The notes under the pieces are model-generated. The model did no database searches and was not told the DNA's origin. It saw only the letters and a program-made list of their open reading frames with translations. Positions 1 to 52,838 of a DNA stretch of 52,838 nt are shown piece after piece (the first letter of the stretch is position 1; each line of letters starts with the position of its first letter). The position numbers were made by a program, and so were the translations under genes. The DNA is from Chloroflexota bacterium (GTDB lineage Bacteria; Chloroflexota; Dehalococcoidia; Lucifugimonadales; UBA3495): contig JAQBVF010000025.1 in NCBI GenBank assembly GCA_027623675.1, positions 1-52,838 of the forward strand, given 5' to 3'.

Positions 1-95
1 TGGACACCGAGCAGAGCATTGGCAGACCCTGGAAAGATGGCGGGACTCTCACTTAATTTCGCACTAAACCTGTCCAACTAATGGGGTCCACCTTA
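1..95 (+). mobile_element. 3' end and right terminal repeat of an IS3-family element (rest lies outside the window)
   Basis: gcgggactctcacttaat...cctgtccaactaatggggtccacctta closely matches the end of the IS3 fragment at 45597-45652 (gcgggaccctcacttaat...cctgtcttaataatggggtccacctaa). Confidence 0.75.
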
Positions 96-520
96 ATCCG
101 CATCGATTCTTGCACAAGTTTGTATTCATCAGAAAGATGTTTGGGGACATAATCTTCTTCCTTAGCTCCTACAAACCTAACCTGAATTCCGATAGCGTCA
201 ATCATTTCCTTTAACTCGGCAGAATAGACGGTGAGTGATCTAATTAATCTGTCACGAGCATTCAATCCCATTCTGACCTTAGGCACTATCGTGTACTACC
301 GCCTTCGACGTTTGGGGGGTTAGGGATTGAAATTCGAATTGTTTTTTATGCCAATCAATCCAACCCACAATCATCCAATTTCTTTCCGAAACTAATTCTA
401 TCGGTTAGGCAGCGATGAAACAACGGGCCTTTACTATCACACTCATTTTGAATCCAACTACCCATTGATGACTGGTAGTACAATATCTGCTCCTGACACC
501 GGAAGCAGACGCCAGAGCTT
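96..520 (-). pseudogene. AT-rich degraded foreign ORF remnants, cut by the IS3 end
   Basis: Visibly lower GC than the flanks; broken ORFs 355-543 (CxxC...HxC) and 53-286, the latter running into the IS3 end. Confidence 0.3.
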
Positions 521-541
521 ACGCGCGGGGAGATTAAAACC

Positions 542-1603
542 ATGCGGTTCGGCCATTTCTTCTACCCCATGAAGTTTGACGACAGCCGGGACGAGCAGGA
601 GATCCTGGCTTGTCTGGACGAGGCCCAGCTTGTTGAGGAGTTGGGCATGGACGCCATCTGGTTCGCCGAGCATTACTTCACCGGCGAGTGCGTCTACGGC
701 GACCCGCTGGTGTTCGCCAGCGCGGTGGCGGTTAAGACCAAGAAGATTATGCTGGGCTTCGGCATCCTGGAACTGCCGCTGCACAATCCGGTGCGGGTGG
801 CCATCCAAACGGCCCTGCTGGACAACCTATGCCAGGGGCGGCTGGTGGTCGGCACGGGCCGCGGCTCCAACTACAACGCCTTCGAGTATGTCGGGTTCGG
901 CACAACGCCCGGACTGGGGAAGCAGCAACTGGACGAGGCAGAGGAACTGCTGGTCAAGGCCTGGACCGAGGACAACGTGGACTTCCGGGGCAAATACTGG
1001 CAGGTGTCGTTCCCGTCAGTGCGCCCCAGGCCCTACCAGAAACCCCATCCGCCGCTGGCCCGGGCCTGCACCGGCGACGCGTCACTGGTGGAGATGGCCA
1101 AGATCGGCCGGCCGGTCCTGATCCGGGGCAACTCAACCAATGGCACGGGGGAGAAGATCAGGCTGTTCCGAGACACCATGTCCGCCGCCGGGTTCGGCGA
1201 AGCAGCGGTGGAGCAGGCCCTGGACCAGATCTGGGTCTGGCGCGAGATGCACGTCGCCGAGTCCGACGGCCAGGCGATGGACGAGTTCCTGCCGGTCCAC
1301 CACGACGCCTACGCCAAGATGGAAGCGGTCCGCCAACGGTGGAACCCGCCCGAGATGGACATATCCATACAGCGGGCGCCCATCGGCCGGTCGGCCTACG
1401 GCGAGGCGCCCAATCCGGACGCGTCGGAGTCGATGGTCGGCAGTCCCAAGCGCGTGGCCGAACAGGTGGCCATGATGCGGGATGTTGGAGTCAGGAACCT
1501 GATGCTGACCAACCGGGGCCTTGTGTCCCAGGATAAGGCGGCCAAGTCGCTGCACCTGCTCAGCGAAAAGGTCATGCCGTCATTCCAGGGCCAGGGCGCC
1601 TGA
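542..1603 (+). CDS. LLM-class flavin-dependent oxidoreductase (luciferase-like monooxygenase)
   Basis: MRFGHF start, WFAEHYF, LPLHNPVRVA, LDNLCQGRLVVGTGRG, PRPYQKPHPP, GSPKRVAEQ motifs. Confidence 0.93.
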   Translation: MRFGHFFYPMKFDDSRDEQEILACLDEAQLVEELGMDAIWFAEHYFTGECVYGDPLVFASAVAVKTKKIMLGFGILELPLHNPVRVAIQTALLDNLCQGRLVVGTGRGSNYNAFEYVGFGTTPGLGKQQLDEAEELLVKAWTEDNVDFRGKYWQVSFPSVRPRPYQKPHPPLARACTGDASLVEMAKIGRPVLIRGNSTNGTGEKIRLFRDTMSAAGFGEAAVEQALDQIWVWREMHVAESDGQAMDEFLPVHHDAYAKMEAVRQRWNPPEMDISIQRAPIGRSAYGEAPNPDASESMVGSPKRVAEQVAMMRDVGVRNLMLTNRGLVSQDKAAKSLHLLSEKVMPSFQGQGA

Positions 1604-1927
1604 TCCGGGGCGCTGAGTTAATCATCAACCAGCAACCGGTACTTGCGGCGCACGACCGCCGCGTGGTGTCCGGCCACCTCCGATCCGGCCCTGAATGATG
1701 TTGCCTGAATCCGTTGGATGAGAGCCGGCTTTTGGGCTGATCCAACCGCCCACTATCCGCCGAAAGTGTCACTCGAAGCAACCCATCTCAACCGGGCGGC
1801 CCTCTCGGTTGCGGCTCCCATTACCGGCCGGTAACCTGTCATAATCAACCTATCAAGAGTCCGAACCAGTCCCGGACCCCTTCGGCCTTGTGCGAAAGCG
1901 GCAAAATCTTCTTGCGGAAGGAACTCC

Positions 1928-3337
1928 ATGAAAATGTACCTCAATGGTGAATGGGTGGACCGAGCGGAGACCATTTCTGTCTTGAATCCCTTCGATGATT
2001 CGGTGGTTGACACGGTGCCCCGAGGTACCGCGGCAGACGTCGACCAGGCCATCAGCAGCGCCGTGCGCGGAGCTAAGGCCATGGCCAAGCTTACCTCCTA
2101 CGAACGTTACGCCATATTGCGCCGGGCCGCGGAGCTCATGGAACAGCGCGCTGAAGAATTGGGCCAGACCATTACGCTGGAAGAGGGCAAGGTCATTTCC
2201 GAAGGCCGGGGCGAGGTGCAGCGCGCCATCCAGACCATCACCGTCTCGTCGGAAGAGGCCAAGAGGTTGCACGGCGAGACCATACCGTTGGACGCGGCGC
2301 CGGGAAACGTGAACCAATTCGGATTTACCATCCGGGTCCCAGTGGGAGTAGTGGCGGCGATCACCCCATTTAACTTCCCACTCAACCTGGTTTGCCACAA
2401 GGTCGGCCCGGCGCTGGCAGCCGGCAACGCGGTAGTGCTCAAGCCCGCCGGGGATACACCATTATCGGCCTTGAAGCTCGTTGAGATATTGCTGGAATCT
2501 GGGCTTCCGGCAGAGGCGATCCAATGCGTCACCGGACCGGGAGGCGAGATCGGGGACGCGCTGACCGGCGACCACCGGGTGCGCAAGATCACCTTTACGG
2601 GGAGTATGGAGGTTGGCGAGCGCATCTGCCGTAACGCCGGGATCAAGAAAGTAACGATGGAACTGGGGTCCAACAGCCCGCTGATCGTCATGTCGGATGC
2701 CGACATTGAAAAAGTGGCTGCGGCGACAGTGAGCGGCGGATTCGGAAACGCGGGCCAGACCTGTATCTCCACCCAGCGAGTGTACGCCGACCGGCGGATA
2801 TATGCCGACCTGCTAGACGCTCTGGTAGCGCCGACCGAGGCGTTCGCCACCGGCAACCCACTGGATGAGACCATGCGCATGGGTCCGATGATCCGGTCGG
2901 CAGACGCCGCCAGGGTCGGCCAATGGATCGGGGAAGCCGTTGGACAAGGGGCGCGTATCGTCGCCGGCGGGAACTGGGAGGGCAACTTCCACTCCCCGAC
3001 GATCGTGGCCGACGCCACGGCCGACATGCGGATATCTCGGGATGAGCTGTTCGGTCCCGCGGTGGCAGTCAGCGCTTTCAGCGACATCGACGAGGCGATA
3101 AACATGGCCAACGATAGCAGGTTCGGGTTATCGGCCGGGATTTTCACCCAAAACATCGACTGGGCCATGCGGTTCGCGAAAGAAGTGGAGTCCGGCAATC
3201 TGCACATCAACTCCTCTCCCCAGTGGCGCGCCGACCTGATGCCTTACGGGGGCCTGAAGGACAGCGGCATGGGGAAAGAGGGGCCCGCTTACGCCGTGCA
3301 CGAGATGACCGAGCTAAAGATGGTGGTTTTCCATTAG
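1928..3337 (+). CDS. Aldehyde dehydrogenase family protein
   Basis: ITPFNFPLNL, FTGS, catalytic MELGSNSP and GQTCIS, ELFGP, PYGGLKDSG. Confidence 0.95.
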   Translation: MKMYLNGEWVDRAETISVLNPFDDSVVDTVPRGTAADVDQAISSAVRGAKAMAKLTSYERYAILRRAAELMEQRAEELGQTITLEEGKVISEGRGEVQRAIQTITVSSEEAKRLHGETIPLDAAPGNVNQFGFTIRVPVGVVAAITPFNFPLNLVCHKVGPALAAGNAVVLKPAGDTPLSALKLVEILLESGLPAEAIQCVTGPGGEIGDALTGDHRVRKITFTGSMEVGERICRNAGIKKVTMELGSNSPLIVMSDADIEKVAAATVSGGFGNAGQTCISTQRVYADRRIYADLLDALVAPTEAFATGNPLDETMRMGPMIRSADAARVGQWIGEAVGQGARIVAGGNWEGNFHSPTIVADATADMRISRDELFGPAVAVSAFSDIDEAINMANDSRFGLSAGIFTQNIDWAMRFAKEVESGNLHINSSPQWRADLMPYGGLKDSGMGKEGPAYAVHEMTELKMVVFH

Positions 3338-3465
3338 GTCCAACCAGGCAACGGAGAATAGCCACGATCACATTCCCCGCCACGTGAAACGCCGTTGGAT
3401 CTAAAAGGGGCGGGGAAGATAAACAAGCGACAGGCGGCTAAGTAAGGGTCCCGATCCCTCTGCAG

Positions 3466-3506
3466 AGCCCATCATTCAAAGCTAACTTGGCCTTGAATGA
3501 TGGGCT
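3466..3506. terminator. Hairpin, likely terminator after ALDH
   Basis: 14-bp perfect arms agcccatcattcaa / ttgaatgatgggct. Confidence 0.6.
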
Positions 3507-4035
3507 GTGCTTCGTCCGACGATCTTTCGACATGCCCCGCTCCTTTCAGACAGCAACCGCTGTCCGTCATTTCAGGAACAGAACTCCCGCTGAACCAGGT
3601 GTCTGAAAACCTGGCCCACCTCATCCATCCTCGATCGCCGGTTTGGGCCTGTCTCCTTCAGTGCGCCACCGGTTAATCCAGGGTTAGCCAGTAGCCGGCT
3701 ATACCAACCGATTCGCATCAACTGTGTTGGATAAACATGTCGCACATTGTTGCAAATAACTATATACATTGTTCTGGCATAACTATACACAAATAATGAT
3801 TTCCCAATCTTTATGGTCAATCGAAAATACCGCATGAAGTCTCGATCAGAATGCTGAGCGCCAGGGGCGGCCATTCGTCCGAAACCGATGGCCATCTATG
3901 TATCTATTATCTGTTGCAGCCTGCTCTTTTCAGGCGGACCGGCCTAGCCGGCGCGGTGGCCCAAGGCTAGGACTCTGAGCATCATCAAGCTCGAACCGTA
4001 TCACCAACAGATGGCCTATTTGGCCCAACCAGTGC

Positions 4036-4110
4036 ATGATAATAATCTAAACATGTTGACACATCAAAAGATTAGCAGTAGGCTCTTAAAGATTTAATAA
4101 GATAGTACAT
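4036..4110 (+). promoter_or_regulatory. AT-rich promoter region with TTGACA and a partial Fur-box-like sequence upstream of the iron operon
   Basis: tgataataatctaaa partly matches TGATAATnATTATCA; ttgaca follows about 20 bp later; lies upstream of iron-binding lipoproteins. Confidence 0.3.
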
Positions 4111-4188
4111 GTTTACAAAAGCAATATAGAGAAACAGCAAAGGGTTTATTCGAAGCCAAATACATCGGATAGGAGATCAACGACGTTT

Positions 4189-5337
4189 ATGACGGTACTA
4201 GGAAGAGGCATCACAGGATTATTTGCGGTCATCCTTCTTTCGGTGGTCTTGACTGCCTGCGGAGGGTCGGGTGAAGACCGCCCCGGCAGTGTGTCGGTGG
4301 ACCCGAGTAGTGAGACGGTATCCGTGTCAGGGATCGGACCCGGATCGAGCACCGGCACGGGGAGCCAGACAAATGGCGCAGTCCCTTCAGTGGGCCTGGG
4401 CGGCTATGAGCCAGTCTCGGACGTCGGTGCGCATGCCCGGGTGTCCGAGGATGTTGAGGAGATCAACGGCCTGCTAGGTACAATGCCCTACGACTATGAC
4501 GCCATCAAAGACATCTACGTGCAGGGGAAATACTCGGTGAACGCCGACGGATCGGTGCGGACACTCGCGGGGTTCGCCCGTAACGCCGGACGGTCCGAGC
4601 CGATCTGGGATGACTATACGGCTTATTTCAATGACAAAACCTGGTTGGACACCTTTGTGATGGCGGCGATCGACGGGACGGGCCTTTTCGCCGGTGAGCC
4701 GGACGCTGTGCGGAAGCAGGGCATCCAGAAGGGCATTCAGAACCAAGTGATGGTTGCCTGGATGCTGCATGAGATGGTAGGAGCGCTGGAAAAAGCAGAG
4801 GCCGGCAATTTCGACCCGGCCTCTGGCGCCCCCCACAATTGGGACGAAGCTTGGGCGTTCTACCACGGAACGGAGCCCGGCCACGCGCCTTACGCCACGG
4901 CCGACAAGCGGGGCGCTAATCTCGGAACGGGCACCGCGGTTAATGACGCCATTCTGGCGGCCATGTTACAGGGGAGGGATGCCCTGGTTGGGTCCGATGC
5001 CGCCGGCGCCCGCCAGGCCTACGAAGAGGTCCTGCGGCAGGTGCAGATTACCTACATCCAGGCCGCCATCCGGTACGCCCACGAAATGACGGTAGCCCTG
5101 GAGGCCGGCGACACCGCCAAGGCCCGCGTTGAGCAAGCGGAGGGGTTGGCATTCTACCGAGTTATTGAGCCGCTGATCGCCGGAGCCGACGCCGGCGTCG
5201 CCTCCGAGGTTGGCGCCTATCTCAACCTCGCTAACCCCCCGGCAGATGCGGAGCCGGCGGTCCGAGAAGCGCTGGAAAGCGTCTATCAGCAATTGGGTAT
5301 CACCGCAGATCAAGTCGGGAATCTAACCGGATCTTGA
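4189..5337 (+). CDS. FEA1-like (low-iron-inducible) lipoprotein, putative iron-binding
   Basis: Lipobox LTAC; PHNWDEAWAFYHG and PYATADKRG motifs resemble FEA1/Fe-assimilation family proteins; next to a FutA-like gene. Confidence 0.7.
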   Translation: MTVLGRGITGLFAVILLSVVLTACGGSGEDRPGSVSVDPSSETVSVSGIGPGSSTGTGSQTNGAVPSVGLGGYEPVSDVGAHARVSEDVEEINGLLGTMPYDYDAIKDIYVQGKYSVNADGSVRTLAGFARNAGRSEPIWDDYTAYFNDKTWLDTFVMAAIDGTGLFAGEPDAVRKQGIQKGIQNQVMVAWMLHEMVGALEKAEAGNFDPASGAPHNWDEAWAFYHGTEPGHAPYATADKRGANLGTGTAVNDAILAAMLQGRDALVGSDAAGARQAYEEVLRQVQITYIQAAIRYAHEMTVALEAGDTAKARVEQAEGLAFYRVIEPLIAGADAGVASEVGAYLNLANPPADAEPAVREALESVYQQLGITADQVGNLTGS

Positions 5338-5412
5338 TCCGGGGCCGCTCTCCGGCGCCGGTTGGACGGAAGTCTAAGCCGGCGCCGGCGCAACCTGGAA
5401 GAGGGAATAGAA

Positions 5413-6228
5413 TTGCGCATAACTATCGCTGGATATGGCAACATCGGACGGTTCGTCCAGCAGGTCTTCAGCCGGGTGGCGGAGACCGTGGCTTACGACC
5501 CGCCCAAGGGGCTGGGCTGCGCCGAGGACCTGAGGGACACGGACTTCGTCTTTGTCTGTGTCCCGACACCCCCGCTACCCAACGGCGAATGCGATACCCG
5601 CGCCGTGGAGGAGGTGGTGGCCTTGGCCGCGCCGCGCCGCGCCATCATCTGCCATAGCACCGTCGCCATCGGCACGACCGAACGCCTGATACGCACCTAC
5701 GCCAAACCACTGGTGTTCGTTCCGGAGTATGCCGGCGAATCATCCGAACACCCATATCGCCAGATGCAGAACCGCGATTTCTTTGTGCTCGGAGGCTACG
5801 AACCCGCGGCATCGGCGGTCAAAGAGCTGCTTTCATCGGTCTACAGCCACCAACCAATCTGCTACCTGGTACCCCCCGTGGTGGCCGAGATTGTGAAATA
5901 CATGGAAAACTCCTTCTTGGCTCTAAAAGTAGGGTTCTGCAACGAGTTCTTCGACCTTTGCAATGCCGTTGGGGTCGACTACGACGTGGTCCGCAGCCTC
6001 TGGCTCCAGGACCACCGGGTCAACCCCAGCCATACGGAAGTCACGGCGGAACGTGGTTACGGAGGTTCCTGCCTGCCTAAAGACGTAGCTTCGGTCTGCG
6101 CCTCGGCGCGTCATTTGGGGTCGCCAATGGAAATCATGGAGGCCTTGCAACTGGCAAACCTCAGGCATAGGTCAACCGATGATCCACCACAGCCACCACC
6201 CGCGAAGGTGAACCAATGTGTCTTATGA
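5413..6228 (+). CDS. UDP-glucose/GDP-mannose dehydrogenase family, short form lacking the C-terminal UDP-binding domain
   Basis: GYGNIG Rossmann motif, FVCVPTP, STVAIGTT, AEIVKYMENSFLALK, GYGGSCLPKD; TTG start after gaggga. Confidence 0.85.
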   Translation: MRITIAGYGNIGRFVQQVFSRVAETVAYDPPKGLGCAEDLRDTDFVFVCVPTPPLPNGECDTRAVEEVVALAAPRRAIICHSTVAIGTTERLIRTYAKPLVFVPEYAGESSEHPYRQMQNRDFFVLGGYEPAASAVKELLSSVYSHQPICYLVPPVVAEIVKYMENSFLALKVGFCNEFFDLCNAVGVDYDVVRSLWLQDHRVNPSHTEVTAERGYGGSCLPKDVASVCASARHLGSPMEIMEALQLANLRHRSTDDPPQPPPAKVNQCVL

Positions 6229-7277
6229 TTCGAAAACTCCGGATAGCCTTGGGCCGAACGTTAAACATTCCCATACCGGTGTTGACGCTGACGGTGTTAT
6301 CGCTGTTCTTGCTGGCGGCAGCGGGGTGCGCTGGCGGTGGCGATGAGGAATTGGTCATATACTCCAGCCGCACCAGCAGCCTTGTTCAGCCGCTTCTCGA
6401 ACGATACGCCGACGAGACGGGAGTGAATATCCGGGTGAAGTATGCCAACACGGCTAGCACGGTGGCCACCCTACTCGAGGAAGGGCAGAACTCCCGGGCG
6501 GACGTCGTCTATCTAGCGGACCCCAGCGGCTGGGCGGCGCTTTCGCAAGCGGGGATCCTTTCCCGCCTGCCGGAAAGTCTCTTGGACCAGGTCGACAGCC
6601 GATTCCGTTCCAGCCGGGGAGAATGGGTCGGCGCTTCGGGAAGGTCGAAGGTGGTGGTCTATAACACACGAAACATCGACCCAGCCCGAGACCTTCCCCA
6701 GTCCATCATGGATTTCACCGATAGCAAATGGAAGGGCCGGATCGGCTGGGCGCCCACCCATAGCGAGTGGCAGATCCTCTTGATGGCTATACGTCTCGAA
6801 AAGGGGGAGGAAGCCGCCCGTCAATGGTTGGAAGGAATCAAGGCCAACGAGCCCCGCAGTTATCCCAACCTCATCAGCATCGTCCAGGCTGTCGCCACCG
6901 GGGAGGTGGACGTGGGCTTCGTCAACCACTACTACGTGCCGCGCTTCATCGAAGAAGAGGGGGAGGATTTCGGGGCGCGCAACTATTACATCGGTCATGG
7001 CGACCCAGGCGCCGTGATCGACGTGGCCGGGGTGGCCATTGTAGAGACAGCCTCCGACCGGAAGGCGGCGGAGGGTTTCGTCGCGTACATGCTGGGCGCG
7101 GAGGCGCAGCGATATTTCTCGGAACGGACCCATGAATACCCGGTCAGCGCCGGGGTGCAACCGAGTGGAGACCTCCCTCCGCTGAGTTCCCTTGATCCCC
7201 CAAACATCAACCCGGCGGAGTTGTCTGAGTTGGAGAGCACCATAAAAATGCTCCGAGACGCTGGGATAATCCCGTAG
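6216..7277 (+). CDS. Fe3+ ABC transporter substrate-binding lipoprotein (FutA/FbpA-like)
   Basis: Lipobox AAGC, LVIYSSR, EGQNSRADV, WKGRIGWAPT, VNHYY (tandem Tyr iron ligands), THEYPV. Confidence 0.9.
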   Translation: MCLMIRKLRIALGRTLNIPIPVLTLTVLSLFLLAAAGCAGGGDEELVIYSSRTSSLVQPLLERYADETGVNIRVKYANTASTVATLLEEGQNSRADVVYLADPSGWAALSQAGILSRLPESLLDQVDSRFRSSRGEWVGASGRSKVVVYNTRNIDPARDLPQSIMDFTDSKWKGRIGWAPTHSEWQILLMAIRLEKGEEAARQWLEGIKANEPRSYPNLISIVQAVATGEVDVGFVNHYYVPRFIEEEGEDFGARNYYIGHGDPGAVIDVAGVAIVETASDRKAAEGFVAYMLGAEAQRYFSERTHEYPVSAGVQPSGDLPPLSSLDPPNINPAELSELESTIKMLRDAGIIP

Positions 7278-7288
7278 TAGGGCATAAC

Positions 7289-8809
7289 GTGTCGAAGAAT
7301 AGCCTTTTACCGGCCTCCTTTTGGGATTCTCTTGGGGCTTCTCTTCGCGCCTCTTTGCCAAAACGCTTGCAAGGCGCCTGGTCCATGACCGGTTCGTCCG
7401 TTCGGGTCGCCGTGGCCGCCTTTGCCATGTTCGCTATTCTCGCCACCGTATATATCGCGTCGATCGATATTAGGGCGACGCGTGGCGCAGCGATAACTGG
7501 CGACGAGCCCTTTTACCTGCTCACCACTCAGAGCCTGCTCCAAGATGGTGATTTGGACCTGAGCCAGCAGTATCGTCGGCGTTCGTACGAATCGTTCTTC
7601 GACCATTCCGACGGACTATGGAGTCAGTCAATCACTCGTGATGACGGCACGTTTCTCAGCCCACATAACCTAGGTTTGCCCCTGTTGCTTCTGCCGGGGT
7701 TCGGCGCGGCCGGACTGCTTGGCGCCCAGGTCCAGATGTTGGTGATGGCCGCGCTGACCTTCGCCCTCGTCTACATCTTGATCGTACAGTTGACCGGCGC
7801 GGCATGGCCTAGCTGGCTGGCGACGATGGCGGTAGCGCTCACGGCCACCGCCTTCATCTATGCCACCGAGATCTACCCAGAGGTCCCAGCAGCCCTGGCC
7901 TTGACTGCGTCTCTGCTTATCCTACGGGGACTTGGCCGGCCGGGAATCTGGCGGGCACTGGGGCTGGCAGCCTGCCTAACGGCCATGGCATGGCTGGGCA
8001 TAAAGTACGCCCCTCTGGCTGGCCTGGTAGGGCTATGGTCGCTCTGGCGGATGCACCGCCAAGAACGCATCGCGTTTGCGGCGGCGGCGAGTGTCAGTGC
8101 CGCGTTCTTCGTGTGGTTCCAACTGAGGACCTTCGGGGCCCTCACTCCGTACAGCGCCGGTTTGGTCTATGCCGGGGATAGCACGCTCACCATTCTTGGC
8201 GAACACTTCGACTTTGCGTCGCGGACCTACCGTTTATTGGGGTTATTCGTTGACCAGCGGTTCGGTATTGGGCGGTGGGCGCCGGTCCTATTGGCGGTCC
8301 TTCCAGCCATGCTTCTGCTCTGGCGGGCCGGCGGTATCGCGAGATTGGTGCTGGGGGTAATCGCGGCGCAATGGCTCGTCGCCACATTTGTCGCGATAAC
8401 GATGATGGGTTGGTGGTTTCCCGGCAGGACGTTGATGACGGTGCTGCCCTTGCTTGCGTTACCATTGACGCTTCTCCTAGTCCGGTCGCCTTTATTGGTC
8501 CGGGTGGGGGTGGCCCTTCTGGGCGTGTACTCGCTGGCCGTCACCGCCATGCTAGCCAAGGCAGGTCACGCCAGGGAGATTGTCATCGCCGTTGATCCAT
8601 TCGAGATGTCCTCACCCATTTTCCAGATCACCTCTCGGTTGTTTCCCAATTACACGTTCTGGGATGGGGCAACGTGGAGTTTAACCGCAGCCTGGCTGGT
8701 CCTCGTGGCGGCGGCCGCAGTGGGTTTGTACTTGGCTTGGTACCGTCGCGGTCCCACGCCCGTTCCAGGCCAGGCATCACCGGTGATTCAGCGGACGGAG
8801 GATTATTAA
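7289..8809 (+). CDS. Polytopic membrane protein, GT-C-like glycosyltransferase
   Basis: TM1 followed by a GDEPFY acidic loop, SPHNLGLP, IYPEVPAA, many TM helices; start uncertain. Confidence 0.65.
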   Translation: MSKNSLLPASFWDSLGASLRASLPKRLQGAWSMTGSSVRVAVAAFAMFAILATVYIASIDIRATRGAAITGDEPFYLLTTQSLLQDGDLDLSQQYRRRSYESFFDHSDGLWSQSITRDDGTFLSPHNLGLPLLLLPGFGAAGLLGAQVQMLVMAALTFALVYILIVQLTGAAWPSWLATMAVALTATAFIYATEIYPEVPAALALTASLLILRGLGRPGIWRALGLAACLTAMAWLGIKYAPLAGLVGLWSLWRMHRQERIAFAAAASVSAAFFVWFQLRTFGALTPYSAGLVYAGDSTLTILGEHFDFASRTYRLLGLFVDQRFGIGRWAPVLLAVLPAMLLLWRAGGIARLVLGVIAAQWLVATFVAITMMGWWFPGRTLMTVLPLLALPLTLLLVRSPLLVRVGVALLGVYSLAVTAMLAKAGHAREIVIAVDPFEMSSPIFQITSRLFPNYTFWDGATWSLTAAWLVLVAAAAVGLYLAWYRRGPTPVPGQASPVIQRTEDY

Positions 8810-10200
8810 TGGTTGGCTCAGTTCAAGATTCCAGTCTGGCTAATACGGTCTCCATTCTAGGCGCGGGGCCGGCCGGATTGGCCTGTGGTTGGGCGCTGGA
8901 AGAGCTGGGCCACCGGGACTATTCCATCTTCGAGAAATCCTCCGCTCACGGTGGCAACGCCAGGACCGTCGAGTTCGGCGAATTCCGGTACGACACCGGC
9001 CCGCACCGTTTCCACGAGCGGAACCCCGAGGCCACGAGGCGCATTTCCGAATTGATGGGACCCGAGCTCCATGAGGTTGCCGCTCCGGCGCGCATCTGCT
9101 GGCAAGGCCGCTTCGTCGACTTTCCCCTACGCCCCACACAGATCCTGATGAAGGGCGGTCTCCGATACACGGCCCGCGCGACCAAGGATCTGGTCGCGTC
9201 CCGTCTGAAGCATCGCGGTGGGTCAGACGAGACGCCGCAGGACTTTTCATCCTACGCCCGCGCACGGTTCGGCAAGACAATCGCGGAAACATTCCTGATT
9301 CCATTTTCCGAAAGGCTGTGGGGTCTGCCCGGCTCGGAACTCTCTCCCGACATCGCCGGAAGGCGCTTACCGGGTTTCTCCTTGAGGGGGATGATCAAGG
9401 AAGCATTTCTCGGTTCCAAGAACCCCGATCACCTGGAAGGTCGATTCCTCTACCCCCGCCTCGGATATGGACAGATCTCCGACAAGATGGCCGACAGGTT
9501 ATCCAGCGGGGCTTTACGCTATCGACACCAGGTCGTGGGCATCGAGACCCTTGGCAACGAAGTTGCCGGTGTAGCGGTTGAAACCGGCGGGGCGGTACGC
9601 CAGACCAGCCCGGGGACCGTGATCAACACCCTTCCGATATCCACGGTAGCTCAGATGATGGCGCCCAGACCGCCTCAAGAGGTTATGGATGCGGCCGCCT
9701 GCCTTAGATTCAGGGACGTATTGCTAGTCGCCATTTTTATCGACCAAGAGTCGATCAGTGACGCCGCGGTCACCTATTTCCAGGACCGCGAACACGAATT
9801 CACCCGCGCCCACGAGCCGCGCAACCGCAGCCGAGCCATGAGTCCGGAAGGCAAGACATCTCTGGTCGTTGAGTTCCCTTGTTTCCGGGGTGATGCGATC
9901 TGGGACCGCGACGAGACCCGGTTGGTTGCAGGGCTGGTCCAAAGTCTCGAAAAGATGGGTCTGGTCAAGGAGTCGCGAGTCACCGGGTACGACGTCCATC
10001 GTCTGCGGAACGCCTACCCTGTTTATTTCAAGGGCTACGGTGCGGCCACGGAGGTGGTGTTGTCCTATTTACGCCGGTTCGAAAATCTACGTACTTTGGG
10101 GCGCGGCGGCAGCTACTTCTACGGCCACGTGCATGACTTCGTAAGCGATGCTTTCAAGATCGCCGCAGAGGTGGACCGATTCAGTAATGCCAAGCTGTAG
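8809..10200 (+). CDS. FAD-dependent oxidoreductase (protoporphyrinogen oxidase/UDP-galactopyranose mutase-like, glycosylation-locus type)
   Basis: ILGAGPAGL, FEK...GGNART, DTGPHRF, FLYPRLGYGQI, AYPVY, GRGGSYFY; ATG overlaps the upstream TAA. Confidence 0.85.
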   Translation: MVGSVQDSSLANTVSILGAGPAGLACGWALEELGHRDYSIFEKSSAHGGNARTVEFGEFRYDTGPHRFHERNPEATRRISELMGPELHEVAAPARICWQGRFVDFPLRPTQILMKGGLRYTARATKDLVASRLKHRGGSDETPQDFSSYARARFGKTIAETFLIPFSERLWGLPGSELSPDIAGRRLPGFSLRGMIKEAFLGSKNPDHLEGRFLYPRLGYGQISDKMADRLSSGALRYRHQVVGIETLGNEVAGVAVETGGAVRQTSPGTVINTLPISTVAQMMAPRPPQEVMDAAACLRFRDVLLVAIFIDQESISDAAVTYFQDREHEFTRAHEPRNRSRAMSPEGKTSLVVEFPCFRGDAIWDRDETRLVAGLVQSLEKMGLVKESRVTGYDVHRLRNAYPVYFKGYGAATEVVLSYLRRFENLRTLGRGGSYFYGHVHDFVSDAFKIAAEVDRFSNAKL

Positions 10201-10266
10201 GTTGCCCTGCCAAGCGGAACGATCAAGACCGACCGGCTTCGGGCGGACCGGCGTCGGGCAGCAACT

Positions 10267-11358
10267 ATGAGGAAGACGATCGGGAGCCGCTGGTATTTGA
10301 CCACTGATAGAATCTATCGCCGTGAAATTATTGGGTCCGCTTCCCGCCTCCTGATGGCAGCCTTGACTATCGGCTCATTCGCCGCCTTCGGCTGGGTGGC
10401 AACGGACGCCGTCAGGTCGGCAGACGGCTTGATGCCCGTCCGATGGGAGCCCCTTGCCGGGGCCTTCGTGCTTCATTTAATCATGCTGTTCGCGCTCATG
10501 CTGCTTTGGGTGCGCGTACTCAGCGCTGGCTGGACTCCTGATGCCGGTTCACCGGCGCCACCGAGGCCGCGTCTGTACGCCGCGTATTCCAGGAGTTGGC
10601 TCGCCCGCTACATACCGGGACGGATCTGTTCACTGGCCGGCCGCGCGTTGTTGGCCAGCAGGGCCGGCGTGCCGGCTGAAGCGGCCGCACGCAGTATGGT
10701 CATCGAGGTCGTTTTCACCTACTCCGCAATCACCATACTCAGCGTGGCGCTATTATCAGGGACCAAGATTCATCTCTTTTTGGGTGTCGCCGTTCTGATC
10801 AGCGGTTTCGCTGTGTTCGTAGCGGGGTTATTGGTGCTCCGAGGAATCATGACCGCAGACCGAGCGAATACAGAACCATGCTCTTTGTGGCGCAGGGCCC
10901 TCCGGTGGGCAGACCGGTTTATCACCGGCGGATCGGCGCACAGTTTTTCCGACATCCTTGGCGGTGTGTGCCTGTACGGCCTTTACGCCGGCATGCACCT
11001 CAGCCTGATCGTACTGGTCGCCGCCGCCTTCGCCGACTTGGATATCTCCCTGGCAGCCACCCTGGCCGGCGCCTGGGGGCTTAGCGTTACCCTGGGCTGG
11101 ATGTCCTTCCTGGCTCCGGCCGGCCTGGGCGTGAGGGACGGGCTGGCCTTCGCGCTATTCTCCCAGGTACTCGACCCGGCGACCGCCGGGATCGTCGTGA
11201 TGAGCTCCCGCATCCTCATGCTGGCGACCGACGTGGTTTTTGTCGGAGCCACCGAGTTGCTAACACTCGGCCTGACCCAGATCGCCAGGAGGGAAGCGGT
11301 CCAACCAGGCCTAGACCCTCGATTGACGGGCCACAGCGATCATCCGCCCAGCCTCTGA
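10267..11358 (+). CDS. Lysylphosphatidylglycerol-synthase-TM/flippase-like membrane protein
   Basis: SWLARYIPGRI and APAGLGVRDG motifs, multiple TM segments. Confidence 0.75.
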   Translation: MRKTIGSRWYLTTDRIYRREIIGSASRLLMAALTIGSFAAFGWVATDAVRSADGLMPVRWEPLAGAFVLHLIMLFALMLLWVRVLSAGWTPDAGSPAPPRPRLYAAYSRSWLARYIPGRICSLAGRALLASRAGVPAEAAARSMVIEVVFTYSAITILSVALLSGTKIHLFLGVAVLISGFAVFVAGLLVLRGIMTADRANTEPCSLWRRALRWADRFITGGSAHSFSDILGGVCLYGLYAGMHLSLIVLVAAAFADLDISLAATLAGAWGLSVTLGWMSFLAPAGLGVRDGLAFALFSQVLDPATAGIVVMSSRILMLATDVVFVGATELLTLGLTQIARREAVQPGLDPRLTGHSDHPPSL

Positions 11359-11660
11359 GTGCGCCCGGCGGACTCGGTAACGGTTCGAGGGGCCAACAGG
11401 CCGGACCAGCACACGGGCCCGGACCAAGCCCGAATCGCTTCAACTAAAAACCAGTTTATTCGTGCGTGAGTTGCCTCGTGTTAGGGCAAAGGTCACGGAC
11501 CGCGATTTACAGTTCGTCAGTAAATGTGGGTTATCATGAGGCAATGACAAGAGGTGTGGCGATACACCATTTGGCCGCTCAGTGCGGCGATTGATCCACT
11601 ATTGCGGAGGTGATTCGACGATATGGGCTTAGACCAAATGACGCGCCTCAAAGGGTAATA

Positions 11661-12707
11661 GTGCGAGCGCTCACGGTTACACCTGGAATAGCTGGCTCCG
11701 CCCGCGTTGAGGATATCTCTGAGCCGGCACTGAGCGATGGATCGGTGCTGGCCCAGGCCCTGGCAATCGGCGTCTGCGGAACTGACCGGGAGATCTTGGC
11801 AGGGACATATGGTAGCGTTCCACCGGGGAACCACAGGCTGATCCTGGGCCACGAATCACTGGGCCGTGTCCTAGAGTCGCCCGAAGGAGCTGGAGTAAGT
11901 CCCGGAGATCTGATCGTGGGAATCGTGCGCCGCCCTGACCCCGAACCATGCTCCAATTGTTCCGTGGGTGAATTCGATATGTGCCGTAACGGGCGATATA
12001 CGGAGCGGGGGATAAAGGAGCGCAATGGCTACTGCTCTGAACGGTTCCGTATCGAACCGGAGTATGCAGTGAAAGTCCCTCAGCCACTAGAACGGGTGGG
12101 GGTTCTGGTTGAGCCGGCCAGCGTGGTGGCTAAAGCGTGGGAGCACATTGAGCGGATCGGCCGCCGGGCGCGATGGGAGCCTGGTCGAGTCCTGGTGATC
12201 GGTGCTGGGCCGATCGGCCTTTTGGCTGCAATGATGGGGGTCCAACGGCGCCTAGAGGTCCACGTCCTGGACCGCATCACCTCCGGTCCGAAGCCAGGAC
12301 TGATCAGAGACCTTGGGGCAACCTACCATACCGGGTCGGTGGCTGAGGCGTGCGCCGATTCCGACATTGTCATCGAATGTACGGGCGCGGGACAGTTGGT
12401 GCTGGACGCCATACAGCATACGGCGCCGGGAGGAATCGTCTGCCTGGCAGGGCTTTCTTCGGGAGCCCGTGAGGTGCGTTTTGATGCCACCGCCTTGAAC
12501 CGTGGCATCGTATTGGAAAATGACGTGGTATTTGGTTCGGTGAATGCCAACCGACGCCACTATGAGACTGCCGTTTCGGCCCTTGCCACGGCTGATCTCG
12601 GATGGCTGGAGCGCCTCATCACGCGACGGGTCCCACTGGAGCAGTGGGTCAGCGCCGTAGAGCGAGGGCCCCTAGATGTCAAGACCGTTATAGAGCCGTG
12701 TAGCTGA
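11661..12707 (+). CDS. Zn-dependent glucose 1-dehydrogenase
   Basis: GVCGTDRE, GHESLG, CxxCxxxxxDMC, ERGIK, GAGPIG, VLENDVVFGSVNAN; GTG start. Confidence 0.9.
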   Translation: MRALTVTPGIAGSARVEDISEPALSDGSVLAQALAIGVCGTDREILAGTYGSVPPGNHRLILGHESLGRVLESPEGAGVSPGDLIVGIVRRPDPEPCSNCSVGEFDMCRNGRYTERGIKERNGYCSERFRIEPEYAVKVPQPLERVGVLVEPASVVAKAWEHIERIGRRARWEPGRVLVIGAGPIGLLAAMMGVQRRLEVHVLDRITSGPKPGLIRDLGATYHTGSVAEACADSDIVIECTGAGQLVLDAIQHTAPGGIVCLAGLSSGAREVRFDATALNRGIVLENDVVFGSVNANRRHYETAVSALATADLGWLERLITRRVPLEQWVSAVERGPLDVKTVIEPCS

Positions 12708-12719
12708 GGAGATTCGTCA

Positions 12720-14501
12720 ATGTCGCTGCCTATCGAAGATTACGCGCTGATCGGGGACTGCGAGTCTGCCGCTCTCGTTGGCAGGGACGGCTCGATAGAC
12801 TGGTTCTGCGTGCCACGATTCGATTCTCCTGCGTGCTTCGCTGCGTTGTTAGGTACTCCTGAGCACGGACGCTGGCTCTTGGCCCCTCAAGATGGGATAC
12901 AACGGACACGCCGCTCCTATCGGGGGGACACATTGGTACTGGAGACCGAGTTCGAGACGGAAACCGGGGCTGTCCGCCTAACTGATTTCATGCCGCTTCG
13001 CACCGGCAGTACGGAGATCGTCCGCATCGTGGAGGGCAGGCGTGGGTCGGTTGAGATGGAGATGGACCTGACCATCCGCTTCGACTACGGCTCGGTGGTG
13101 CCCTGGGTCCAGCGGATCGACGGTGGACTACTGGCGATAGCCGGGCCGGATGCTCTGATCATGCGGACCCCTATAGCCATGCGAGGCGAGGATTTCCACA
13201 CTGCGGCTCACTTCACCGTGTCAGCCGGCGAGCGAGTTCCGTTCGTCCTCACCTGGCACCCCTCGCACCTGGCCCAGCCAAAGCCAACCAATGCCGAGCA
13301 AGCACTTCTCGAAACAGAAAAATGGTGGGCCGACTGGAGCGCCCGCGGCGACTACCGTGGCCCGGCGAAAGAAGCTGTTACCCGCTCGCTGCTCACCCTC
13401 AAGGCGCTGACATACGCCCCTACCGGCGGCATTGTGGCAGCGGCAACCACCTCTCTGCCCGAGACGCTAGGAGGCATGCGGAACTGGGACTATCGCTACT
13501 GCTGGCTGCGGGACGCTACGTTCACGCTCCAAGCTTTGATGGCTGGTGGTTACATCGAAGAAGCACGGGCATGGCGGGAGTGGCTGATCAGAGCAGTGGC
13601 GGGGAAACCCTCCGGATTGCAGATCATGTATGGGCTGGCTGGAGAGCGGCGGCTCACCGAGATGGAGGTCGACTGGCTGCCCGGCTACGAGGGATCCCGG
13701 CCGGTTCGCGTGGGAAACGCGGCCCACCACCAGTTCCAACTGGACGTGTTCGGTGAGGTGATGGACGCCTTCCACTTTGCCCGCCACTCAGGCCTGGAGC
13801 CTGAAGCCCGTGCCTGGGAAGTCCAGAAGGTCTTGATGGACTTTCTGGAGTCGGCCTGGGATAAGCCTGACGAGGGTATCTGGGAGGTCCGTGGCCCCAG
13901 GCGCCACTTCACTCACTCCAAGGTTATGGCCTGGGTGGCTTTCGATCGCGCTCTCAAGACTGTGGAACACTCGGGCCTCGATGGCCCGACCGACCGCTGG
14001 CAACACCTACGGGATGTGGTGCACAAGGATGTGTGCCGCCAGGGCTTTGACCAAGAAATGAACTCCTTCGTACAGTACTACGGAGCGAAAGAGGTCGATG
14101 CCAGCCTCCTGTTGATCCCGATCGTTGGCTTTTTGCCTGGCTCGGACCCCCGCATGGTGGGCACGGTGCAGGCGGTTCAGGATAGGCTGATGACCAACGG
14201 CTTCGTCGCCCGGTATCGGGAGGCCTCCGACCTAGATGGACTGGTGGGGCAGGAGGGTGCCTTCATCGTGTGTACGCTCTGGCTCGCCGACAACTTGGCG
14301 CTTCAGGGCCGTAGGGCCGAGGCACAGGAGGTGTTTCAGCGGGTCCTGGACGCGCGCAACGACGTTGGCCTCCTATCTGAAGAATACGATCCCGTGCAAC
14401 GCCGCCTTCTCGGAAACTTCCCCCAAGCCTTCTCCCACGTGGGTCTGATAAACACCGCATTGATAATGGACGGTCTAGAGGGCCAGCCCACCCAGGCCTG
14501 A
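12720..14501 (+). CDS. Glycoside hydrolase family 15 (trehalase/glucoamylase-like)
   Basis: IEDYALIGD, AATTSLPE, RNWDYRYCWLRD, DEGIWEVRG, LLSEEYD, GNFPQAFSH. Confidence 0.95.
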   Translation: MSLPIEDYALIGDCESAALVGRDGSIDWFCVPRFDSPACFAALLGTPEHGRWLLAPQDGIQRTRRSYRGDTLVLETEFETETGAVRLTDFMPLRTGSTEIVRIVEGRRGSVEMEMDLTIRFDYGSVVPWVQRIDGGLLAIAGPDALIMRTPIAMRGEDFHTAAHFTVSAGERVPFVLTWHPSHLAQPKPTNAEQALLETEKWWADWSARGDYRGPAKEAVTRSLLTLKALTYAPTGGIVAAATTSLPETLGGMRNWDYRYCWLRDATFTLQALMAGGYIEEARAWREWLIRAVAGKPSGLQIMYGLAGERRLTEMEVDWLPGYEGSRPVRVGNAAHHQFQLDVFGEVMDAFHFARHSGLEPEARAWEVQKVLMDFLESAWDKPDEGIWEVRGPRRHFTHSKVMAWVAFDRALKTVEHSGLDGPTDRWQHLRDVVHKDVCRQGFDQEMNSFVQYYGAKEVDASLLLIPIVGFLPGSDPRMVGTVQAVQDRLMTNGFVARYREASDLDGLVGQEGAFIVCTLWLADNLALQGRRAEAQEVFQRVLDARNDVGLLSEEYDPVQRRLLGNFPQAFSHVGLINTALIMDGLEGQPTQA

Positions 14502-15140
14502 TTTTAGGCCCGCGGTCCAAACAGCCGCGCACAATCATGCAGGAGACCCATTTCAAGCCCGGTAGGGTCAATCATTTCAGCTTACGGCCGGGGATGACGG
14601 TTGGCGTTCCGCCGTACTTCGAGCAGTGTCCAAAGAAATCCCAGAACCCGTACCGTACGTAGCTTGGACCTTCTCCGATTGCCCGAGCGCCGGCTTATTT
14701 ATTCGGCACAAAGCATGTTAGCTGCTGGGTTCGCGTTCGGGTCCGCCAGTCCTATCCGGCACCGGCAAACATGCATGAGATTTACCGTTTGCAGGCTCGG
14801 GTGCGTACTGTGCCGAGAGTTGGTCGACTAGACGGACATACGTTTTCGGAAGATCAAAGCCCGGGCTGCGATTACCGCTATGACGTTGGAGTTCTCGGGG
14901 TCCGGCGCAGACTGAATCTCCCCGTCAGCAACCCTCGGCGGTAGTCGGCGGGGTCAAACCCGGGAGTCTGCCGGTTCACCCTATTGGGCTATGGATGTTA
15001 CTCCCAATGGAAATCAAGGATTACTAGATAGGGGGTTACCTTTGGAGAAGAACCCGGGTACGGTTACAAACGTTGCTTGTTAGGGCGGTACCGGTTCCGG
15101 GCGTCACCGGCTGCGCCAACGATCCTTGCTTGATGGGATT

Positions 15141-15270
15141 CCCAGGCAACTACATCCCAGGCAACTACATCAGGGTAGTGGCCAGTTCATGGTGTGAAAC
15201 CCCGCCGCCCGGAAACTGTTTGAAGCCATTTCCATATCCTTAAGGACGCCATGGACGCCATGGACGCCAT
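15141..15270. repeat. Short tandem repeats: 2x15 bp (cccaggcaactacat) and 3x9 bp (ggacgccat)
   Basis: Read directly at 15141-15170 and 15244-15270. Confidence 0.85.
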
Positions 15271-15532
15271 TTTCAAGCAGAACCACCGGATGAACGTCGG
15301 CGAGAATTCTCGGCAGGTCACAGACGGTTACGCTAAAGAATGGGCCGCTACCAACCGGAGCCTGTGGGATGGTTGGCTCGAACAAGCCCGCCAAGCTACC
15401 CAATAAAGAGCTGGGCGCAAGTCAAAACACCTGCAGGCGGAGATCAGGATTTCGAATGGCCCTGCCCGTCCAACGCAGGGACTGGAGCATTGGACCTGCA
15501 CTCCAAATTTCTCCAAGAGGTAACGTTTCCAA

Positions 15533-16381
15533 ATGACTGAATTCAATGTTGAGAGGGTAGTAGCTGGAACTAAGGATTACTACGACGGTCCCGCCGACCA
15601 GATCTACCGAACCATTTGGGGCGACAACATCCACCTTGGACTCCCTTGCAGTGAATCGTGTCCCCATCCGGAAGCGATGCAACATACCAATGAGACTATG
15701 GCCAAGGCGGTTAGCCTGGGCCGAGAGACGCGGGTGCTGGATCTGGGCTGCGGGTACGGCTCCACGGCCAGGTTCCTGGCCTCGAATTTCGGGTGCCACG
15801 TAACCGGGACCAACATCAGCGAAAAAGAGTTGGGGCTGGCCCGGGAAAGGTCTGTCGGATCGGGCGTGGAGTCCCTTCTGGAGTTCGAATATGGGGACTT
15901 TCACGATCTGAAATACGCCGACGGCTCCTTCGACGTGGTCTGGAGCCAGGAGGCGTTCCTTCACGGAGCGAATAAAAAACGAATCCTATCGGAATGCCGC
16001 CGGGTGCTCGTTCCGGGTGGAACCCTGGCATTCACGGACATTCTGGTTAGTCGGGAAACTTCGGATGCCGACCGGACCAGCATCTATGACCGTGTAAAGT
16101 CTCCGGAGATGTGGGACTTGGAAACCTATCAAAAGGCCCTGATAGAACTGGAATTCCGAGTGCTCGGTTCCGCGGACTGGTCGTCTAATGTGGCCCGCTC
16201 GTACGGTTGGATACGCGACCGCTTAACGGAAGAGCGTGAGGCTCTGCTGCCAAGGGTCGGCGCCGAAACGATCCAGCAGACGTTAGACGCCCTGGGATTC
16301 TGGGTAGAATCCGCCGAATCGGGCAAGATCGGCTGGGCATTTTTAGTCGCCGAAACCCCAGCGAACCCCGAACCGTCCTGA
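15533..16381 (+). CDS. sdmt: Sarcosine/dimethylglycine N-methyltransferase-like SAM methyltransferase
   Basis: YYDGPADQIYRTIWGDNIHLG, VLDLGCGYG, FDVVWSQEAFLH; next to a GSMT-like gene. Confidence 0.8.
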   Translation: MTEFNVERVVAGTKDYYDGPADQIYRTIWGDNIHLGLPCSESCPHPEAMQHTNETMAKAVSLGRETRVLDLGCGYGSTARFLASNFGCHVTGTNISEKELGLARERSVGSGVESLLEFEYGDFHDLKYADGSFDVVWSQEAFLHGANKKRILSECRRVLVPGGTLAFTDILVSRETSDADRTSIYDRVKSPEMWDLETYQKALIELEFRVLGSADWSSNVARSYGWIRDRLTEEREALLPRVGAETIQQTLDALGFWVESAESGKIGWAFLVAETPANPEPS

Positions 16382-16447
16382 ACCGCCTTGGAGTAGGCGG
16401 ATCGTAACCCCATCGTGTTCAGAATCAAATTAAAACGAGGCAGGCTT

Positions 16448-17221
16448 ATGAGAATGCAAAACCATGGCACAACGTTGCCCAACGGGTCCTTTATCGAGGA
16501 ATACACCACCGATTTTGTGGACCGGTGGGATGAGCTAATCGACTGGGAGAGGCGGAACGAGGCTGAAAACGGCTTCTTCCATCGAATCCTGAAAGAATCT
16601 GGGGTCCAGCGGGTGTTGGATATTGCTTGCGGGACCGGGTTCCACACCGTCACGCTCAAAATGGCTGGCTTCGACGTTACCGGCGCCGATGGTTCGGCCA
16701 ACATGTTGACCAAGGCCAGGGAAAACGCCAAACGGTACAATCAGACCGACATTCGGCTCATCGAAGCCGAGTGGACCGCTCTCTCCCAAGCCTTCCCCAA
16801 CGACAAATTCGACGCTATCGTTTGCTTGGGTAATGCGTTCACTCACCTATTCGATGAGAGCGACCGCCAGAAAGCCTTGCAGGAGATGCACTCACTGCTC
16901 AACGACGATGGCATCGTAATCATCGACCAGCGGAACTATGACAGCATCTTGGACCAGGGGTTCACCAGCAAGCACCAGACGTATTACCTCGGGGAGACCG
17001 TGAACGTATGTCCGGAGAAGATCAACGAGGAAGCCGTGATACTACGTTACGAGTACGCGGACGGCTCGGTCCACCACCTAACCTTTAGCCCGATTCGTCA
17101 AGACTACTTGACCGAGTTGCTCAAAGACGCCGGTTTCGATTCCGTGGATCGGTATGGAGACTTTGAAGACGAATACGATTTCTACGACCCGGACTTCATC
17201 ATTCAGGTTGCGAAGAAGTAA
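16448..17221 (+). CDS. gsmt: Glycine/sarcosine N-methyltransferase
   Basis: EYTTDFVDRWDELIDWERR, VLDIACGTGFH, CLGNAFTHLF, IDQRNYDSILDQGF, YGDF...DPDFIIQVAKK. Confidence 0.88.
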   Translation: MRMQNHGTTLPNGSFIEEYTTDFVDRWDELIDWERRNEAENGFFHRILKESGVQRVLDIACGTGFHTVTLKMAGFDVTGADGSANMLTKARENAKRYNQTDIRLIEAEWTALSQAFPNDKFDAIVCLGNAFTHLFDESDRQKALQEMHSLLNDDGIVIIDQRNYDSILDQGFTSKHQTYYLGETVNVCPEKINEEAVILRYEYADGSVHHLTFSPIRQDYLTELLKDAGFDSVDRYGDFEDEYDFYDPDFIIQVAKK

Positions 17222-17576
17222 ACCCACGCTTGAGCGCGCGGCGCCGGACCGCCAACACCGGTTAACCTGAGGGGATGGTTCCGCGGACGCCGGGAACCCT
17301 ATCCGCGGCTGTCAAGACCGGGGTTGGCGCCCACATCCCCGTAAAAATATCGCCCGTCACCAGGATATACAGAGCCTGACGACGGGCGATTTATCGTTTC
17401 CGGAGCGGTGGCCGCCAACCCGAACAGCGAACTGGCCACCCAGTCCAACCGCAGACCGAACAGTAGTGGTCCCAATGGCCAGCCGTCCCGGCGCAAATAG
17501 AAGCAAGCGCCGTAGGGGCGCGAGATCTCGCGGTGGACCGGGGTTCCCCGCTGATCGGCGCATACCGTCGAATATC

Positions 17577-18047
17577 CTATTGCCGTATCACCAGTACGGG
17601 TACGCCAGCGTCCCTCACGATCTCGTCGGACACACTGCCCAGCAAGGCGCGTTTCAATCCGCTCCGGCCGTGGCTGGCCATGATTATCAGGTCTATTCGG
17701 TGCTGTTTAACGGCGTTCAAGATGGAGTGCCCAGCGTCGGCCGCCTCCGCATGAGTCGAGGCGTTGATCCCACGGCGTTCCAACTCCCGTCTCTTGCCGT
17801 TCAGGTATCGGCGGACCCGATTGAGTTGATCTTCAACCTCATTAGTGGCGCCCTCCATCAATGCTTGGGTTCCCAGAACGTCGGCGGACGCGCCCGCGAA
17901 CCCGATACTGGAGGCTAATGCGATTGGCGGCACCGCCCTCAGCAAGATTATCTCCGAGTCAAACCGGCCGGCAATCTCGGTGGCATAAAGTAGGCATTTG
18001 GCGCTCAAACGGGACCCATCGAGAGGGACCAAAATTCTGCTGAACAT
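17577..18047 (-). CDS. Universal stress protein (UspA family)
   Basis: ILVPLDGS, DLIIMASHGRSG...LLGSVS, VPVLVIR. Confidence 0.93.
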   Translation of the reverse strand: MFSRILVPLDGSRLSAKCLLYATEIAGRFDSEIILLRAVPPIALASSIGFAGASADVLGTQALMEGATNEVEDQLNRVRRYLNGKRRELERRGINASTHAEAADAGHSILNAVKQHRIDLIIMASHGRSGLKRALLGSVSDEIVRDAGVPVLVIRQ

Positions 18048-18544
18048 CGTCGCTCCTTTGGACTGGTTGGCTCCTCAGTTGGCTCGCAGGCCTGCGGGGC
18101 GCGGGGCCACCGGAGCGTTAGCAATGAGACGTTGTAACGGTCGTTCTAAAGCCCCTCCACCCGTATCTTGTTGGAACTCCCCAAAGCACTGACGGGCCGT
18201 GATGGCGGCCCGTTCATCCCTTCGCCCTGATCCACACTGCCAGGCCAACCGTTCAAGATAGCAGGTTCCGGTCATGAGTGGCCATTGCGATAGGTTGACA
18301 CCCTCAACATTATACGATATCGAGAATCTCAATCTCTGGGTCCCGGTCAAAGTTTACTTCGCCGTCAGCTTCGAGCCCTTCCCCGATTAACAGTTCCAGG
18401 GGTCGGCAAAGCCACCCCGGCCATGGTCCCCAAAACGGGAATCGCCATCGACCTGGTCAAGTAAGAAACGTAGGTTAGCATCCCCGGCGCGGATCCAGAA
18501 AGGTCGGTATATAACCGTTACCGATCTCGCCCTGGGACCACTGA

Positions 18545-19318
18545 CTATCCATCACGCCCTCTGCCGGTCCAGTCGCTGATAAGTATCGCGCTACGCCGAT
18601 CTTCAACCGGTTCCTTTGTCCTGGGGACGAAGACTAAGTGATAGATGATTGCCGCCGACAGGCCGCCCGCGATCGGCCCTATCCAGTAGATCCAGTGAGC
18701 ATCCCATGTCCAACTCATCAGGGCGGGCCCGAAGGAACGGGCGGGATTCATAGATGCTCCGGTTAAGGGAACCCCTAGGAGGTGGTCCACCAGCACCGCC
18801 AATCCTATTGCTCCAGGAGCGATAAGTTTGGGGCCCTTGGGGTCCATAGCCGTGGCAAACACCACAAAGATCAAGACAAAGGTCAGCGCAGCCTCAGCCA
18901 ATAGACCGGACCACACGGTGACGCCGACACCCAATCTATGAGAACCCAGCGCTCCTTGGCCGGCTTCTGGGACCACTGCGGCTATAAGGGCGGCGCCGCC
19001 TATCCCCCCGGTGATTTGCGATCCGAGGTACAGAACCCCTTTGGTAGGTGTGATCTTGCGGGTCACCAGCGCCGCCAGGGTGACCACCGGATTGATGTGC
19101 CCGCCCGAAACGGACGCCGTGGCCGACACCAAAAGGGTGATGGCCAAACCATGGGCTAGGGCAATCGCGATCAGGCGGTTGGTGGTCATAGTTCCATCGC
19201 CAAGCAATCCCGTCGCCACCACCGTCCCCGCGCCCAGAAAGACAAAGAAGAGTGTGGCAATAAACTCGGCAGTACACTCTCGCCACGTTTCACTGGACTG
19301 GACCATCTTTCGTCTCAT
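18545..19318 (-). CDS. Aquaporin / MIP channel
   Basis: AEFIAT, SGGHINPV, TGASMNPARSFGP, WIYWIGP. Confidence 0.95.
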   Translation of the reverse strand: MRRKMVQSSETWRECTAEFIATLFFVFLGAGTVVATGLLGDGTMTTNRLIAIALAHGLAITLLVSATASVSGGHINPVVTLAALVTRKITPTKGVLYLGSQITGGIGGAALIAAVVPEAGQGALGSHRLGVGVTVWSGLLAEAALTFVLIFVVFATAMDPKGPKLIAPGAIGLAVLVDHLLGVPLTGASMNPARSFGPALMSWTWDAHWIYWIGPIAGGLSAAIIYHLVFVPRTKEPVEDRRSAILISDWTGRGRDG

Positions 19319-19514
19319 GGGCGACCTCTAACTGTTGACCAAGAATCTCGGGGTATGGGGCAACGCAGTAATATCGCGGGCCTGCCTCCCGGATTGGGAG
19401 CCAGCATTGCCTGGGTGAAGGATTCAACGCCTTCTGGGTAGGTTCCTGGGTAGGTTGCGAAGTGCTTTATGTGGTGGGCTGCCGAGGCGCGGTGAAATGA
19501 TGCGGACCAGCTTG

Positions 19515-19550
19515 GCATCCTCGCGGCCTTGAAGGTGGCCGCGAGGATGC
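19515..19550. terminator. GC-rich hairpin downstream of the small Zn-ribbon gene
   Basis: Perfect 14-bp arms gcatcctcgcggcc / ggccgcgaggatgc. Confidence 0.55.
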
Positions 19551-19614
19551 ACTTACCCAGTTACGCCGGATGTGCCAGTTCCATACCCGTGGAATCTGCC
19601 GGCCGAGGTTTCGA

Positions 19615-19806
19615 TCACGCGGCAACCCGTCTTTTTCCGGACGGCGATCGGCGACCCTTTTTCGACACCGCCGGCGAATCGGGCTCGTCTGAACCCGGGT
19701 CGCTGAGCCGGTTGTAGCCGCATTGCATACAGACTATGTCGCAACCGTCGATCTCTTGCCTTAGATATAGGTCTCCCCCACACTTGGGGCACAATTTCAA
19801 CCACAT
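19615..19806 (-). CDS. Small Zn-ribbon protein
   Basis: CPKCGGDL...CMQCGY; ggagg RBS upstream. Confidence 0.75.
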   Translation of the reverse strand: MWLKLCPKCGGDLYLRQEIDGCDIVCMQCGYNRLSDPGSDEPDSPAVSKKGRRSPSGKRRVAA

Positions 19807-20199
19807 GTTCCCTGCCTCCTACATCTTCGGGAGAATCTTCATAGAAGCCCCGATGCGATTAGGGAAGTCTAGTGTTTTAGACGCGTTGCGGCATCGACAG
19901 AAAGGATAGAAAGCGAGGAATCTACCGGAGTATCTTCGTCTACTACTTGGGGAGTGAGGAGTCAGATCGAGGAGTACCTGACTATTGCCAGACCGTTCGC
20001 CGCAGCACTCTCGCCGCGGTAGTACCGGGCTGTCAACTGAACGAACCGGCCGGACATCGGCGCGCCACTAGAAGCGTCCCGACGGTGCAATCGGCGACGT
20101 CCGTGCCAGGAATCGGGGCGGGGGTCCCCAAAATCGTTCTAGGAGCGGCGCCGTTACCGGTGAATCGCCAAGCTCGGGCGGCCGGGTGTTTCCTGCAGG

Positions 20200-20422
20200 C
20201 CGAACGTATTTCGGTCGATTCCTGGCTTACTTCGGGGTTGACCACCTAAAGCATCGAGAACCCCGTGCTCCACCACTCGGGCCTGTTCTTTGTAGTATCC
20301 AACGCGAGGCTATGGCATTCGTGGTCAATTAAGACCAACCGCAACAGGTGCTCTGAGCTGGCTTACCGAGCTTCGAGCAGATCCTTCAGTGCTGCGGCTT
20401 GCTCGGTTACTACCGATAGCAT
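20200..20422 (-). pseudogene. Degraded paralog of the adjacent HesB-like gene
   Basis: Across a stop and frameshifts it reads MLSVVTEQAAALKDLLEAR*ASSEHLLRLV...LALDT/KEQARVVEHG/VVNPEVSQ, paralleling 20461-20748. Confidence 0.45.
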
Positions 20423-20460
20423 AAGGCCATTGCTTTCTTGGCGAAAACTGCGCCGGGTCT

Positions 20461-20748
20461 TCAGTTCGTGGTGTTCTTTGACAATCGCCTTAAGACGATC
20501 TGGTGACGCCCTTCTTGTTTCGCGATCTCCAAGACCATCTCGCCGATCGACTCATCTAACTCAATGTCAATGATAAGGACGGTAGAATCCCCGTAGGTGA
20601 TGACCCGGTCTTGTTCTGCAGGCTGGTCGATGCACAACTCCATACCGTCGTCACCCCCTTTCAGCCGCAGGCCCCGGTCGGCTGGTACACCACTCGCCTT
20701 CAGGGCTTCCATCAGGACGTCTTTGGCCAAATCGCTTACCGAAATCAT
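20461..20748 (-). CDS. HesB/IscA-like fold small protein
   Basis: MISVSDLAKDVL...GLRL...DQPAEQDRVI...VLIID pattern; lacks the canonical CxC motif. Confidence 0.65.
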   Translation of the reverse strand: MISVSDLAKDVLMEALKASGVPADRGLRLKGGDDGMELCIDQPAEQDRVITYGDSTVLIIDIELDESIGEMVLEIAKQEGRHQIVLRRLSKNTTN

Positions 20749-20994
20749 CGGAATCCGTACGCTCCTCTAAATAACGCCCGTAACAATAACGCCCAGGATG
20801 CTGGAACGCCCAAAATGCCGGGCTGCTTGGGAATCGGCGATTCTCGGCCAAAAGCGATGAGTCTGTTACTGGTGTAGCTTTAGCATAGATGCGCAACCCG
20901 TAAAGCGGCATCCCTCAAAGAGATAAACTTCGGGGCACGAAGAGGGTTATTCTGAGGAGAGCAGAGGTAATCCTTCTAGGTGACTGGAACGGGG

Positions 20995-21702
20995 CTAACA
21001 GGGGTTGGACTCGGAGTTCGGGTCGCTGTCTTCGTCCGCCAGACCTGTCCGAACGGCGTAGGCCACAGCCTGCTGGCGGTTCCGCAGATCCAACTTTTCC
21101 AATATCCGCCGGAGATGCACTTTAACCGTGTTTTCTGTAACCGTAAGCTTGCCGGCGATCTCCCGGTTGGTGTCGCCCGTGGCTATCAGGTTCAAGACCT
21201 CACGCTCTCGGTTGCTCAAGTCATCCTGAGCTTCCTCAGGCTGATCGGTGGTCCATTGGTCCATCAACCCCTCGGCCAAATCTCCGGAAATGACTAGGTC
21301 TCCGCTGGCCAGCAACCGCAACCGGCCCACAAAGTCTTCGGCCGAGAGGCTATAAGACAGAAATCCCCTGACGCCGGCCTGAATCGCCGAAAGAAAGGTT
21401 TCCGGAGTTTGAGGACGACCGAGGATAACCACCGCCGGACGAGGCGAACTTTGAACCAGGTCTTTGATGATGTCGTCTTCCTCTTGGTCGTTGAGGCCCC
21501 AGTCCAATAGGATTATGTCGGCGGAATTTTTGCCTAGCTGCTGACGCAGCGATTTCATGGTATCCGCTTGGCCGGAGACGCGAAACGACGCCTGACCCAG
21601 CAGGTTGGAGAGCATGTCGCGAATAAGGTTGTCGCGATGGGCTAAGATCACCGCAGTAGTCCGCTGGGATGAACTTTGGTTTTGGGCGATGTTTGACACC
21701 AT
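20995..21702 (-). CDS. NarL/LuxR-family response regulator with atypical receiver
   Basis: REC-like N-terminus (IILLD); LSNREREVLNLIATGDTNREIAGKLTVTENTVKVHLRRILEKL LuxR HTH. Confidence 0.92.
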   Translation of the reverse strand: MVSNIAQNQSSSQRTTAVILAHRDNLIRDMLSNLLGQASFRVSGQADTMKSLRQQLGKNSADIILLDWGLNDQEEDDIIKDLVQSSPRPAVVILGRPQTPETFLSAIQAGVRGFLSYSLSAEDFVGRLRLLASGDLVISGDLAEGLMDQWTTDQPEEAQDDLSNREREVLNLIATGDTNREIAGKLTVTENTVKVHLRRILEKLDLRNRQQAVAYAVRTGLADEDSDPNSESNPC

Positions 21703-22112
21703 CCTTTTGAACCGGCTGGCCCATTCTTACCATGACGGCCAGAAGCTACCGTTGATTCTACCCTTGCACAAAGCAGTCTGTGCGCGTTTTGTCGTGGCCT
21801 CCGAGATTCCAGGCAGGAGGGAAATGACAGGTCAGGGAGTCTGATTGGTCAAGTTGGAGGACTCCCATAGCGCCACCACCGCCCTAGCGGCTAAGTTGGC
21901 CAGTATATCACACAGTCTGACCGATGCGGCATACCACATCCGGAACTGACGGCGCGCCAATCCTTGTGCCATCAGAGCACCGGCACTTCGATTATACTCC
22001 CGGTATTATAGTTTACCGTGGCTGCGACGGCATCCCTCGTGCTATAGCGGATGCTACCTTGGGAAATACCTCACCCTGCCAGGCACTCATCCCCCCAGCT
22101 ATTCACCCCCCC

Positions 22113-22215
22113 CCGCTCATCCTGAGCCTGTCGAAGGAGCGCATCAGTCAATTTCATCGCGGGGACGGGGTTGGCTTGCCCCGTAAACGTGGTTCGACAG
22201 GTTCACCATGAGCGG
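22113..22215. repeat. REP-like inverted pair of palindromic units
   Basis: ccgctcatcctgagcctgtcgaagg (22113-22137) is an imperfect inverted copy of ggttcgacaggttcaccatgagcgg (22191-22215). Confidence 0.65.
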
Positions 22216-22448
22216 AACCAAGTTCGCACCGCGACCGGCTTGGGTGCGGCTCAATTAGCGGCATGAGGGTCGCACGACGAGCGGTCCGAAGGCCGCACCG
22301 TGAGCGGTATCTGAGCCGAACTTCGAGCGGCCTGGGCGCTGCGCCTCGAAACATGGGTAGACTGAATCGGGTTATACAGCAAATAGGCGCACCGGTATCT
22401 GCGGGACGCCCATTTTCATGCCGTTAAACCCGGTATCCGCTTGGCCCG

Positions 22449-22763
22449 CTAAATCTTTCCCTTATCCTTGGTGAAGATCGGGCTTAGTTCGACGCGGGTT
22501 GGGTCGCCGTCGAACCAGGGGGAAACAGTCTCCCGCCATTTGGTGTAGTGGGGCGCGGAGCGGTGAGCGGTCTCCCACGCGTCGCGGTCTTGGTAGACCT
22601 CGTAGAGGTAGACCGTGTTTTCATCGTTCGGGTCGGCATGGACGTCGAATTGCAGACACCCTGGCTCGTTGTTGTTGGAGCCAACGGCATCGCCCATGGT
22701 CGCCTCGATGAATTCGGCGCGGTGCCCGTGTTTGATCTTGGCGGTTACAAATAGCGCAAACAT
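22449..22763 (-). CDS. ABM-family putative quinol monooxygenase (LsrG-like)
   Basis: EPGCLQFDV, VYLYEVY, AHRSAPHY..WRETV. Confidence 0.88.
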   Translation of the reverse strand: MFALFVTAKIKHGHRAEFIEATMGDAVGSNNNEPGCLQFDVHADPNDENTVYLYEVYQDRDAWETAHRSAPHYTKWRETVSPWFDGDPTRVELSPIFTKDKGKI

Positions 22764-22931
22764 TACTTCTCCACAGGATCTGACTTGGCCGGACGACAGA
22801 GCGACCGGACTGCGCCATTATAGCCAGGCAACTTTGAGGCGACAAGAAGCCTGGGCCAGCCTGGATGACACCGCCGGACGCCCGTTGTAGAATGGCACAT
22901 CCGCTTATTAATCATTAGGGGGGTCCGCTTC

Positions 22932-23159
22932 ATGGCCGATATCCCAGTGGTCTACACGCTAACAGTCTGTCCCGCCTGCGATGCCCTGCGCGCGGCCTGG
23001 AAACGGGACGGCATCGAGTATCAAGAGATCAGGGTGGACCAGAACCAGGACGACCTGGACGCGGCCCTCGATTACGCCGACAACGTGCCCATCATCATCT
23101 ACCCCGACGGCAGGGTGGAGGTGGGGTTCCAGGGAATGACCGGTTGAGAGATCGGCTAG
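22932..23159 (+). CDS. Glutaredoxin-like protein, probable selenoprotein (Uxx-star-like; TGA 23145-23147 read as Sec, stop TAG 23157-23159)
   Basis: YTLTVCPAC, VPII, VEVGFQGMTG-TGA-EIG-TAG; SECIS-like hairpin follows. Confidence 0.7.
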
Positions 23160-23180
23160 CGGGCCGTCGGCCCGCCCAGG
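23148..23180 (+). promoter_or_regulatory. Putative bacterial SECIS element
   Basis: Stem gcgggcc/ggcccgc (23159-23175) with a loop starting GU, 18 nt after the UGA. Confidence 0.6.
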
Positions 23181-23224
23181 CAACCAGGATAGCAAACGAG
23201 TCGCCCGATAAATTTGGAGGAATC

Positions 23225-23809
23225 ATGGCCAGAGAAGATAGCGTTGTAACCCCGGAGCGTTTCTCCCAGGGGTTCGATTACCCCTCATATATGGCCCAGA
23301 TTAAAGTAAACAAGGCCCGCTTCGAAGGGTTTTACGACGGCTTCCAAGTTAGCGCTGAAGACACGGCATTCTTCAAGGAATTAGCCCAGCGCCCCAACGG
23401 GCCGGCCAAGTTGATGGTCATCGGCGAGGACTGGTGCGGCGACGTGATCCGGGGACTGCCGGTGCTGGCCAAGATCGCCGACGCCGCCGGCATCCCCATC
23501 AGCATCTTCCCCCGCGATTCCAACAACGACATCATGGACGAGTACCTGAAGGAAGGCCAATACATGTCCATCCCGGTGGCCGTGTTCTACACCGCCGATC
23601 ACCGGTATATCTGTCATTGGATCGAACGGCCTGAGATTGCAGCGGTGGAGCAGCGGGAGATCGAGAAGGCCATCCGCGAGGAGAACCCCGGCATCGACGA
23701 CCGCGAGTTCGGCCAGCAACGCCGCGCCCGCACCGCCGCCAAGGCGGAAGAATGGATCGCCGCCACGGTGGTCGAGTTGAAGGCGCTGCTGGAAAAGAGC
23801 ATTTCTTAG
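23225..23809 (+). CDS. Thioredoxin-family protein (WCGD type)
   Basis: GEDWCGDV, SIPVAVF, WIERP; ggagg RBS before ATG 23225. Confidence 0.85.
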   Translation: MAREDSVVTPERFSQGFDYPSYMAQIKVNKARFEGFYDGFQVSAEDTAFFKELAQRPNGPAKLMVIGEDWCGDVIRGLPVLAKIADAAGIPISIFPRDSNNDIMDEYLKEGQYMSIPVAVFYTADHRYICHWIERPEIAAVEQREIEKAIREENPGIDDREFGQQRRARTAAKAEEWIAATVVELKALLEKSIS

Positions 23810-23830
23810 TCCACCGGCTGCAGAACACCA

Positions 23831-23862
23831 AGAGGCGCGCGTCTTGTGTCACTCGCGCCTCT
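23831..23862. terminator. Hairpin between convergent genes
   Basis: agaggcgcg / cgcgcctct arms. Confidence 0.5.
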
Positions 23863-23876
23863 TTCATTCTGGCCAA

Positions 23877-25205
23877 TCAGGCCGCCGTTTCGGCGTTGAC
23901 CAGTCCGGTCAGTTTGGGTCTCCGGGCGATCAGGAATAGGACTGCGCCCAGACTGTTCAGGCCGGCCATGAGCAGGAACGCCATCTTGTAATCGCCCAAT
24001 TCATCACGCATGAAACCGGCCAACGGAGCGGCGATCAGCAGCAATATATTCATGGGAACCGTGGAGATGCCCAGAATCTTTCCGAACGACGCCCGTCCGA
24101 AATAGTCTCCCCTGATGGCCGTGGTCAGCGGGGTGCGGCCGCCGAATCCGATGCCGAACATCACTGCGAACAGATAGAAATAGACCAAGTTTGAACCCAG
24201 AGTCAAGAAAACCACGCCTATACCCTGGATGCCCGTGAAGATGAAGAGGGCCACATTCTTGGGTATCCGGTCGCCGATCCAGCCGCCCAGGAACTGGAAC
24301 ACGATGGCCACCGAAGTTTGAACCGTGATCACCCAAGCGGTGGTCTGCACGCCGTAACCCACGTCTTGGAGCAGCAATCCGAGATGGGACATGATCGCCA
24401 GCACGGCCATGGAGCCGAACCCGTGGCCGAAGGATATGCACCAGAAAGCCTGGGTCCTCAGGGCCTGGCCGATGGTCAGTTCCAGTTCTTCCTTTGGCTG
24501 GCCAGCCACTTCTCCGGCGGCTGCGGCGGCGGCCGCCACGGGACGCTCGCCGTCGGGGTAACTTCCAATGTCTTCGGGCTTATTCCGGACCAGCTTGGGC
24601 AGGATCATCGCTGAGGCCAGGGCAATCACAGCCAGAATCTCGGCGGTGTGCCGCCAGCCCAACCGGTCGGCGTCGGGGTCTATCAGCCACGCGATCAGCG
24701 GCACCAACACCAATGCGCCGGCCCCCATCCCCATCATCGCCAACCCCATGGCCAGGCCGCGGCGCCGCACGAACCAGTGATTCAGCAGCGTCATCACCGT
24801 GAGCCAGCCTGCCTGACCCTGGCCCACGGACATGATGAAATAAGCCAGGTAGAACATCCACAGGTTCTCCACCCGGCTGAACAAAAAGAACCCGGCGGTC
24901 AGAATCATCAGGCCGGTGAACACCATGAAGCGGGTGCCCATCCGGTCGACCAGGTACCCGGCGATGGGTCCGGTGAGGCTGCCCTCGATGCGGGTGAAGC
25001 TGAGGGCCAAGCCCAACTGGGTGCGGCTCCATCCGAATTGGGACTCAAGCGCCACCGCCCAGACCGCGGTGGCCTGGAAGACGGGAACCGCGGTGATGAC
25101 CATGATGAAACCGCTGATGGCCACCATCCACCAACCGTAGAAGACGCCCCTAGCCTTACTCACGGGGCTGCCCCAGAGACTTCCGAAACCCAGAAGGCTA
25201 AACAA
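23877..25205 (-). CDS. MFS transporter (OFA/MCT-like)
   Basis: FYGWW, GYLVDRMGTR, WFVRRRGLAMG, GDYFGRASFG; about 12 TMs; start uncertain. Confidence 0.9.
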   Translation of the reverse strand: MFSLLGFGSLWGSPVSKARGVFYGWWMVAISGFIMVITAVPVFQATAVWAVALESQFGWSRTQLGLALSFTRIEGSLTGPIAGYLVDRMGTRFMVFTGLMILTAGFFLFSRVENLWMFYLAYFIMSVGQGQAGWLTVMTLLNHWFVRRRGLAMGLAMMGMGAGALVLVPLIAWLIDPDADRLGWRHTAEILAVIALASAMILPKLVRNKPEDIGSYPDGERPVAAAAAAAGEVAGQPKEELELTIGQALRTQAFWCISFGHGFGSMAVLAIMSHLGLLLQDVGYGVQTTAWVITVQTSVAIVFQFLGGWIGDRIPKNVALFIFTGIQGIGVVFLTLGSNLVYFYLFAVMFGIGFGGRTPLTTAIRGDYFGRASFGKILGISTVPMNILLLIAAPLAGFMRDELGDYKMAFLLMAGLNSLGAVLFLIARRPKLTGLVNAETAA

Positions 25206-25439
25206 GTCTCACCGAGTCAGACCCGTGACCTAGGGAAACCGGCCGGTAAATCACTATTTTCATCGGGTCTTAGAATACCCCTACGGATTTGCTATTACAA
25301 TCAAGAGCAAAATCAATCGGCATACGGTTGTGAATCGTAGCCGATCAACCACAGTTTGCCGCCCCCTTTGCCATTCCCGCCTTGGACGCTAGAATGGGGG
25401 CGCTAGCAAGACGGCCATTCTACCTAGGACTGGAGCGTT

Positions 25440-26525
25440 ATGGAATACGGATTATTTCTGATGCCATCCCACCCGCCGGAACGGGACACGTTCCAAGCCC
25501 ATCAGTGGGACCTGGACTGCCTGGCATTAGCCGACGGTCTGGGGTTTTCGGAAGCCTGGATCGGCGAGCATTACACATCGCCGTGGGAACCGTTCCCGTC
25601 GCCGGACCTGATGATTGCCCAAGCTTTGATGCGGACCAAGAACATCCGGCTGGGGACCGGCGTCCATCTGCTGCCGTACCACCACCCCGCCGAGTTGGCT
25701 TGCCGGGTGGCCTATCTGGACCACATCGCCCAGGGCCGGTTCATGTTCGGCATCGGCTCCGGCGGCCTGCCCACCGACTACACCATGTTCGACGTTGACG
25801 GCATGAACGGCCAACACCGGGAGATGACCCGCGAGTCGATTGACATAATCCTTAAGCTCTGGGGGTCTGATGAGCCGTTCGAATACAAGGGCCAATTCTG
25901 GAACGTGAACCTGCCGGAGCCCCAATTCGGCACGCTGCGGCACCACATCAAGCCCTTCCAGAAGCCACATCCGCCCATTGGCGTGGCCTCGGTTAGCGTG
26001 GCGTCAGAGACGCTCAAGATTGCCGGCGAACGGGGTTTCATCCCCATGAGCCTGGCGTTCAACGGCGACTACGTGATCAGCCACTGGGACGCGGTGATGG
26101 AGGGCGCCCAACGCAGCGGCAAGACCCCCAGCCGGAAGGACTGGCGCATCACCAGGGACGTGTGGGTGGCCGACTCGGACGACGAAGCCTACGACCAGGC
26201 GGTGAACGGTATGCTGGGCCGGGTCTGGGGCGAGTACCTGCTGCCCTTGTTCGACCAGTTCTCGTTGCTCCACGTCATCAAGCACGACTCCAGCATCCCC
26301 GACTCGGCGGTCACCCCGGAGTACATGGCTGAGAACGTGTGGCTCATCGGCTCGCCCGACACCGTGGAGAAGAAGATACTCAGCCTCTACGAGATGTGCG
26401 GCGGTTTCGGCACTCTGCTTTCGTTGGTCTACGACAACATGGACAACCAGAAGGGCTGGGAAAAGTCCATGAAGCTGCTGTCTAATGAAGTGATGCCCCG
26501 GTTCGCCGATATGGTTCCCGACTAA
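25440..26525 (+). CDS. LLM-class flavin-dependent oxidoreductase
   Basis: MEYGLFLMPSHPP, AWIGEHY, LPYHHPAELA, PFQKPHPPI, GSPDTV. Confidence 0.93.
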   Translation: MEYGLFLMPSHPPERDTFQAHQWDLDCLALADGLGFSEAWIGEHYTSPWEPFPSPDLMIAQALMRTKNIRLGTGVHLLPYHHPAELACRVAYLDHIAQGRFMFGIGSGGLPTDYTMFDVDGMNGQHREMTRESIDIILKLWGSDEPFEYKGQFWNVNLPEPQFGTLRHHIKPFQKPHPPIGVASVSVASETLKIAGERGFIPMSLAFNGDYVISHWDAVMEGAQRSGKTPSRKDWRITRDVWVADSDDEAYDQAVNGMLGRVWGEYLLPLFDQFSLLHVIKHDSSIPDSAVTPEYMAENVWLIGSPDTVEKKILSLYEMCGGFGTLLSLVYDNMDNQKGWEKSMKLLSNEVMPRFADMVPD

Positions 26526-26725
26526 GAAATCGAGGATGCCCATCAGGACCAACTGCGTTACCCAGACGAAATCGGGAGCGGTAATCGCCGTGAAACACGC
26601 CGACTCCCGCCGCAACAATGGCCCCGAGGATGCGGATATCGAAGGCTACAGGACCGCCAGGTTGATGCACTGATACCTGGACAAAACGAAAGGCTGACCA
26701 GCCACCCCACCGCATCTCTAAGAAT

Positions 26726-26758
26726 CAGAAAGGCCACCCATCAAGGGCGGCCTTTCTG
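26726..26758. terminator. Intrinsic terminator-like hairpin
   Basis: cagaaaggccaccc...gggcggcctttctg between convergent genes. Confidence 0.65.
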
Positions 26759-26792
26759 CTATCCAGTCGCTGCCGGCGATTTAGACTAAGAC

Positions 26793-27896
26793 TTAGGCGG
26801 GCTTCCGCCTGAGAGGGGCGCTAACCTCGTGGAGGAAGCTAAGTATCTCTTTGTTGGACTGCCAAACGCCGGTTTGGTGGTAGGGTATGCCCTTCTCCTC
26901 GCAGAACGACTGCACGATCACCTGGGCCTTTTTCAGGTTGTTGCGGGGCATGTTGGGGAACAGGTGGTGCTCGATCTGATAATTCAACCCGCCGTACCAG
27001 AAATCGGCGATGGGGCTTCCCTCGACGTTTCGGGCGGTCAGCACCTGCTGGTGCAGGTAGTCCATCTCTTCCTCTTTCTCCAAGATGGGCATGCCCTTGT
27101 GGTTGGGAGCGAAGACCGAGCCCATATAAACGCCGCCCAGGGCCCGGTGCACCACGATGAACAGCGCTCCATGCCAGGGGCCCAGGAAGAAGAATATCAG
27201 GCCCAGGTAGGCTGCCAACCCGGCCACGACCAGGACCGGCTCGGCGATGGGATAGCGCATGCGCTCCTTGCGGATCTGGTAGGCGATGCCGCCAAAGAGC
27301 AGGCTGATGGCGGTCAACACCAACAGGGGGTAGAACAAGAAGGCTTGGTAACGGACGGTGAGGCGGCCGATGCCCCGCATCGCCACGGCCTGTTCGTGGG
27401 TGAAGGCGAAGAGGGAAACCTCGATATCGCCATCGATCTCAAGCTGATTGGGGGCACGGTGGTGGGTGTTGTGCTTGTCCTGCCACCAACTGGGAGTCAT
27501 GCCCGTTAGGAACCCCACCGCCAGGAGAACCCAGTCGTTCCGCTTGACCGACTTGAATATCTGGCGGTGGCCGGAATCGTGTCCCATGAAACCAAGGTTG
27601 GTGAAAACCAGGGCTAGGAAGACCGCGTTCAGCATCTGTATCCAAAGGGTGCCGCTGAAGATGATGAGAACGGCGACGCTGGCGGCTATCATGGCGGCCA
27701 CGCTGGGTATCTTCCAGGCGTAATAGAGGTATTGCCGGTCCAACAGGCCCGCGTTCGTCACCCGGCGCTTGAGGTCAAGGTACTCGCGGTCGCGGTCCTG
27801 TCTGATGATGGGCTCCGCGGAGTCAGCCTCAACCCTGTCGTCGGTCGAGACGCCTACCGCGGCGCCGGCCATTTCGTTTTTACTGATGGTATGCAA
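26793..27896 (-). CDS. Membrane fatty acid/acyl-CoA desaturase
   Basis: His boxes HDSGH, HNTHH and QIEHH(LFP); FAPNHKGM. Confidence 0.92.
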   Translation of the reverse strand: MHTISKNEMAGAAVGVSTDDRVEADSAEPIIRQDRDREYLDLKRRVTNAGLLDRQYLYYAWKIPSVAAMIAASVAVLIIFSGTLWIQMLNAVFLALVFTNLGFMGHDSGHRQIFKSVKRNDWVLLAVGFLTGMTPSWWQDKHNTHHRAPNQLEIDGDIEVSLFAFTHEQAVAMRGIGRLTVRYQAFLFYPLLVLTAISLLFGGIAYQIRKERMRYPIAEPVLVVAGLAAYLGLIFFFLGPWHGALFIVVHRALGGVYMGSVFAPNHKGMPILEKEEEMDYLHQQVLTARNVEGSPIADFWYGGLNYQIEHHLFPNMPRNNLKKAQVIVQSFCEEKGIPYHQTGVWQSNKEILSFLHEVSAPLRRKPA

Positions 27897-28078
27897 CTCC
27901 CATGACGCTAAGCAGGTTCCAGTGTATCTGCGCCGCTATATATGATCGCCGCCGGACATTGTCTTGGATTATACCGGCCTGACTCCGCAATGACCAACGG
28001 CAACCCGAGCAGGTTGCAAGCGAATACGGGCGTGGCGATCCGCCCAGCCAAGTTCGCGGGCCAACCAAACTCGCTGGC

Positions 28079-28879
28079 CTAGACTTTGACCGCCTTGGCC
28101 ACCTCATCCCGGATATTTTTGGCCGTAGTCTTCAGGGCGTTTAGGACGATGGACGGAGGCGCCGGGGCCACCGAGCAGTAGTTGACTCCCATGTCCAGCA
28201 GGTCCTGGGGGGTGAACCGGCAGGCCGCGTGGTTCACTGGGATATAGACCTTGGCGTTGCCTACGGCTTTAACCTTGGCCGCCAGTTCCACAAAGGTTTC
28301 CCTCAGTTTGGGATCGGCGGGATCGGTCATCCCAAGGGCAGTGCTGATATCGGTGGGGCCCAGGGCGATGATGTCGATGCCGGGCACGGCGGCGATGTCG
28401 GCGATGGCGTCCAGGCTGGCTACGTCTTCGGTCATAACAATGAGGAGAATCTCCTCGTTGGAGGTCTTCATATGCTCGGTCCAAGGCACCGTGCCATAAC
28501 CGGCGGCCCGGGTGCTTCCGGCCCCGCCCCGGTCTCCCACTGGGGGATAACGGACGGCCTCCACCGCCTTCTTCGCGCCCTCGACCCCCGCGATGTGGGG
28601 GATCTGGACTCCCTGAGCGCCCATGTCCAGCACCCGGAGGATGGTCTTGGGGTTCTCGTCGGGCACGCGGACGACCGGGGTAATGCCGCAGAGGTCGGCC
28701 ACCCGAATCATCTCTCCCACGGTTTCCATGTCGAAGACCGAATGCTCCATGTCGATGAACGCGCCGTCAAATCCGGCCATGGCGATGATCTCGATCACCG
28801 CTGGGTCCGCGAAGCCGACGTGGCTCACGATGGCCAGTCCGCCTTCGCGCATGACTTTCTTGATCCGGTTCTGCTTCAT
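28079..28879 (-). CDS. HpcH/HpaI aldolase/citrate lyase family
   Basis: GFDGAFIDMEH, VRVP, LDMGAQG, RYPPVGDRG, GPTDIS. Confidence 0.9.
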   Translation of the reverse strand: MKQNRIKKVMREGGLAIVSHVGFADPAVIEIIAMAGFDGAFIDMEHSVFDMETVGEMIRVADLCGITPVVRVPDENPKTILRVLDMGAQGVQIPHIAGVEGAKKAVEAVRYPPVGDRGGAGSTRAAGYGTVPWTEHMKTSNEEILLIVMTEDVASLDAIADIAAVPGIDIIALGPTDISTALGMTDPADPKLRETFVELAAKVKAVGNAKVYIPVNHAACRFTPQDLLDMGVNYCSVAPAPPSIVLNALKTTAKNIRDEVAKAVKV

Positions 28880-29022
28880 GTCTATCTCCCCATTTCCTTG
28901 CAAATCTATCGGCCGCCGGCGGACCCAACAGGACCTGGCGAGGCCTTACATAATTCAAACTTGGTCGAGTGTAGAGACGGTCCGTGGCGGTGTCAATCTT
29001 GGCAGGCGGGTTACGAACGCTT

Positions 29023-29796
29023 TCAGCGGGGCGCTTGGACCAGTTCGACGGTGTCGCCAACCGATGCCGCGCCGGGATTTTCAACCGACCCGTAGACGCC
29101 GAAATAGGCGGCCCGGGAGCCGGGCCGGTAGCTTAGAAGCAGATTGGGGACGTCGAAATCTGGCAGGCCGGTTTCGGGGTCCAGGGTGGTGATGGCGCAG
29201 CGTGGGTCGGGCGCAACCAGGCGGATACGGAGTTCCGGCCCGATCTGCACCACGCCGCCCAACCAGGAGTCTTCTTCATGGGGCGAGCAGCCTTCGATGA
29301 GAAAGTTGGGGCGGAATCTCCTGCCCTCGAATATCCCGCCGTCGGCCCGCCGGTTTCCCAGGAAGTCGATGGACTCCTGGGACACAATCGAGATGGGGTA
29401 TTCGTCGTAACTCTCGCCTGGTCTAACGGTCTTGACCAGGCGCACTGGAGACCCACAGAACTCCGATAGCGCTTCGTTCCACGGCCCGGAAACCTGGCGG
29501 CCGGTCACCCGGCGGCCCCAGATAACAGTGCTTACGGGGCCACCCGACCCGGCCTGGCCGGTCACGCGTTCACCATCCGGGAACTCCAAGGTGAGGACTC
29601 CGGAGTCGGCGGAATATTCGGCTTTGACCAAAACTAGCAGACCCTTTTGGCGTTGGGTCAGCAAGCGTCCTTCCGCGTCGATCAGGTGGAAACGGCGGTC
29701 GTCGGCGATGCCGGAGTGCCCCACCATCACCGATGCCGGTTCCTCCAGGGAGAGCGATTTTACCGTCGAGGTGAATATCGACGCTACTGTGGGCAA
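29023..29796 (-). CDS. MOSC-domain protein
   Basis: VKSL, DRRFHL, RRFRPNF, EEDSW, RCAITTLDPETG, FGVYG. Confidence 0.9.
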   Translation of the reverse strand: MPTVASIFTSTVKSLSLEEPASVMVGHSGIADDRRFHLIDAEGRLLTQRQKGLLVLVKAEYSADSGVLTLEFPDGERVTGQAGSGGPVSTVIWGRRVTGRQVSGPWNEALSEFCGSPVRLVKTVRPGESYDEYPISIVSQESIDFLGNRRADGGIFEGRRFRPNFLIEGCSPHEEDSWLGGVVQIGPELRIRLVAPDPRCAITTLDPETGLPDFDVPNLLLSYRPGSRAAYFGVYGSVENPGAASVGDTVELVQAPR

Positions 29797-29833
29797 TTCA
29801 GACTCCCATCTATCTGGATCGGCCAGGGCCGGT

Positions 29834-31114
29834 TCAGCTGACTTTACCGGGCCGGGTGCCCAATACCACGGGCAGTTCGTCGGTCGAGCCGTCTTGGTGG
29901 ATCACTTCCAACATGACCTCGTCGCCGGGTCTGGTGTTGTTGGTCAGATAAACGATCAGGTCGGTCATGTCTCTGATCTTCGACCCATTGATGCCGGTGA
30001 TGGTGTCGCCGCCAAGCGCGTATCTTATCCCGTTGACCGTCTCGGTCCGGTCGCTGCCGGTCAGGCCGGCTTCGAAGGCTGGGCTGTCGTCACTGACGCT
30101 GATCACCAATGCGCCCTGCGTGCCCTTGGGCAATTCCATCAATTGGGCGACATCCGGGCTGACGGGCGCGCCGGAGATGCCCAGCCAGGAATACTCATAC
30201 TTGCCGTCCGCGATGAGCGCGGGCACAACCTTCTTCGCGATGTTGATGGGCACCGCCAGGCCCACCCCGGCGTTGCCGCCGGAGCGGCTGAGGATCTGGG
30301 TGTTGATGCCCACCACCCGGCCCCGCCGGTCCAGCAGAGGGCCTCCCGAGTTGCCGGGGTTGATCGGGGCGTCGGTCTGGATCACCTCGGGGACGGTGAA
30401 CTGGCTGGAGCCGCTGCGCATGGTGCGTCCCACGGCGCTGACGATACCGCTGGTCATGGTGAAAGTTTGACCGAACGGCGCGCCGATTGCGATGGCAAGC
30501 TGCCCCACCTGGACTTCTCCGCTGTCTCCCAACTCGATGGGGGCTAGGCCTTTGATCGGTTCCTGCAATTCCAGGACGGCCAGGTCGGAATCGACGTCAC
30601 CGCCCAGCACCTTGGCCAGCACCTGGGTGCGGTCGGCGAAGACCACGGTCACGGTCTCGGCGCCTTCCACAACGTGTTGATTGGTCACGATCCGGCCTTT
30701 GTCGTCCCACACGAACCCGGAGCCCTCGCCCCGTTGGAGGAAATCTTCCGGCGGATTGACGAATGGACCGGTCCCTTCGTTGCCTTCCAGTCCCTGAATG
30801 ACCTGGATGTTAACCACCGCCGGCAGGGCCGTCTGGTAGATCCGGGCCATGACCGTCTCCTGAGCAGCGACGATCTCATCGGCAGTTAGCCTCTGCAGGA
30901 CGGGCGCCGCCTCGGACTCGGTCCCGCCGGCAGATCCGGTATCGCTGACCTGTGTGGTGTTTGCTGCTCCGGATGCCGCATCGGGAGCCTGAGTGGCGGC
31001 GCTCCCTCCGCAGGCGGCGAGGACAAATAGCAGCAGTCCTATCATTCCCGGCGCCAGCCAGTTCCTTAGATATTTCCTCCGTTGGTTATTTTCGCGCAAC
31101 TCGAAATGTTCCAT
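29834..31114 (-). CDS. HtrA/DegP-like trypsin serine protease with PDZ domain, lipoprotein
   Basis: Lipobox LAAC; GSGF, TNQHV, DLAVL, IQTDAPINPGNSGGPL; WLGI-type PDZ. Confidence 0.93.
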   Translation of the reverse strand: MEHFELRENNQRRKYLRNWLAPGMIGLLLFVLAACGGSAATQAPDAASGAANTTQVSDTGSAGGTESEAAPVLQRLTADEIVAAQETVMARIYQTALPAVVNIQVIQGLEGNEGTGPFVNPPEDFLQRGEGSGFVWDDKGRIVTNQHVVEGAETVTVVFADRTQVLAKVLGGDVDSDLAVLELQEPIKGLAPIELGDSGEVQVGQLAIAIGAPFGQTFTMTSGIVSAVGRTMRSGSSQFTVPEVIQTDAPINPGNSGGPLLDRRGRVVGINTQILSRSGGNAGVGLAVPINIAKKVVPALIADGKYEYSWLGISGAPVSPDVAQLMELPKGTQGALVISVSDDSPAFEAGLTGSDRTETVNGIRYALGGDTITGINGSKIRDMTDLIVYLTNNTRPGDEVMLEVIHQDGSTDELPVVLGTRPGKVS

Positions 31115-31201
31115 TGTTCAACCGGTCCAAGGTTATGATTTGCCGATGTCCAATATACGTAAAATACGTGATTGAATCACGCCCTGGATTCAGTTGAACG
31201 G

Positions 31202-31927
31202 TTAACCCGTCCGTTTCTTGCCCGTTTTCTCCTCGAACAACTGCCAGGTCAGGTCGTTGAATGGGTAATACTTGCCGGGCGAGCATTGTTCGACCTCAAG
31301 TTGTGCCTTGATGACCGCTTCCACTTCCTCGCGCTCGTGGGCGATGCGGATCACCTCGTCAACCGCGGCCGCGGGCACCACTACCGCGCCATCATCGTCG
31401 CCCACCACGGCGTCGCCAGGCCGCACCAGCACGCCGCCACATTGGATGGCGTCGTTCACCTGCCAGGGCCAGAACTCGGCGGGGCCCTGTTTGGCAGTGG
31501 TGTTGGCGGCATAAACCGGGAAGCCGTATCCCTTGAGGGTGTTGCTGTCACGGGCGGCGCCGTCGGTGACCAAGCCGCCGGCCTTCCGCTGCATCATGCG
31601 CAGGAATTTGATATCGCCGCCGATGGAACTGTACTCCCAGCCCATGGCATCGATAACCAGGACCTCCTCGGGGCCGCAGAGTTCGATGGCCACGTACTCG
31701 GCAGATTCGGCGCCCTTGGGCTTGTCCACCACTAGGTCGGGCCGGTGGGGCACGAACCGAAGGGTGACGGCGCGGCCGGCCATGTGCTGACCCGGCTGCA
31801 GGGGCTTGGCGCCGTGGATGAAGCTCATGGGCCAGCCCATCACCCAGAGGCCATCGATCAGGGTCTGGGTGGGAATCCCTCGGAGTACCTCCAGGGTTTC
31901 GCTGGAGATAGTTTTGACGTCGGGCAT
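31202..31927 (-). CDS. RraA/HMG-aldolase-like protein
   Basis: GRAVTLRFVP, VLVIDA, GLVTDGAARD, VRPGDAVVGDDDGAVVVP; aggag RBS before ATG 31927. Confidence 0.88.
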   Translation of the reverse strand: MPDVKTISSETLEVLRGIPTQTLIDGLWVMGWPMSFIHGAKPLQPGQHMAGRAVTLRFVPHRPDLVVDKPKGAESAEYVAIELCGPEEVLVIDAMGWEYSSIGGDIKFLRMMQRKAGGLVTDGAARDSNTLKGYGFPVYAANTTAKQGPAEFWPWQVNDAIQCGGVLVRPGDAVVGDDDGAVVVPAAAVDEVIRIAHEREEVEAVIKAQLEVEQCSPGKYYPFNDLTWQLFEEKTGKKRTG

Positions 31928-31973
31928 GTTCGCTCCTGTGAAATGGTCGATTTGTTGATTAGCCGAAGGAATC

Positions 31974-33104
31974 TTATCCGGCATCGCCGGCTATCTGGTC
32001 CAGGTGGTACTCGGTGTCGCCCAGGTTGGCCTCGGCGATCTTGGCCCTGGCCGAATAGAGCTGCATGTCATGTTCCATGGTGAACGAGATTCCGGCGAAC
32101 ACCGTGTGGCCGGTCTCAGTAGCCCGGCGGCTGAGGGCGCCCGCGTGGGCCTTGGCCATGGAAACCGCCTCGCCGGCGGGCATGCCCTGGTCCAGCATCC
32201 AGGCCGCCCGGTAGGTGAGCAACCGGCCGGCGTCCACCGCCACTTTCAAGTCGGCGCACCGGTGCTGGATGGCCTGGAACGTGCCGATGGGGCGGCCGAA
32301 TTGGAACCGGCTGCCGGCATATTCGATGGTCATCTCAAGCACTTTTTGCGCCCGGCCCAGGGTCTCGGCACACTGGAGTGCCGCCGCCTGCTGCACCGCC
32401 GCGTCCAACGCCGGCCTTCCCTCCGCGATCTCGCCGAGCACGGCGGCGGCCGACAGCGGAACGTCGTCGAATTCGACCAGGTACTGAGGATGATTGGCCA
32501 CGGACTCCATGCGGGACTTTGAGACCCCATCGGCGTTGGGGTCCACCAAAACCAGGGTGGTGTCCGGCGGCGCTCCGATGGCCGGCCGGGTGGCGCAGAC
32601 GATCTGGCTGGCGATGCCGGCGTGGGGGACAAACAGGCTTTCGCCGCTGAGAATCAGGCCCCTAGAGTTCTGGTCCGGGCTCTGGTTCGGACTTGAATCC
32701 GGGGCCGATGCGGTCTCCAGTTTATCGCCCCTGGCCAGCGTCAGGATCACGTCGCCGCTGACCACGCCGGGAAGCAGACTGTTTTTCTGGGCATCGCTTC
32801 CGGCCAGCCGCACCACCTGGGCTGCCAGCGCCGACGACGTGAGCAGCGGCCCTGGCAGAAGCGCCCGGCCAGTCTCTTCAAACAAGACAGCTTGGCTGGT
32901 GATGGAGCCGCCGGCGCCGCCGTACCGCTGGGGCAACGCGATGCCCAGCCAGCCCAAGCCCGCCATCTTCCGCCAGAGCTCGGGAACATGGCCTTCAGTG
33001 GAGTCTTCGGCCTGCCGGACCAGCGACGTTGGGCATTCGGCTTCCAGAAAGTCACGCGCGGTGCGGCGCAGCAATTCTTGTTCTTTTGTTAGGCCAAGGT
33101 CCAT
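31974..33104 (-). CDS. Acyl-CoA dehydrogenase, probable beta-type partner subunit
   Basis: LWRKMAGLGWLG, RFQFGRPIGTFQAIQHRCAD, GISFTMEHDMQLY. Confidence 0.9.
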   Translation of the reverse strand: MDLGLTKEQELLRRTARDFLEAECPTSLVRQAEDSTEGHVPELWRKMAGLGWLGIALPQRYGGAGGSITSQAVLFEETGRALLPGPLLTSSALAAQVVRLAGSDAQKNSLLPGVVSGDVILTLARGDKLETASAPDSSPNQSPDQNSRGLILSGESLFVPHAGIASQIVCATRPAIGAPPDTTLVLVDPNADGVSKSRMESVANHPQYLVEFDDVPLSAAAVLGEIAEGRPALDAAVQQAAALQCAETLGRAQKVLEMTIEYAGSRFQFGRPIGTFQAIQHRCADLKVAVDAGRLLTYRAAWMLDQGMPAGEAVSMAKAHAGALSRRATETGHTVFAGISFTMEHDMQLYSARAKIAEANLGDTEYHLDQIAGDAG

Positions 33105-33140
33105 CAGGTAATCCTAAATCTTGTACGGGGCGCGGGCCCT

Positions 33141-34310
33141 TTAGCGGGGCATGCCAAGGCCGCGCTGAGCGATGATATTGCGGTGGACCTCGGTGGTGCC
33201 GGCGCCGTGCAGGTGCATCGCCTCCCGGTGGATGCCCTCGATGTTTCCCAGGAGCGGGACCAGCGGGGAGCCGTGGCGCAGGGTGGCGTAGGGGCCAAGG
33301 ACCTCCATGGCCATCTCGGCGAACCGCAGGCGTTCTTCGCTGCCGAATAGAAAAGCAACCGAAGCCTCGGCGTTGGGCACCGCCCCCGAACTCTGCATCC
33401 AGGCCACGTTCCAGCAGAGCAGCTTCCAGGTCTCCAGACCCAGCTTGCGTTGGGCCAGTTGGTGGCGCACCAGGGGATGTTCCGCCAAGGGGCGTCCGCC
33501 GTCCGGAGCCGGGTTCTGGCAGAATTCGTAGAAGTCGTCGAATACCCGCCGCACCGATGCGTACCGGCCCAGTCCGGACCGTTCGTGATCCAGGGTGGTC
33601 ATGGCATGGTACCAGCCCCGGTTCTCTTCGCCGATGAGGCATGAAACCGGCAAGCGGACGTTGTCGAAGAACGTTTGGGCGGCCATCTCGCCGTTGATAT
33701 AGGGCAGGGCGTGCAGGCTGATGCCCGGAGTCTTGAGATCGGCGATGAATAGGCTGATGCCCCGGTGTTTCTCGGCCCGGGGGTCGGTGCGCGCCAACAG
33801 ATACATGTAGTCGGCGTGATAGGCGTAACTGGTGAACATCTTAGAGCCGTTCAGCACGTATTCGCCGCCGTCCCGTTCCGCACGAAGCTCCAACGAAGCC
33901 AAGTCCGACCCGGCATTTGGCTCGCTGAATCCCTGGCAGTATTCGACCTCGCCCCTGGCTATGGGCGGCAGGTAACGGTCCTTCTGTTCCTGGGTGCCGA
34001 ATACCATGACCGCCGGGCCGACGATGCCCAGGCCGATGAAGCCGCTCTTGGGGACCCGCCAATAGCCCAGGTCCTCGGCCAAGATGCTCTGCTCGATGGG
34101 GCCCTTGCCACCGCCGCCGTGCTCCGCGGGCCAGCCCACGGCCAGCCAGTCGCGGGCCGCCAGTTTTCGATTTATCTCGCGGCCAAACTGGTATTGGTCC
34201 TCGGTAAATAGGCCGAAGACCTCCTGCTTATCCAGCGGGACTTCCGCATCCAAGAAATCGCGGAGTTCATCTCTGAACCGTGTCTGTTCCGGGGTGAAAT
34301 CAAAGTCCAT
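33141..34310 (-). CDS. Acyl-CoA dehydrogenase, alpha-type subunit
   Basis: CQGFSEPNAGSDLASL, NGSKMFTS, KHRGIS, GEENRGW, GTTEVHRNIIAQRGLGMPR. Confidence 0.93.
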   Translation of the reverse strand: MDFDFTPEQTRFRDELRDFLDAEVPLDKQEVFGLFTEDQYQFGREINRKLAARDWLAVGWPAEHGGGGKGPIEQSILAEDLGYWRVPKSGFIGLGIVGPAVMVFGTQEQKDRYLPPIARGEVEYCQGFSEPNAGSDLASLELRAERDGGEYVLNGSKMFTSYAYHADYMYLLARTDPRAEKHRGISLFIADLKTPGISLHALPYINGEMAAQTFFDNVRLPVSCLIGEENRGWYHAMTTLDHERSGLGRYASVRRVFDDFYEFCQNPAPDGGRPLAEHPLVRHQLAQRKLGLETWKLLCWNVAWMQSSGAVPNAEASVAFLFGSEERLRFAEMAMEVLGPYATLRHGSPLVPLLGNIEGIHREAMHLHGAGTTEVHRNIIAQRGLGMPR

Positions 34311-34358
34311 GTTTGTTCCGTTAGTGTGCGGGTCGATCAGACGCTTAGTACCGGCTAA

Positions 34359-35375
34359 TTATAGCTGCGTACCGTCCTGATCGGACGGGGCGCAGGCGCG
34401 GATAACCTCAATTGACTGCTCTTTGGCGCCCTCGCCCATGAACCGGGGCGATACGATGGGCAGGGTTATACCCGCCTTGCGGTAGTCAGATAGCCGCTGC
34501 CGGACCACATCCACCGTGCCCACCAGGCCGATCTTGTCGATAAGACCGGTGGGCACCAGGTCCAGGGCTTCTTGGGTGCGGCCCTGCTGCCAGGCCACCC
34601 GCACGTTCTCGATCTCTTCCGGGAACCCGGCGTCAACCATCAGCTTCCGGTATCTGGGAAAGCGGCCGGCGTAAGATGCGATCGGTTGGCGCATCAGGTC
34701 CCTGGCGGCATCGGGGTTGGCCGACACGGCGCAGGGCAGCAGGCTGGCCACCTCCACGTCGTCCGGCGACCGGCCGGCGTTGCGGGCGCCGATTGCGACA
34801 TGCTCCGCCGCGGTCTCCGCGTGGCCCAGGGTACACCAGGTGAGGATGGCGCCCTGGGCGATCTCGCCGCAGATCTCCAACATCTTGGGGAACACGGCGG
34901 CGGCGAAGATGGATATCTCCTTGCGCAGGGGCTGGAACCAAAGGTCAAAGCGGTCGATGTCGTAGATCTCGCCGTGGTAGTTGATGTCGGAGTCTTTCAA
35001 GATGCCCCGGACGATATCCACGCATTCCCGCAGGCGCTGCACGGGCCGGGTGAACTCCAAGCCATGTTCCGGCTCGACTTGCACCTTATGGCTGGTGCCC
35101 AGGCCCAGAGTGAACCGCCCGTTGGAGAAATAGTCCACCGACGCCGCCGCCATGGCGATGGTGGGGGCCGTCCGGACGAATACGCTGGTGATGCTGGTGC
35201 CCAGTTTGATGGTATGGGTGGCCACCGCGCAGGCGGTTAGGATGGAGAACTGGTCGCCACCGTGCCCCTCCGCCACCCAGGCCGATTCGTAGCCCAGTTC
35301 TTCGGCCAGTTTGACGCACTCGACGATATCTTGGGGGGACATCCCCCCGGAGAACCCTACTCCCACGCGCTCCAT
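34359..35375 (-). CDS. LLM-class (probably F420-dependent) oxidoreductase
   Basis: AEELGYESAWVAE, IKLGTSI, SNGRFTLGLGTSH, PKMLEICGEIA; ggagg RBS before ATG 35375. Confidence 0.88.
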   Translation of the reverse strand: MERVGVGFSGGMSPQDIVECVKLAEELGYESAWVAEGHGGDQFSILTACAVATHTIKLGTSITSVFVRTAPTIAMAAASVDYFSNGRFTLGLGTSHKVQVEPEHGLEFTRPVQRLRECVDIVRGILKDSDINYHGEIYDIDRFDLWFQPLRKEISIFAAAVFPKMLEICGEIAQGAILTWCTLGHAETAAEHVAIGARNAGRSPDDVEVASLLPCAVSANPDAARDLMRQPIASYAGRFPRYRKLMVDAGFPEEIENVRVAWQQGRTQEALDLVPTGLIDKIGLVGTVDVVRQRLSDYRKAGITLPIVSPRFMGEGAKEQSIEVIRACAPSDQDGTQL

Positions 35376-35447
35376 ATCGTGTCCTCCCAGCGGCGGATCC
35401 TTGGCGGCCCCCGGCGATTTTTCAACATCTTCGCCGTTTGAGGGACT

Positions 35448-36740
35448 ATGATATGCCATGCCGTCAACGCTTCCCAACAGGAATCATTTCACGGTGACCA
35501 TACCCACCCCAAATTGAGCGCCCAGGCCCCCGCCACATACAGCAATTACCGCTGGACAGTCATCGGGATGTGGCTGTTCTCGAGCGTGTCTTCTTTCATG
35601 GTCCTGAACACGCTCGGTATTCTGCTGCCTGCGATCAGCGCCGACCTCGATCTTTCACCCAGCGAGCAAGGGCTGCTGGGCTCGGCATCCCACTGGGGCA
35701 ACATCGCCCTGGCCATCCCCCTCAGTTGGGCCACGTCGCGGCTAAACCCAAAGTGGCTCACCGCCGGGTCCCTAACACTGGCGACGCTCTGCCTATTCCT
35801 GCAGAGTTGGGCGCCGGTGTTCTTCTTGCTATTGTTGGGCCGGCTGATGTTCGGAATCAGCAACATCGCCCAACAGCCGGCCCGGGCGCTCCTGACCCGG
35901 CAGTGGTTCCCGGCCAGGGAAGTGATCATCGTCAATGGCCTGTCCAACGTTTTCTTCGGTCTGGTGGTGGGCGGCGGACTTGCCCTGGCCCCAGTGGTCC
36001 TGGGCTTCCTGGACGGCGATTGGCGGATGACACTGCGCATCTTCGGCCTGTACTTCGCCGGAATCACCGTGCTGTGGGTGGTTCTGGGCAAAACGCGGAC
36101 CAGCGATGCCGACGGCAACACCCCCGCGCCCCAAGGGTTGAACGTCATCAAAGGGGCCTTGCGGCACCGCGACCTGTGGCTCGGCGGGCTGGGGTTTGTC
36201 GGCGCGACCATGTCCTTCGGCGCGTTCTTGGCCTTCTACCCCACGTTGATGCTGGAGGAGTTCGACATCTCCCTGCGGCTCTCCGGCGGCATCCTGGCGC
36301 TGGGGGTGGTCGTGGGCGGAGTGCTGGGCCTGGGCGTGGGCTGGGCGGCGTCGACCAGCGGGCGTGAGGGCAATTTCCTGCAGGCGTTGGGCGTGCTGAT
36401 GATCGGCACCAACCTAGCCATGATCATTACGGGCAATGTGCCGGTCCTGTTCTTGATGTCCTTATTGAACGGAGTGGCCTGGGCCTTCTTCCCCATACTG
36501 GTGACGGTGCCGTTCAATATCCCGGGGATCAGGCCACGGGAGTTGGCGGTGGCATTCGCCTTCACCATGATGATGACGTCGGTGGGGACATCCCTGGGTC
36601 CACTGATCACCGGACTGATTCAGGAAGCCTTCGGCGACCTGCAACTGGCCCTGTTCGTGATCAGCTTCACATCGGTCAGCCTGATCATCGCCGGCAACAC
36701 CCTCAGGTTCGGTTCGCAGCGGGAAGTAGCCGTCGGGTAA
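35448..36740 (+). CDS. MFS transporter
   Basis: About 12 hydrophobic segments, LLLGRLMFG, QWFPARE; start uncertain. Confidence 0.85.
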   Translation: MICHAVNASQQESFHGDHTHPKLSAQAPATYSNYRWTVIGMWLFSSVSSFMVLNTLGILLPAISADLDLSPSEQGLLGSASHWGNIALAIPLSWATSRLNPKWLTAGSLTLATLCLFLQSWAPVFFLLLLGRLMFGISNIAQQPARALLTRQWFPAREVIIVNGLSNVFFGLVVGGGLALAPVVLGFLDGDWRMTLRIFGLYFAGITVLWVVLGKTRTSDADGNTPAPQGLNVIKGALRHRDLWLGGLGFVGATMSFGAFLAFYPTLMLEEFDISLRLSGGILALGVVVGGVLGLGVGWAASTSGREGNFLQALGVLMIGTNLAMIITGNVPVLFLMSLLNGVAWAFFPILVTVPFNIPGIRPRELAVAFAFTMMMTSVGTSLGPLITGLIQEAFGDLQLALFVISFTSVSLIIAGNTLRFGSQREVAVG

Positions 36741-36887
36741 GGACGAGCCCATCCTTCCCGGCTAGGCAAAATTCCACAAGTCTTTTTATGGCCCAAGTCC
36801 CCTTTGTGAAAAGGGGCTGTTGCGAAACTCCATTAAGAACAGAGTCTCCATGCTAGACTCTCCGCATCCTATTGAACGGGGTGCGTC

Positions 36888-37487
36888 ATGGTCAAATGCT
36901 CAGAATGTGGATTGTTGGGATTCAGGAACTTCCGGACGCTACAGATTGACGAGGCTATTGAGTCGATTCGGAGTGGTGGGCCATTTCCTCTTGACCTTGC
37001 CAGAACTGGATACAATCTACATGACCGTGTACCGATTTGCGTTCAAGGTGCGTTCCCGCTTCTCCGAGAAACGATGGAAGCGATTATGGAGCGAGGAGTT
37101 TCCGTATTGGATGCCGTTGCCGAGGGCCGCAATCCTGGGTTACCAGATGTTATGGCCGTTATTGGGAAAGAACGTTCCTGCACGGAATTCACTGAATGGC
37201 AACAGGGGTCATCTCCCAAGGAGCACCGGGAGATGATGGACAGGAAGTGGATGGAAGAAAGGGAGGAACGCCGTGACGAGGCAGCACGGAACTGGCAGAG
37301 AGATGAAAGTAGGTCGAATAGGAAATTTCGAATCGCCGAATTTGTGGTGGCCGTGGTAGGTGTGGTGGTTCTGGTAATGGCTGTTTTAATTGGGCGTAAT
37401 CAGACGGAGGTTCGAATCATTACACCAGACACAGTCTCGGGGGTAGAAAGTGAGGTAGATAGTGATGCTAAACCGAGCACCGAATAA
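36888..37487 (+). CDS. Hypothetical IS passenger protein (N-terminal CxxC, charged helix, single C-terminal TM)
   Basis: 199-aa ORF inside the TIRs; MVKCSECG, E/R-rich stretch, FVVAVVGVVVLVMAVLIG. Confidence 0.7.
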   Translation: MVKCSECGLLGFRNFRTLQIDEAIESIRSGGPFPLDLARTGYNLHDRVPICVQGAFPLLRETMEAIMERGVSVLDAVAEGRNPGLPDVMAVIGKERSCTEFTEWQQGSSPKEHREMMDRKWMEEREERRDEAARNWQRDESRSNRKFRIAEFVVAVVGVVVLVMAVLIGRNQTEVRIITPDTVSGVESEVDSDAKPSTE

Positions 37488-38377
37488 TACCGTCGTGACC
37501 CAACAGCAACGCGGCCAACGCCCAAGCCATCAATACCAAGATGGAACCGAGACAATGAACCGTGGCTTTCGCCAACCCTTTCATGGTGAGGCGGTTCCGG
37601 CGATGGTCTTTGGCTCGACCAAAGATGCGCTCGATGCCGGAACGCTTGGAGTAAAGAGGGCCGGTGGCAATCTTCAACTTACGGGTGGGATGCTGTTTGA
37701 TGACAGCGATTGCATTGTATCCTTCCACGGTATCCTTCCACGATTTGGCGATTAGCAGCGGAGTCATAGCCAGCATCGGCCAGGACGTGAGTAGGCGGAG
37801 TGGTCAGGCATTCAAGGGATGGGCCAACTTGGTGCATGTCGGATTCGTTGGCGGGGGTGACGTAAGCACCAAGAGGGATTTCGTGAGTAGCGTCACTTAC
37901 CAGATGGACTTTGTATCCGTACCACCACTTTATTCTTCCATTGCTGCCCTTTTTGCGACTGGACTGCGCGTCGGGATCAGTCCGCCGATAAGACGACCAA
38001 GCTTTGATGTCGCTGGAGTCGATAGCTACCACGTCGCCGATGTCAGGCACCAATTCCCGCAGGTGGGTGGCTACAATCGCCATTACCTGAGCTATGATGT
38101 CAGTGTCCTTGAGGCGGGCAATAAACCGACAAATGGCGTATTTGGTTGGAGTGCCGCCGATAATGTCAGCCAATGCGGAGTCATCATTGATGAGACGGAG
38201 ACCAGCGGAGATAGAGGAACTATTGAGGACGAATGTAGCCAGATAGGCCCGGAACAGAACTTCGGGGCCATAACCGGGACGGCCAGTCGGAGCTTTCAAT
38301 GCCTTGAGCATGTCAGCAGGAAGCGAAGTGAAAATCGCTTCCAGCCGTTTAACGATGCTAAAATAGGCGTTGCTCAA
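37468..38377 (-). pseudogene. DDE transposase frameshifted by a 13-bp tandem duplication
   Basis: GRPGY N-domain, AIDSS, GYKVHL, LADAGYDS in one frame and YSKRSGIERIFGRAK (Y-2-R-3-E-6-K) in another; removing one gtatccttccacg copy (37717-37742) gives one 299-codon frame. Confidence 0.9.
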
Positions 38378-38452
38378 GGTAGCCCCTTGGGTGCTGGGTG
38401 CCCTCTCTCGCCTGCAAAGTTCGGGAGAGCACCCTTATTAGTATATACGAAT

Positions 38453-38499
38453 AGTATATCTCTAAAAGGGTTGACCTGTCAATACCAATGGTATATATT
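38453..38499. promoter_or_regulatory. Back-to-back sigma70-like promoters sharing a -35 palindrome
   Basis: Plus strand TTGACC(38471)-17-TATATT(38494); minus strand TTGACA(38482)-18-TATACT(38458); palindromes ttgacctgtcaa and ataccaatggtat. Confidence 0.7.
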
Positions 38500-38526
38500 A
38501 TCAGTAACTGCTAATTGGAGTTACTG

Positions 38527-38694
38527 TTGGAACAATCCGCAAAACCTCTCGGTAAAGTTGCCCTGGAAGGATACCGTTGCCGCTGCGGCCACGAATGGCT
38601 CAAACGCGGCGCAAACGAGCCTAGGGTATGCCCAAAATGTAAGAGCCCAAATTGGGATAGACCGAAGTTGGTGCGCAAGGCGGACGCAGGTTAA
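38527..38694 (+). CDS. 55-aa Zn-ribbon microprotein (absent from the ORF track)
   Basis: Manual translation MEQSAKPLGKVALEGYRCRCGHEWLKRGANEPRVCPKCKSPNWDRPKLVRKADAG; ggag RBS and promoter directly upstream. Confidence 0.8.
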   Translation: MEQSAKPLGKVALEGYRCRCGHEWLKRGANEPRVCPKCKSPNWDRPKLVRKADAG

Positions 38695-38749
38695 CCAGTG
38701 GTACAATGTAGATAACCCTCTCCAACAACGGAGTGGCAGACGGGTGGTT

Positions 38750-38833
38750 TGGTCCCCTGGGTGGGATTCGAACCCACACGGCCTAGGCCAGGGTGGTGAT
38801 AGCACCCTGCGTCTTCCATTTCGCCACCAGGGG
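38750..38833 (-). tRNA. 84-nt class II tRNA with tRNA-Leu body and ATC anticodon
   Basis: CCCCTGG-TG-GCG-AAATGGAAGA-CGC-A-GGGTG-CTATCAC-CACCC-TGGCCTAGGCCGT-GTGGG-TTCGAAT-CCCAC-CCAGGGG-A-CCA; all stems Watson-Crick; encoded CCA. Confidence 0.85.
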
Positions 38834-38847
38834 ACGGGTTATAGAAA

Positions 38848-38890
38848 ACGGCGCATCGGAATTTGCCTGCAAGCGTTTCCGATGCGCCGT
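38848..38890 (-). terminator. Long hairpin between the wHTH-like gene and the tRNA
   Basis: acggcgcatcggaa / ttccgatgcgccgt 14-bp arms, followed by TTTT on the minus strand. Confidence 0.65.
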
Positions 38891-38896
38891 GTTTGT

Positions 38897-39364
38897 TTAC
38901 CCTATAGGCACTCCTTCATGCATAGGTCCTACGTCCTCATGGATGATAATCCGCCGTCGATAGAGCCCTCGGCCCATCCTCTCGATATTCCCTCGTTCAA
39001 TTTCCCGGCTGAGGGCAGCAGCGACCAGCTTGCCGACCGTCAATGGGTCTCTGTCGGGAAACAGAGTGGCTCTGACGCTGTCCCTAACCGTGTTGAACCT
39101 GATCACGCCCTTAGCCGGAATAATCTCACGGACTACATCAGGGACGGTGCGAGTTTCTCCAGCGCCCGAGCCCCGTTGGCCGGTAGTATCATCCTCGATT
39201 ATGGGTACCGGAAGTGGATACTGGGCGTTTCTGGTCTCCTCTTCAAGCAACGCCTTAGCATGGGAAATCAGGGACTGGAGATGTTGAAGGCGGAGTGTAA
39301 TGCTTCGAATTTCCGCATCATATTGAGCAACGCGGTCTTGAAGCTCCTCATTGAAAGCCATCAT
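38897..39364 (-). CDS. Hypothetical IS passenger: N-terminal coiled coil plus winged-helix-like domain
   Basis: Heptad-like LQDRVAQYDAEIRSITLRLQHLQSL; C-terminal VAAALSREIERGNIERMGRGLY wing-like motif; gagg RBS. Confidence 0.7.
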   Translation of the reverse strand: MMAFNEELQDRVAQYDAEIRSITLRLQHLQSLISHAKALLEEETRNAQYPLPVPIIEDDTTGQRGSGAGETRTVPDVVREIIPAKGVIRFNTVRDSVRATLFPDRDPLTVGKLVAAALSREIERGNIERMGRGLYRRRIIIHEDVGPMHEGVPIG

Positions 39365-39700
39365 GCCTCACTTCGCGAGATGGGTTACACAAATAATACC
39401 ATCATCGCTATGGTTACCGCAATGGGCAGAGAGGCGGGTTTAAGCGATGGCTAACGTAGGTTGTGAGGACTATTCCCCAGGTGTTTTAAGTGTTCAGAGT
39501 TTAGCAACAGCCTCTTGTGAAAAGGGGCCTTGAACATCTCGCATCTTCTGGAAGATGGGCGTTAGTCTTCCCACTACCAGTAAAGGGAGACAGAGGGGGA
39601 TCTTCGCGCTCGGGCTCCAGCCGTGCCCACCGGTGGCAGTTGTGTGCGGGTTCATTGTGCGCGGGTTCAATGAAGCGGGCTGACGGCTGACACCTAACCC

Positions 39701-40933
39701 CTATTCCAACACCCCATCGTCTTCCAGCGACTGGTACTCGTCATCAGATAGGCCGATCAGGTTTTTCAGGACGTGGCTGGTGTGCTGGCCCAGCAGCGGG
39801 GCCGGCGTATCTAGACTGCCTGGGCTGACCGAAAATACCATCTCGCTGGTATCGGTGGCGTAAGGGCCGATCTCTGGGTGGTCGAGCCACTTGAAATGGC
39901 CCCGGTGCTGGAGCTGGGCGTCGTCGAAGAGGTCCCGGCAGTCGTTGACCATCCCCGCCGGAACCCCGGCGCTTTGCAGCGTCTCCATCAACGCGCCCGG
40001 CTCCCAGGAGCAGGTCCAGGCCGAGAGCAATCGGTCGAGTTCGTCCTCGTTGGCCTTCCTGCCCAGTAGGGTGGCGAACGCCGGAGTGTAGGGCCAGCCG
40101 TTGCCATCGGGAGCGATGGTCCGTTGCAGGCCCTCCCAGTGGTCGTCGGTGAAACAGCCCAGGGCCAGCCAGCGGTCGTCGCCGGCGCAGGGGTAGGCGC
40201 CGTGGGGGGCCGCGCCAGGGTCGCGGTTGCCCTGCCGGGACTGCTCCCGGCCGTTGACGGCATAATCCAGCAGCACCGGCGCGGAGAAGTGGAGGGTGGT
40301 CTCCAGTTGGGACATGTCGATGTGGATGCCCTCTCCGGTGCGGCGGCTGCGGTCCAATCCAGCGAGAATGGCGGCCACGGCGAACCTGGGGACGATGAAA
40401 TCGGTATAGGCGCCGTAGGGGTTGACCGGGTCGCGGTCGGGCCAGCCGGTCAAGTTGGTCAGGCCCACCAGCGATGACAGGACCGGCCCGAAACCCGGCT
40501 GCCGCTCCATGGGGCCGCCACGCCCCATCATGGAGGTGCTGAACAAGACGATGCCCGGATTGACCTCTTTCAGTTGGTCGAAGCCAAGCCCCCAGCTTTC
40601 CATGGTGCCGGGGGTGAAGTTCTCGGTCACCAGGTGCGCCCACTTGGCCATCCGCAGCATCACCTCGAGCGCCCGGGGGTGGCGCATGTCGACAGTGATG
40701 CCCATCTTATTGGCGTTGTAGCTGGCGAAATAACCGCTGCGGTTGATGCCGGACACGCCATCTTTGAAAGGAGCGGCCCGGCGCAGGGTCCCCGGACGTT
40801 TGACGGATTCCACGCGCACCACGGTGGCCCCGTACTCGCCCAGGTATTTGGTGGTCATGGGTCCAACGGCAACCCAGCAGAAGTCCAGGACGTTGATCCC
40901 TTCCAGGGGTTTTGTAATAGTTTGGTCCGTCAT
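39701..40933 (-). CDS. CaiB/BaiF family III CoA-transferase
   Basis: PLEGINVLDF, GATVVRVES, NANKMGI, ENFTPGTM, APHGAYPC, APLLGQHT. Confidence 0.93.
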   Translation of the reverse strand: MTDQTITKPLEGINVLDFCWVAVGPMTTKYLGEYGATVVRVESVKRPGTLRRAAPFKDGVSGINRSGYFASYNANKMGITVDMRHPRALEVMLRMAKWAHLVTENFTPGTMESWGLGFDQLKEVNPGIVLFSTSMMGRGGPMERQPGFGPVLSSLVGLTNLTGWPDRDPVNPYGAYTDFIVPRFAVAAILAGLDRSRRTGEGIHIDMSQLETTLHFSAPVLLDYAVNGREQSRQGNRDPGAAPHGAYPCAGDDRWLALGCFTDDHWEGLQRTIAPDGNGWPYTPAFATLLGRKANEDELDRLLSAWTCSWEPGALMETLQSAGVPAGMVNDCRDLFDDAQLQHRGHFKWLDHPEIGPYATDTSEMVFSVSPGSLDTPAPLLGQHTSHVLKNLIGLSDDEYQSLEDDGVLE

Positions 40934-42198
40934 TAAATCACCCGGCTCCGCTTGAGGGTCTCGATCTCCGCGCCGGAAAGACCCAATTCGCCCTGATAGA
41001 CATCAACGTTATGCTCACCGATCAGCGGGGGTCTGCGGTACAGATCCGCAATGTCCGAGCCGTCACCCGATTTGATAAAGGCGCCCGGATACTGGACGCT
41101 CACGCCCAATTCAGGATGTTCGATCTCTTTGAAATAGCCTCGGGCCTCAAGCTGGGGGTGGCCTTGGAGGGCGGCGGGAGTGGCGACCGGGAAAAGCAGT
41201 ATGCGGCGGTCCAGGCTTCCCTGCACCAATTCGGCCCTGGTGTGGCCTTTAAAGAAATCACCCAGCGGACCCCCGAGCTGGGCCATCAGTTCGGGAGTGA
41301 TCGCGCCGTAGCCCATCTCTTCCCAATCTATCGAATCCAGGGCGGCGGTATCGAAGCTGTCCTCCGCCATCCAGCCCAACAATGCCCTGGTGCTATAGGC
41401 GACGGTGCCTCCCTGGACCATGTAGTTGACATAACCATCTTTGCACGGCCAGTTGATGCGCACCCGGTTCTCGCCGGAGGTCTGCCGGTAGACGCCCATG
41501 CGCTTGAGGATGGCCCCTTCGATGTCCCAAATCTGGGGCGCGTGGGCCAGGGTTTTGGCCACGGCCTGTTGGCAGGAGACGTCCACGTATTGCCCCCGCC
41601 CGGTGGTGACTTTATAGGTGTGGGCCAACATGGCGGCGGCGGCCCCGGCCGCCGAGCCATGGAGATAGAAATGAGGGAAGCTGACCCGGATGGGCGCACG
41701 GTCGTCATCGCCGGTCAGGTACATGAACCCACCAAGGGCCATGCCGACGATGTCGGCCCCCTGGTAATTGGAGTAGGGGCCGTCCTGCCCGAACGCCGTG
41801 ATGGACACCATGACCAGCTTGGGGTTGATCGCCGACAGATGCTGATAACCCAGGCCCAGCCCCTCAAGATAGCCCGGCGCGAAGGACTCGATCAGGAAAT
41901 CGGCCTCCGCGGCCAGTTTCTCCAGCAGGGTGCGGCCGTCTTTCCGTTCCAAGTCCAGGGTGATGCTGCGTTTGTTGGCGGCATAGGCCCACCAAAAAAG
42001 GCTCTTCTCGGGGCGGGGGTCGTCGCCGTAGAAGGGGCCAATGTCGCGGGCGGGGCTGCCGCCGGGCGGCTCTATCTGCAGAACATCGGCGCCCAAGTCG
42101 GCGAGTATCTTGCCTGCAAGCAAGCCCCGGTCGTCGGTCAGATCCAGGACTCGGTAGGGAGAGAGCAGGAAGTCGATTCCCGCTTTGGCGCCGGGCAT
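40933..42198 (-). CDS. CaiB/BaiF family III CoA-transferase
   Basis: RVLDLT, LADLGADV, ANKRSITLDL, SITAFGQDGPY, PPLIGEHN; stop overlaps the next ATG. Confidence 0.92.
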   Translation of the reverse strand: MPGAKAGIDFLLSPYRVLDLTDDRGLLAGKILADLGADVLQIEPPGGSPARDIGPFYGDDPRPEKSLFWWAYAANKRSITLDLERKDGRTLLEKLAAEADFLIESFAPGYLEGLGLGYQHLSAINPKLVMVSITAFGQDGPYSNYQGADIVGMALGGFMYLTGDDDRAPIRVSFPHFYLHGSAAGAAAAMLAHTYKVTTGRGQYVDVSCQQAVAKTLAHAPQIWDIEGAILKRMGVYRQTSGENRVRINWPCKDGYVNYMVQGGTVAYSTRALLGWMAEDSFDTAALDSIDWEEMGYGAITPELMAQLGGPLGDFFKGHTRAELVQGSLDRRILLFPVATPAALQGHPQLEARGYFKEIEHPELGVSVQYPGAFIKSGDGSDIADLYRRPPLIGEHNVDVYQGELGLSGAEIETLKRSRVI

Positions 42199-42407
42199 GG
42201 TCACTCCAAGGTCGGCAGATTCGCCAGGGGCGTTCCGCAAGTATTGTAGTGTCCCCCACAATTTCGTCAACCGGCCCCGGCACAGCCGAGATTCCCGGGG
42301 CTACGGGATGATTGGACCAGCGCTTTGGCCGCTTGTACGGGAAATGCTGGGGTTGTAGGATGGAGATACCGAAACCGGAGTTTCACGGCTGATTATATGG
42401 GGAAGTG

Positions 42408-42569
42408 ATGTCCACTAGGACCAACTGGTACAGCGATCACCCGGCGGCCTGCACCTGCGCTTTCTGCAACGAGAAACGGACCATGCAGCCGGATAGGGGC
42501 AAGATCGGCCGAAACGCCAAATGCCCCTGCAATAGCGGAAAGAAGTACAAACGCTGCCACGGCAAGTGA
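42408..42569 (+). CDS. 53-aa microprotein with HxxxCxCxxC motif and SEC-C motif (absent from the ORF track)
   Basis: Manual translation [53 protein letters not shown]. Confidence 0.8.
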
Positions 42570-42609
42570 TGAGTGGCCCGCGTTAGGCAATAGCTGGTTG
42601 TAGTTGCCT

Positions 42610-42657
42610 CAAAGAAGCAAGGGCATCCCGGTCGACCGGGATGCCCTTGCTTCTTTG
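42610..42657. terminator. Perfect 48-bp palindrome, probable bidirectional terminator
   Basis: caaagaagcaagggcatcccggtc|gaccgggatgcccttgcttctttg between convergent genes. Confidence 0.75.
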
Positions 42658-42704
42658 TAATCCCATGTCCGGGTAATCCCATGTCCGGGTTCGGCCCTGG
42701 CCGC

Positions 42705-43013
42705 CTAGCCCTCGGCGCTGCTGATCTTCACTTCGAAGTTGGCCAGCTCACCCCGGCCCATGATGTATGCGGGAGGTGGTCCGGCGTGGGCCTGCTTGAA
42801 TGAATCGCTCTGGGTCCAATTCCTGAAGTCTTCTTTGGTGTTCCAGCGGGTCACAACCAGGTATTCCTCGTGGTCTTCATCGGCGTCCAGCCGCCACAGT
42901 TCAAAGCTCTTAAAGCCGGGTTCTTTCTCTACCCCGCCCCGCTTGCCGAAGACCTCTTCCATCTCCGGTCCGTGGCCCTTCTCGACCTTGATCCGGTTGG
43001 TTACTGCGTACAT
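42705..43013 (-). CDS. ABM-family monooxygenase (IsdG/HmoA-like)
   Basis: MYAVTNRIKV, EPGFKSFEL, YLVVTRW, WTQSDSFKQAH. Confidence 0.85.
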   Translation of the reverse strand: MYAVTNRIKVEKGHGPEMEEVFGKRGGVEKEPGFKSFELWRLDADEDHEEYLVVTRWNTKEDFRNWTQSDSFKQAHAGPPPAYIMGRGELANFEVKISSAEG

Positions 43014-43116
43014 ATAATCACTCGTAATCCCTCGCCGCCGGACGGATAGCCGGCAGTCGTATTTGGGTCCGCGGGATCGATACTCTCGGGGCTGGCTGGT
43101 TGGAACTAACCCCGCG

Positions 43117-43353
43117 TTAGAAGACCAGTCGTTGGAGGAGCAGTCCGATGAGCGCGCCAACCCCGGCGCCGACAGAACCCGCTTTCAGCCCAATCGCCAT
43201 CATCAGGCCGCAGGAGACGACCTCGTGGTGCCGGTATTCGGGGTCAACGGCGTTGGGCATGTGGATACCCAGGTCTCCCCGGACCAATAGGGTGCCGATG
43301 ACGGCTATGATGCCACCGATGACAGCACCGAGCACGATGGCCAAGACTAGCAT
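43117..43353 (-). CDS. Small two-TM membrane protein
   Basis: Two Gly-rich hydrophobic segments; ggag RBS. Confidence 0.65.
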   Translation of the reverse strand: MLVLAIVLGAVIGGIIAVIGTLLVRGDLGIHMPNAVDPEYRHHEVVSCGLMMAIGLKAGSVGAGVGALIGLLLQRLVF

Positions 43354-43543
43354 TGTCGACTCCGGGAGCCTCGCGCGGCCCCGATCTGCGCACTACGGCT
43401 CCGGATGCCCGCCGCCTCCTTAGTGTATCCGGGCGGCAGCGGCCAATTCAACGCTCCGGGGAGCCGTGTCCGGCCAATGGTAGAGGTTCCACTCTCAGAA
43501 CAACCGATCGGACCATCTGATCCGGTCCGGGAGCGCACCCCGC

Positions 43544-43942
43544 CTATTGGACGGTGCAGCCTCTGATCTCCACTCCGATGAACAGCTTGCCGCCCCGGCC
43601 TTTCATGGTAACGGTCTGGCCTTCTTCAAGTTGGAGCATGACGGGGTCTTCGTTATCGCTGAAATTGCAGCGGACGCCCTCTTCCAGGTCCACGTAGGCG
43701 GTGTGCAAGAATCCCCGGTATATCTCCTTGATGACGCCGGTGACTACGATGACCCTGCCCTCGTATTTCTCTTCAGCGGAAGTTTCGTTGGAGGCGAATT
43801 CACCCGCCAGCTCGGCAGCGGTTAGTCTAAAATCCGGCTCCAGGTTGGCGATGGATCTTGCGATTTCAGTTTCTGTTTCACAGGCTGCCAACAGAGCCAG
43901 CAATACGGCCAGTATTCCCGCGGATATCAATCTCTTAGGCAT
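43544..43942 (-). CDS. OB-fold lipoprotein (tRNA_anti-like)
   Basis: Lipobox LAAC; LTAAELAGEFASNE..AEEKYEGRVIVVTGVI, LEEGQTVTMKG. Confidence 0.8.
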   Translation of the reverse strand: MPKRLISAGILAVLLALLAACETETEIARSIANLEPDFRLTAAELAGEFASNETSAEEKYEGRVIVVTGVIKEIYRGFLHTAYVDLEEGVRCNFSDNEDPVMLQLEEGQTVTMKGRGGKLFIGVEIRGCTVQ

Positions 43943-44219
43943 GTACCGATTCCCGCCCTGCGCGACCTTTGGATGGAGCTGAATGGAGCGCGATTAGCTT
44001 ACCATGGGGGATGCATTTCTTTAAGCAGACCAGGGGCTTGCAGGGTCCATGGGTATCGGTGAGCAGGTATCGCCTCGGACGGCAAAGGACGTTGCCTCAG
44101 GACCGGTGCCCCAAGGGCATAACAGCGCCAATCAAGACGGTGGCGGCCCATGGCCGCTCTCCCCGACAGCAACTCGCCGACTGTGATACTCGGCTGGAAT
44201 TAGCCGCGCTGCTTCATCA

Positions 44220-44675
44220 TTAGCTGGGGCGAACCATCTCTCCGAAGCGCTCCCAGTGGACCATCTCTTACATCTTCTTTCTTGGCGTGCCCGGCGGTTT
44301 CGGCGAATCGGCACGGTAGCCGAACGGCAGCAGCGTTATCAACTCCATACCCTCCGGGATGCCCAAAAGCGCCTTCACCGCCACCTGCTGGTCCGCCTCC
44401 CGCACGCCCACGAAACACATCCCGACGCCTTCAGACCAGGCCATCAGCTCCATCTGCTGCAGGGCCCGGCCCGCGTCCAGTTGGGGCCGGGGCGCATCGT
44501 CCATCACCACTGCGATAGCCATGGGCGCCTGGGCGATGAACGGGCCCTGCGTCGCAATCTTCCCCAGTTCCGTCAGGGTCTCCCGGTCTCTGATGACGAT
44601 GAAGCTCCACTTCTGGGTGTTGCTGGAACTGGGCGCCCAGCGGGCTGCTTGCAGTATCCTGCTGGCGAGTTCGTT
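44220..44675 (-). pseudogene. Nitroreductase pseudogene (5'-truncated, internal TAA)
   Basis: ILQAARWAPSSSNTQKWSF...DAGRALQQMELMAWSEGVG...PFGY...RKKM*EMVHWERF; no start codon in frame upstream. Confidence 0.8.
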
Positions 44676-44840
44676 GCAGCGGGAGCCGGACCCTACTAGC
44701 CAACGTTACTAACTTCGGGGTAAGGTCAAGAGTAGCAACGAGGTCGGCATAGGCGAGCAACCGGATCACGATCAGACCATAGTTTCTCTTGATCCATCGC
44801 CAGACTGTTCCTGTATAGCCCCTAGCATGAGGCGAGCAGC

Positions 44841-45131
44841 ATGCGTGTGAGAGTCCAAACCGTGAATCAATTACCTAGAAGGTATACTTCGATCCGCGAT
44901 GCTATGGTCAAGTCCGAAAAGGAAGGTCTTAACGAATATCTTCTTGTCACGGAGGACAAAAACTCGAAACCAATGGGTGTCTACAAGGTAGACGCGGGCG
45001 ACGCAAAAATTACGATTTTTACCGCGGACTCGAGGTCTGAGACCAAAAAGGTGATTTCGGAATTAAGGAAACATCTCCATCGGGAAATCATATATTCGTA
45101 CCACGATGGATGGTTGAGGGAGCCCCTGTAG
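44841..45131 (+). CDS. Hypothetical protein in the decayed island
   Basis: 96-aa lower-GC ORF with gagg RBS, abutting the IS3 fragment. Confidence 0.45.
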   Translation: MRVRVQTVNQLPRRYTSIRDAMVKSEKEGLNEYLLVTEDKNSKPMGVYKVDAGDAKITIFTADSRSETKKVISELRKHLHREIIYSYHDGWLREPL

Positions 45132-45652
45132 GACTGGTATCGGCGGCACGTGGTGGCCTGGCGGCTTTTCAACACCCTGGAAGCCGACTTCTGCGTCGAG
45201 GCTTTGGAAGCGGCACTGGGCGAGGCGACCCCCGAGGTCTTCAACACCGACCAGGGGAGCCAGTTCAACGGTGAGGGCTTCACCGGCCGCCTGGAGCAGC
45301 ACGGAGTCAGAATCAGCATGAACGGCAAGGGCCGGTACGCCGATAACATTTTCGTGGAAAGGCTGTGGCGGGCGGTGAAGTACGAGGAGGTCTATCTGAA
45401 GGCCTACTCGGACGGACAAGAGGCCAGGGTGCGGATGGCCGACTACTCCTGATTTTACAACAACCGCCAGCCCCACCAGGCCCTGAGCTACCGGACACCG
45501 GCGGAAGTGTTCAACGGCGAGAAAGAAGAATCAACGGAACAGACGAAAGAGAGGGGGTGGTTCCCAGGCAGAGAATTGGTAGACCTCGCGGAGACAGCGG
45601 GACCCTCACTTAATATCACCCCAATCCTGTCTTAATAATGGGGTCCACCTAA
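45132..45652 (+). mobile_element. IS3-family transposase (OrfB integrase core) fragment with right end
   Basis: DWY..VVAWRLFNTLEADFC, FNTDQGSQF, DNIFVERLWRAVKYEEVYLKAY; premature TGA at 45450; terminus ...atggggtccacctaa. Confidence 0.88.
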
Positions 45653-46071
45653 CAGTCCAGCCCACTAAAACCCGAGCTGGTCGCCGTTCGTTAAACATCG
45701 ATGCGGGTACTGTGGCTGTACTGAGGGCCCATCTGGGCAACCAATTACTCCATAGGTCGGACCTGGGTAGCACGTACCAAGAAAACGGCTATGTGTTCCC
45801 GGATTTGCTTGGGGAGCCCCTAAATCCCATGAAGCTCACCAGGGCGTTCCAATCCCTTGCCAGGCAGCAGGGTGCTCAAAAGGCGAAGCTACACGATCTC
45901 CGTCATTTCCACGCCACAGTTCTATTGCAGAACGGCGAGAGTATTCTGCTCGTAGCAAAAAGGCTCGGGCACGCCAGTGTGAGTACGACGGGGGACGTTT
46001 ACGGTCACCTGCTTCCCGGATGGCAGCAGGAGGCCGCAGACGGATTCGCCAGGGTTATGAGAGAGGCATAG
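45653..46071 (+). pseudogene. C-terminal remnant of a tyrosine integrase, cut by IS3
   Basis: PTKTRAGRR, HDLRHFHAT, RLGHASVSTTGDVYGH catalytic motifs; N-terminal part missing. Confidence 0.85.
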
Positions 46072-46077
46072 CTGAAA

Positions 46078-46099
46078 AAATGTCGGCAAAATGTCGGCA
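46078..46099. repeat. 11-bp direct repeat, probable integrase arm-type sites (left element)
   Basis: aaatgtcggca x2 between the integrase stop and the tRNA fragment. Confidence 0.6.
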
Positions 46100-46162
46100 A
46101 TTTCAGTTCTCGGCCCGGTAATTTCGGAGCTGTAGTCACGAAATACTAGAAGAAAAAGACTA

Positions 46163-46217
46163 TGGTGCCGAAGGTCAGAGTCGAACTGACACGGGCTCAC
46201 ACCCACCGGTTTTTGAG
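46163..46217 (-). other. att site: 3' half of tRNA-Leu(CAA), anticodon loop to CCA
   Basis: CTCAAAA-ACCGG-TGGGTGTGAGCCCGT-GTCAG-TTCGACT-CTGAC-CTTCGGC-A-CCA; 5' half absent; flanked by two integrases. Confidence 0.85.
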
Positions 46218-46336
46218 TTGTAGGACGTCCATCTAATCCTGTCCCCGAGAATCTGGTCCTGTATCGCCTTGTTTTCCGATTCGTGTCTGAGGGAGCGGAT
46301 CCGTCTGTTTTGATTACATCCTGTTCCAATGAGTTC

Positions 46337-46358
46337 GTGACCATTTTGTGACCATTTT
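46337..46358. repeat. 11-bp direct repeat, probable integrase arm-type sites (right element)
   Basis: gtgaccatttt x2 next to the integrase stop. Confidence 0.6.
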
Positions 46359-46377
46359 GTCCATTCGTGATCGCAAC

Positions 46378-47508
46378 TTAAACGGTTCCATCAGACAGGG
46401 CTTCGTCCAGAGCGAGTGCCGCCTGTTCCTGGAGCCCAGGTAGCACATGACTATAGATATCCATCGTCACCGCAATGTTGCTGTGGCCTAGTCGCTCACT
46501 AACAATCTTAGGATGGACTCCTTGTTTGAGGAGCAGGGTCGCGTGGGCGTGTCTCAAGCCGTGGAAGGTCAAAGACGGAAGCCCTTCATTGCGGACGATA
46601 AAACGAAAGTCCTTACTCACGCTCTCCGGATCCACTGGGGTGCCGTCCGATTGGGTAAAGACGTACCCAATGTTATCCCACGCGTCACCTGCAATCAATC
46701 GTTGCTCAATCTGACGGCCTCGAATCCCATGTAACAAGTCAACAGTCGCCGGGCTGAGAGCGATTGACCGCCGTGACCGGGGCGTCTTCGGTTGGCCCTC
46801 GACCAAACCTTTGCCAGAGAGTCGTTGGAGTGTGCTAACCACGGCCAATTTGCCGCCCGTGAGGTCCACGCTCTCCCATTTCAATCCGCAAGTCTCGCTA
46901 CGGCGCATCCCACTCAGGACAGCCAAGTGGTACAGGTCCCGAAATCGGCTATTCCGCGCTGCCTCTAAGAAGCGATTGACCGTAGCCGCGTCCCACATTT
47001 TCGTTTCCCTGAGTTGAGGCTTTGGCGGAGTCACTCCGTCGGCCACGTTGCGCAAGAGTAGACCCCACTTGACCGCATGTCCAAGGGCTTGTTTTAACAC
47101 CCGATGAGTGTGCAGGACGGTCCGTGCACTTAAACCCCGATCCAGCATCGCCGCATACATCCCTTGGATTTCTCTTGGAGCCAGTGCCTGCAACGAAACT
47201 GATCCTAATGCAGGCCGAATGTATCTACTGATGTTGCCCCGGTATCCCTCCTGAGTCCGCAAAGTGGTATTCGTAGCGGCATAATCAACAAGCCATCGGT
47301 CCATGAATTCACCAACTGTTTCCTTGTCCTTTGGGACATACCCGCCGTTCTCAATTGCTGCCAGCCGTTCCCGTAAAACTCGTTCGGCCTCTTTCTTCGT
47401 GCCCTTGACGGTCTCCGTAATCTGCTTCCGTCTCCGATTGCTGACCTGTGGACCGTCGTATCGGAGCCTCCAGCTACCTCTGGAACGCTGCTCAATGCTT
47501 CCTCTCAT
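46378..47508 (-). CDS. int: Tyrosine recombinase/integrase (ICEBs1/phage-like)
   Basis: MRGSIEQR arm-binding N-terminus, GMRRSETCGLKW, PKTPRSRR, FHGLRHAHAT, RLGHSNIAVTMDIYSH; aggagg RBS. Confidence 0.95.
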   Translation of the reverse strand: MRGSIEQRSRGSWRLRYDGPQVSNRRRKQITETVKGTKKEAERVLRERLAAIENGGYVPKDKETVGEFMDRWLVDYAATNTTLRTQEGYRGNISRYIRPALGSVSLQALAPREIQGMYAAMLDRGLSARTVLHTHRVLKQALGHAVKWGLLLRNVADGVTPPKPQLRETKMWDAATVNRFLEAARNSRFRDLYHLAVLSGMRRSETCGLKWESVDLTGGKLAVVSTLQRLSGKGLVEGQPKTPRSRRSIALSPATVDLLHGIRGRQIEQRLIAGDAWDNIGYVFTQSDGTPVDPESVSKDFRFIVRNEGLPSLTFHGLRHAHATLLLKQGVHPKIVSERLGHSNIAVTMDIYSHVLPGLQEQAALALDEALSDGTV

Positions 47509-47616
47509 TCGGTGTTTCCTCCTTTTATTGCCTACCAATATCGCGGCTGGCGGATTTTGGAATGTCATCAATCAACCAAGTAAACACCCGGGCCGGATCA
47601 GATGACCTAATCGGGC

Positions 47617-48342
47617 CTAGTTCCCTTGTGGTTCCTGTTCTCTTCCTTCCATTCCCCGTTGCCTGGGTGCCCTCCATTCCCGATGTTCTTGGGAGGTGCC
47701 CAAAGCCTCAATGGATTGATCTAAGTCATCAATGTTCCCAGTGACCTCAGCCACTCCGTAGGCTGCGGCTCTTTCTTGCTCTAGAGGCCGGAGTGGAGGA
47801 ACGATTCCATTTTCAACGGCCCAGTTAAAGCGTTGCCCCCCAGTTGGGTTGGATCTCGCCCCCATCTCCCAACCTCGATATGCGAGCCAGCCTTCAAGGT
47901 CGGTCATGTCTTGTGGCTCTCCCAGTACATGGTGTGCTAGCTCTCGGGCCACGAAACGTTGGGAAATTTCAAACAATGCGACTGGTTCTAGGTGTTCGTT
48001 GGTGTTGTGGACTCGCCACCACCACCGGACTTGGCGCACAGTCGGTTGGATATTTTCAGAAATTTGCGACTCTTTGAATCGTCTCCACAGTTCGAGAAGA
48101 TATTCCCCGGCCTCCCAGGGAATCGCATACTCATCCATTCGGTGCCATTCAAAAGGTACATCAAGGGTGTTGGTTTTCAGCTTGAAGTTTCTGACCCAAG
48201 TAGCGATTGTTCGGGAGCTTACCGAGTTGTCATCTCCGAATTCTTGTCTGAGTTTTTGCAGGATGGCTGTGGGTCCATACCCGTCCTGATGTAGTTGATA
48301 GGCACGGAGTTCTTGGGCCGGGTTTGCTTTTGGTCTGGGCAT
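47617..48342 (-). CDS. Putative repressor/regulator with N-terminal HTH
   Basis: GYGPTAILQKLRQEFG..SVSSRTIATWVRNFK HTH-like segment; divergent from the excisionase. Confidence 0.65.
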   Translation of the reverse strand: MPRPKANPAQELRAYQLHQDGYGPTAILQKLRQEFGDDNSVSSRTIATWVRNFKLKTNTLDVPFEWHRMDEYAIPWEAGEYLLELWRRFKESQISENIQPTVRQVRWWWRVHNTNEHLEPVALFEISQRFVARELAHHVLGEPQDMTDLEGWLAYRGWEMGARSNPTGGQRFNWAVENGIVPPLRPLEQERAAAYGVAEVTGNIDDLDQSIEALGTSQEHREWRAPRQRGMEGREQEPQGN

Positions 48343-48385
48343 CTTGACGGCTCCTTTGTTATTGCATAATACCTTCTGGATGTAG

Positions 48386-48419
48386 TGTGATTATATCACA
48401 TCGCCAGCTTGATTAATCA
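48386..48419. promoter_or_regulatory. Palindromic operator candidates between divergent genes
   Basis: tgtgat-tat-atcaca (48386-48400) and tgattaatca (48410-48419). Confidence 0.4.
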
Positions 48420-48479
48420 GCATGGCATGCACTAAAATGCTACTAGAACATACTGAATTTAGCCATATGGAGGTGTGCT

Positions 48480-48683
48480 GTGGAGCAAAAACGGGCGACC
48501 CTCACGATCCCGGAAGTCGCGGAACTGCTGGGGATATGCCGGGCATCGGCTTACCAGATCGCGAAAGAAGGCACACTACCCGGCGTTATTCGTTTGGGGC
48601 GGAGGATAGTGGTTAGCAGGAAGGCGATCGAGGAGTTTCTGGAGCGCAGAGGAACAGAGCCTGAGCGTATCCAAGGAGATTGA
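48480..48683 (+). CDS. Excisionase-like HTH_17 protein
   Basis: TLTIPEVAELLGICRASAYQIAKEGTLPGVIRLGRRIVVSR; ggagg RBS. Confidence 0.9.
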   Translation: MEQKRATLTIPEVAELLGICRASAYQIAKEGTLPGVIRLGRRIVVSRKAIEEFLERRGTEPERIQGD

Positions 48684-48770
48684 ACTTAAGAGGAAAAGAG
48701 GGGGAAAGGCCAGGTTGCTGCCTGGCCCAACTCAGAACCCAACACAAAGCTACTTAACCAGGAGTAACTC

Positions 48771-50720
48771 TTGCCTAATTATTATCCACCCCCGAGAGGC
48801 AACACAAGTCCATACATCTCGACCGGCATGCCAATCAAAAAGAAGAAGCAGGACCGCGCCCTTGACTGGTTCATGTCGGCGCATCCGGACGACTTCGAGG
48901 AAGGTGATTTCGATGAGGCCGATGAACAGGCTAGTCGCCAAAGATGGGAAACGGAAAAGTCTCCTCCAGCGATCGCCCCGCTCGACCGGGACTTGATTCT
49001 CACTCACCTTCCAGACGCTCCAGTATCCGCTGAGGCCCGCGTTCCGGAAGGCTGGGAGATGGAGCCTGGAACGATAAAAATGTATCCGGGGGTGGTGATA
49101 CCTGCGTCAATTGTAATCACCACCCGTTATTTCGATGCCGAAGATAGGACGGTGACCTGGGAGATTCATTGGAAAACCGAAGAAGCTTGGGACAGCATGA
49201 TAGTTAGCCGTGGCGTGGCTCTGAACACCCGCAAGCTGCCCGAACTTGCCGCCCGCGGCTTCCCTGTTACGTCTCAGCGGGCGCGCAGAATCAGTGAGTA
49301 CCTGGACGCATACGAACGCGCAAACCATGCCGCTATCCCAGCGTATTTTGTCACTCGCCGTTGCGGCTGGATTGGCACCGACCTGTTCTCGGCGGGAAGC
49401 CGAGTGATTACCCCTGACGTAGGGGGTAACGTCGAGGAATCAACCCCATGCCGATTCTCGGCCAACGGCCCGGAAGAAGAGGGCCTGATCCAGGCACTAC
49501 GCGCTGGCGGCACGCTCATAGGCTGGAAAGACGCCTTCGAGCTTATCCGCCCGCAACCCAAGGCCAAGTTTGCCGTATACGCTTCGTTGACCGCGCCGTT
49601 GCTCAAATTACTGGGTGTCCAAAACTTCGTTGTCGATTTTTGCGGCGAAACCTCCGTGGGTAAGACTGCCGCCCAGTATGGTGGAGCTTCAGTCTGGGGC
49701 TATCCGCCGGGGGACACCGGGGGATTAACGCTAAGTTGGAACACGACACAGGTGTATGCCGAGCGATATGCTGCGCTAATGTGTGATCTACCGATATTCA
49801 TGGAGGACTCCCAGACTGCTGATTCCCGTCACCTGAGTGCGATTGTCTACACCCTCGCCAACGGTGTAGGTAAAGGACGGGGCACCATCCCGGGGGTGAA
49901 GGGGGTTCTTCGCTGGAATACGGTAGTCCTGTCATCCGGGGAGAGGCCGCTGCAAGAGGTTGCGCAGTACGGTGGCATCACAGCGAGGGTCGTGACACTT
50001 TGGGGTTCCCCGTTCGGCTCAAATGATCAAGGGACATTGGTTCGCAGATTCAAGTCTGAGGTAGCCGAACATTTTGGACACGTCGGTCCGATGTTCATCC
50101 AGTTTCTCGTCGATAACCGGGGACGGTGGGATGAATTCCGAGCGCAATATCGACAATACGTCCAACAATTGGCTGAGATGTTTCCCAACAACGTCGGGGA
50201 CCGTTTCGCCAGTTACTTTGCCGCCATCATGTTGGGTGGGGAGCTAGCCGGACCCATCCTTGGCCTGGAGCCTGGTGAAGCAATGGAAGATGTCTTGGCC
50301 GTCATGGAAGAGCTAGTGGACCCCCAAGAAGACGCAGACCTGGCCACCAAAGCTTTGGACGATTTCGTCAGTTGGATCGTCGCCAACCAACCGCAGTTCC
50401 TCGGGAAGACGGACCCCAAGCGGAGCCCGTATACCATCCTGGGGCTCTGGAAGACGAACGAGTTCGTGGCTGTCTTCCCTCACACCGCCAGGTCTCAGTT
50501 ACGGCGGTTGGGTTACTCTCCTGAGCCTACGCTGCGCTCATGGAGGGAACGAGGGAGGCTATTGGTCAGCGAGCCGAATCGATTCACGTACAAAGTGCGA
50601 ATAGATGGAGGATCGACAAATATGATTGCCCTGACTTGGGACACGATTGGGTTGGACGAGTTGAACTCCGATGAGAACAGCACTTGGACGATGGACGCTT
50701 CCCCGTTTGGGCAAGATTAG
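48771..50720 (+). CDS. DUF927-domain replication protein (Cch-like helicase/ATPase)
   Basis: RRCGW, GTLIGW, Walker A GETSVGKT, SWNTT, LPIFMED, YTLANGVGKGRG, LSSGE, HFGHVG; start uncertain. Confidence 0.82.
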   Translation: MPNYYPPPRGNTSPYISTGMPIKKKKQDRALDWFMSAHPDDFEEGDFDEADEQASRQRWETEKSPPAIAPLDRDLILTHLPDAPVSAEARVPEGWEMEPGTIKMYPGVVIPASIVITTRYFDAEDRTVTWEIHWKTEEAWDSMIVSRGVALNTRKLPELAARGFPVTSQRARRISEYLDAYERANHAAIPAYFVTRRCGWIGTDLFSAGSRVITPDVGGNVEESTPCRFSANGPEEEGLIQALRAGGTLIGWKDAFELIRPQPKAKFAVYASLTAPLLKLLGVQNFVVDFCGETSVGKTAAQYGGASVWGYPPGDTGGLTLSWNTTQVYAERYAALMCDLPIFMEDSQTADSRHLSAIVYTLANGVGKGRGTIPGVKGVLRWNTVVLSSGERPLQEVAQYGGITARVVTLWGSPFGSNDQGTLVRRFKSEVAEHFGHVGPMFIQFLVDNRGRWDEFRAQYRQYVQQLAEMFPNNVGDRFASYFAAIMLGGELAGPILGLEPGEAMEDVLAVMEELVDPQEDADLATKALDDFVSWIVANQPQFLGKTDPKRSPYTILGLWKTNEFVAVFPHTARSQLRRLGYSPEPTLRSWRERGRLLVSEPNRFTYKVRIDGGSTNMIALTWDTIGLDELNSDENSTWTMDASPFGQD

Positions 50721-50738
50721 GGGGTTCTACAGTTAAGA

Positions 50739-50885
50739 TGTTCCCACTGTTCCCATTGTTCCCATAGAAGGGGAAATGTAACCCCCTCAACCCAAAGATT
50801 AGGCCGAAAGAACAAAGTATTTCTCCGAAGACTAGCAACGTCCAAAACAATCAGAAAACTGGGAACAGTGGGAACAATGGGAACG
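50739..50885. repeat. Inverted iteron clusters, putative replication origin
   Basis: 3x tgttccca (50739-50764) and 3x tgggaac(a/g) (50860-50885), 9-bp period, flanking an A-rich spacer. Confidence 0.75.
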
Positions 50886-51515
50886 AAACCAATTAGCCCG
50901 CCCTGGAGTATGTTCCAGTACGTCGGCCCTCCTGCAACCGCCTATTTTCCCCGCCATGGGGTCAGCATAAAGCAGTGAAGGGTACACAATATTGTGCCAA
51001 TGGTTCGGACAACCCATACATCGGAGTTCCTGGTGTCGCTTGATGGGTATCAGTTCGAGCGTCGAGGCAACGTTGTATCACCCCGACGACAGCGTGACCG
51101 TAATCACTCCCTGGAGCCCTTGCAGAACGCCATCGGCCCTGCCATCACCGGATACCGTGACTTCCCCACCCAGGCGATCAAAGAGGAAGGTCAAGGTTGT
51201 GACCCCCACTTCGCCTGAAACATCATAAATGTCCGACACAACGAAGTCAGATTCCAAAACCTAGATAATCACGATCGCGATGCTGATACCATTCGGCGCG
51301 CCGAACCGATGGTACGGTCTTGCAGGCTTACGCCCCTCACCCCGGTTCCTCAGACCCAATTCTGGGCGTGTTCCCAAAGATGGGAAACCCCCCGACCTTC
51401 CTGAACTACGGCAACCTGTTAAATAGGCCCGTGTGGCGCGCTGACGGCTCCAACGAGCATGATCTATCCCTGTCCAATCCACACGGCCACCACACCATCC
51501 TTGCAGCCGCCCCTG

Positions 51516-52123
51516 CTACCCGTCTTGAAAGGCCATCCGCCAGCGTACTTCTGGATCGTCAAAAGAGACTGCCAGGGGGTCGAACATTTCCGGGTCGAAG
51601 CTCCCGCCGACCCACTCCATCATGCTCTCGTGTTCGTCATGGTCCGGGTTCTGGATGGCGTCCAAGAACCGCTCGTACCCCCCCCAGGCCCACCACAGTC
51701 CTCAGGAGGGCAGGCCCGTTCGCCAGCTACGCACATGGGGTAAGTCGCCGCCGGGTCCGGATCCAGGACCTCCTTCAACGTGACCCGGTGTACCCAGCCA
51801 TCGCCGAAGTCATAGGCATAATGCGCTTCGGCGTTGTCCATGGTCAGGTAGTCCGAGATCCCCATCTCCCATCCTGGCCGGGTCGGTTGCTGGTCAATGG
51901 ATTCCCCGTCCGGAACGCTGATGCGGACGATATGGCGAGTAGCCGGGTCGATAATCTCGAACTCGTGGAGGTGGGAGTCCTCCCACCCCATGGCGTCCTG
52001 GATGGCGACGTGCAGATCCCAGAAGCTGTAGCCGCCGGGGACCTGGATGGCCCGCCAGATTGGAGGCTCCACCTCCCGCAACGACACCCCGAAATCGTAA
52101 ACCTTGCCGGTCTCAGTCACCAT
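51516..52123 (-). pseudogene. pRiA4b ORF-3-family protein, frameshifted at a G8 run
   Basis: PPIWRAIQVP, LHVAIQDAMGWEDSHLHEF, YDFGDGW, RACPPEDCGG; the continuation YERFLDAIQNPDHDEH...FDPEMFD is in another frame after 51678-51685. Confidence 0.85.
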
Positions 52124-52553
52124 CGAATCACAACCTCCGTCCGCGGATTCATGCGGCCTTCGGTACGGAGTATAAGGGGTGCGTTGACCGTGGCGTAAGC
52201 CCCATGGCCAAGTCGGCGCCAGGTCCCGGACTGGCGCCCCAGTGGTGTAAACCCGCTGGGCCTCATGCCGGCAGGTCCCGGTCGTGTCTCGATCCAGGTG
52301 AGTGGGTTTGGGGTATGCTGTCCCGGTGGACCACAACTCTATCCAAGACGGTGTCGCGGGCTTCTACACCGTGGATGAAAGGGACTCCGACTTCACCGGC
52401 CTCGAAGTCGAACTTGGCGACGTAGTAGCGCATGATACGGAGTCAGAGTATGGAATAATAGGGCTGGCTAGGCTACCCTGCGTTCCAATCCGTGATAAAC
52501 AGCCCCGTAGGTGAACCAGGCAAAAAAACTTACTTGGACTACTGGCAATCATT

Positions 52554-52838
52554 ATGGAAGAACTACTAATGAAAATCCTCCGCATATATGCGTCTATTGA
52601 TGCGAGCCAAGAATTTGATATGGCGAAACTCCCGGCAAGGGTAGTTCAGGACGAGGGGAGAGTCGTCGTTTTTCAAGACTTCACCGGAGGACTCAGCGCA
52701 GCGGAAATCCAGAACGTCGCTCACAACCTTGTCGACAACATAGCCAAACTGTACGACCATCTACGCCAATGGGCACGTCAGAACGGGAAAGACGCCAACA
52801 AGGTCACCGATGCCGTGAAGGCTTCGCATTCACTCCAG
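52554..52838 (+). CDS. Hypothetical cargo protein, 5' part only (runs off the window)
   Basis: Open frame MEELLMKILRIYASID...NIAKLYDHLRQWARQNG...SHSLQ with no stop before the window end. Confidence 0.6.
   Translation, partial: MEELLMKILRIYASIDASQEFDMAKLPARVVQDEGRVVVFQDFTGGLSAAEIQNVAHNLVDNIAKLYDHLRQWARQNGKDANKVTDAVKASHSLQ

Follow-up and report, generated by a model that had tools for sequence, protein, structure and literature searches.

Why should a small insertion sequence (IS) carry, between its own ends, a tRNA whose anticodon loop and body point to different amino acids, and what could such a tRNA do for the element? The element lies in DNA of a Chloroflexota bacterium, of which the whole stretch analysed, 52,838 nucleotides long, is called the window below.

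Table 1. Features of the element, in positions of the window
Feature	Position	Strand	Remarks
Whole IS element	36813-39514		2,702 bp
Target duplication, left copy	36804..36812		9 bp, centre of REP-like palindrome CCCCTTT-N4-AAAGGGG
TIR, cargo side	36813..36830	+	16/18 bases match opposite end
Cargo gene, 199 aa	36888..37487	+	member of a large unnamed family
Antisense reading frame	37465..39454	+	in codon register with transposase
DDE transposase, 299-aa type, frameshifted	37468..38377	-	Pfam DDE_Tnp_1 match in both frames
13-bp tandem duplication	37717..37742		breaks transposase frame
Hairpin pairing ribosome-binding site with TTG start of transposase	38375..38389	-	RNA fold
Leader hairpin upstream of transposase	38396..38434	-	
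Overlapping divergent sigma-70-like promoters	38453..38499		predicted; minus 11/12, plus 10/12
Zinc-ribbon protein, 59 aa	38515..38694	+	divergent from transposase
Class II tRNA, 84 nt	38750..38833	-	Rfam tRNA 48.1 bits, cut-off 29
Strong terminator-like hairpin with U tract	38843..38894	-	between wHTH gene and tRNA
wHTH protein, 155 aa	38897..39364	-	long N-terminal helix and winged helix; transposase codon register
Possible extended -10 promoter of wHTH-tRNA cassette	39393..39422	-	read from sequence
TIR, regulator side	39497..39514	-	16/18 bases match opposite end
Target duplication, right copy	39515..39523		9 bp

The element and its insertion site

The original prediction described a passenger-carrying IS bounded by 18-bp terminal inverted repeats (TIRs) and an exact 9-bp target duplication, with a central transposase taking up about one third of its 2702 bp and three small ORFs and a tRNA besides. 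All of this stands. One pair of TIRs encloses the transposase (about 900 bp of the 2,702 bp) and its passengers, and the duplicated sequence, TTGTGAAAA, has no third occurrence in the window. The GC content is 0.61-0.65 in the flanks compared with 0.48-0.58 in the interior. The element is present in a single copy in the genome.

Two further sites in the genome carry palindromes similar to the REP-like target. Of 20 genomes from the genus, the present one included, 11 contain the pattern; the reversed control gives 0. In 15 of 19 genomes of the same genus the two flanking genes lie on one contig at most 72 bp apart (16-35 bp in the four genomes measured), and the locus is therefore empty there. 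The exact empty allele, which the original prediction had proposed to look for, was not seen among the same-genus genomes compared, because those species also lack the palindrome. Nor does the joint of such an allele occur in the contigs of three sequencing runs, of which two are possibly the source; such contigs drop rare variants. As judged from its boundaries, the element is a copy of a transporter IS inserted into a REP-like hairpin.

The transposase

The two transposase frames match Pfam DDE_Tnp_1 with E-values of 2.5e-14 and 1.3e-6, and the residues of an IS4/IS5-type catalytic triad are invariant (D120 and D201) or nearly so (E245). The split into two frames is due to the 13-bp tandem duplication. 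Contigs from X1 and X2, two sequencing runs that are possibly the source, contain it without any difference. A programmed shift at this duplication was considered and rejected, as every close homologue is continuous; the nearest are 299-aa proteins with 85% (P0002) and 82% (L048) identity. Being frameshifted, the transposase of the present copy is most likely inactive.

In each of the eight relatives that were folded, a hairpin covers either the ribosome-binding site or the start, and a hairpin at the leader position upstream of the transposase occurs throughout the cargo clades. The predicted divergent promoters overlap and include a 12-bp palindrome (38471-38482), and the minus-strand hexamers are retained in L048; the promoter scan as such found 3 sites where 2.5 are expected, which is no enrichment by itself, and neither promoters nor terminators are richer than in shuffled sequences.

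The passenger genes

The cargo protein has a Cys/His metal-binding N-terminal domain followed by a long helix and one membrane segment (predicted). Its family comprises 991 clusters at E<=1e-3, with C4, C7, C51, C98 and H113 invariant and a hydrophobic segment in 59 of 60 proteins. A confident structure model (pLDDT 91) retrieved only generic coiled coils (Z<=6.5) in the fold search, nothing in the viral library and only unnamed clusters in the ESM Atlas, and the protein has no Pfam, PADLOC, PHROG or fold match. The suggestion that the cargo is related to defence or addiction is thus borne out for relatives, whose cargo is often toxin-antitoxin or defence-like, but not for the present cargo gene, which has no match in Pfam or PADLOC.

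The zinc-ribbon protein is 89% identical in L048 and matches Pfam only below the cut-off. The wHTH protein falls into one cluster with the proteins encoded upstream in L022, L023 and L225. Its fold matches to winged helices are weak, none reaching E<=1e-3, and its AbiEi_4 score is 14.6 bits against a cut-off of 25, which two homologues exceed with 26-27 bits. A gene for an AbiEii nucleotidyltransferase partner was not found inside the element. Viral contigs and 400 genomes of the phylum were searched for the DNA that surrounds the closest wHTH homologues, and none was found. The candidate promoter of the wHTH-tRNA cassette lies below the threshold of the promoter scan. The terminator-like hairpin that follows the wHTH gene is very stable (-34.3 kcal/mol, z -7.4), and 21 of 24 leaders of element tRNAs have a hairpin ahead of the tRNA (z<=-1.9). 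The host has Rho.

A family of transporter elements

The element belongs to a family, as had been supposed, and is not a one-off: 35 distinct cargo elements bounded at both ends were found, 2.1-5.0 kb long except for one of 8.8 kb. The motif of the present TIRs also bounds the related elements, family-like ends being found in 31 of the 35. Simple ISs of about 1.6 kb form the sister clade of the transporter ISs (24 loci, 19 with both ends, 1,549-1,616 bp), and homologous transposases therefore occur in simple ISs, but in the cargo elements as well. A variable cargo slot, another part of the prediction, is seen in L048, the closest relative, which has the same end sequence and an unrelated slot gene downstream of the transposase.

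The idea of a fixed regulatory and RNA module, however, did not survive the scoring of co-occurrence. The TIR ends recur, but only 9 of 191 loci have a zinc-ribbon motif close to the transposase, the upstream regulator comes from several families, and a tRNA is found in 14 of the 35 bounded cargo elements as against 0 of 19 simple elements. The other 21 cargo elements show no tRNA. L048 keeps the zinc ribbon and shows neither tRNA nor wHTH gene in the 1,087 bp upstream. The same tRNA and regulator cassette is present on an unrelated IS1-type element in the present genome. Across the elements compared, the module of regulator and tRNA is an exchangeable cassette, not a fixed one.

None of the 18 transposases tested reaches a curated cut-off: the scores are 94-183 bits for IS1182, where 270 are required, and 42-98 for IS5_4, where 140 are. 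The N-terminal part of the present transposase reaches 94 bits with the IS1182 model NF033551 and the intact L048 protein 114, the latter also reaching 91 of the required 140 bits for IS5_4 and 83 of 110 for IS5_3. No plasmid record covers 80% of the transposase protein. Equal-scoring transposase matches in their own genomes number 5 for the L160 type and 3 for the L158 type, of which one copy each was read. By comparison with NCBIfam and Pfam models, this family of small transporter ISs is apparently undescribed.

The tRNA of the present copy

The tRNA has a 7/5 fold in the Rfam alignment, and all its stems, its T loop and an encoded CCA are intact. Its body is of leucine type (A73, long variable arm, Leu-type D arm), an identity assigned by likeness to the tRNA set of one host. 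C1:G72 together with A73 is also a proline signal. The anticodon AUC sits in an Asp-type loop (38796-38802). A34, A73 and the long variable arm depart from a canonical tRNA-Asp, the host's own having GUC and G73. The loop, CUAUCAC, departs from that of the host tRNA-Asp (CUGUCAC) at position 34 alone and matches none of the host Leu loops; it therefore looks tuned for decoding rather than drifted. A recoding site matching an AUC tRNA was not found in the present element. A read-through product of wHTH gene and transposase was rejected for this copy, as nine mixed stops separate the two. As the copy is dead, selection may have ceased to act on its tRNA.

Recoding sites in sister elements

Among 33 element tRNAs, none is best matched by a host tRNA of its own anticodon type, compared with 3 of 4 neighbouring chromosomal tRNAs. 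Their bodies fall into at least seven types, which are scattered across the tree, and capture of a tRNA was therefore repeated.

Two groups of these tRNAs fit a site in their own element. Where the tRNA reads UGA, the upstream gene lies in the transposase frame and the first two stops are TGA (9/9); TGA is the only stop in 8 of the 9, as against 3 of 110 other rows. Three of the nine elements come from 60 loci fetched after this match had been predicted. Where the tRNA has the four-base anticodon UGGU, the upstream gene ends with ACCAGUAGC in all three elements, which gives access to the frame of the transposase, and the anticodon matches an ACCA +1 site. The elements counted are related, and Fisher values on these counts overstate the association. 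In these sister elements, which have the order tRNA-regulator-transposase, the covariation shows a fit between the tRNA and a recoding site that lies between the regulator and the transposase. Such a fit suggests that mobile DNA can activate itself by changing the way in which its message is read on the ribosome.

A looser home-made tRNA scan gave no further UCA tRNA, although it was noisy, with 18 hits on the control strand and known tRNAs missed. A CUUCAAA stretch in L187 lies inside a long hairpin and was read by eye as not being a tRNA. A weak search among 8,000 longer candidates gave no natural uninterrupted regulator-transposase fusion.

For the missense tRNAs no cis target was found. 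The possibility that they repair codons of their own transposase was examined in 15-19 missense elements in three ways and rejected, there being no excess over background. Cognate codons show no enrichment at transposase columns, whether conserved or deviating, or in the regulators; at conserved columns they fall below the family background, though not below each element's own variable sites. The idea of own-codon repair is thus kept for the stop and four-base types and rejected for the missense types.

The antisense reading frame

A second feature, an open frame antisense to the transposase, spans most of the element. It had 658 codons before the 13-bp duplication and now consists of two parts, 37462-37755 and 37664-39454. 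Within the transposase, 0 antisense stops are observed where 10.7 are expected, and 358 further codons upstream are free of stops (P=2e-4 for the spacer, by shuffling). The frame has no Pfam or PADLOC match, and a conserved protein was rejected as its product, because divergence at four-fold sites is no slower than in elements that lack the frame; it is conserved for openness only.

Proposed mechanism

By combining these observations, it is possible to propose how the tRNA might act. Since the tRNA fits the recoding site in the sister elements, it would serve there as the element's own on-switch. By read-through of UGA or by a +1 shift at ACCA, it would either fuse the regulator to the transposase or open a hidden ribosome-binding site. 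In the present copy the order is regulator, terminator-like hairpin and tRNA, and the transposase would have its own promoter. The tRNA would be made only when transcription reads through the hairpin, and would normally be held down by this hairpin, by autorepression and by the translated antisense transcript. Once made, it would probably be charged with leucine and read GAU, placing Leu at Asp codons across the proteome. Growth would then slow or stop, and the mistranslation would serve as a brake or tripwire comparable to a toxin-antitoxin system. Mismatched tRNAs are indeed reported to arrest the growth of E. coli (PMC5389517; PMC10404621). Against the explanation counts the report of Mukai et al. 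(PMC5389517) that six transposon-linked allo-tRNA(UAU) variants are inactive in translation. Taken as a whole, with the conditional mistranslation in the present copy included, this is the best explanation, and we hold it with evenly divided confidence.

The scheme may extend further. Tentatively, and with slightly more doubt than belief, a widespread class of ISs would control its own transposition with its own decoders: natural UGA suppressors, frameshift tRNAs with four-base anticodons and missense tRNAs, passed as cassettes between unrelated transposase families. Nested below would lie a second layer, an antisense frame of 500-730 codons, the translation of which, rather than its product, would relay ribosomes across the element to a small repressor gene. 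The element would thereby sense the state of host translation.

Alternative explanations

The tRNA might instead be purely a cis signal for RNA processing, or an insulator, with RNase P and 3' trimming cutting read-through transcripts before the transposase while the anticodon drifts. In many elements the tRNA does keep a constant distance of about 90-100 nt from the transposase that follows it, hairpins flank the tRNAs, some of which have short D arms or C33, and the missense types lack a cis decoding target. A normal anticodon would, however, do this job harmlessly, yet none of the 33 is normal, and the UGA and ACCA matches are left unexplained; moreover, here the zinc-ribbon gene and a promoter separate the tRNA from the transposase, and in L164 the tRNAs lie downstream. 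This explanation is rather unlikely.

It is improbable that the tRNA of the present copy is a relic, left from a suppressor switch or as a hitchhiker of the wHTH gene and silent behind the terminator in a dead element. The broken transposase, the single copy and the missing target site agree with a relic, as does L048, which manages without a tRNA, and L208, in which a Ser body is one base away from the UCA suppressors. On the other hand, decay has touched neither stems nor T loop nor CCA, and the full Asp-type loop on a Leu body has a parallel in the intact element L049, where a Glu-type loop sits on a Leu body.

A missense tRNA with an overlooked cis target, tuning the regulator by feedback much as the suppressor tRNAs would gate the transposase, is very improbable. 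Residue 16 in the coiled coil of the wHTH protein, for example, is encoded by GAU, and five homologues have Leu (3) or Glu (2) there; but this is one of nine Asp codons, and other regulator families have no comparable site. A one-off capture, or a tRNA that was the insertion target beside a simple IS, can hardly be right, for although simple 1.6-kb relatives exist, it is contradicted by the tRNA lying between the TIRs here and in 13 other bounded elements, and the host has its Asp and Leu tRNAs elsewhere in the genome.

Comparison with known systems

The on-switch and mistranslation proposed above can be set against several known systems, whose published accounts are drawn on here in part. Transporter ISs (tIS; PMC9330008, PMC3129680, PMC5009743) likewise have one transposase and passengers between one pair of TIRs, with a target duplication. 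The passengers described in those passages are regulators and resistance genes, not tRNAs, whereas the present elements repeatedly carry a miscoding tRNA and no curated family model fits the transposase. IS1182 and IS5 (NF033551, NF033581) give the best profile scores of any family and share the DDE_Tnp_1 core and a DUF772-like N-terminus, but the IS1182 model has 488 positions compared with 299 aa here, and the scores stay below the curated cut-offs. ISPpu9, ISPpu10, ISPsy8 and ISRm22 (PMC1525189) also insert into extragenic palindromes; they form a different transposase group, and of the present subgroup only two insertion sites, those in the window and in L048, have been seen.

Allo-tRNAs (PMC5389517, PMC7609411) similarly take their identity from the body and not the anticodon, lie near toxin-antitoxin genes and a transposon-related ORF, and in missense form arrest E. 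coli. They are of 8/4 or 9/3 fold and mostly of serine type, unlike the present 7/5, leucine-type tRNA, and the relevant passages name no defined IS family and draw no link to transposase recoding. The elements described here offer a possible, testable role for the transposon-linked odd tRNAs left unexplained by Mukai et al. The tRNA-ProX/ProRSx system of Streptomyces (PMC10404621) is a natural family of mistranslating tRNAs with several anticodons, toxic in E. coli. It has one body (Pro) and its own synthetase gene, with no transposons mentioned in the relevant passages, whereas here many bodies occur, the tRNA is IS cargo and no proSx-type synthetase ORF lies beside it in the element. Nonsense, quadruplet and missense tRNAs of this kind would form a natural library of use in expanding the genetic code, and the automatic labels that tRNAs receive in these genomes ('Asp', 'SeC', 'Ser') can mislead.

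Programmed frameshifting in IS1, IS3, IS5 and IS630 (PMC5009743) also fuses a DNA-binding upstream ORF to a catalytic ORF by recoding and so rations the transposase. The literature searched held no description of an element's own tRNA as a switch for its transposase. As far as the source consulted describes it, the known frameshifting uses signals in the mRNA together with host tRNAs, whereas the sister elements appear to supply a suppressor or four-base tRNA of their own. If this is true, such a tRNA is a new way to gate transposition, which alters host decoding as a side effect.

Structure of the element and its target site

The original prediction described a compact mobile element carrying passenger genes, and this description is borne out: the element is bounded and 2,702 bp long. 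Its two ends agree at 16 of 18 positions, and the 9-bp sequence TTGTGAAAA stands as an exact duplicate at both borders and nowhere else in the window. The element is present as one copy in the 3.07-Mb assembly, between convergent MFS and CoA-transferase genes, one on each side; matches to these flanking genes lie no more than 72 bp apart in 15 of 19 genomes of the same genus. A 13-bp tandem duplication disrupts the transposase; it is also seen in contigs of two sequencing runs, which may be the source. The element proves richer than the prediction had it; in itself it is a transporter IS, most likely dead.

Coordinates of the features discussed
Feature	Sequence	Position	Strand
Element	window	36813-39514	
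Cargo gene	window	36888-37487	
Transposase gene	window	38377-37468	minus
13-bp tandem duplication	window	37717-37742	
tRNA gene	window	38750-38833	minus
Target palindrome with right flank	window	36799-36812, 39524-39608	
83-nt direct repeat	window	11-93, 45568-45650	
Loopless perfect 24-bp inverted repeat	window	42610-42657	
Second element with the cassette	G000:C19 (contig 19, same genome)	16996-19431	minus
Allo-like UAA tRNA of the second element	G000:C19	18431-18516	minus
77-nt tRNA called Ser(GCT)	G000:C2 (contig 2, same genome)	18964-19040	

The reconstructed target is the palindrome CCCCTTT-N4-AAAGGGG. Similar palindromes occur at two further places in the genome; across the genus, 11 of 20 genomes contain such palindromes, versus none for the reversed control. 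As the flank at the end of the closest relative, L048 (82% transposase identity), resembles the flank of this element, their subgroup appears, judging from these two sites, to target a REP-like hairpin. In several copies from the genus the centre of the palindrome is GCGAAAA, resembling the core sequence at the end of the element. The target palindrome with its right flank is similar to a contig C14 repeat (86% over 43 nt). Elsewhere, the window contains a loopless inverted repeat and an 83-nt direct repeat with copies that are 78% identical, one of them at the contig start; the latter may mark where another mobile element ends.

The transposase family

Transposase loci were gathered from genomes, metagenomes and viral contigs (194 hits, 146 distinct), and the counts are based on the 131 loci scoring at least 220 bits together with 60 loci added later. 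The named records with related transposases come from Chloroflexota, for the most part Dehalococcoidia, and the host probably belongs to the same lineage. The IS1182 model gives the best score for all 18 transposases tested, with every score under every curated cut-off. The transposase of this element is placed in a short clade (300-350 aa).

Simple and cargo-bearing elements share one end motif. The simple ISs are found at 24 loci, with both ends in 19 of them and a length of 1,549-1,616 bp. Both ends are present in 35 cargo elements, and in 31 they are family-like; three of the four set aside have doubtful ends. The usual layout is an end, a regulator gene, often a tRNA, hairpins, the transposase, variable cargo and the other end. 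In this element and in the eight relatives that were folded, the fold hides the transposase's own ribosome-binding site.

The regulators of the family include DUF5343, HTH_17 pairs and helix-plus-wHTH proteins. That of this element clusters with those of L022, L023 and L225, the transposases of which are just 36-39% identical. A zinc ribbon is found near the transposase in nine of 191 loci. The cargo of the relatives includes HEPN (PD-T7-4), Panacea antitoxins, ParE, dCTP deaminases, DUF3800, DUF488 and a proteasome-like protein. The family to which the cargo protein of this element belongs is unnamed and spans 991 clusters; it features invariant Cys/His residues and a membrane segment. An N-terminal metal-binding domain is confidently predicted in the structure model, and family and fold searches returned no match.

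A tRNA predicted to miscode

The tRNA of the element has a 7/5 cloverleaf and an encoded CCA. Once its AUC anticodon is masked, every one of its best matches in the host is a Leu tRNA; the element's tRNA has A73, and its D arm differs from that of host Leu-CAA at two bases. The anticodon loop, CUAUCAC, is that of the host Asp tRNA except at position 34. The identity elements of LeuRS are A73, A15:U48 and the long variable arm, and those of AspRS are G73 and G34. Judging from its sequence, the tRNA should carry Leu and read GAU, which makes up about a quarter of host Asp codons.

Such tRNAs recur in the family. In the initial survey, a same-strand tRNA lies just upstream of the transposase in 17 of 85 loci with default settings and 23 of 85 with relaxed ones, duplicates included, and in none of 101 downstream controls. 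After de-duplication, a tRNA is found inside 14 of 35 cargo elements versus none of 19 simple ones, the tRNA count being a lower bound: tRNA-like or long-hairpin RNAs upstream in L157, L187, L228 and L174 were missed by ARAGORN. Beside these counts, a one-off capture is barely credible.

From 38 tRNA calls near transposases, four chromosomal neighbours and one poor call were left out. With body types assigned by likeness to a single host's tRNA set, none of the remaining 33 best matches the host tRNA of its own anticodon type, versus three of the four chromosomal neighbours. Among these 33 are Leu bodies with anticodons for Asp, Glu or Ser codons, Arg-like bodies that read Ser, Ser bodies for Cys, Leu or UGA, a Trp-like body for Gly, an ochre reader and 8-nt loops. 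Of 24 such cassettes, 21 have a strong hairpin just ahead of the tRNA, the strongest being that of this element. Contig 2 of the same genome carries, beside a tRNA-Ala(GGC), a tRNA called Ser(GCT) that lacks a long variable arm and may be a miscall or degenerate.

Probable recoding in sister elements

Missense tRNAs aside, the tRNAs show a striking match to their own elements. In five elements with a UGA-reading UCA anticodon, the upstream gene lies in the transposase frame and the intervening stops are TGA only, compared with two of 70 other rows. One of these two, L183, carries a UCA tRNA overlooked by ARAGORN (Rfam tRNA-Sec, 50.5 bits). Among 60 loci fetched after this comparison, 44 of them with an upstream ORF, there are three further UCA elements: L277 and L280 show the full pattern, and L255 has a TAA after two TGA stops. 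In total, all nine UCA elements are in frame with TGA as the first two stops, and eight have TGA only, versus three of 110 other rows (Fisher 2e-9; kinship of the elements makes this an overstatement). The junction stop-x-x-(x)-D-Q-stop is common to L188, L190 and L277, with no start codon from the second TGA to the conserved transposase sequence. The UCA RNAs of L188, L190, L255 and L277 are irregular and were identified by eye, those of L188, L255 and L277 being uncalled by Rfam.

Three elements (L158, L177 and L269) carry tRNAs with an 8-nt loop and the four-base anticodon UGGU. In all three, ACCAGUAGC occurs close to the upstream gene's end, and decoding ACCA as one step leads into a frame that is open up to the transposase; an overlap of this kind is seen in one other of 75 rows, and L269 has a broken upstream gene. 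Transposases of the L160 and L158 types have five and three equal-scoring matches in their own genomes, so that these elements look recently active. The ochre element, L050, is a poorer fit (three TAA and one TGA), and a weak search for uninterrupted regulator-transposase fusions found none. L065, L069, L083 and L092 have minimal tRNAs with a 3-bp D stem and 8-nt loops (UCGA, UCGU), for which a matching shift site was not found. As an entry point, the element of the window leads to apparently miscoding tRNAs that are used across the family, and in its sisters the proposed switch is clear and testable.

The antisense frame

The plus-strand frame in the codon register of the transposase was 658 codons long before the duplication and starts inside the end of the cargo gene. 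TTA, CTA and TCA codons are absent from this transposase (10.7 expected). The short clade contains 96 of them versus 330 expected, with at most one in 23 of 37 members, and the other clades 796 versus 923, with at most one in six of 90; the host baseline is also low (ratio 0.65), a crude value contaminated by shadow frames. The frame remains open for 358 codons further, across the promoter, zinc ribbon, tRNA and wHTH gene (spacer P=2e-4). Where the transposase is clean, 13 of 24 elements have an open spacer (2.0 expected), versus seven of 59 of the rest (4.3 expected). Eight relatives have a small antisense gene at whose start the frame ends; in this element no gene follows. The codon of a conserved His is CAT, which reads as ATG on the antisense strand, in 15 of 22 versus 21 of 64. 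The product of the frame shows no conservation, and L048 has lost the frame (four stops). We infer that translation of the frame itself matters. It might shield the antisense transcript from Rho, which is present in the host, or couple to the small gene. Antisense ORFs, ins5B and ins5C, occur in IS5.

Possible role of the tRNA

The tRNA would be a part of translation-level control and, where it precedes the regulator, would turn the transposase on. Between the tRNA and the transposase of this copy lie a zinc-ribbon gene and a promoter, and a search for a cis target of the tRNA found none. This separation and the absent target favour a mistranslating tRNA that would be made conditionally and held down by the hairpin, the regulator and the antisense transcript, a reading about evenly poised. 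That the tRNA is a cis processing signal is conceivable but improbable, and that it is a relic in this dead copy is more doubtful. An overlooked target in the regulator is less probable still. Several codon comparisons matched the missense tRNAs neither to the codons of their own transposases nor to those of the regulators.

A second, unrelated element of the same genome, on contig 19, carries the same cassette with another transposase family: a GNAT gene, the allo-like tRNA, a helix-plus-wHTH-like gene and an IS1-type transposase. In L164 (G619:C1) the cassette lies downstream of the transposase, with tandem odd tRNAs (a CCA anticodon on a non-Trp body, and a Leu body with a Ser anticodon) followed by a coiled-coil gene. 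These two arrangements show that the cassette travels as a unit. L242 (G855:C1) has an allo-type UAU tRNA 925 nt upstream of the transposase and then a helix-plus-wHTH-like gene, resembling the contig 19 cassette.

Relation to known systems

The full-text literature searched, with few subscription journals, yielded no IS family in which an encoded suppressor or four-base tRNA gates the transposase; Figures S5 and S6 of PMC5389517 may list related loci. The separate parts have precedents: transporter ISs (PMC9330008, PMC3129680, PMC5009743), REP-targeting ISs (PMC1525189), tRNA-ProX (PMC10404621), and allo-tRNAs located close to toxin-antitoxin genes and to a transposon ORF (PMC5389517, PMC7609411).
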